32,000 nucleotides of DNA. Origin: Candidatus Saccharimonadota bacterium. GTDB lineage: Bacteria > Patescibacteriota > Patescibacteriia > 2-12-FULL-60-25. Under the pieces are notes generated by a model, which was not told the DNA's origin, did no database searches, and was given only the letters and a program-made list of their open reading frames with translations. Every line of letters begins with the position of its first letter. The stretch's first letter is position 1. The stretch lies in assembly GCA_023898425.1 (NCBI GenBank), contig CP060222.1:570001-602000 (forward strand), in the 5' to 3' direction. The position numbers and the translations under genes were made by a program. Positions 1 to 32,000 of this stretch are shown here, one piece after another.

Positions 1-1240
1 TGCCGTGGATTTTGCTTCGTCATTAGATATCCCTCAGTTTACGAGCGAGCTGAATGCAGGTGACGCCTATCGTACCTGGACAGACTTTGCCACCGGAGAA
101 ACGCCAGGTCTTGTGACAACGCGTGTTGGTGCTTGGATTGGACAATTTGCCGATCATGTCTTTCTTGATATCCCTGAGCAAGACGACCATAAGCAAGATG
201 AGCTCGCTCCTCGTTTTGATGCTCGTAAAATCGCATTACGTTTAGCTGAGCTTAAACGTGTCTCTGTAAGTGCGTTTGGGTTAAATCCCCCTTTGCATTC
301 TGATGAATCAGCGCCAAGTATCAATGTCCGCCATGAAATCATCATACGACAACGTGCTGGCTATTCTCGTATCCCGATGATTCAAGAAATCGCTTACCAA
401 AAGCTTTTAGACGAAGATCGTGCAACGGCTGTTGTTTTTCATCCAATAAAATTTGAGCTCGCAAAACTCACCTGTCGTGATTGTGGTTGGCAACCGCTCT
501 GTAAGCGCTGTGACTATGTTCTCTCGTCACATCAAGGCCAGGCTCATTGTAAGCGCTGTGGTAATAATCAACCTATATGCCAGAGCAATGTGGCAAGTGT
601 AGTAGCATTGATCTCGGTAAAAGCATGCCTGGCATCGATCGGCTTAAACGCGTCTGGAATGAAAAGCACCCAGACATCGCCATCGAGTGGCGTGGTGTAA
701 GCGCCGAAGAACTTGATCGTCCTCTCCCCAAAAGGCGATCGTCCTTCTTACGGATGGCGACCTGCTTGCGGGCGCAGAGGATATTCGTAAAAACGAAAGA
801 CTTTGCCACGCTTTTCGTCGTTTAGCTGCCTCCGTACAAGAAGCAGAAGGCTCACTCTCTATTCAAACATCTGAACAATCAGCACATCTTTGGGGCCCGT
901 GGCTCACAACAGAAGGGTATACAAAATGGCGAACACATGAACGAAAGACGCGTGAGCTCTTTCAATATCCCCATCGCAACGGGTTATAAAGGTGCTTATG
1001 GATGGTACGCAGCACGCGATCTTTGACTGGCTTCATCGTATAGAAAAAATCTTTGGTGACACTATTAGCACACGTGGACCATTTGAGGTTCCATTTCGTA
1101 CCAAAGGCAGTAGCTTGCGTTTTTGCCTACACATTCTTCCAAAAGATAATCGTTTAAGCGAAGCCTTCTTAGACCAACTCGCGTCATTGATCACCGAAAA
1201 GATGTACATTGATCTTGACCCTATCTCCTTTTTTCGCTAA
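1..1240 (+). pseudogene. priA: PriA-like primosomal replication-restart helicase, 3' portion (5' end off-window), split over four reading-frame segments
   Basis: PriA-type sequence continues across frames. Frame 2 (5..~575) has a helicase-core remnant (APRFDARKIALRLA) and a Cys4 zinc-ribbon region (CRDCGWQPLCKRCD...HCKRCG). Frame 1 (577..~732) has PEQCGKCSS...GIDRL. Frame 3 (~738..985) has ILLTDGDLLAGAEDIRKNERL...SIQT. Frame 2 (~971..1240) has RVIKVLMDG...IDLDPISFFR, a typical PriA C-terminus. The conserved priA-def-fmt order supports the call. Confidence 0.6.
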
Positions 1241-1255
1241 TGTAAGGCAAATTAT

Positions 1256-1750
1256 ATGTTTGAAGTCGTTAAACTCCCAACCAAGACCTTACGTGAACGC
1301 TCGGTAGAAGTTGATCCAAAAGAGGTCACTACACCTGAGTTTCAGGCCTATCTTGATGAACTCATCGAAACCATGTTCGCTGAGGATGGTGTTGGTATTG
1401 CCTCACCACAAGTTGGTCGCAATATCCGCGCCATTGTTGTGAACTACGGCAAACACGGTCCAGAATGCTATATCAACCCTGTTATGACCAAGGCCTCAGA
1501 AGCAAAAGTTTCTAGCGAAGAAGGTTGTCTTAGCGTCTACAATGAAGATGGCTCCACAAAGATTTGGGGAGATGTAGAACGTCATCGCAAGATAACGGTC
1601 AAAGCTCTCAATCGCCTTGGACGCGAAGTAACCCTCGAGTTGCGAGACTTTCCTGCTATTGTGATGCAGCATGAGATAGACCATCTCGATGGCATTCTTT
1701 TTGATAAAGCAAAAGATACACATACCCACGACCATGGACACAGCCACTAA
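1256..1750 (+). CDS. def: peptide deformylase
   Basis: Three deformylase motifs are present: GVGIASPQVG, EGCLS and HEIDHL. The size is 164 aa. It has an unusual His-rich tail (THTHDHGHSH). Confidence 0.95.
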   Translation: MFEVVKLPTKTLRERSVEVDPKEVTTPEFQAYLDELIETMFAEDGVGIASPQVGRNIRAIVVNYGKHGPECYINPVMTKASEAKVSSEEGCLSVYNEDGSTKIWGDVERHRKITVKALNRLGREVTLELRDFPAIVMQHEIDHLDGILFDKAKDTHTHDHGHSH

Positions 1751-2639
1751 AATCCTTTTCTTTGGTACATCATCTATCGCTGTTCCGGCTTTACGTGCGC
1801 TCGTCAATGACGAGCGCTTTGAGGTTGTTGGCGTTGTCACTCAACCTGACCGCCCTATTGGGCGTAAAGGCGAGATGCAGTCGCCGCCCGTTAAACTGGC
1901 GGCCGAAGCATTGCATGTGCCTGTTTTTCAATTTGAGAGCGTAAAATCAGAAGAGGCTTATCTTTCTCTTTCGGTCACAGGCTTTCAAGCTGCTGTTGTT
2001 GTGAGTTTTGGTCAAATTATCCCACAAACGGTATTAGATTTGGCACCAAATAAGTTTATCAATATCCATGCTTCGATTTTGCCAAAGTATCGTGGCTCAT
2101 GTCCGATTAATATGGCGATAGCGAATGGTGATACAGAAACAGGTGTTTCATTGATGGTTTTGGATGCAAAGATGGACCATGGACCAATCATCAGTATCGA
2201 AACAACACCTATCACCAAAAATGATGATGCAATTAGCCTTGGCGAACGTGTAGCTGAAATAGGCGCCAACTTACTTATTCGTGATCTTCAAGATTATCTC
2301 AAGGGTGTTATTCCTGCCAAAGAGCAAGATCATGAGCAAGCAACCGTTGTTTCGATGTTAAAGCGTGAAGACGGCTATCTCGACCCAAAAACCATGACAG
2401 CCGAAGAGATGGAGCGTCGTATACGTGCCTTTAGACCATGGCCAGGCACATCCATTGCTCTTGCTGACGGTAAACGTCTTAAGATTCTCGAAGCCGAGCT
2501 ACGCGAATTCAAAGATGATTCTCTCCCGTGTCTAATAGGTAAAGATCAAAAGATTCTTGCTCTTAAAACCGTGCAACCCGAAGGAAAAAACGCGATGAAT
2601 GGTGAAGATTTTTTAAGAGGGTATAAAGGTGAATTATAG
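1734..2639 (+). CDS. fmt: methionyl-tRNA formyltransferase
   Basis: N-terminus KILFFGTSSIAVPAL, formyltransferase core INIHASILPKYRG and a C-terminal Fmt domain. I chose the ATG at 1734 (MDTATKILFFG) over the ORF-track start at 1689, which lies deep inside def. It overlaps the def stop by 17 nt. Confidence 0.92.
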   Translation: MDTATKILFFGTSSIAVPALRALVNDERFEVVGVVTQPDRPIGRKGEMQSPPVKLAAEALHVPVFQFESVKSEEAYLSLSVTGFQAAVVVSFGQIIPQTVLDLAPNKFINIHASILPKYRGSCPINMAIANGDTETGVSLMVLDAKMDHGPIISIETTPITKNDDAISLGERVAEIGANLLIRDLQDYLKGVIPAKEQDHEQATVVSMLKREDGYLDPKTMTAEEMERRIRAFRPWPGTSIALADGKRLKILEAELREFKDDSLPCLIGKDQKILALKTVQPEGKNAMNGEDFLRGYKGEL

Positions 2640-2645
2640 TTTACC

Positions 2646-4127
2646 TCATCCATTTCTTACAGAAAGCCAAGTTATTGCTTCTTCATGTGTTGAGATCTCC
2701 CCACGATCGCGTGCCTCTTCAACAAGAGCCAATGTCTTTCCCATTTCTGGCCCTGGAGGTATGCCGAGCGACTTCAGATCTGCTCCATTGATTAACTGGT
2801 TCTTTTTAGGGTCAAGCCAACCAGGATTTTGTGAAAGCTGCTCTCGCAATAAGAGCGCTGGACGATCATCTCCAGACCCAGATAGCGCAAGTAGCGTTTC
2901 TAGAGAGGCTGGGTAGATTCGCTTAATAACTTTACGAACTTCATTTGCTAACTGCTTCTCTGATAGCTCATTTGCTTCAAGCGCCTTCCAAATTCTTAGC
3001 GGTTCAGACCGCTCGCTCAAAAGAGCATTAATTGGATTCACGACATCTTTTTTAGAAAAACTTGTTTTCTTTAAAAAATTCTGTACTGCTTCATTTTCTT
3101 TTCTATCTATCATCGAACAGATAGCCCCTAACATTGCCTGCAGCTGCTCATTTTCTGTAAAGACATGTTCATCATTATGTATCGTTTCAGCGACATGATC
3201 TACACGTTGCGCTAGCGAGTCCCAAGAATCCGTAAGATTAAGTTCAGGGTAATAACGCTCAATAATACCAAGCTCTTTACTCAAGCGAAGCCCTATTGAA
3301 GGGCGCTCTGATTTTAAAAGAAGCTTTCTCCACTCCTCCGTAATTCGTTCATTGGATAACTCATCTAAATCACCCCTGTCTACCATTTCTTGCATGAGAG
3401 CAAATGACTTCTCTTCTGCTCGTAGATCCATACGTGCAGCAAATTGTATCGCTCGATAGACACGAAGTGGATCATCTTGAAAACGTTCTTCGTCAGTGAC
3501 GCGTAATGTTTTGGATATTAAGTCCTCTATCCCTCCAAAATAATCTTCATATTTTCCGGTAAGTGGGTCAACAGCTAACGCATTAAACGTAAAATCACGT
3601 CGTCGAGCCGCCTCTTTGATGCTCATGGCTGGGTCTCCATGGATCTCAAAACCCTTATGACCGGCACCCACCTTAGATTCACGACGTGGGATTGATATGT
3701 CGAGATCCAGGCCATCCCCGAGGGCTACTTTAAAAATACCAAATGCTCGTCCAACCTTATTTACTTTATTGCCATAGAGTTGATCTAAAAATTCTTCAAG
3801 ACGTGCTGCCGGGACACCATAAACTTCGACGTCTGCATCCTTAGGGTGCTTTCCAATTAATGAATCTCTGGCGAATCCTCCGACGATGAGTAATGCCGGA
3901 TCATTGTCAGGATATTTCGGATCAGGCGGGCAAGATTTGACCTTGGTTGCAAGCGCGCTGACAGCGTCTAAAATACGTTTGTCTTGAGAAAACAACCTTT
4001 CGCGATGAACAGCCGGATCTGTCAGGTCCTCCATATCTTGAGGAAGATCCTGTTTTTCGGGCAAGCGTTCGGAGGCGCTAAAAGGGTTAACCGTTTCAAA
4101 AGATTGTTCCATAGGTCTCAAAAACAT
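2646..4127 (-). CDS. cca: CCA-adding enzyme / poly(A) polymerase-family tRNA nucleotidyltransferase
   Basis: Pol-beta nucleotidyltransferase motif GGFARDSLIG..KDADVEV and the RRDFTFNAL motif of class II CCA/poly(A) polymerase enzymes. No HD domain is seen. The start could instead be M6 at 4112. Confidence 0.85.
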   Translation of the reverse strand: MFLRPMEQSFETVNPFSASERLPEKQDLPQDMEDLTDPAVHRERLFSQDKRILDAVSALATKVKSCPPDPKYPDNDPALLIVGGFARDSLIGKHPKDADVEVYGVPAARLEEFLDQLYGNKVNKVGRAFGIFKVALGDGLDLDISIPRRESKVGAGHKGFEIHGDPAMSIKEAARRRDFTFNALAVDPLTGKYEDYFGGIEDLISKTLRVTDEERFQDDPLRVYRAIQFAARMDLRAEEKSFALMQEMVDRGDLDELSNERITEEWRKLLLKSERPSIGLRLSKELGIIERYYPELNLTDSWDSLAQRVDHVAETIHNDEHVFTENEQLQAMLGAICSMIDRKENEAVQNFLKKTSFSKKDVVNPINALLSERSEPLRIWKALEANELSEKQLANEVRKVIKRIYPASLETLLALSGSGDDRPALLLREQLSQNPGWLDPKKNQLINGADLKSLGIPPGPEMGKTLALVEEARDRGEISTHEEAITWLSVRNG

Positions 4128-4149
4128 TTTTTTTATTGCATCGCGAAGG

Positions 4150-4935
4150 TTAACGGTTGATCGAGATCGCCTCTACACGACTTGTCTCTCCTTGATAGAC
4201 AGATTCGCTTTTTACCATACCCACTCCTTTTACAAGCCAAAGATAGTTTGTTGTGGTGATAGGTGGCATTTGTGATGCAAATTGTTGCATTATAGCATTT
4301 GCTCCAAAATCAATAGTCACTGTCGTTTTTTGTTCTATTTTGATAGCGGTAAAGGTTCCTGCTGGCACCGTCACTGATTCTTCTGCAAGAGCTTTTTGTT
4401 GCATAGCGATGGATTGCTTCATATTTACTGGCTGATTACCCATTGCCGGAGTCGTGAATTTGCCCTCTACAGCATAGGTCGTATCCCACTCAGAACCTAC
4501 GCGAAGATCCTTCGGGAGAAAGACACCTTCTTGAGAAAGTGTTTCAAAAGAAGCGTCTGTTCCGGAGAGAGCCGCCGAAAGGTCAAGATAGCCCTCTGCG
4601 ACAATTGATTCTCCCGAGCAACGATAGCTCGCCTGCAACGTGATATCTGGATGTTCTGAAAAGGTTATTTCCATGTGGATCGTTTCATCATCAACCTTGG
4701 TGATGCGTTGCGTAAATGCTCCCGAATCAGGAGTATTTGATTGATAGGTGATGCTTTGATCCTGCTTTGAAGGAAAGTAAACATTCGCACAAGCAGCACT
4801 CGATGGAGCGCTCGGATTTGGCTCACCAACTGCTATCGAAGGACCAGGACCTTCAGCCGAGGGTCGCGAAGGTGATGTGCTGCAGCCTGCGCCTAATAAC
4901 GCGACGCTAAGCGAGAGAACGAGGAGTTTTTTCAT
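4150..4935 (-). CDS. lipoprotein of unknown function
   Basis: Signal peptide MKKLLVLSLSVALLGAGCS with lipobox L-G-A-G-C, followed by a Pro/Ser-rich linker. No recognisable catalytic motif. Confidence 0.75.
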   Translation of the reverse strand: MKKLLVLSLSVALLGAGCSTSPSRPSAEGPGPSIAVGEPNPSAPSSAACANVYFPSKQDQSITYQSNTPDSGAFTQRITKVDDETIHMEITFSEHPDITLQASYRCSGESIVAEGYLDLSAALSGTDASFETLSQEGVFLPKDLRVGSEWDTTYAVEGKFTTPAMGNQPVNMKQSIAMQQKALAEESVTVPAGTFTAIKIEQKTTVTIDFGANAIMQQFASQMPPITTTNYLWLVKGVGMVKSESVYQGETSRVEAISINR

Positions 4936-4943
4936 ATGACTCT

Positions 4944-4952
4944 AGTATACCA
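4944..4952 (-). promoter_or_regulatory. extended -10 promoter (TGgTATACT) 8 nt upstream of the lipoprotein ATG, implying a leaderless-type mRNA
   Basis: The minus strand reads ctgGTATACTagagtcatATG. No Shine-Dalgarno lies between the box and the ATG. Confidence 0.4.
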
Positions 4953-4990
4953 GACAAACGCAAAAGCCGACCGGAGGATCCGATCGGCTT
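4953..4990 (-). terminator. intrinsic terminator after the 149-aa gene
   Basis: The minus strand reads AAGCCGAtCGG-atcct-CCGgTCGGCTT followed by TTGCGTTTG. It sits 11 nt past the stop at 5001. Confidence 0.5.
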
Positions 4991-5000
4991 CACTGTAAGG

Positions 5001-5450
5001 CTAGATGACGTCAAAGAGCTTTTGAATCACTTGGTTCAACACGAAGCTTTGGCGATATTCGACTTCACCCAACTTCAAGACGATGTTGATCATTCCGGAC
5101 GAATGCCCAATGAAGAGCGACCCGTCTTGGCTGAGAATCGAACTCAAAAGACTGCGGTTCATCTCTTCTATTGTGCTTGGACCTTCACTATCCTCGTAGC
5201 AGCTACCAAGGTCAAAGGTCCAGCCGCTAATAATACTGGATACATCCGTATTCGGAAATACGAACTCATACTCACGCTCGCCATCATCCCAAAGGATGAG
5301 ACACAAACCTTTTTGTAAGTGCCACGATCTATTGATCGTAAGCTCGATATAGACCTTACCGTGTTCGCCCTCGTCCTTTCTGGCCAAGCCCTGAAGACAG
5401 AGAATATCGTCCTCGGCAAATTCTGGCACCACTTTGATAAGTTTTTTCAC
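5001..5450 (-). CDS. hypothetical protein (149 aa), monocistronic
   Basis: GTG start preceded by GGAG 5 nt upstream. It has its own promoter and terminator. No motif recognised. Confidence 0.65.
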   Translation of the reverse strand: MKKLIKVVPEFAEDDILCLQGLARKDEGEHGKVYIELTINRSWHLQKGLCLILWDDGEREYEFVFPNTDVSSIISGWTFDLGSCYEDSEGPSTIEEMNRSLLSSILSQDGSLFIGHSSGMINIVLKLGEVEYRQSFVLNQVIQKLFDVI

Positions 5451-5485
5451 ACTAGCTCCTGTTCAGTGGTAAATGTACGTTCATT

Positions 5486-5514
5486 TTATTACACTATATT
5501 ACTACTTTTGTCAA
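5486..5514 (-). promoter_or_regulatory. sigma70-like promoter TTGACA-17-TAATAA for the 149-aa gene
   Basis: The minus strand reads TTGACAaaagtagtaatatagtgTAATAA. The -35 box lies inside the 3' end of the upstream GT2-fusion gene. Confidence 0.5.
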
Positions 5515-7674
5515 CGCTCGGGCAGATACGTAGACCTCCATCATAATCACCGCCAAAATCCCTAATGGATGGTTCACATAGGGGGTAAAGGCATGGATAA
5601 CGACTAATGCCAAGATGGCGGCAATAAGCCCTCGTTTTAGATCTGACTCAATAGTAGACTTACGAATCTCATTTGCGACAAATAATAACCAGGACAAAAC
5701 AACCAAAACTCCAGCCCCTAACTTTAACCAAAGATCATGCCAACCCCACTCAAAGGCATACGTCGTATATTCTTTGCCTGTTGCTGCTACTCGTGGGTCA
5801 GCGCTTTTATAGGTCACAGTTTTACCAAAACCTGAGCCTAAGATCGGGTTTTTCGCAATTTCCTTCGTGAGAGCGGGCAAAAGAATCCAGCGACTTTGAG
5901 CGGCAGCTTCGCCGGTGTCGAAGCGGTTCAAGAGCGCATCATCGAGGGCACCGTTCTTGCTTGGTGGAATTGGGAAAAATGCGAGGATGGCTATCAATAT
6001 TACCCCAGCGATGCCAGCAATAGTCGTCCAGCCCACATTCGCGAAAGACTCTTTCATATTCTTTAAACGGAAAGCATCGACTGCCATACTTAAGACCCAG
6101 ACGCCAACAGCAGCGCCTACGCCTAAAAAGAAGCTACGGCTCAATGAAATAACAATAATCGCGGTACCAATAGACAAAAGCCCAAGACGAAGCTTTTTGG
6201 ACAGAGTCTTGTGCGCAAACAAAGCGATAACAAAAGCGAATACCCAGTAAATCTGCGATTGGATAAAGACGCGATAAAGCGAGCCATCCGCAAAAATACG
6301 CGTAATCTCCCCTATCCCTGAGCGGCGGATAAAGAGATAGACCGGGACTTGGATAGCGCCTGTATCATGAGAGTAGATATAGAAAAGCAAGAAGCTCAGA
6401 CCCGCGTTTACCACTAGACCGACCGTGAGCGCCGCCACCATAGGTCGCACGATATCCGCCGTATTTTGACGAATAAGCTGATAGAGCGGAAATGCTAGCA
6501 ATAGAACTCCCCAGTTATTCGCATCTGCTAATACGAATGGCTGATCTAATGCAAAACCACGTAGCACGCCGTAAGCAATAGTGAGTATTAATAAAAGATA
6601 AATTGTACGCTCCTTGATCCAATCCGTATGATACTTCCAATAGACTGACCATCTTTCTCCAAAAAACCAAAGACCCAAGAAGGCAAAAAAGAAGAGCTGA
6701 CGAATGCCGAGACCACCATCATTTACGATGTCTGCTCCAATTTTGAGCATACCGCCTTTTGAACCAATAACGTATTCAGAAGCCATCAATGCAAAACCAT
6801 GGGCTGGTGATTTATAAGTAACCCTGCTAAAGATAAGAGTCACTAGAATAGCTAACACGGTATTCGCTTGAGGAACGATTCTTGCGATGATCGTGGCAAG
6901 AAAAAGCAGTCCTAGCCACGCACCAAAAAACAACCCTTCGCCCAACCAAGATTTTTTACGTGGTGCGAGATCGTGTTTTGTGCGAATAATATCATCAGCC
7001 TTGAGATACCAAGCAATAAATGTTGGCGTCCAACCAATAGCTTGCCAAGGAATGTCGTAGGAGAATGATGGGAGCCAACGACTCATACCAGCAGCTTTTC
7101 GCTCTTCAAAAACCATGAGCTCACGATCTACCCAAATACCTTTTTTTCCTTGCTGTGCTAGCTGTAGAAAATAATCCCAATCCTGAAATTTTTTGAGTGA
7201 TTCGTCAAAACGTATCGCTTCATTTTTTCGTAAAAGAACACTTGTATGAATATAGTTTTTCTCACGTAAAGCATCTGCATCAAATGGACGACCTCTGAAC
7301 GCTTTCTTCCCAAACCGAAAATTTGGATACGCAAAACTTGCCTCTGGATGATCTACGAGCGCTTTGATTAACACCTCTAATGCATCCGTAGGCAAATGAG
7401 CATCGGCATCCAAAAAGACAATGTATTCGCCATTTGCTGAATCCAAACCTGTATTACGTGCAAAAGGTGCACCACGGTTTTCTTCAAAGCGAATAAGCTT
7501 GGCGGCAAAAGCAAATCCATCCAGATCTTCTTGTTGGATTCGATCGATGGATCCGTCATCAATAACGATGACTTCGATCGCTTTTTCAGTTTGTTGATCA
7601 AGTGACGCTAAACACGCCCGCAACTCTTCGCGGTGTTCGAGAACAGGAATAACAATAGAAACTTTTGGCGACAT
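5494..7674 (-). CDS. fusion protein: family-2 glycosyltransferase (GT-A) N-terminal domain plus polytopic O-antigen ligase/polymerase-like membrane domain
   Basis: The N-terminus has VSIVIPVLEH...VIVIDDGS...VFLDADA (GT2 signature with DxD). About 450 aa of repeated hydrophobic helices follow, including SLSRSFFLG, which resembles Wzy_C/O-antigen-ligase domains. The ATG at 7674 (MSPKVSIVIP) sits 2 nt after the GT1 stop. Confidence 0.75.
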   Translation of the reverse strand: MSPKVSIVIPVLEHREELRACLASLDQQTEKAIEVIVIDDGSIDRIQQEDLDGFAFAAKLIRFEENRGAPFARNTGLDSANGEYIVFLDADAHLPTDALEVLIKALVDHPEASFAYPNFRFGKKAFRGRPFDADALREKNYIHTSVLLRKNEAIRFDESLKKFQDWDYFLQLAQQGKKGIWVDRELMVFEERKAAGMSRWLPSFSYDIPWQAIGWTPTFIAWYLKADDIIRTKHDLAPRKKSWLGEGLFFGAWLGLLFLATIIARIVPQANTVLAILVTLIFSRVTYKSPAHGFALMASEYVIGSKGGMLKIGADIVNDGGLGIRQLFFFAFLGLWFFGERWSVYWKYHTDWIKERTIYLLLILTIAYGVLRGFALDQPFVLADANNWGVLLLAFPLYQLIRQNTADIVRPMVAALTVGLVVNAGLSFLLFYIYSHDTGAIQVPVYLFIRRSGIGEITRIFADGSLYRVFIQSQIYWVFAFVIALFAHKTLSKKLRLGLLSIGTAIIVISLSRSFFLGVGAAVGVWVLSMAVDAFRLKNMKESFANVGWTTIAGIAGVILIAILAFFPIPPSKNGALDDALLNRFDTGEAAAQSRWILLPALTKEIAKNPILGSGFGKTVTYKSADPRVAATGKEYTTYAFEWGWHDLWLKLGAGVLVVLSWLLFVANEIRKSTIESDLKRGLIAAILALVVIHAFTPYVNHPLGILAVIMMEVYVSARALTKVVI

Positions 7675-7676
7675 AC

Positions 7677-8764
7677 TTATAGTTGCGACATCCACGTACG
7701 CAAAACACGAGCACGATCCTCCCAACGAAAATCTTTGATAGCACGATTGCGCGCTGCTTCTCCTAAACGTTTTTTTAATTGCGAATCTTTTCGTAATGCT
7801 TCAATCGCATCAGCGATACGACGCGGGTGATGCGGGTCTACTAGCAAACCCGTTACTCCGTCCAATACAGCCTCTGGTACACCACCGCTATTGCCCGCGA
7901 TTGCAACGAGACCAAAAAGCGCCGCCTCTAAAAAGACGATGCCGAACCCTTCAATATCATCTTCTTCTTCGCGTACTGGTAGCGCAAAAGATCTGCCGCC
8001 GCATACCATTCTTGTTTTATTTGATCAGATACGTTGGATACAAATTGTACTCGTTCACCAAAATGCTGTGCATGACGATCGAGGCGTTCGCGATCAGAAC
8101 CATCACCTAAGACAACTAACTTAACGGATGCATCTACAAAGCTCATAGACTCAATGAGGCGGTCGATTCCTTTTCGTGGCACCAACCGAGCCACCGAAAG
8201 AACCAAGGTGTCCCCTGCTCCAATGCCAAACTTCGCTCTCGAAGAGGCTTTGTCCGGTAGCTTTTGATCTTGCTCCACAGCAGGCAGTAATACTCTGAAC
8301 GACTGTCCTTTTATAATTGAATGCAATTCTTCACCTGCACGTTGTGAGTTTACGAGAACAAGCTTTGCCTTTTTGATGATCTTTCGAAAAAGCCATTGCT
8401 TAATACGAGACTTTTTTGCCAAACGAATATCAAGACCATGTAGTAATACAATATATGGAACACCGCCAAAATAGCGTGCGATCATCGCAGCTGTACCTAA
8501 CGGCAAGACGTGACTCACCATGATACCGTCATACCCTCGTCCGCGCATGGCCCACATCTGAAAAATAGAGATCCACCATCCAAAAGGACCAGGAGCAAAT
8601 AAACGGATTTTTTCTGCAGGCGCATCAATAGAATCTGGATGCGTACGATCTACAAAAACCGTAACCGTAGAACTACCTAATGCCTTGGCAAGATTCCAAA
8701 GATATCGAGCAACGCCACCTTGCTGAGGTGGATAATCGATAGTAATAAGGGCAATTTTTTTCAT
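7677..8764 (-). pseudogene. GT1/GT4-family glycosyltransferase interrupted by a single -1 frameshift
   Basis: The N-part is ORF 7928..8764 (MKKIALITIDYPPQQGGVARY). The C-part is ORF 7677..8009 (EGFGIVFLEAALFGLVAIAGNSGGVPEAVLDGVTGLLVDP, the GT1 E-x7-E region). One extra T in the run at 7986-7989 (T4 on the coding strand) joins them as ...WYAAADLFALPVREEEDDIEGFG... Confidence 0.8.
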
Positions 8765-8765
8765 A

Positions 8766-10223
8766 TTAAATCGTTTCGATAGGCTTTGATCCAGCGTATC
8801 GCTTAAACAGCCAGCCAGCCACACGTTGAACGTCAGAAATCGTCACTAAGCGTACAGCAAAATTAAGAACTAAAGCTACAAATCCAGCGCAGGCCGTCAC
8901 AATAAGCGGATGTGCAAAATAGCTTGCCCAATCTACAAAAAGCCAAATACCAGCCGCCACAATTGCACCTTGTAGATGAAGACGAATCCATGAGGTCCAG
9001 ATGACTTCATGGCGGACATACCACATACCAATCAAATAAAGGGTCACAAAACTTGCTATCGCCGACCATGCCGCACCTACGGCACCCATGGTCGGGATAA
9101 GTATCCAGTTTACCGACGCATTAATCACCATCGCAATACCCATGGCAGCCGTCTTTTGATGGGCTCTATGCGTCGCATTAAGTAAGGAGCCGATCGGAAA
9201 ATCTAAGAAAATCGGAATTAATACCCAAGCTAATACCTGCAAAATATGTGCTGACACAGCATAGGTCTCGCCGTATAAAAACGGCACAAGCACAGGTGCA
9301 AGCGCTGCGAGCAATGCCGCCATCGATACGCCAAACAGCACCATAAGACGCAATGAACCCATTAATAATACTGGCAAGGATTCTTTTTCATGTCGCGCGG
9401 CATGACTCATGCTTGGGTAAAGCGCCGCAACAAAGGCCATCGGCAAAAACTGCAGTGCATAGGTTAACTTATAGGCAACTGCATATTCACCAAGTGCTGC
9501 ATCCCCATGAAAGTGAAAGATGATCTGAGAATCGATATAGGAGTAGACTTTAACGAAGATGCCCGACAAGCCAAATGGAACTGCCATAAGCAACATATCG
9601 CGCATACTTGCCCCAGTACCCACCTGCGGCGTTAGATGTAGCCTGTAGAGCGTCTTTGAGCTCCAAAAGACATTCCAGCTACTTGCGAGCAACAGCGCTA
9701 CAATCAAACCAAATACCCCATAACCAAAATACGCTGCCGTTACTCCACTAATCGCTGCCACTGTCTGACCAACGAGCATTCCGATCGCTTCAAAGCGCAG
9801 GTCACGATAGCCACGTATAACACCATAGAACAACGTTGAGAGCGAGTCAGCCGACATGACGAGCGCTGATATCACCAATGCCCAAATCTCCATATCACGT
9901 AACCCAATCGTCCAGCCATAACTAAGAGCCGCCAAACAAGCGATTGGGATCAAAAATGCCTTTAACTGCAATGCAAAACGAAAAAATCGGCGCCCAAGCA
10001 ATGCATCACGTGCGCTCTCGCGGATAATAACTGAAGTAAGCCCAAGATCCGTAAATGTGACGAAGATCGACGTGATAGAAACGATATGAAAATACGAACC
10101 CGTTACCTCTTTACCTACTAAACGCGCAATCCAAGTAAAAGCCAAAAATGACAGCACTTTTTGCGCCGCATTCCCCACCATCAATAAGGCGGCATTTCTT
10201 GCCACGGAAGCCGCTTGAGACAT
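8766..10223 (-). CDS. MOP-superfamily polysaccharide/oligosaccharide flippase (Wzx-like)
   Basis: 485 aa with about 12-14 hydrophobic helices. The N-terminus ARNAALLMVGNAAQKVLSFLAFTWIARLVG is typical of Polysacc_synt proteins. Its stop lies 2 nt from the GT1 start. Confidence 0.8.
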   Translation of the reverse strand: MSQAASVARNAALLMVGNAAQKVLSFLAFTWIARLVGKEVTGSYFHIVSITSIFVTFTDLGLTSVIIRESARDALLGRRFFRFALQLKAFLIPIACLAALSYGWTIGLRDMEIWALVISALVMSADSLSTLFYGVIRGYRDLRFEAIGMLVGQTVAAISGVTAAYFGYGVFGLIVALLLASSWNVFWSSKTLYRLHLTPQVGTGASMRDMLLMAVPFGLSGIFVKVYSYIDSQIIFHFHGDAALGEYAVAYKLTYALQFLPMAFVAALYPSMSHAARHEKESLPVLLMGSLRLMVLFGVSMAALLAALAPVLVPFLYGETYAVSAHILQVLAWVLIPIFLDFPIGSLLNATHRAHQKTAAMGIAMVINASVNWILIPTMGAVGAAWSAIASFVTLYLIGMWYVRHEVIWTSWIRLHLQGAIVAAGIWLFVDWASYFAHPLIVTACAGFVALVLNFAVRLVTISDVQRVAGWLFKRYAGSKPIETI

Positions 10224-10233
10224 GCCTATAGGG

Positions 10234-10265
10234 TATAGAAAAACCCTTCTTTAAGGAAGGGTTTT
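10234..10265 (-). terminator. intrinsic terminator after the HD-domain gene
   Basis: The minus strand reads AAAACCCTTC-cttaaa-GAAGGGTTTT followed by TCTAT. It starts 6 nt past the stop at 10272. Confidence 0.65.
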
Positions 10266-10271
10266 AGTATT

Positions 10272-11480
10272 TTAATCTTGTTTTTCGCTAGCTTTGAGTA
10301 CTGCTGAGATGATCTTCATCTTTTTTCCAAAAGTCCTGCCTATTTCACTAATAGACCCGGTACTTACCAATTCATAGACCTTCATCGCCTCTTCATTCGT
10401 AATCTCTCCCTTTTCTGCAACCTCGTCTAGCGTAAGTTTTAACGTATCTAACGAATATTCCGTTGTCTTTGCTTCTTTCTTTCCTTTTTCAACTGCATTA
10501 CCAATATTTAATGTTGTTTGCTCAGCAAGAAGGCTCCGTAAATAACTTTCAAGTTTTTTCTTATCCAAGCCACCTACTAAGGACAACTCGCTCGTTATTT
10601 CTTCGATAGATTCTGCGTTGTCCTTGGATGTAAGTAGAAACGAAAAATTCGTTAGATCTGGCTCACCTTCTTGGCGATATGATGATGCGGTGTCAATGTA
10701 TGAGGCAAAAAGCGCTAACTGTTTATGCTCTTCACTTAATTCACCAAAAAGTTTTTTATAGGTATCTGGTTTTACCTTTTCAAATTGATAAGCCGCCTCA
10801 TGTAGCTCAATTGCTTTCAATATTTCTACATCGACTACTCCTTCATATTCATCGCCAACATGCTCAGCACCATGCTCACCATGCTTTGCGCTTTCTGTTT
10901 TACGTCCATTTTCATTTTCTATTCCTTGATGGTAGTACGAGACTCCTTTGATACCTTGAGATGAGAAAAATTCGGCCATCCGTTGAGGATCTGACGTCTC
11001 TTCATTGCTTAAACCATGTTCGGAACGAAATTCTTCGATATTTCCTTCCCATGCTCGTCCCTTCTTTTCGCCTGCTTTAGGATCCCACTGAATACGAAGT
11101 AGATCCGGCTTACTAATATCGTGCAAAAAAACATACTTTTTAAGCGTATCTCCATATTGCTTCACAAGCTCATTAAACGAAGCACGTGTTTTTTCAGGCA
11201 AGTTGCCACCTCCCTCTCCACGGTCAAAACTTTCGATCACTTCAATCATTCTGTTTAGATGAGTATCCATTAATATACCCTCGTTGTGATATTCACCCCA
11301 TTGCGGCACCTCAAAGCTTCTCGTAATTTTTTCGCGTAGCGCTTCATAATTTTCACCAGAAAACAATCGCTCTACTTCAGCCGTAAGTCGCTCTAGACGC
11401 CCTGGTCTCTGTTCTTTTTTCTGCCGCAATTCGCTCAGGTGTAAGAAATTTAAAACCCTCCTTCTTTTCACTACCTTCAT
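10272..11480 (-). CDS. HD-domain phosphohydrolase-like protein (402 aa)
   Basis: It carries YHNEGILMDTHL followed by YVFLHDISKP, the H...HD...K(P) pattern of the HD superfamily. From memory this is closest to the HD domain fused to class II CCA enzymes. The rest is Glu/Lys-rich and unassigned. Confidence 0.6.
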   Translation of the reverse strand: MKVVKRRRVLNFLHLSELRQKKEQRPGRLERLTAEVERLFSGENYEALREKITRSFEVPQWGEYHNEGILMDTHLNRMIEVIESFDRGEGGGNLPEKTRASFNELVKQYGDTLKKYVFLHDISKPDLLRIQWDPKAGEKKGRAWEGNIEEFRSEHGLSNEETSDPQRMAEFFSSQGIKGVSYYHQGIENENGRKTESAKHGEHGAEHVGDEYEGVVDVEILKAIELHEAAYQFEKVKPDTYKKLFGELSEEHKQLALFASYIDTASSYRQEGEPDLTNFSFLLTSKDNAESIEEITSELSLVGGLDKKKLESYLRSLLAEQTTLNIGNAVEKGKKEAKTTEYSLDTLKLTLDEVAEKGEITNEEAMKVYELVSTGSISEIGRTFGKKMKIISAVLKASEKQD

Positions 11481-11526
11481 TTTGCTGTGTCATACGATAT
11501 TAATGTTATATTTAATTAAAACTAAT

Positions 11527-13884
11527 TTAATAACCCATTTCTGTCATTATAGCATCAATAGCCTTGCGTGCATCAGGAGACGGCTGATCAAGGTCACGAA
11601 ATGCGATATTTTTAATCATTTTAACTAACTTACCTGTTGAGCTCGCTTCAAATGACTTGCCCGATTCCGAAACGCGTTTATTAATATAGAGATCAATGCG
11701 ACCGCTCGTATCATAAAAACCTCTTTTAAACGCTTCTTTTGCTGTTCTTTTGCCTCTGAGTTTTCTTGACCAGCGTTTGGTGCGGATGCTTTTTTCGTCA
11801 CTCGCCTCGACCGGCGAAAATTCTTCAAATGCAGGTGCAATAAACCTTCTAGAAATTTCTTGAAAATCTTTTTCTGTCCAGTCATCACCAAAGTTAGCTT
11901 TGTCTAAGCCTTTTACTTCTCTCCCTATAGACATCATGTCTATTTTGAGCATCATTGCGTCAAACACAAGAGGCTCCTTTTCTTCAAGCTCCTGCAATGA
12001 TTGCAGTCTTTTCATAAAGTTTTTTGGCAGTCTCCGTGCCATGATAACGTCTCCTTTTGGAAACTTATCCGTCGTTGATAACTCAGCGGCAAATCCATGT
12101 CTACGCAGATACTCAACACGAGCCATATCAATCTTCTTCATCGCACGATTGCCCTCTTCGAGACGTCTTAGCGCCCGTTCTCTTGCCTTTCCTGGTTGCT
12201 CAGGTATCTCGGTATTTGTAAGGTCAGAGCTATGACATAGGTCTTCCCATTCATTTTGACTAAATCCATAGCGCGCAGGCTCACTCGCCGCTTTACCCTG
12301 ACAACAAGTCATCGCTACTAACATACCGCTTTCTGATTCTCTCCACTGAGAGATAATATCATCCGTAAGCGTCCCACAAGCATGCTTTGCCACAACCATC
12401 GCGTCTGGCGTTATATGCGCATCCTGTAAATAGCCGGTATTATGAACAACGATCTTTTCTAAATCCTCGCGAAAAGGAAGATAGTCGATAATTGTATTCA
12501 TAAATTCTGATACGCCCTCTTGCGGATCTACGATTTCTGTATGAGTAATATCTTTGCCACGAGAAAGCAGCTCCGTTGTCACTGCCAGCCCTAAATCTCC
12601 CGCTCCACCAGCCATGTCTACAACAGAATGAATATTATCTGGCAATACATCAAAGTTTGCAGCCATGAGCTCACTCACATGCTTTAACTCATCGACTTTT
12701 TGCGCCATTTTTTCTGATATCTTTTTTCGTAATAATTCTCGGTCCTGCTCCGAGACTTTTTTGCCTTGAGTTTGACGCTTTTTCTCTAATTGCCTTTGCG
12801 CATCCATAAAGACATAATTCGCGCGGATAAAATGTAGCTGATTGTAAAATTCGTCTCTTGGACGAGATAAAGCCAATGATGAAGAGAGTTCTTTTTTAAC
12901 AGGGTCTTTTGAACGACGTAGAAAACCTTCCGGTAAACGATCTTCTCGCATCCCAAGCTCTTCACGTGCGGCTTCGGTTGTTTGCATTATGCGCGTGTGG
13001 CCAAGCGCATCTTCTGCAATTTCGATCGCTTCTCTTTTTTCATTCGTAGCTCTTACTATCGAAGAAGCAAGATCAAAGCTTCTTGTGAGAATAACTAAAA
13101 GACCAGGATGCACCTTTTTAATGACTTTTTGACCTTCACTATTAACAAAATACGTTACCATTCTCTCTGGATCACGTTCATCCGGTGCTACGAGTTTTTC
13201 TAAACCAACTGATTCAATACGAGTATCATCTATTTCTTGACGCGCTCCAACATAGACCCAACCTTCTGCGTCTTGAACAATACCCGCTTCGTATCCACTA
13301 ATCGCCATAGGCAAGAAAGAAGCAAAACCCTCACCAATAGGTACACTTTTTTCTGTATCGTCTTTTTCAAAACGAATATTTTTCGCTGCTTGTTCTAAAA
13401 GTTGATTTTGGGCATGCGCAAAATATTCCTCGGGATCATTTTTTGCCTGAGTAAGCTGTGATTTTATTCTTTCGATATCCTTGCTAAATTCTGCGTCGTT
13501 TAAGTCCCGCTCTCGTTCATATCCTATCGTTTCAGCTCCAACCAACATAAACCACGCCTTCATCTCTGGTGATTCTGGCTTTGCCAGCTCCGCTGCATAT
13601 CCCCATGGCCCTGTTTGCTGGATACCAACACAAAGCGCTACTAACTCATTGTAAATACGCTTAGATTCTTCTGGCGTAGCTCCGAGCTTTTTTACGACAT
13701 CTTTTACGAGCGAATTTGTTTCATTATAAGCTAATATACCAACTTCATTTAACCCTATACGTAAACGATCCTGGAGGGACTTTATGCCGTACTTCTCTGC
13801 AAAAGCATCAAGCTGTTCACCAACAACCTCCTTTATATCAGAAGGAGTCGTTGCTTTTGGTACAAATGGATTTTCTTTATTCAT
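11527..13884 (-). CDS. large (785 aa) protein with a central class I SAM-dependent methyltransferase domain (TRM13/Methyltransf_32-like signature) and unassigned N- and C-terminal regions
   Basis: SAM motif I VVDMAGGAGDLGLAV is followed by an acidic motif II (EIVDPQ) and by VVAKHACGTLTDDII...AMTCCQGK. No DNA-methyltransferase motifs (DPPY/NPPY or PC...ENV), P-loop or ligase KxDG were seen. Confidence 0.6.
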   Translation of the reverse strand: MNKENPFVPKATTPSDIKEVVGEQLDAFAEKYGIKSLQDRLRIGLNEVGILAYNETNSLVKDVVKKLGATPEESKRIYNELVALCVGIQQTGPWGYAAELAKPESPEMKAWFMLVGAETIGYERERDLNDAEFSKDIERIKSQLTQAKNDPEEYFAHAQNQLLEQAAKNIRFEKDDTEKSVPIGEGFASFLPMAISGYEAGIVQDAEGWVYVGARQEIDDTRIESVGLEKLVAPDERDPERMVTYFVNSEGQKVIKKVHPGLLVILTRSFDLASSIVRATNEKREAIEIAEDALGHTRIMQTTEAAREELGMREDRLPEGFLRRSKDPVKKELSSSLALSRPRDEFYNQLHFIRANYVFMDAQRQLEKKRQTQGKKVSEQDRELLRKKISEKMAQKVDELKHVSELMAANFDVLPDNIHSVVDMAGGAGDLGLAVTTELLSRGKDITHTEIVDPQEGVSEFMNTIIDYLPFREDLEKIVVHNTGYLQDAHITPDAMVVAKHACGTLTDDIISQWRESESGMLVAMTCCQGKAASEPARYGFSQNEWEDLCHSSDLTNTEIPEQPGKARERALRRLEEGNRAMKKIDMARVEYLRRHGFAAELSTTDKFPKGDVIMARRLPKNFMKRLQSLQELEEKEPLVFDAMMLKIDMMSIGREVKGLDKANFGDDWTEKDFQEISRRFIAPAFEEFSPVEASDEKSIRTKRWSRKLRGKRTAKEAFKRGFYDTSGRIDLYINKRVSESGKSFEASSTGKLVKMIKNIAFRDLDQPSPDARKAIDAIMTEMGY

Positions 13885-13890
13885 AGGATT

Positions 13891-14763
13891 TTAGGTTGAA
13901 AGCGTACGCTGTGTTATGGATGATTCTGCTACATTCTTCCATTCAGACTCTAGGGCAATATCTTGAGTAAGTCGGAGCACTTTCTGTAGCTGACTTCTTA
14001 TGGCCTGTAGATCTTCATATCGCTGTTGGCGTTTAGCCGCCGTTTTTGATTGAGTGTCTGCTGTTTTCGATTTTTCATCTTGCTGGAGCTCATGTAATAA
14101 CTCCATTTGTAAATGTATTTGTGAATACGCTTGTTCGACGAGTAAGCGCCTTAGTGGATGACTTTCTGTTATGGGCTTATCTTCCTTTGCAACGAGTTTG
14201 AATGTATCTTCTTCTGCTCCGAGCACAACGATAGGCATAGATGCTCTTAGCTCTTTTGGTTTGTCGTGTTCATACTCGATACGTGACCGTAAATACTTGA
14301 TCTGACAATTTGCTTCTATTTTCTCACTTTTCTTCATAAACACTCTAAAATGTTTTGTTGAGGTAAAGTCTATCGCCATCCTTATAGGTTTTTGGTCATC
14401 ATCAAGCCATTCTACGTAGGCATCTGCTCCTGATATCCAATCATCATAATCCGTTGTTGGAGACATCTCTCCGCCAAACCATTGATGCTTCATAGCGACC
14501 GTTGTTAAAAAATTTTCAAACGCAAAAGCATCCGGGCCATCAGTAAACTGCTGGCTCAAGCCACCACGACTCATTTTTTTCTGCAACAAAACACTATCTC
14601 TTAGCTTTGATGTCTCTGAAACATGCGTAAACGACTCTATATTCGGACGTTCTACTGCTTTTCCTTCTCCCGAAGTCTTGTACTGATCAAAATAATGCCA
14701 GATACTTTTTGCAGTCTCTGCAGAGTGAGTAAGAAATGGATTTAGAAAGCGAGACTCTGACAT
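13891..14763 (-). CDS. hypothetical protein (290 aa), first gene of the three-gene cassette
   Basis: A clean ORF whose stop is 6 nt before the methyltransferase-fusion start. It has an acidic segment (DYDDWISGADAYVEWLDDD...AIDFTSTKH) and a Gln/Lys-rich helical tail. No family recognised. Confidence 0.7.
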   Translation of the reverse strand: MSESRFLNPFLTHSAETAKSIWHYFDQYKTSGEGKAVERPNIESFTHVSETSKLRDSVLLQKKMSRGGLSQQFTDGPDAFAFENFLTTVAMKHQWFGGEMSPTTDYDDWISGADAYVEWLDDDQKPIRMAIDFTSTKHFRVFMKKSEKIEANCQIKYLRSRIEYEHDKPKELRASMPIVVLGAEEDTFKLVAKEDKPITESHPLRRLLVEQAYSQIHLQMELLHELQQDEKSKTADTQSKTAAKRQQRYEDLQAIRSQLQKVLRLTQDIALESEWKNVAESSITQRTLST

Positions 14764-14773
14764 AGCAATAACC

Positions 14774-14782
14774 CAATGATAG
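14774..14782 (-). promoter_or_regulatory. extended -10 promoter (TGcTATCAT) 10 nt upstream of the cassette's first ATG
   Basis: The minus strand reads ggTGcTATCATtgggttattgctATG. No good -35 box and no Shine-Dalgarno are present, so the transcript would be near-leaderless. Confidence 0.4.
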
Positions 14783-14793
14783 CACCCGATCTT

Positions 14794-14826
14794 ACAATAT
14801 AAAACCCTTCCAATCGGAAGGGTTTT
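14794..14826 (-). terminator. intrinsic terminator after the SPFH gene
   Basis: The minus strand reads AAAACCCTTCC-gatt-GGAAGGGTTTT followed by ATATTGT. It lies 20 nt past the stop at 14847. Confidence 0.65.
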
Positions 14827-14846
14827 ATATTGACTGTTGCCTACGT

Positions 14847-15653
14847 TTAACGACTAATACTACCGATATTTACGAATGGTGTCGCACCGCTACCCATAAC
14901 TGATGGGAGTTTACCATCCCATTTTTCAATGGCGCGTAATTCTAGTACCGCTGGACTGGATTTAATTGCCTCTGACTCAACGCGCAACGCTTCTGCCTTA
15001 CCACGAGCTTCTGCGATACGTTGCTCTGCCTCAAACTTTACCTGCTCAAGACGATTACGCGCTGTAAGCGCAGCTTGCTCAGCCGTAACCTTGGCTTCAA
15101 TAGCTGCATTGAATGACTCAGAGAAATCAAAGTTTACAATATTAAAGTCATCGATTTCGATACCACGAGGCGTGAGTTTTGTTTGAAGGAGTGATTTCAT
15201 CTCTTCACGTACCTCTTCGCGACGAGTCACGAGCTCTTCTGCTGTAAACTTGGCTGTTGTTGCTTTAACCGTCTCTTGAAGAGCAGGGTCGATGATTCTT
15301 ACTTTGTATTCAGGTCCGACATCACGATACATCGCTACAACCATCTCTGGCTTAATATGAAAGTTGGCAGCTACGGTGCTTTGTACGCTCTGCAAGTCTT
15401 TTGAAGCTGCTGTCGCCTCAACCTGCTCTTTTTGAAGACGAACGTCCATTACGGCAACGCTCTCAACAATAGGCATTCTGAAATAAAGACCTTCAGACAC
15501 TACGCGGCCTGTAACAGCGCCAAAACGCAACATCACACCACGGCTACCCGCAGGGATCATGCCAAACGGAATAAGAGAGAAAAACAAGATAACAGCCAAA
15601 AGGCCACCAACAACCCACGCAATAATTTTAGGAGTACTCATATACGCTAACAT
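14847..15653 (-). CDS. SPFH/band-7 (prohibitin/HflC-like) membrane protein
   Basis: An N-terminal TM helix (IIAWVVGGLLAVILFFSLIPFG), an SPFH core (GSRGVMLRFGAVTGRVVSEGLYFRMP) and a coiled coil (AEQAALTARNRLEQVKFEAEQRIAEARGKAEA). I take the start as ATG 15653 or 15641. The ORF-track start at 15827 would overlap the upstream gene. Confidence 0.8.
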   Translation of the reverse strand: MLAYMSTPKIIAWVVGGLLAVILFFSLIPFGMIPAGSRGVMLRFGAVTGRVVSEGLYFRMPIVESVAVMDVRLQKEQVEATAASKDLQSVQSTVAANFHIKPEMVVAMYRDVGPEYKVRIIDPALQETVKATTAKFTAEELVTRREEVREEMKSLLQTKLTPRGIEIDDFNIVNFDFSESFNAAIEAKVTAEQAALTARNRLEQVKFEAEQRIAEARGKAEALRVESEAIKSSPAVLELRAIEKWDGKLPSVMGSGATPFVNIGSISR

Positions 15654-15750
15654 TAGGATTATTATGGATAAAATGCAAGAAATCAAATGACCCCGCCCGA
15701 CACACCCACCCAGAAGTAGGCGAGGTGTCGGACGAGGTCGAGAGATGAGA

Positions 15751-16176
15751 CTATTCACGCACTGCAAGAAATCGATAGCTACCGTTGAATCCGTGGTTGT
15801 CACAGGTATCATACAGCTGCAGACCAAGGCCTTCTTTGCATAAGAAGGGCGCTTCGGAAAATCTCGTTATGGAACCGAGAGCGAGTATCCGATGCTTTAA
15901 TCTCTCATCGGGGTACGCTTTATCGAAGCTCATGAGCTCTTCATAGAGAGCCGGCCGAACTTTATTGTAAAACATTAACCCCATTACTTCACTAAACGAG
16001 TCTAAATCATTAATGCGAACATACTCGAATAGAATCTCGCGATTCTTCGTTGATACATTCTTACAAAACTCAATCGGAACAAGCCTCCTATCCTGATTGC
16101 GAGTTTCTCGACCCGGCTTAGTGATCGTTTTGTAGCCCGAGTTAAGGTAGTTAGGAAATCGACACTCTAACTCCAC
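15751..16176 (-). CDS. hypothetical protein. The track ORF starts at GTG 16176, but the true start is probably ATG 16289 with one base missing in a T5/A5 run
   Basis: The reading frame stays open 25 codons upstream of the GTG with no canonical start. An ATG at 16289 in the +1 frame joins it if the A-run (coding strand) at 16229-16233 gains one base. A promoter lies at 16334-16362. Confidence 0.6.
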   Translation of the reverse strand: MELECRFPNYLNSGYKTITKPGRETRNQDRRLVPIEFCKNVSTKNREILFEYVRINDLDSFSEVMGLMFYNKVRPALYEELMSFDKAYPDERLKHRILALGSITRFSEAPFLCKEGLGLQLYDTCDNHGFNGSYRFLAVRE

Positions 16177-16333
16177 GAACTCTGGCTGAACGTAGACGAC
16201 AAATACCTTGAATACCGACTTACCCTGATTTTTGCTGTATTGTTTCCAAATTTATCCTTTCGCACTGGCTTATACTTCGCTCTAGTCATTAGCGCCCTGA
16301 ATTAAGCCACCGCTGTATAAATGTACGTGTATT

Positions 16334-16362
16334 GTATTACCATAAATTGCCTCTTTTGTCAA
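16334..16362 (-). promoter_or_regulatory. sigma70-like promoter TTGACA-17-TAATAC with TGn extension
   Basis: The minus strand reads TTGACAaaagaggcaatttaTGgTAATAC, directly downstream of the rpsI terminator. Confidence 0.5.
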
Positions 16363-16372
16363 TTTACGAAGA

Positions 16373-16398
16373 GATATAAAAACTCCCCTTTCTGGGAG
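16373..16398 (-). terminator. intrinsic terminator after rpsI
   Basis: The minus strand reads CTCCC-agaaag-GGGAG followed by TTTTTATATC, about 20 nt past the rpsI stop. Confidence 0.55.
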
Positions 16399-16420
16399 AT
16401 TTTGTTTCGGATGAAGCAGA

Positions 16421-16942
16421 TTAACGCTTGCTCCACTGTGGGCTCTTACGAGCTTTCTTGAGACCAAACTTTTTACGTTCTTTTGCACGTGGATCACGGG
16501 ACATGAAGCCAAGCTTCTTGAAGACCGTGCGGTAGGTTGGATTCAATTCGACCATGGCACGTGAGATGCCGAGACGAATGGACTCTGCCTGACCATTGAT
16601 ACCACCGCCAATGACTTGAGCGCTGACATCAACAGCTGTTTCTTGACCGGAAGCCTTGAGAGGACCGCGAACAATTTCGCGACCTTCGTAGGTGGTGAAG
16701 AATTCTTCCATCGGGCGACCATTGACGGTAAAGAGGCCTTTGCCGTTTTTGATAAGATAGACCTTTGCAACGGATGTCTTGCGACGACCCAAGGCGTAGA
16801 TATAGGAACCATCTTTGAAAACGGTTTTTTCAACAACGGTTTTTACTGGAGCCTTTTTTGCTGGCGCTTCTTTTTTCTTGGCAGCAGCACGAGGCTTTGC
16901 AGCAGTCGTTGTCTTCTTTTTTGTTTCTGTAGTAGTAGCCAT
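16421..16942 (-). CDS. rpsI: 30S ribosomal protein S9 with a Lys/Ala-rich N-terminal extension
   Basis: It has GGGINGQAESIRLGISRA and the C-terminal ARKSPQWSKR. The roughly 45-aa extension reads TTTETKKKTTTAAKPRAAAKKKEAPAKKAP. Confidence 0.95.
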   Translation of the reverse strand: MATTTETKKKTTTAAKPRAAAKKKEAPAKKAPVKTVVEKTVFKDGSYIYALGRRKTSVAKVYLIKNGKGLFTVNGRPMEEFFTTYEGREIVRGPLKASGQETAVDVSAQVIGGGINGQAESIRLGISRAMVELNPTYRTVFKKLGFMSRDPRAKERKKFGLKKARKSPQWSKR

Positions 16943-16943
16943 A

Positions 16944-17324
16944 TTAAACGATGATGAGACGCTTCAAGCGATCGACTTGAGTCTTGTTTTTAGGAAGCAT
17001 GTACTTCACAGCATGAATCAATACTTCGCCTGGGTTCTCTTTCATGATTTTGGACACTGGGCGCGCCTTTACACCACTTGGGCGATTAGAGGAGCGGTAG
17101 TGAACAGCTGTCTCCAGCTTTTTGCCGGTAAGAACAAGTTTGTCAGCATTTGTGACTTTTACGATAGCACCCGCATCGATATGTGGGACATACGTAGCCT
17201 TGTTTTTACCAACGAGGATGTTTGCTACTTTTGTAGCCAAACGACCGACTACTTGTCCAGTAGCGTCGATGGTAACCGTCTCGCGGTTAATTTGCGGCAT
17301 GCCGCTCGTGTTCTTCCAAGCCAT
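16944..17324 (-). CDS. rplM: 50S ribosomal protein L13 (short, 126 aa)
   Basis: IDATGQVVGRLATKVANILVGKNKATYVPHIDAG...KYMLPKN. It ends right after the LKRL segment. Confidence 0.93.
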   Translation of the reverse strand: MAWKNTSGMPQINRETVTIDATGQVVGRLATKVANILVGKNKATYVPHIDAGAIVKVTNADKLVLTGKKLETAVHYRSSNRPSGVKARPVSKIMKENPGEVLIHAVKYMLPKNKTQVDRLKRLIIV

Positions 17325-17328
17325 ATAA

Positions 17329-17682
17329 TTATTTCACAAGCTGGATCTGTGCGATCTCAGCACCGTCACCCTTACGGGTTCCGAGTTTGATGATACGTGT
17401 GTAGCCACCTGGACGCGTTTGATAGCGTGGGCCAAGTTCTTCAAGAACCTTGTTCACAGCCGTTTCGGTCATGAGGGTTTTTGTGAGTTGGCGGCGGTTG
17501 TGCAAGCTCTTCTCCTTGCCGCGAGTAATGAGACGTTCAACCAATGGGCGAACGGCTTTTGCTTTAGCGAGGGTTGTGTTCACGTGCTCGTATAAAACGA
17601 TAGACGTGGCCAAACCGCGAAGAAGGGCTTTGCGAGGACCGGCTTTACGGTCCAGAGTCTTTTTTACTCGTCGATGTCGCAT
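17329..17682 (-). CDS. rplQ: 50S ribosomal protein L17
   Basis: MRHRRVKKTLDRKAGPRKALLRGLATSIVLYEHVNTTLAKAKAVRPLVERLIT, which is L17-typical. Confidence 0.95.
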   Translation of the reverse strand: MRHRRVKKTLDRKAGPRKALLRGLATSIVLYEHVNTTLAKAKAVRPLVERLITRGKEKSLHNRRQLTKTLMTETAVNKVLEELGPRYQTRPGGYTRIIKLGTRKGDGAEIAQIQLVK

Positions 17683-17703
17683 ATCCTTAAGTTAAGTTTA
17701 GAA

Positions 17704-18411
17704 TTAAGCCGTTTCTTCGGCGTAGGCCAAGTTATTTAGAACCTGGAAATTGTCCTGCAGAATCGTGACTGCCTGATTGACCGCGTCGAGCGGATCAAGT
17801 GAGCCATCTGTTTCTACGCGGAGCGTGAGTTTATCAAAGTCGATCTTATCACCGACACGTGCCGCCTCTACCTTATAAGAGACATTGAGCACTGGGCTGA
17901 AGAAAGCGTCGATGGCAATGGTGCCAAGTTCGGCTTTTTCTTTTGAGCGGTCATCGGTTGAACGATAGCCACGACCCGGGGTGATTGTCACTTCCATCTC
18001 GAGCGTTGCGGAAGCATCCGTCAACGTTGCGATCTGTAAGTCTGGGTTTACAATCTCTACTTGCGCGTCTTTGACAAAGTCACCTGCTGTCACGACTTTA
18101 TCGCCTTTGACAGAAAGAGTGAGCTTGACTGGCTCTTCGGAGAAGAGCTTTACACGCACCGCTTTGAGATTGAGAATGATTTCGAGCACATCCTCCTTCA
18201 CGTTCTTGATTACCGAAAATTCATGATCGGCATTCTTGATCTTCACTGACGTTATAGCTGCGCCAGAGAGGGAGGAAAGGAGCACACGACGAAGAGCGTT
18301 GCCGATCGTCGTCCCGTAACCTTGCGTGCAAGGCTCAACCGTGAGGACACCCTCATGAGGGCGTTCGCCACGATTAAACTTAATCTTATTTGGAAGAAGG
18401 ATGGAGTCCAT
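17704..18411 (-). CDS. rpoA: DNA-directed RNA polymerase alpha subunit, N-terminal domain only (235 aa)
   Basis: The alpha-NTD motif GYGTTIGNALRRVLLSSL and dimerisation/insert domains are present. The stop is 21 nt before the rplQ start, so no alpha-CTD can be encoded here. Confidence 0.9.
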   Translation of the reverse strand: MDSILLPNKIKFNRGERPHEGVLTVEPCTQGYGTTIGNALRRVLLSSLSGAAITSVKIKNADHEFSVIKNVKEDVLEIILNLKAVRVKLFSEEPVKLTLSVKGDKVVTAGDFVKDAQVEIVNPDLQIATLTDASATLEMEVTITPGRGYRSTDDRSKEKAELGTIAIDAFFSPVLNVSYKVEAARVGDKIDFDKLTLRVETDGSLDPLDAVNQAVTILQDNFQVLNNLAYAEETA

Positions 18412-18426
18412 AGAAGGGGCAAGGGG

Positions 18427-19041
18427 TTAGCGAGAGTAGAATTCGACAATCATCTTGACGTCGAATGGTTGCTGAAGCTCCTTATCCGTCGGTACACCTG
18501 TGACTTTCACAGAGAGAGTCTTAGGCTCGACAGCAATCCAGGACAGTTTATCAGATTTTGAAAGTTTTTCCTCAGCATCCTTCCACAAGGCGCTGTTGCG
18601 CTTGTTTTCGCGGATAGTGATGACATCACCAGCGCGTACACGGTAAGAAGGGATATTGTGCTTTTTACCGTTAAGAAGGAATTGAGCATGTGAAACCGCC
18701 TGACGTCCTGCAGCTCGTGTTTTTACCAAACCTGAGCGGTACACAACGTTATCGAGACGAGATTCAAGCGCTTGGATGAACTTGACACTAGTATCACCCA
18801 TCTTGCTTTTCATTTCTGCAAAGAGATTGGAGAACTGGCGTTCGTTCAAACCGTACATACGCTTCGCTTTTTGTTTTTCGCGCAATTGCTTGCCGTAATC
18901 GGTCATGCGAGTGCGACTGTCGGGGCCATGTACGCCCGGAGCGAACGGACGTCTGGTCAAGGCGCGCTGATGCTTGCTAGCATCGGAAAGCGCAATCCCC
19001 TCACGACGGGATTTTTTGGCGGTAAGTTGATTCTTTTTCAT
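18427..19041 (-). CDS. rpsD: 30S ribosomal protein S4
   Basis: KKSRREGIALS...YGKQLREKQKAKRMYGLNERQF plus an S4 RNA-binding domain (LDNVVYRSGLVKTRAAGRQAVSHAQFLLNGKK). Confidence 0.95.
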   Translation of the reverse strand: MKKNQLTAKKSRREGIALSDASKHQRALTRRPFAPGVHGPDSRTRMTDYGKQLREKQKAKRMYGLNERQFSNLFAEMKSKMGDTSVKFIQALESRLDNVVYRSGLVKTRAAGRQAVSHAQFLLNGKKHNIPSYRVRAGDVITIRENKRNSALWKDAEEKLSKSDKLSWIAVEPKTLSVKVTGVPTDKELQQPFDVKMIVEFYSR

Positions 19042-19069
19042 AGGACCATTCAGCCTTTAAGAATATGGA

Positions 19070-19516
19070 TTAAACGCGACGTGGGCGCGGTTGGCGGCAG
19101 CCATTATGTGGAATAGGGGTAACATCCTTGATTGTAAGGATACCAAGTCCGTTTGCATTCAAGGCACGGAGGGCGCCTTCGCGACCCTGACCGACACCAC
19201 TCATGAATACGCTTACTTCTTTGAGACCGTAGTCTGCTGCTTTTTCGACAGCGTCCTTAACGATCATAGATGCAGCGTATGGAGTTGCTTTTTTAGGACC
19301 TTTGAAACCCTGTACACCAGCACTGGACCATGAAAGCGTATTGCCGTTCATGTCAGTAAGGGTGACGATCGTGTTATTGAAAGAAGCATGGATAAACGCC
19401 TTTCCTTCAACAACTTGACCTCGAGCTTTTTTGGTTTTCGCTTTTGCTTTCGCTTTAGCGCTTGCTACCTTGCCTTTTGCGGCGCTTTTGGTAGCGGATT
19501 TTGTTGATTCACTCAT
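19070..19516 (-). CDS. rpsK: 30S ribosomal protein S11 with a Lys/Ala-rich N-terminal extension
   Basis: [20 protein letters not shown]...[10 protein letters not shown]...[20 protein letters not shown]. Confidence 0.95.
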
Positions 19517-19534
19517 AGATTAGTCAATTGAAGT

Positions 19535-19921
19535 TTACGTCTTTTCAAGCTTACGTTTACCAGATCCCATTGTCTTGCGGACATTACCGCGACGTGTACG
19601 GGAGTTTGTTTTTGTACGTTGGCCACGAGCAGGGAGACCCTTATTGTGACGAGTACCACGATAAGCACCGATTTCTTTAAGGCGCTTGATGTGACCAAGA
19701 ACTTCACGACGAAGTTCACCTTCTACACGATGCTCCTTTTCTACGATTTCACGTAGTTTGTTTGCATCTTCTGCTGGAAGGTCTTTGACACGAACAGCTG
19801 CATCCAAGCCTGCTTGAGCGACAATGCGCTGAGCAGTAACGGTGCCGATGCCGTGAATATAAGTGAGCGCAATATCAATGCGCTTTGCTGATGGGAGGTT
19901 TACGCCTGCAATACGAGCCAT
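19535..19921 (-). CDS. rpsM: 30S ribosomal protein S13
   Basis: [26 protein letters not shown]...[26 protein letters not shown]. Confidence 0.95.
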
Positions 19922-19936
19922 AGTATGGGATAAAGG

Positions 19937-20053
19937 TTAGCCTTGACGCTGCTTGTGCTTCGGATTCTTTTTACAAATCACGACCACTCGACCTTTTCGG
20001 CGAGTTACTTGGCAATCGCGGCACATAGATTTGACCGAGGATCGGACTTTCAT
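19937..20053 (-). CDS. rpmJ: 50S ribosomal protein L36
   Basis: Not in the ORF track because it is under 60 aa. Hand translation of the minus strand gives [38 protein letters not shown] plus stop. It sits in the canonical infA-rpmJ-rpsM position. Confidence 0.9.
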
Positions 20054-20092
20054 AATGACGAAGTTTTGGCTAAGATAAAATGTTTCAGTGGG

Positions 20093-20323
20093 CTACAATC
20101 TAAAGGTTATACGACCTTTTGTCAAATCATACGGAGTTATCTCTACTTGAACCTCGTCTCCGGGGGTCAAACGAATGCGATTCATACGCATTTTTCCTGC
20201 AAGATAACACAAAATTGACTGTCCATTATCGAGCTTTACCTTAAAGGTTGCTGATGGGAGGTTTTCTTCAATCGTCCCCTTTACTACCAAGAATTCTTTG
20301 TTAGGAGAGGACGGTTTGGCCAT
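20093..20323 (-). CDS. infA: translation initiation factor IF-1
   Basis: S1-like fold sequence [62 protein letters not shown]. Confidence 0.95.
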
Positions 20324-20368
20324 AGGTGTGGATAGATGTAGACATGAAAATAATAATAAAGATGAAAG

Positions 20369-20397
20369 TATGATAACCTAGCAAAATAATTGCGTCA
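20369..20397 (-). promoter_or_regulatory. sigma70-like promoter TTGACG-17-TATCAT for the infA-to-rpsI ribosomal/rpoA operon
   Basis: The minus strand reads TTGACGcaattattttgctaggtTATCAT, about 45 nt upstream of the infA ATG. Confidence 0.5.
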
Positions 20398-20404
20398 ACC
20401 AATA

Positions 20405-20656
20405 GATAAAATAGAGACACCCCCCGAGAGCTGATCTACGGGGGGTGCGAGCCGAAGTCTGGCCTCTTTTACGCGTCGATGGGTTTGGGGTGGGTATAAC
20501 GCACAAAACAGTGTTCAGACCTCTTGAGAGGCTTAAGCATTATCTAACCAGCCGTGGAGAGGTTCTGCTCAAAGCATAAAGGTGCTGGCCAGGACACCCA
20601 CTTCTCCAAATACCATCGAAATGATTCCATGAGATTTGGTGAGCTGGGTGCCTGAC
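20405..20656 (-). ncRNA. candidate structured ncRNA of unknown family (about 250 nt)
   Basis: It lies in a 440-nt ORF-free gap in an otherwise tightly packed genome. A promoter-like TTGACA-17-TAGCGT sits upstream. An irregular hairpin of about 68 nt (20590-20655) is followed by further helices. The element ends in a 9-bp GC-rich hairpin (CACCCCCCG/CGGGGGGTG, 20418-20447) followed on the minus strand by TCTCTATTTTAT. Confidence 0.5.
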
Positions 20657-20662
20657 GAGAAA

Positions 20663-20691
20663 ACGCTAGCCAAATCATGCTCTTTTGTCAA
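20663..20691 (-). promoter_or_regulatory. putative promoter TTGACA-17-TAGCGT for the candidate ncRNA
   Basis: The minus strand reads TTGACAaaagagcatgatttggcTAGCGT. The -10 box keeps only the T1, A2 and T6 consensus positions. Confidence 0.35.
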
Positions 20692-20703
20692 GAATGGCTA
20701 CAT

Positions 20704-20740
20704 AGAAAAAAGCTCCTCAAGTAAAAACTACAGAGGAGCT
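20704..20740 (-). terminator. intrinsic terminator after the histidine-phosphatase gene
   Basis: The AGCTCCTC...GAGGAGCT stem is followed on the minus strand by TTTTTTCTATG. It lies 24 nt past the stop at 20764. Confidence 0.6.
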
Positions 20741-20763
20741 TATTTGTCAGAAAGGACTTCTCA

Positions 20764-21423
20764 CTAAAGTCCGAGATGTGGGGTTGAATTGAGTCGACGT
20801 ATCCCCCATCCATGTTTTAGATGATATTCAAACGTCGTGATTGAAGTATTGTGAATGATATAGCGCCATCCAACCTCAGGTCGACACCCTGAGTACAATG
20901 CATGAAATGCACCGATGGCACGGCCATGCGACACGATCATCCCATGTTCTATGCCCTGGTCCGACATCTTGCTAACGGCGAGATTGAATGCCTTCATCAT
21001 ACGCAGTCCAACCGTACGCATCGATTCGCCACCCGGTGGGGTGAAATCTAGATCGCCATCGGAGAACTGTGCCCACAAATCAGGATTTTCGTTCTTCACC
21101 TCTTCGATAGATCTCCCCGTCCAATCACCTCGATGAATTTCACGAAGATCCTGCGAAAGATGAATTTCATAACCTATACCAGCAAGCCTTGTTGTGACAA
21201 TCGTCGCTGTACTGTGAGCACGCATGAGATCTGAGCTGGCAAAATATCCAGGCTGTAGCCCATTTCGTTGCAAACAATCCCCTAGCCTCTCTGCCTGATC
21301 GCGTCCACGCGCCGTAAGCGGTGGATCATATACACCAAAGTATCCAGGCTTTGTATTTGCCTCTGATTCGGCATGTCGAATCAAGTGAACTTGCATCGCG
21401 TTTTCTGGTTGAAGAATATCCAT
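20764..21423 (-). CDS. histidine phosphatase superfamily protein (phosphoglycerate mutase-like, branch 1)
   Basis: LIRHAESEAN (RHG-type motif), ...RGRDQA..., and a second catalytic His in IVSHGRAIGAF. I chose the ATG at 21423 because AAGGAGAG lies 5 nt upstream. Confidence 0.8.
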   Translation of the reverse strand: MDILQPENAMQVHLIRHAESEANTKPGYFGVYDPPLTARGRDQAERLGDCLQRNGLQPGYFASSDLMRAHSTATIVTTRLAGIGYEIHLSQDLREIHRGDWTGRSIEEVKNENPDLWAQFSDGDLDFTPPGGESMRTVGLRMMKAFNLAVSKMSDQGIEHGMIVSHGRAIGAFHALYSGCRPEVGWRYIIHNTSITTFEYHLKHGWGIRRLNSTPHLGL

Positions 21424-21451
21424 TGCTCTCTCCTTGTTTTTCGCCAAGTAC

Positions 21452-22075
21452 TTAGTTGAGTTCACTTATCTTTTCTTTTAGCGCCACCACATTAATAATG
21501 AAAGCCATCTGACCCCAGAAATAGACTTGTTCGGAAGTGGGTCTTACTTCAGGAAATCCATTTTTTAATAGGAGTCCCTGGTAAAATAGCAATTCATCAT
21601 CGCTCATACCCACCAAACGAAAGAGCGCTGTGGCATCTTCATATGATGTGAGTAGAGCAACTGAGTGCTGAGCATCTGAATATTTGATGCCAATAGCAAC
21701 GTATTTTTGCTCTACCCCATGAAAGAACTTGAACTCACAGAGCTGCGTTCTTCTTGATAACAATGTCTTTACTATTTGCTTAGACGATGAGAGCTCTTTC
21801 ATTTTCTGCAAGCGCTTGCAGAGATAACGCGACTCCTCGTGATTATAGCTTCGTTCAAGACCTGTAGCAGGTGACGAGAATACCTTACCCGAGAGAACCG
21901 TGCGATCGATGTCTTCTAGATATCTTTGAGGTAAATAGTCGCGATGATCTTTGAGCATCAAAGCAAGCGCATTACTATCTGCGATATACCGCCCCGAGAA
22001 TTGCTGGCTCTCTGGATCAAGAAATATCACCAAACAACCCTCAACAAAGAAAAAGATGTCGTGAATTCGCGTCAT
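21452..22075 (-). CDS. hypothetical protein (207 aa)
   Basis: A clean ORF between the alaS terminator and the phosphatase gene. No motif recognised. Confidence 0.6.
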   Translation of the reverse strand: MTRIHDIFFFVEGCLVIFLDPESQQFSGRYIADSNALALMLKDHRDYLPQRYLEDIDRTVLSGKVFSSPATGLERSYNHEESRYLCKRLQKMKELSSSKQIVKTLLSRRTQLCEFKFFHGVEQKYVAIGIKYSDAQHSVALLTSYEDATALFRLVGMSDDELLFYQGLLLKNGFPEVRPTSEQVYFWGQMAFIINVVALKEKISELN

Positions 22076-22120
22076 GATCTTTGTGCCTTTGTTTAAAGTT
22101 ACCAGTCGCTTTTATCTAAC

Positions 22121-22151
22121 GCTAAAGAAAAAAGAAGGTCAAATGACCTTC
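22121..22151 (-). terminator. intrinsic (potentially bidirectional) terminator after alaS
   Basis: The GAAGGTCA/TGACCTTC stem starts 4 nt past the alaS stop. It is followed on the minus strand by TTTTTTCTTT. Confidence 0.7.
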
Positions 22152-22154
22152 TTT

Positions 22155-24005
22155 TTACTTTTGTGGACCAGTTACAGTTGCTTTGATGCGACGGACACCT
22201 GCCGAAACTGCCTCTTCTTTGACGAGTTTAAAGGATCCAAGCTCGCCCGTGTGTGTGACATGTGGACCTCCGCAGATTTCTTTTGAATAATCCCCCACTG
22301 TATAGACCGTGACATTACCACCAAGTTGAGCGTATTTATCCGCAAAGTAACCAAGCGCACCCATATCTCTTGCCTCGTCTGTTGTATATGCTCCTGAGGT
22401 AACAGGAAGGTCGCGACGAATGGCGTCATTAACCATATCCTCTACACGTTGCTTTTCTTCGTCCGTCATTTTTTGTGGATGTGAAAAATCAAAGCGTAAA
22501 CGCTCGGCCGTGATATTAGAACCTTTTTGCTCGACGTGATCACCAAGAACGACTTTTAGCGCTTTATGCAATAAGTGCGTTGCTGTGTGTAAGCGCGTGG
22601 TTTCTTCGCTGTGATCAGCAAGACCGCCTTTGAAAGCACCCGCAGAGGCCGTACGCGAAAGATCTTGGTGCTTTTTAAATTCTGCAGCAAAAGCTTCTTT
22701 GTCGACTTGTTTACCGTTTTCTTGAAGTAATTCTTCGGTAAGCTCAATTGGGAATCCGAAAGACTGGTAGAGCAAGAATGCTTGTTCACCAGAAACCTCA
22801 CCTTTTGCCATCATCTTTTCGAGCTCCTTCATACCGTTCTCGATGGTACGGCCGAATTTTTCTTCTTCTTTGTTCATCTCTTCGATGATGCGTTCGCGAT
22901 TGTTTGTAAGCTGAGTATAGTGATCACCAAAAAGACGAATAACTTCATCAGCGATTTTAGCGGTGAACATTTCGTTGATACCAATGCGTTTACCTTCGCG
23001 AATTGCACGACGTAATAATCGACGAACAATATATCCCTGACCAACATTTGAAGGCGCTACTCCGTTTTGATCACCAATCACAAAGGTCGCTGCACGAATA
23101 TGATCCGCAATGATGCGATAAGAGCGCTCTGCCTCTTGTGGAGTTTTCTCAGCTAGCGCATTAATAGCGTCAAAGATTGATTGAAACACTTCAATATCAA
23201 AAACCGTCGATGAACCTTGTTTGATTGTAGTGATACGCTCAAGACCCATGCCTGTATCAACGTTCTTTTGTGCGAGTGGCTCAAAAGTACCTTCTGCCGT
23301 TTTGTTGTATTGCATGAAGACGTTATTCCAAATCTCGACAAAACGACCGCAATCGCAGTTTGGATTACAGACAACGTCAAAGCCTTCTGTGTGAGGCAAT
23401 CCTGTATCATAAAAGATCTCGGTATCTGGACCGCATGGACCGGTTAACCCAGCAGGACCCCACCAGTTTTTCTTTTTTGGATACGCGTAAATACGTGCGC
23501 CCTTTTCTGTTTTGGTTGGTTCGTCTTTTTCTGAAACACCAACCTCGGCAGTAATGCCGGCTGACGCAAACGCTTTTTGCCAAAGCGCGATAGATTCTTC
23601 GTCGCGAGGTGCGTCAGCATCACCTTCGAATACCGTCACGTAAATACGTTTTGGATCTAAAGCAAGCCCTTTATCAGATGTTAAAAATTCAAAAGAATAA
23701 CCGATTGACTCTTCTTTAAAATAATCACCAAGCGACCAATTACCCAACATCTCAAACATGGTGAGATGACGATTGTCCCCTACCTCGTCGATATCATCGG
23801 TACGCAAACAGACTTGCGCATCGGTAAGACGCTTGCCTGATGGATGAGGAGTACCGACCAAAAAAGGTACGAGCGGCTGCATGCCAGCCGTCGTAAATAA
23901 AACGGTAGGGTCATTCTCAGGCACAATCGATGCCGAAGGAATGATGACGTGGTCCTTAGATTTAAAGAAATCAAGGTATTTTTGGCGAATTTCAGACAAT
24001 GTCAT
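22155..24005 (-). CDS. alaS: alanine--tRNA ligase, short form (616 aa) without the C-Ala domain
   Basis: N-terminus MTLSEIRQKYLDFFKSKDHVIIPSASIVPENDPTVLFTTAGMQ. The editing-domain zinc motifs HTATHLLH and CGGPHV are present. The protein ends about 30 aa after CGGPHV. Confidence 0.93.
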   Translation of the reverse strand: MTLSEIRQKYLDFFKSKDHVIIPSASIVPENDPTVLFTTAGMQPLVPFLVGTPHPSGKRLTDAQVCLRTDDIDEVGDNRHLTMFEMLGNWSLGDYFKEESIGYSFEFLTSDKGLALDPKRIYVTVFEGDADAPRDEESIALWQKAFASAGITAEVGVSEKDEPTKTEKGARIYAYPKKKNWWGPAGLTGPCGPDTEIFYDTGLPHTEGFDVVCNPNCDCGRFVEIWNNVFMQYNKTAEGTFEPLAQKNVDTGMGLERITTIKQGSSTVFDIEVFQSIFDAINALAEKTPQEAERSYRIIADHIRAATFVIGDQNGVAPSNVGQGYIVRRLLRRAIREGKRIGINEMFTAKIADEVIRLFGDHYTQLTNNRERIIEEMNKEEEKFGRTIENGMKELEKMMAKGEVSGEQAFLLYQSFGFPIELTEELLQENGKQVDKEAFAAEFKKHQDLSRTASAGAFKGGLADHSEETTRLHTATHLLHKALKVVLGDHVEQKGSNITAERLRFDFSHPQKMTDEEKQRVEDMVNDAIRRDLPVTSGAYTTDEARDMGALGYFADKYAQLGGNVTVYTVGDYSKEICGGPHVTHTGELGSFKLVKEEAVSAGVRRIKATVTGPQK

Positions 24006-24044
24006 AAGAAAGTGGAATGTGCTGATCCTACCGAAAAGAAGGGT

Positions 24045-25841
24045 TTAGAGCAAGAATAGATCTTTCGCCTCAGAGTCTAGTGTTATTTCTTTACCTACCC
24101 AATCAACATCTATCATTGGAAGTCTAAGTATGGGGATATGATATTCGCGTGCCACGATCGCCATATGAGACAAGGTTCCACCAACTGAAGTGATAATCCC
24201 TCTTAACTTTGGTAAATAGCTTGCTAAGTCAGGCGTTAATTCGTGCGTAAAGAGTATTGGATCTTGTACTGTATCGATCTGTTCAAGCATCACAATTATG
24301 CCCTTCGCTTTACCTGCCGATAAATAGAGCGATTCACTTGGTCGAAACATTGCCGTCGATAGGCGTCTCGGTAGCCCATACTGTGGCTTTGCTTGCCTTG
24401 TTGTTAGTACGTCTGGTTGATATTGCTTTAACCATTCTCGTAATGCGTTCATAAGCATTACCGCATACCAACGACCGTATTCACGTATTGCATCCGCATA
24501 AATAGCTGCTGACAAATATCGATCTTCTAAGCGTAGAGATTGTTGATTATTCTTTGGTCTCACAAGAAACTGCCTAGGCAAAAAGACGCTCGTGTCAGAG
24601 AGACTAAAGACATTGCCAATCACATGCATTGGAGCCGCTATTACATCTTCTGCATCGATTAGCTCATGTGGCTTAAGATGTGGCCAGCGCTTTTTTGCAA
24701 ATTTTGCATCCTCCAATAGACTCGTAGAAAGAAGATTTGCTGCAAATACACTTTCATATTCTTGATAGATCCAATGCAACATCTCATCTAATGTAGTTAC
24801 TAATGGCGCTTGAGTAGAATGCATTTTATTACGAAGCTCATTTATGAATGGCTTTGCTTGAAGTTTTGCTCTTTGTAATCTTGCTTGATTGAGCCATCCT
24901 CGCAAACCACCTTGAAACAAAGCGCGCTCAATAGCCGTATCAACAAAAACGGTTTGCCCGATCACACGTAAAGGACTCGTGATTGTGCCTTTTATACCGA
25001 ATCGTTTATAGGCGCGTTCAACAGGTCCATCTTTTTGAAAAAGACCTTGTAGCAACTCAAGCATAAAGGCATCCGCGTGAGGCGCTAACTCTGCATAACC
25101 ATCTTGCACATAATCATAAGCATGGCGCGGCAGCGTTTCTTCTATTTTTTGAAAAAATCGTTCTTGTTCTACGTTTATTGTTGTGATTGGCCGTGATTGT
25201 AAAAGATATGCCTCGTGGTTTACCACACACCACTCGATATCTTGAGGCATGCCAAAGAATCGCTCAACACTTAACGCGAGCTGGCATAAACGTTTATCAA
25301 CTCCCGTTAATGCCGGTTGATAACGCCTTGGATAAAAGCTCGTGTCTGGTGTTTGCTTTCCAGCTACTAACATTTCTCCAAATCCTTTTACCTGATCACA
25401 CTGAATGCAAAATGGATCTATAGGTGATCTTGTAAATACTACGCCCGCGACATCCGGTAGAAGGCAATGTTGCACGATAAGCGCATGACGAGCATTTGGT
25501 GCGCGTTCTCTATTTGATGCTGACACTTTTTTTATTGCATCTAGCAACCCATCAAACGCAACTGGTAGCAATGTCATAAATTGCCCCGCCATAGAATGAC
25601 CTGCTTGATCTTCTATGTCAGAAGCAGAACGAACGGCAAAAGGACCGTCCCCAATTTCATTTTGGATACGGCTTCTCTCCTCATCAGTCCATTCGTTTTT
25701 AGAATCAACAAGGTTTATTTGCTGAAAACCAATACAGAGAAAATTTGGTACTCGAAAACCTACGTCTTTAAGACGATGTAACTGGTACGCTTTTGAACCA
25801 ACATTGTTTTGCTGGATATCATCTTTATCGAGAAAGATCAT
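24045..25841 (-). CDS. dikinase-like protein: PPDK_N-type ATP-grasp nucleotide-binding domain plus C-terminal PEP-utilizer swivel phosphohistidine domain
   Basis: N-terminal motifs VGSKAYQLHRLKDVGFRVPNF, FAVRSASDIED..SMAGQF, VVFTRSP and DIEWCVV..AYLLQSRPIT. The C-terminus has GIITSVGGTLSHMAIVAREYHIPIL. The central ~270 aa are unassigned. Confidence 0.75.
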   Translation of the reverse strand: MIFLDKDDIQQNNVGSKAYQLHRLKDVGFRVPNFLCIGFQQINLVDSKNEWTDEERSRIQNEIGDGPFAVRSASDIEDQAGHSMAGQFMTLLPVAFDGLLDAIKKVSASNRERAPNARHALIVQHCLLPDVAGVVFTRSPIDPFCIQCDQVKGFGEMLVAGKQTPDTSFYPRRYQPALTGVDKRLCQLALSVERFFGMPQDIEWCVVNHEAYLLQSRPITTINVEQERFFQKIEETLPRHAYDYVQDGYAELAPHADAFMLELLQGLFQKDGPVERAYKRFGIKGTITSPLRVIGQTVFVDTAIERALFQGGLRGWLNQARLQRAKLQAKPFINELRNKMHSTQAPLVTTLDEMLHWIYQEYESVFAANLLSTSLLEDAKFAKKRWPHLKPHELIDAEDVIAAPMHVIGNVFSLSDTSVFLPRQFLVRPKNNQQSLRLEDRYLSAAIYADAIREYGRWYAVMLMNALREWLKQYQPDVLTTRQAKPQYGLPRRLSTAMFRPSESLYLSAGKAKGIIVMLEQIDTVQDPILFTHELTPDLASYLPKLRGIITSVGGTLSHMAIVAREYHIPILRLPMIDVDWVGKEITLDSEAKDLFLL

Positions 25842-27204
25842 AAGCTCCTAGTACTTGATACCCTCGCATATACAATGTTTGTGCAATTATTTTTGCACCA
25901 AAGCAGTTCGCGTATTGCTGACAGATTACCGTAACCGATGAGTTTTTTGGGATTAAAGCGAGGCTATTTTCAACATCGGTATTACTTGTTGAGAAAAGCG
26001 GGATACGAACAATGCTATCCTGCGGGTCAGCAAGAATCTGATACTCTTCACGAGCATCGATCACGACAGGATTTTTTTGCATACTCTTTTGCCAATCCTT
26101 TTTTGATTTTATATCAGCGAATTGCGGGTAAGTTTCAAAAAATGAGAGCGTTCCTGTCCAGATGCCGTGATACTCATTTACCCAACTATTTACACCATTT
26201 TCTAATGCATAGGCTTGATAACCCTTATCACGTAAAGCGCTGGCAATCTCACTCCCGCGACCACCGCTCCAGCAATAAACGACAATAGGTTTATCTAACG
26301 GTAAATATAATTCAGGATGTTCGATCGCATCAAAACCGCGCACATGGATACTGCCAGGGATATACCCATTTTTTCGTTCGAGGTTTTCGCGCGCATCCAA
26401 AATCACTATATCTTTCTTTTCTTTGATCCAATCACCAACGACCGCATTCTTTATTGAAAGAGGTGAATTTTCTGCCTTTTCATCAACTGAAATGGTTTTT
26501 ATCTTCTTTGAAGAGAGTAATTTTAATTTCGCTGGTTGGCCATTGGTCATCAAGACCTCTTGAACAACTTCGTAGAGATCTAATACGCCATATTCACGAA
26601 TAGCAACGAGTAACTGCCGCTGAGTCGCAGAAACTGGCTTCATTTGTAAAACATCAATATGAAGCGCGTTTTGATACCAGCTTATAAGTTCAGCCTCGCT
26701 ACTTGCGGCTCCGGTCATCGCAAAAGCCTTACTAAATTGCTTATGATCAACAGCTTCGTAATACGAGGCAACAAATTGACTATTTGTGTCTTGCGGTAAA
26801 GGACTATAAGCAATCCCTAAAAGCGCTGCAGATTCTTGCGGTGATGTTTTATACTTTGATACGAGTGACGCAACAAGCTGCTCTTCTTGCGCTTTGTAGA
26901 GTTGGTAGTCCTCAAACTCTGTTATTGGTTGCGTGCTCGTTACGCTTGTTTGGGTCGTGGTTGCCGTAATGATGGTTGATGTCGCGTTATATGGATCATT
27001 TCCCTTTAATGGCGTTCGCGTACTAAGCCACCAATACAAAATACCACCTCCGATAAGGATCCCAATGATGATAGAAAATACCACAATAAATACCATTCTA
27101 TATTTGCTTGCGCTAAATCTTGCAGAGAGAGCCGCCAAAAACTTAAGAGCAGCGCTGTAAAAAACCGAATAACTGCATCCCTTGCGTGATAACACTGGTA
27201 ACAA
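25825..27204 (-). CDS. membrane-anchored protein with two C-terminal rhodanese-like domains
   Basis: A TM anchor (MVFIVVFSIIIGILIGGGILYWW) and a Thr-rich linker. The first rhodanese domain has the active-site loop VVYCWSGGRGSE. The second has no obvious catalytic Cys-loop (VTVICQQYANCFG). The start is uncertain: TTG at 27204 or ATG at 27096. The 3' end overlaps the next gene by 17 nt. Confidence 0.7.
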   Translation of the reverse strand: MLPVLSRKGCSYSVFYSAALKFLAALSARFSASKYRMVFIVVFSIIIGILIGGGILYWWLSTRTPLKGNDPYNATSTIITATTTQTSVTSTQPITEFEDYQLYKAQEEQLVASLVSKYKTSPQESAALLGIAYSPLPQDTNSQFVASYYEAVDHKQFSKAFAMTGAASSEAELISWYQNALHIDVLQMKPVSATQRQLLVAIREYGVLDLYEVVQEVLMTNGQPAKLKLLSSKKIKTISVDEKAENSPLSIKNAVVGDWIKEKKDIVILDARENLERKNGYIPGSIHVRGFDAIEHPELYLPLDKPIVVYCWSGGRGSEIASALRDKGYQAYALENGVNSWVNEYHGIWTGTLSFFETYPQFADIKSKKDWQKSMQKNPVVIDAREEYQILADPQDSIVRIPLFSTSNTDVENSLALIPKNSSVTVICQQYANCFGAKIIAQTLYMRGYQVLGAYDLSR

Positions 27205-27330
27205 TCTCTGGCGCAGGTATCGCCTGTGCTTTTTGTGGCGTCCAAAGAAGTAGAACAGCCAATAGGCTCAAGAGGAGGGCTTTTGCATAGCGTTATTCTA
27301 CCTAAACGTCACCGCCCCGTCATTATGACA

Positions 27331-27355
27331 ATAAAAAGCCCCAGTTACCCGGGGC
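27331..27355 (-). terminator. intrinsic terminator after the 404-aa orphan gene
   Basis: The minus strand reads GCCCC-gggtaact-GGGGC followed by TTTTTAT. It lies 23 nt past the stop at 27378. Confidence 0.6.
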
Positions 27356-27377
27356 ATTAGTTCATTTCATGACATTA

Positions 27378-28592
27378 CTAGTTATGCTTAGGCACAATAT
27401 CGTAACGCTCATGATCGCGACGTTGATTTGTGAGCAGGCTTTCAATCTTGATATCGCAGCTATAGAGCAGTGTTGCTATCAGAATGATTCGCTCTTTTTT
27501 ATTCTTCAAAGCAAGGAGATATCGCAACGTTGAATCGAGGTCAGAAACCCGCTCCATCCGTTGCACGGCGCAGATTAACGCCTTCATCTTTGTCTCTGTA
27601 GCTGACATTTGCTCAAGATAGCAAATGAACCTACTCTGAGCCGTATCCAAATAAAAATCACAGTTTCCGCAAAACAGAAGCAGTATCTCATCGCGTACTA
27701 CATCGTCTTCGATACGATGTAACTCATTCTTAAAGTACCGACGAAACTTATCTCGATGCTCGAGATACAAAAGGCGCGCGAGGTAGAGCCCTGTGCCTCT
27801 ATAGTGCAAACTATTTAGCTCATCGATGACGGTTCGACAATGCGAGACTGGTTTCTGCCAAGCCTGATAGACATGATATGCATCCTGCCAGTGACAAAGC
27901 TCCTCTTTTGTGAGCGACACCGATCCTAGAGTCGTGACATCGGTGTTGTGAAGGAGTATTTCTCTCATATCACCGAGAGACTCGCATACTTGTGCATATT
28001 TCTTGATCACATCAGGATCCATAGATAGCGTCACCGAGAGCACCCGCATCGCTTCCGCTATTATGAGCACGTGCTCGTAGAGCGGTACGTCTATAAGCTC
28101 CGTCGCAAAGGATTGCAGCACCGTGCGTGCGATCGTGCCGTTATCTTGTGATTTTTTCAAAAGCAAGGCCTGGGCATGAATCACCGTTTCAACGCTATTT
28201 ACACTGCGTAATGAATGATTCACTCTGCGCACTGGCCGCTGCAAAACAACGCACTTGGTCAATGCGTTAATAAGACTAGCGTCCGCCTCAACGTCTTGCC
28301 GAAGAATGGCATCAATGCATTTTATCGCTAACGCGCTATAAATACTTGATTCTTTTTTTGGAAGATTCAGCAAACAATCTACAGGATTAGTGTCTGCGCC
28401 TGAGAACACCTGATCATTAACGGCATGAACATAATCATTCATGCCAAATGTCTTTTTCCAGACCTCTTTCTTGAGGTTATAATGTCTCTTGTATTTGGGA
28501 TACTTGTCAGTAATCCCTTGCATAAAGTTCGTGAGCATTATGATATCAATACCACTTGGCGGAGTTTTGTATCCTCGCTTACTTCTTTTCAT
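27378..28592 (-). CDS. hypothetical protein (404 aa), monocistronic, predicted helical and Cys-rich
   Basis: The ATG at 28592 is preceded by AAGGAG at 6-nt spacing. A consensus promoter lies upstream and a terminator downstream. No family recognised. Confidence 0.7.
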   Translation of the reverse strand: MKRSKRGYKTPPSGIDIIMLTNFMQGITDKYPKYKRHYNLKKEVWKKTFGMNDYVHAVNDQVFSGADTNPVDCLLNLPKKESSIYSALAIKCIDAILRQDVEADASLINALTKCVVLQRPVRRVNHSLRSVNSVETVIHAQALLLKKSQDNGTIARTVLQSFATELIDVPLYEHVLIIAEAMRVLSVTLSMDPDVIKKYAQVCESLGDMREILLHNTDVTTLGSVSLTKEELCHWQDAYHVYQAWQKPVSHCRTVIDELNSLHYRGTGLYLARLLYLEHRDKFRRYFKNELHRIEDDVVRDEILLLFCGNCDFYLDTAQSRFICYLEQMSATETKMKALICAVQRMERVSDLDSTLRYLLALKNKKERIILIATLLYSCDIKIESLLTNQRRDHERYDIVPKHN

Positions 28593-28628
28593 CAGATACT
28601 CCTTTTCAAAGTGCAAAACTGTTTATTT

Positions 28629-28656
28629 TATTATAGCAAAATGACGTTTCTGTCAA
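28629..28656 (-). promoter_or_regulatory. consensus sigma70 promoter TTGACA-16-TATAAT
   Basis: The minus strand reads TTGACAagaaacgtcattttgcTATAAT. The -35 box overlaps the stop codon of the upstream membrane-protein gene. Confidence 0.65.
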
Positions 28657-29381
28657 TGCTTTGATTGCCGATGCAACATCTCCGCTTGGTTTGCAAATAC
28701 TTTTAACAAAGAAACATCAACTTCTGGGATTTGATTTTCGTCTAGGATAAGTAGTAAAAATGCCTTTGACGAATGCACACCTTCTGACGGAATCACCAGA
28801 ACTTCTTTACCATCTTCTGAGGCGATAAAGGCATGACTTACGCCGCGCTCAGGAACAGCTAAAAGATCTTTATTTGAAACTTTAAAGACAAATTGATGCC
28901 CAGTGCTATGCGTATGTTCTGCTTCGGTTCTGAGGTGTGGTGTATCAATAATACGTAACAAGCAAGCTTTTGCCCCAACAGATGCGCTCGCATGTGTAAC
29001 AAGTGCTTGAAAAAGATCTTTTGACCAACCCTTACCCCGAATAAAGTTTAACGAGGTTTGATTAGATACCTTTTTTAATAATTCAATTTTTCGGTTAATG
29101 GTTCCGATATAAGCATAGGACTCTATCAGTTCTTGTTTGGTTTTATCGTGATTCATCTCTTCTGCTTTTTCTTCTTCGAGGTGTTCTTCGATGAGACGAC
29201 CATAGGCTACAAAAACACCTAAGCCAACCATTCCAAAGAGAAAAATGGTAAATTCTTCTAATGCCGTTTCTGAAAGCCCAAAACGCCCTTGTGAATGCAA
29301 CGATGGAGCAAAGATAGCCAATACAAAACAAAGAAGATAAATAGCTATCATCCAAGCAAATCGTCCTGATTTATTCTTCAT
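28653..29381 (-). CDS. membrane protein (two N-terminal TM helices, acidic coiled linker, soluble C-terminal domain of unknown type)
   Basis: FAWMIAIYLLCFVLAIFAP and FTIFLFGMVGLGVFVAYG helices. It overlaps the mnmA 3' end by 11 nt, so it is probably co-transcribed with rlmN-mnmA. Confidence 0.65.
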   Translation of the reverse strand: MKNKSGRFAWMIAIYLLCFVLAIFAPSLHSQGRFGLSETALEEFTIFLFGMVGLGVFVAYGRLIEEHLEEEKAEEMNHDKTKQELIESYAYIGTINRKIELLKKVSNQTSLNFIRGKGWSKDLFQALVTHASASVGAKACLLRIIDTPHLRTEAEHTHSTGHQFVFKVSNKDLLAVPERGVSHAFIASEDGKEVLVIPSEGVHSSKAFLLLILDENQIPEVDVSLLKVFANQAEMLHRQSKH

Positions 29382-30531
29382 GCTGTGAGTCTACTGATAA
29401 ATCCTCCATGAAGCCACCCCCGAGACATTCGTCGTCTTTATAGAGTACCGCGGATTGACCTGGGGCTAATGCCCAAACCGGTTCTGCAAAGACAATATGC
29501 CAATAATCTCCTTGTTTTTTGATAGAACACGTCATCGGTGTTTGACGATAACGAATAGCGCACTTTACCTCCACTCGCTCAGAATCATCCCCTGGCCCTT
29601 CTGAACCCCCCGCCCCCACACTTGTGGGGGTTCTAGATATCCAATGAGTATTACGCAACAAAGCCTCAGATGAATACATGAGCGGGTCTTCGCGGTCGTT
29701 TACGATAATGAGCTCGTTTTTTTTGATATTCTTTTTTGCGACATACCAGCTTTTGCTTTCGCTCGTTACAAGCAAGCCATGTCTTTGACCGATGGTATAA
29801 GCATCAAGCCCATCATGTTTGCCAAGTTTTTTGCCGTCTTTATCAACAATATCACCTGGTTGTGCCTTGTTCTTTTTTCGTAAAAAATCATGAAAATCAA
29901 TTTTTCCAACAAAGCAAATACCTTGGCTATCAGGTTTTTGCGCTGTAGGTAATTCAAATTTCTTAGCTAAATCACGTACTTCATTTTTCTGTAAGTGACC
30001 GATAGGAAAAACGGACTGTCTAAGCGCTTCTTGTGAAACTCGGTGTAAAAAATAGGTTTGATCTTTGTTTTCATCCGCGCCTTTTAGGAGATACGTTTGA
30101 CCGTCTTCATCTTCACGTAAACGCGCATAGTGGCCGGTGGCGATATAATCAAAACCAAGCTCTTTTGCCTTTTCAAAAAAGAGTCCGAATTTTATTTCTT
30201 CATTGCATAAGACATCTGGATTTGGCGTGATGCCATCAGCGTATTCTGCAAACATGCGATCAATCACGCGTGCGCGATAGGTCTCTTCAAAATCAAATGT
30301 ATGTAATGGAATACCGAGTTTTGCAGCAACACGAATAGCGTCACGTCTTTCGCCGCGCCACTGACACTCACCTGTCCAAAGATCTACGGAGTCAGACCAG
30401 TTTTTGATAAAGCCACCTTCAACAATACAACCATGCTCAACGAGTAATGCCGCTGAGACACTCGAATCCACCCCGCCGGACATCCCGACGAGGACGCGAG
30501 CACCTTTTGGCGGTAAACGATTTTCGAGCAT
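29371..30531 (-). CDS. mnmA: tRNA-specific 2-thiouridylase (tRNA U34 2-thiolation)
   Basis: PP-loop VLVGMSGGVDSSVSAALL, ATGHYAR and CFVG motifs. It contains a Gly-rich insertion (PTSVGAGGSEGPGDD). Confidence 0.92.
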   Translation of the reverse strand: MLENRLPPKGARVLVGMSGGVDSSVSAALLVEHGCIVEGGFIKNWSDSVDLWTGECQWRGERRDAIRVAAKLGIPLHTFDFEETYRARVIDRMFAEYADGITPNPDVLCNEEIKFGLFFEKAKELGFDYIATGHYARLREDEDGQTYLLKGADENKDQTYFLHRVSQEALRQSVFPIGHLQKNEVRDLAKKFELPTAQKPDSQGICFVGKIDFHDFLRKKNKAQPGDIVDKDGKKLGKHDGLDAYTIGQRHGLLVTSESKSWYVAKKNIKKNELIIVNDREDPLMYSSEALLRNTHWISRTPTSVGAGGSEGPGDDSERVEVKCAIRYRQTPMTCSIKKQGDYWHIVFAEPVWALAPGQSAVLYKDDECLGGGFMEDLSVDSQHEE

Positions 30532-30532
30532 A

Positions 30533-31630
30533 TTACTTACTTAAGACCTTGTGTTGTTTTTTGGCGCGATTGATACGCGTTGCTTCGAGGCCTTGATGCG
30601 TAACGCCTTCGGATTCTTCTACGGCAAGCTGACCGCAGGCAGCGTCAATGTCTTCGCCAAATGTCACGCGATGCGTTGCAGGTACGCCACGATCATGGAG
30701 CCATCGAACAAACTCAATACGATTTTCTTTATTGGTCGCATCAAATGATTCGGTTGGATGAAACTTGATAACATTTACATGGACTAGACGATAATCTGGA
30801 CCTAAAATATCTGCCAATGCATTTGCCTCCTCGAACGAATCATTAATCCCTTTTAAGAGAAGATACTCAAACATGACTTTGCGATTTGTCTTTTCCATAT
30901 AGGTATGGACTGCTGCAAGAAGTTTTTCGAGATTATACGGTGTATTGACCGGCATAAACTTATTACGCGTCTCATCTGTACCAGCATGAATTGAGATCGC
31001 AAGGTTTACTTGAAGATTTTCTTCGGCTAATTTCAAAATAGCAGGCACGATCCCACACGTAGAAATACTCATATGACGAGCGCCGAGGTTAAAGCCTTCG
31101 CCATCATTTAAGACGCGTAATGCCTTCATGACATTATCGTAGTTATGAAACGGTTCACCCATTCCCATTAATACAAGATTGGTGACTCTCTCGCCCTTAT
31201 CTTCTTGTTTGAGCCAACGAGCAAAGTAAATCACTTGCTCGTAAATTTCTGCCGCTGACAGATTGCGCGTAAGTCCCATAGTACCGGTCGCACAAAAAGC
31301 GCAAGCCATCGCGCAACCAACCTGTGAAGAAACACAAACCGTATTACGCCCATCTTCGTGACGCATGAGTACGGCTTCGATTTTTTGACCATCATGACAT
31401 TCAAATAATGTTTTTACCGTATCACCATGTGGTGCTGTAAGCGTTTTAACGAGCTTTAACGTGTCCCAGGGAGCTGCAGTCACACAAGCCTCACGCAAAG
31501 ACTTACCGTAGGTTGTGACATCGTCCCAATTGGCGGCAAGTTCCACAAAATATGCCTGCTTCGCTTGCTTTAAGCGAAAGGCTGGTTCTTTGCGTTCTTT
31601 AAGTAATTCTTCGAGGGCGTGGATGTCCAT
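30533..31630 (-). CDS. rlmN: 23S rRNA/tRNA adenine-C2 methyltransferase, radical SAM
   Basis: Radical-SAM cluster motif CAMACAFCATG, GMGEP and a C-terminal catalytic Cys (IDAACGQL). I chose the ATG at 31630 (MDIHALEELL) because a promoter occupies the upstream part of the track ORF. Confidence 0.9.
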   Translation of the reverse strand: MDIHALEELLKERKEPAFRLKQAKQAYFVELAANWDDVTTYGKSLREACVTAAPWDTLKLVKTLTAPHGDTVKTLFECHDGQKIEAVLMRHEDGRNTVCVSSQVGCAMACAFCATGTMGLTRNLSAAEIYEQVIYFARWLKQEDKGERVTNLVLMGMGEPFHNYDNVMKALRVLNDGEGFNLGARHMSISTCGIVPAILKLAEENLQVNLAISIHAGTDETRNKFMPVNTPYNLEKLLAAVHTYMEKTNRKVMFEYLLLKGINDSFEEANALADILGPDYRLVHVNVIKFHPTESFDATNKENRIEFVRWLHDRGVPATHRVTFGEDIDAACGQLAVEESEGVTHQGLEATRINRAKKQHKVLSK

Positions 31631-31643
31631 AAAAATGGCTTTG

Positions 31644-31672
31644 TTTATAACAAAATACAACCACGATGTCAA
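31644..31672 (-). promoter_or_regulatory. sigma70-like promoter TTGACA-17-TATAAA with TGn extension, 13 nt upstream of the rlmN ATG
   Basis: The minus strand reads TTGACAtcgtggttgtatttTGtTATAAAcaaagccatttttATG. Confidence 0.55.
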
Positions 31673-31690
31673 TGCGCAGAATCCTCATTT

Positions 31691-31720
31691 TTGACAAATA
31701 TTATATTGACAAATATTACA
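31691..31720 (+). repeat. tandem 15-bp direct repeat, each copy containing TTGACA (possible -35 box and/or operator)
   Basis: TTGACAAATATTATA followed by TTGACAAATATTACA (14/15 identical). It lies in the divergent rlmN / + strand gene intergenic region. The first copy with a 17-nt spacer gives TATTAC as a possible -10 box. Confidence 0.6.
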
Positions 31721-31773
31721 TTTTATGATAACTCCTTGGATGGATTCACTCTCAGTTAAAAAAGGAGATACGC

Positions 31774-32000
31774 ATGAGTACGAACCAACGTAAACGTTCT
31801 TTAGCAAAGTCAAAACATCGAAAGAGCGATCGGCCCCGTTTGAATACGGAACCTTTGAATCAGATACCTCAGAAACGTTTGTTCTCATACAAAGTATTGT
31901 TGGTACTGATCGTTGTCATTTTTGGCGTGATCATCTGGAAGAAGCAAAGCTCTGCTGAGTGGCAATCGCAACACGCCGTTAATCAAACACTTACTGCGAA
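31774..32000 (+). CDS. partial CDS (3' end off-window): basic N-terminus followed by one TM helix, function unknown
   Basis: The ATG at 31774 is preceded by AAGGAG at 7-nt spacing. The frame is open to the window end: MSTNQRKRSLAKSKHRKSDRPRLN...VLLVLIVVIFGVIIW... It is absent from the ORF track because it has no stop codon. Confidence 0.6.
   Translation, partial: MSTNQRKRSLAKSKHRKSDRPRLNTEPLNQIPQKRLFSYKVLLVLIVVIFGVIIWKKQSSAEWQSQHAVNQTLTA

What the first reader, a model, noticed from the sequence alone, without database searches (positions are those of the whole stretch)
10234..14826. Self-contained three-gene cassette of unknown function: 290-aa orphan, 785-aa methyltransferase fusion, 402-aa HD phosphohydrolase
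Seen in the sequence:
- The three co-directional genes are tightly spaced (6-nt and 46-nt gaps).
- They have their own extended -10 promoter (TGcTATCAT) 10 nt from the first ATG and their own terminator.
- They are wedged between a glycan operon and an SPFH gene, and bracketed by two hairpins with identical arms.
- None is a recognisable housekeeping gene.

Domain reading:
- The middle protein has a class I SAM methyltransferase core whose KHACG-x-x-TD signature resembles, from memory, TRM13/Methyltransf_32 RNA 2'-O-methyltransferases.
- The last protein has an HD motif pair (HNEG...DTH / LHDISKP) like the phosphodiesterase/phosphatase domain fused to some CCA enzymes.

Inference:
- An RNA 2'-O-methylase-like enzyme plus an end-processing phosphohydrolase plus an unknown partner recalls the logic of RNA end-healing/methylation modules such as Pnkp-Hen1.
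- I saw no kinase P-loop and no ligase KxDG motif. If this is RNA repair or modification, it is non-canonical.
- A defence or symbiosis-related role is equally open.
Basis: partly seen in the sequence, partly recalled or inferred. Interest (0 to 1): 0.72.

Follow-up and report, generated by a model that had tools for sequence, protein, structure and literature searches.

The report
Candidate tRNA-end repair and methylation cassette
Three adjacent genes in a tiny uncultured bacterium (Candidate Phyla Radiation) seem to be the smallest version of an undescribed, lineage-specific gene set that probably heals and methylates damaged RNA ends, most likely of tRNA, and two of its parts resemble no solved protein structure.

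Summary
Three co-directional minus-strand genes sit between an SPFH gene and a glycan operon, flanked by two near-identical hairpins: A (290 aa), B (785 aa) and C (402 aa), with gaps of 6 and 46 nt.

- **B** is a Methyltransf_32 (TRM13-related) SAM methyltransferase with a unique N-terminal domain.
- **C** misses Pfam HD on its own. Its family carries an invariant H..H..HD..H..H..D signature and aligns to the HD "repair" domain of CCA-adding enzymes (hhalign P=2e-5).
- **A** gives a confident model (pLDDT 88) with no structural match, and so does B's N-domain (pLDDT 83).

All three families were found only in Patescibacteria-type contigs. The cassette is not self-contained. A–B is the fixed core. 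In relatives it sits next to a CCA-adding-type nucleotidyltransferase, C-like HD proteins, 2H phosphoesterases, a P-loop kinase-like protein and stand-alone copies of B's N-domain.

Nucleotidyltransferases with an intact HD domain occur without A or C. Those with a dead or missing HD come with A, and often with C.

Best reading (about 0.45): a ligase-less RNA (tRNA 3'-end) healing and methylation module. Main rival: a constitutive tRNA-modification enzyme. Composition is only slightly AT-rich, and there is no link to defence systems or phages. New variant of a known kind.

The parts
14795..14832 (-). Upstream hairpin (17-nt arms, 4-nt loop, then a T-run). It is probably the intrinsic terminator of the SPFH gene, and it shares the arm AAAACCCTTCC with the downstream hairpin.
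   Evidence: (I4)
14776..14803 (-). Promoter-like site: TTTATA, 16 nt, TG-c-TATCAT (extended -10). It ends 12 nt before the ATG of A, which implies a very short leader.
   Evidence: a consensus match only, and such matches are not enriched over shuffles
13891..14763 (-). Gene A (290 aa): an orphan that is the constant partner of B. The model is confident: an alpha/beta core (residues 82-194) followed by a long helical hairpin. The invariant residues include many acidic and basic ones (E83, D107, D108, D114, E118, D132, K145, K148, K156). It matches no Pfam, PDB or BFVD entry.
12985..13884 (-). B, N-terminal domain (residues 1 to about 300): a helical bundle plus a small beta subdomain, present in all B homologs. 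It also occurs as stand-alone paralogs in relatives (L001, L003, L013, L031, L033, L051). It has no structural match.
12700..12984 (-). B, linker and helical region (residues about 301-395). Residues 294-334 are modelled with low confidence.
12025..12699 (-). B, class I SAM methyltransferase domain (Pfam Methyltransf_32, residues 396-531, extending to about 620). The motifs DMAGGAGDxGL, VDPQ and AKHACGxLxD are invariant, as are Cys503, 527 and 528; Cys550 is nearly invariant (90% or more).
11527..12024 (-). B, C-terminal extension (residues about 621-785; basic). It is missing from the roughly 600-aa B homologs (L015-L018, L039, L047, L050).
10272..11480 (-). Gene C (402 aa): a divergent HD-superfamily metal-dependent phosphoesterase. 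P59, Q60, H65, E67, H74, H120-D121, H200 and D263 are invariant; H227 is nearly so. A helical C-terminal half follows.
10240..10265 (-). Downstream hairpin (11 pairs, with flanking A and T runs), the probable terminator of the cassette. Its arms match those of the upstream hairpin.
14847..15650 (-). Context, membership uncertain: SPFH/Band_7 gene directly upstream. It holds the same position in L023 and L028. The likely true start is near 15639-15651, not 15827.
2646..4127 (-). Context, membership uncertain: a class II CCA-adding-type nucleotidyltransferase (PolyA_pol + PolyA_pol_RNAbd + tRNA_NucTran2_2) with no HD domain. It lies 6 kb downstream on the same strand and is the candidate partner that C would serve in trans.

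Best explanation
The cassette is the minimal form of a modular gene set, found here only in Patescibacteria-type contigs, that acts on RNA ends, most likely the 3'/acceptor end of tRNA.

Proposed flow; every step is inferred and none has been shown biochemically:
1. A damaged end carrying a 2',3'-cyclic or 3'-phosphate is healed by C. C is a stand-alone two-metal HD phosphoesterase homologous to the HD 'repair' domain of multifunctional CCA-adding enzymes.
2. A class II CCA-adding-type nucleotidyltransferase rebuilds the end. It is adjacent in many relatives. In this genome the candidate is the HD-less enzyme at 2646-4127.
3. B, a Methyltransf_32/TRM13-type SAM methyltransferase with its own N-terminal recognition domain, methylates the RNA. 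By analogy with TRM13 and Hen1 this would be a ribose 2'-O near the end, which would block renewed cleavage.
4. A is B's obligate partner, a subunit or specificity factor. It has an unmatched fold and a conserved charged pocket that could even be catalytic.

There is no ligase, so the system would repair ends rather than internal breaks.
For: **Shown**
- B passes the Pfam Methyltransf_32 threshold and keeps its SAM motifs. TRM13 is the only other Pfam family that several (7 of 39) B relatives match.
- C's family (201 representative clusters) keeps P59, Q60, H65, E67, H74, H120-D121, H200 and D263 invariant, and H227 nearly so. Pfam HD is hit by 28 of 99 members, far more than any other family.
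- hhalign of the C core against CCA-type HD regions gives P=1.9e-5, probability 78%, with the motifs aligned one to one.

**Context**
- A PolyA_pol-family nucleotidyltransferase lies within about 3 kb of B or A-B, and directly next to them in most cases, in L001, L003, L009, L011, L012, L019, L029, L034, L036, L037, L044, L049, L050 and the P0007 contig. It occurs in four different arrangements.
- C or C-like genes lie within a few kb in the window, L023, L001, L003, L013, L020, L029, L031, L047 and L051.
- 2H phosphoesterases (PF22547) occur in L013, L019 and L049.
- A P-loop kinase-like protein occurs in L001 and L049.
- L049 encodes nucleotidyltransferase-HD, 2H, Methyltransf_32 and the P-loop protein in a row.

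**Complementarity**
- Nucleotidyltransferases with an intact HD motif (L009, L011, L012, L036) have no A or C nearby.
- Those with a degenerate or missing HD have A next to B in L001, L003, L029, L034 and L050; the window's own HD-less enzyme lies 6 kb from its A-B-C. For L044 the 2.9-kb contig is too short to tell. C or a C-like gene is also near in L001, L003, L029 and the window.

**Background knowledge (mine, not tested here)**
- The HD domain of the E. coli CCA enzyme has 2',3'-cyclic phosphodiesterase and phosphatase activities.
- TRM13 makes Nm4 in the tRNA acceptor stem.
- 2H enzymes are RNA cyclic phosphodiesterases (PMC4201822).
- Clustering of HD, kinase and methyltransferase genes is an accepted pointer to RNA repair (PMC6097658).
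Against: - No substrate or activity is known for any component. The chemistry of Methyltransf_32 enzymes is unsettled: METTL25 has no known function and METTL25B's is called unclear (PMC8662637).
- The window protein C fails Pfam HD on its own.
- C homologs also occur alone in unrelated neighbourhoods. Several full-length B genes have none of the partners within 10 kb (L005, L008, L014).
- In the window itself the nucleotidyltransferase is 6 kb away behind a glycan operon and is probably just the housekeeping CCA enzyme. L023 has none within 10 kb.
- No tRNA gene or known RNA motif is consistently linked.
- A and B's N-domain have no assignable function.
- Linkage to a CCA enzyme fits ordinary tRNA maturation as well as it fits repair.
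Confidence: 0.45

Rival explanations
1. Constitutive tRNA modification. A-B is a two-subunit tRNA methyltransferase, a TRM13-like writer with an accessory subunit as in Trm8-Trm82 or Trm9-Trm112. It installs a lineage-specific modification during normal tRNA maturation. The CCA enzyme, the HD protein and the 2H protein are neighbours only because they also belong to routine tRNA 3'-end processing, and no damage response is involved.
For: - The Methyltransf_32 and TRM13 signals.
- Tight A-B coupling: a 6-nt gap here and overlapping genes in L031 and L034.
- The cassette lies among housekeeping genes, at the same chromosomal position in a 72%-identical relative.
- No compositional anomaly.
- Several B genes stand alone.
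- The linked nucleotidyltransferase may simply be the cell's only CCA enzyme.
Against: - B is rare. Pattern scans found 17 loci among 185,579 species genomes and 22 among 241 million metagenome records. The protein search found 52 clusters. That is unusual for a core modification enzyme.
- Routine maturation does not need the recurrent co-location with cyclic-phosphodiesterase-type enzymes of two unrelated folds (HD and 2H) and a P-loop kinase-like protein.
- A evolves much faster (57% identity) than its flanks (81-89%) between the window and L023.
Confidence: 0.3
2. The substrate is not an RNA end. B methylates a protein, a small molecule or a nucleotide. C is an HD hydrolase of a nucleotide signal or metabolite, for example (p)ppGpp, a cyclic dinucleotide or a dNTP. 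The cassette is a small metabolic or signalling module.
For: - HD proteins with the six-ligand two-metal motif include nucleotide hydrolases and even oxygenases. The weak PDB hits of the C profile are to dGTPase, TmpB and Cas3-HD.
- The substrates of Methyltransf_32 enzymes are largely unknown.
- C occurs alone elsewhere.
- An alpha/beta hydrolase recurs in some relatives.
Against: - It does not explain the repeated, rearranged linkage of B to PolyA_pol nucleotidyltransferases.
- It does not explain the reciprocal pattern between the nucleotidyltransferase's own HD domain and the presence of A and C.
- It does not explain why C's best profile match is the CCA-type HD domain.
Confidence: 0.13
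3. A conflict system, such as toxin-immunity or anti-phage defence. A is a nuclease-like effector, with weak PD-(D/E)xK-like structural echoes. B and C modify or protect the cell's own RNA. The identical flanking hairpins would mark a mobile insert.
For: - A evolves fast.
- Sub-threshold Foldseek hits of A include BamHI, BsaWI, DUF2726, UL24 and 'PD-(D/E)XK' proteins.
- Patchy distribution.
- Slightly low GC.
- Matching hairpins at both ends.
Against: - All structural hits have E >= 0.13 and TM <= 0.25.
- No PADLOC family hit below E=0.02.
- No homologs in phage genomes or viral contigs.
- No integrase, transposase or direct repeats.
- The cassette is at the same locus in L023, without the hairpins.
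- Codon usage is ordinary.
Confidence: 0.07

Closest known systems
Multifunctional CCA addition/repair protein (E. coli-type Cca: class II nucleotidyltransferase fused to an HD phosphohydrolase; NCBIfam PRK10885)
   Same: - C shares the motif order and spacing of this HD domain. QxxxYHxEGxxxxxH matches QExEWHPEGDVWxH, LHDISKP matches CHDLGKP, KHGEHG matches SHGHD, and HE matches EH. The profile-profile comparison gives P=1.9e-5.
- Relatives of the cassette carry exactly this kind of fused enzyme next to B (L009, L011, L012, L036, L049).
   Different: - C is a separate 402-aa protein with no nucleotidyltransferase domain and an extra helical C-terminal half.
- It fails the Pfam HD threshold.
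- The linked nucleotidyltransferases fall below the NCBIfam equivalog cut-offs.
- A methyltransferase and protein A are not part of the classical enzyme.
Bacterial Pnkp-Hen1 RNA repair system (my background knowledge: Chan, Zhou and Huang 2009; also cited in PMC6097658)
   Same: The logic is the same: end-healing phosphoesterase plus a methyltransferase that would mark the repaired end, encoded together.
   Different: - There is no ligase, and no kinase in the window.
- The methyltransferase is Methyltransf_32/TRM13-type, not Hen1.
- The phosphoesterase is an HD protein, not calcineurin-type.
- The partner polymerase is a CCA-adding-type enzyme, which implies end rebuilding rather than resealing.
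Runella slithyformis candidate repair cluster (HD-Pnk, ligase, Tpt1, MTase-HIT; PMC6097658)
   Same: An HD 2',3'-phosphoesterase and a SAM methyltransferase are clustered. In L001 and L049 a P-loop kinase-like protein joins them.
   Different: - The HD protein and the kinase-like protein are separate here.
- There is no ligase, Tpt1 or HIT domain.
- No sequence relationship to that cluster was found.
- A and B's N-domain have no counterpart.
Yeast TRM13 tRNA 2'-O-methyltransferase (Pfam PF05206; function from my background knowledge)
   Same: The catalytic-domain type is related: Methyltransf_32 with a KHxCGxxTD-like motif. Seven of 39 B relatives give weak TRM13 hits, and P0047 has both families on record.
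   Different: - The window protein has no TRM13 hit at E<=1.
- It has no matches to TRM13-type zinc fingers.
- It has a roughly 390-aa unique N-terminal region, a C-terminal extension and a dedicated partner, A.
Modular RNA-repair 'syntax' of Burroughs and Aravind 2016 (NAR 44:8525; the reference was verified, the content is from my memory and the paper is not held)
   Same: Nucleotidyltransferase, end-modifying phosphoesterases or kinase, protective methylase and possible SPFH/Band-7 scaffold are shuffled between loci. An SPFH gene flanks the cassette here and in L023.
   Different: - No ligase (ATP-grasp or RtcB) appears in any of the loci seen.
- I could not check whether this particular Patescibacteria set was listed in that survey.

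Membership tests
Methyltransf_32 (Pfam PF13679) | Score above the Pfam gathering threshold | tested here: met
   45.3 bits against a cut-off of 27, residues 396-531. All 39 aligned relatives match.
Methyltransf_32 (Pfam PF13679) | Intact class I SAM-binding motifs (glycine-rich motif I, acidic motif II) | tested here: met
   D423-MAGGAGD-430, G432 and V452-D453-P-Q are invariant in 39 sequences.
TRM13 tRNA 2'-O-methyltransferase (PF05206) | Match to the TRM13 catalytic-domain model | tested here: not met
   The window protein has no hit at E<=1. Seven of 39 relatives hit only weakly, best E=3.8e-4.
TRM13 tRNA 2'-O-methyltransferase (PF05206) | N-terminal TRM13-type zinc-finger domains | tested here: not met
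   No zinc-finger family appears in the Pfam scan of B. The N-terminal 395 residues fold as an unrelated helical plus beta domain.
TRM13 tRNA 2'-O-methyltransferase (PF05206) | 2'-O-methylation of tRNA position 4 | not testable with these tools
   This needs biochemistry.
HD metal-dependent phosphohydrolase superfamily (PF01966) | H...HD...D metal-ligand motif conserved | tested here: met
   H65, H74, H120-D121, H200 and D263 are invariant, and H227 is 90% or more conserved, in 99-139 family members.
HD metal-dependent phosphohydrolase superfamily (PF01966) | Significant match to an HD profile | tested here: inconclusive
   The window protein has no Pfam hit. Of 99 family members, 28 hit PF01966 at E<=1, best 7.3e-5. 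hhalign against CCA-type HD regions gives P=1.9e-5, probability 78%. PDB profile hits to HD proteins have E of only 0.7-0.9.
Multifunctional CCA addition/repair protein | Class II nucleotidyltransferase head and neck fused to the HD domain | tested here: not met
   C has no PolyA_pol domain. Only the HD part is alike. Fused forms exist in relatives.
Pnkp-Hen1 RNA repair | Polynucleotide kinase P-loop, phosphatase and ligase adenylyltransferase domains, plus a Hen1 methyltransferase | tested here: not met
   None of these families appears in the Pfam or NCBIfam scans of A, B or C. A P-loop protein exists only in the relatives L001 and L049. No ligase was seen in any locus.
PD-(D/E)xK nuclease fold (for A) | Structural match to the alpha-beta-beta-beta-alpha-beta core with catalytic D...(D/E)xK | tested here: inconclusive
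   Only sub-threshold Foldseek hits were found: BamHI E=1.1, BsaWI E=2.9, DUF2726 E=0.58, with TM<=0.25. The secondary-structure order and E83/D114/D132/K145 are compatible with the fold but not diagnostic.
Known anti-phage defence systems (PADLOC-DB 2.0) | Match of any component to a defence-system model | tested here: not met
   A and B have no hits. C has only AbiEi at E=0.024.

The most novel reading that the evidence does not exclude
Patescibacteria carry a ligase-independent pathway that repairs and then immunises tRNA 3' ends.
- A stand-alone HD phosphoesterase (C), or alternatively a 2H phosphoesterase, removes the terminal phosphate.
- A dedicated CCA-type nucleotidyltransferase, which has lost its own HD active site, rebuilds the end.
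- A TRM13-like methyltransferase (B) acts as a complex with A, a protein of a previously unseen fold. It methylates the acceptor end so that it cannot be cleaved again.
- A and B's N-domain would be new RNA-recognition or catalytic folds.
Probability: 0.3. Interest if true: 0.8.

Novelty: new variant of a known kind. Interest (0 to 1): 0.63.

Why it matters
Patescibacteria have tiny genomes and are thought to live attached to hosts, so what they spend genes on is informative. If this reading is right, it would be the first RNA-repair-type module described for this group. It would also be the first to couple a CCA-adding-type enzyme to a TRM13/Methyltransf_32 methyltransferase without a ligase.

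It would assign a biochemical role to the poorly understood Methyltransf_32 family, which includes human METTL25 and METTL25B. It would also provide two confidently modelled domains with no match among solved structures, A and B's N-domain.

The pattern in which the nucleotidyltransferase loses its HD site while a separate C protein appears is a clean natural experiment on splitting a bifunctional enzyme. All the proteins are small and soluble-looking, so the hypothesis can be tested directly in vitro.

Tried and rejected
**Sequence searches of the solved-structure database**
- A, B and C gave nothing meaningful as single sequences.
- Profiles gave only chance-level hits. These included an artefact with designed 'Pizza' propeller proteins for B.

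**Structure searches**
- Foldseek of the A model against PDB and BFVD, and of the B N-domain model against PDB, returned no hit with E<=0.001.
- The echoes of PD-(D/E)xK for A and of DHH for B's N-domain are too weak to use.

**Family and defence scans**
- PADLOC and NCBIfam scans of the three proteins gave nothing.
- The Pfam scan of all 25 A homologs gave nothing.

**Mobile or viral origin**
- Phage genomes and IMG/VR viral contigs hold no homologs.
- Mobile-insert idea rejected: the hairpins are not conserved in L023, the chromosomal position is the same in L023, and GC and codon usage are within the genomic range.

**RNA elements**
- Rfam at gathering and at E-value thresholds, and ARAGORN on the window and 23 loci, found no linked tRNA or known RNA element.

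**Other proteins in the neighbourhood**
- I tested whether three unknowns from other loci are distant A homologs: the f18 family of about 260 aa, the 324-aa protein of L020 and the 273-aa protein of L001. They are not (P>=0.006).
- The 273-aa protein turned out to be a stand-alone B N-domain paralog.
- A direct HMMER search of the C profile against the nucleotidyltransferase-HD proteins was not significant. Only the profile-profile comparison was.

**Literature**
- The Burroughs and Aravind 2016 survey could not be read because it is not held.

Full report
**1. What is in the window**

Three minus-strand ORFs fill 14763..10272: A (290 aa), B (785 aa) and C (402 aa). A and B are 6 nt apart. B and C are 46 nt apart, separated by an AT-rich spacer.

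Upstream of A lies a perfect 17-bp hairpin (14795-14832), followed by a TG-extended -10-like TATCAT that ends 12 nt before the ATG. Downstream of C lies an 11-bp hairpin (10240-10265) with the same arm sequence, AAAACCCTTC. Four of the five exact copies of the 9-mer in the 32 kb window are these arms. Promoter-like consensus matches are not enriched in the region, so the promoter is plausible but unproven.

An identical copy of A is annotated as coming from a Candidatus Magasanikbacteria genome (P0072), so the window comes from a Patescibacteria (CPR) organism.

**2. The proteins**

*B.* It passes the Pfam threshold for Methyltransf_32 (45.3 bits against 27; residues 396-531) and matches nothing else. 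In 39 homologs the SAM motifs, a KHACGxLxD motif and three cysteines (503, 527, 528) are invariant, and Cys550 is nearly so. TRM13 is the only other family that several homologs (7 of 39) touch, and only weakly.

A model of residues 1-395 is confident (pLDDT 82.6). It shows a helical bundle plus a small beta subdomain. No PDB entry matches better than E=0.07.

*A.* It has no family hit in Pfam, NCBIfam or PADLOC. Its model is confident (pLDDT 87.6, pTM 0.85): an alpha/beta core followed by a long helical hairpin. Nothing in PDB or BFVD reaches E<=0.001. Restriction-enzyme-like and other PD-(D/E)xK proteins recur among the sub-threshold hits. I treat that as a lead only.

*C.* It has no Pfam HD hit of its own. 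An exhaustive profile search defines a discrete family of 201 representative clusters.

- Across 99-139 members, P59, Q60, H65, E67, H74, H120-D121, H200 and D263 are invariant, and H227 nearly so. This is the six-ligand pattern of two-metal HD enzymes.
- Pfam HD is hit by 28 of 99 members, best E=7e-5. The next most frequent family has 7 members.
- Some family members are fused to a second, canonical HD domain.
- A profile-profile comparison of the C core with the HD regions of CCA-type nucleotidyltransferases and those fusions gives P=1.9e-5. It aligns motif to motif (compare).

I conclude that C is a divergent HD phosphoesterase.

**3. Conservation and context**

All homologs come from Patescibacteria-type contigs. 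None is in phage genomes or viral contigs.

In a relative with 72%-identical B (L023), the order SPFH-(YkuD)-A-B-C-flippase-glycosyltransferases is kept. The cassette is therefore not a recent insert. Its hairpins are not conserved there, and its GC and codon usage lie within the window's range. Between the two genomes A is 57% identical, B 72% and C 81%, while the flanking genes are 81-89% identical.

I examined about 35 independent loci. They were gathered through B and, as an unbiased check, through A. The pattern is as follows.

- **A is always next to a B-type gene.** The order is usually A-B and once B-A (L050).
- **A PolyA_pol (CCA-adding-type) nucleotidyltransferase lies close to B or A-B in 14 loci.** It is directly adjacent in most and within about 3 kb in L019 and L050, and it occurs in four different arrangements.
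- **C or C-like genes lie within a few kb in 10 loci**.
- **2H phosphoesterases (PF22547) appear in L013, L019 and L049**.
- **A P-loop kinase-like protein appears in L001 and L049**.
- **Stand-alone copies of B's N-domain appear in six loci**.
- **L049 encodes nucleotidyltransferase-HD, 2H, a short Methyltransf_32 and the P-loop protein in a row**.

There are exceptions. C homologs at 40-44% identity also occur alone. Some B genes have none of these neighbours within 10 kb (L005, L008, L014).

**4. A telling complementarity**

I aligned the B-linked nucleotidyltransferases.

| HD motif in the nucleotidyltransferase | Loci | A or C nearby? |
|---|---|---|
| Intact (WHPEGDVWxHT...CHDLGKP...H.HD) | L009, L011, L012, L036, L049 | None in the first four; L049 has a 2H enzyme |
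| Degenerate (HD changed to SN or GN), deleted or absent | L001, L003, L029, L034, L044, L050 and the window's own enzyme (6 kb away) | A next to B in L001, L003, L029, L034 and L050; the window has A-B-C; the L044 contig is too short to tell; C or C-like in L001, L003, L029 and the window |

The simplest reading is that the HD function has been moved to a separate polypeptide, C, in the clade that also gained A.

**5. Mechanism**

The recurring parts are these:
- a nucleotidyltransferase of the CCA-adding class;
- end-healing phosphoesterases of two unrelated folds that replace one another;
- an occasional kinase-like P-loop protein;
- a methyltransferase of the type related to TRM13.

Together they match the accepted signature of RNA end repair with protective methylation, as in Pnkp-Hen1, the Runella HD-Pnk cluster (PMC6097658) and 2H cyclic phosphodiesterases (PMC4201822). 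No ligase is present. I therefore favour repair of an RNA terminus, most plausibly the tRNA CCA/acceptor end, rather than resealing of internal breaks.

| Status | Claim |
|---|---|
| Shown | Domain identities, conservation and gene linkage |
| Inferred | Substrate, chemistry (2'-O), order of steps, an A-B complex and any role for the neighbouring SPFH gene |

My confidence is about 0.45. The main rival, at about 0.3, is a constitutive, lineage-specific tRNA-modification enzyme that is linked to the CCA enzyme for ordinary maturation. Against it stand the rarity of B, the cyclic-phosphodiesterase and kinase-like neighbours, and A's fast evolution. Against repair stand the housekeeping surroundings and the stand-alone B genes. 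A non-RNA substrate (about 0.13) and a conflict system (about 0.07) are less likely.

**6. Comparison and novelty**

B is a member of Methyltransf_32 but not demonstrably of TRM13. C belongs to the HD superfamily by motif and profile-profile evidence, but it is not a CCA enzyme. The cassette fails the defining features of Pnkp-Hen1: it has no kinase, ligase or Hen1.

I found no paper on Methyltransf_32 enzymes in bacteria. I could not read the 2016 survey of RNA repair systems, so prior listing of this gene set cannot be excluded.

I rate it a new variant of a known kind: RNA end-healing and methylation cassettes. It has two components without structural relatives among solved structures. Interest 0.63.

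Noticed in passing
window 7677-8824 (minus strand): The GT4 glycosyltransferase gene is split into two overlapping ORFs (298 aa and 110 aa) by a frameshift near 7985. The intact 367-aa L023 ortholog aligns in frame -3 for residues 2-265 and in frame -2 for residues 265-367. This is either a pseudogene or an assembly error.
   Followed up: yes
window 15651-16420 (minus strand): There is an unusually long stretch of about 770 nt between rpsI and the probable true start of the SPFH gene. It holds a 141-aa ORF (15751..16176) of unknown function and a G+C-rich hairpin just before the SPFH start. The 326-aa SPFH ORF listed from a TTG at 15827 is probably over-extended, since the L023 ortholog is 264 aa.
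   Followed up: partly
window 2646-4127 (minus strand): The window's own CCA-adding-type nucleotidyltransferase (PolyA_pol + RNAbd + tRNA_NucTran2_2) has no HD region. It is more distant from the B-linked nucleotidyltransferases than those are from each other. In L023 this position is taken by a second DUF3108-like gene.
   Followed up: partly
L049 3104-7933: A compact four-gene row encodes nucleotidyltransferase with intact HD, a 2H phosphoesterase, a 429-aa Methyltransf_32 protein that lacks B's N-domain, and a 352-aa P-loop kinase-like protein (a homolog of L001 13998-15047, E=3e-101). This is the clearest repair-like version of the gene set.
   Followed up: partly
P0111, P0140, P0180 (about 1100 aa); P0118, P0195: The C-type domain is fused to a second, canonical Pfam HD domain plus about 400 uncharacterised residues. 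In other proteins it is fused to DUF6687.
   Followed up: partly
L029 7361-8197; L033 978-1823; L051 3250-4095: An alpha/beta hydrolase recurs upstream of A-B in three loci. In L033 and L051 it comes with a protein of about 477 aa (weak DHH hit for the L033 copy, E=6e-4) and a 215-aa unknown. A separate unknown family of about 260 aa (f18) recurs next to A or B in L006, L016, L029 and L043.
   Followed up: partly
window A against L023 A: A is only 57% identical between the two related genomes. B is 72% and C 81% identical, and the flanking genes 81-89%. A is the fastest-evolving gene of the neighbourhood.
   Followed up: yes
window 24038-24046 (minus strand): A fifth exact copy of the hairpin-arm 9-mer AAACCCTTC lies at the end of another gene (24045..25841). 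It may be a similar terminator.
   Followed up: no
L011 3703-4518; L018 1-441: SPFH/Band_7 genes also lie within 10 kb of B in two distant loci. This is too loose to call linkage, but SPFH modules have been proposed as scaffolds of RNA repair systems (from my memory of Burroughs and Aravind 2016).
   Followed up: no
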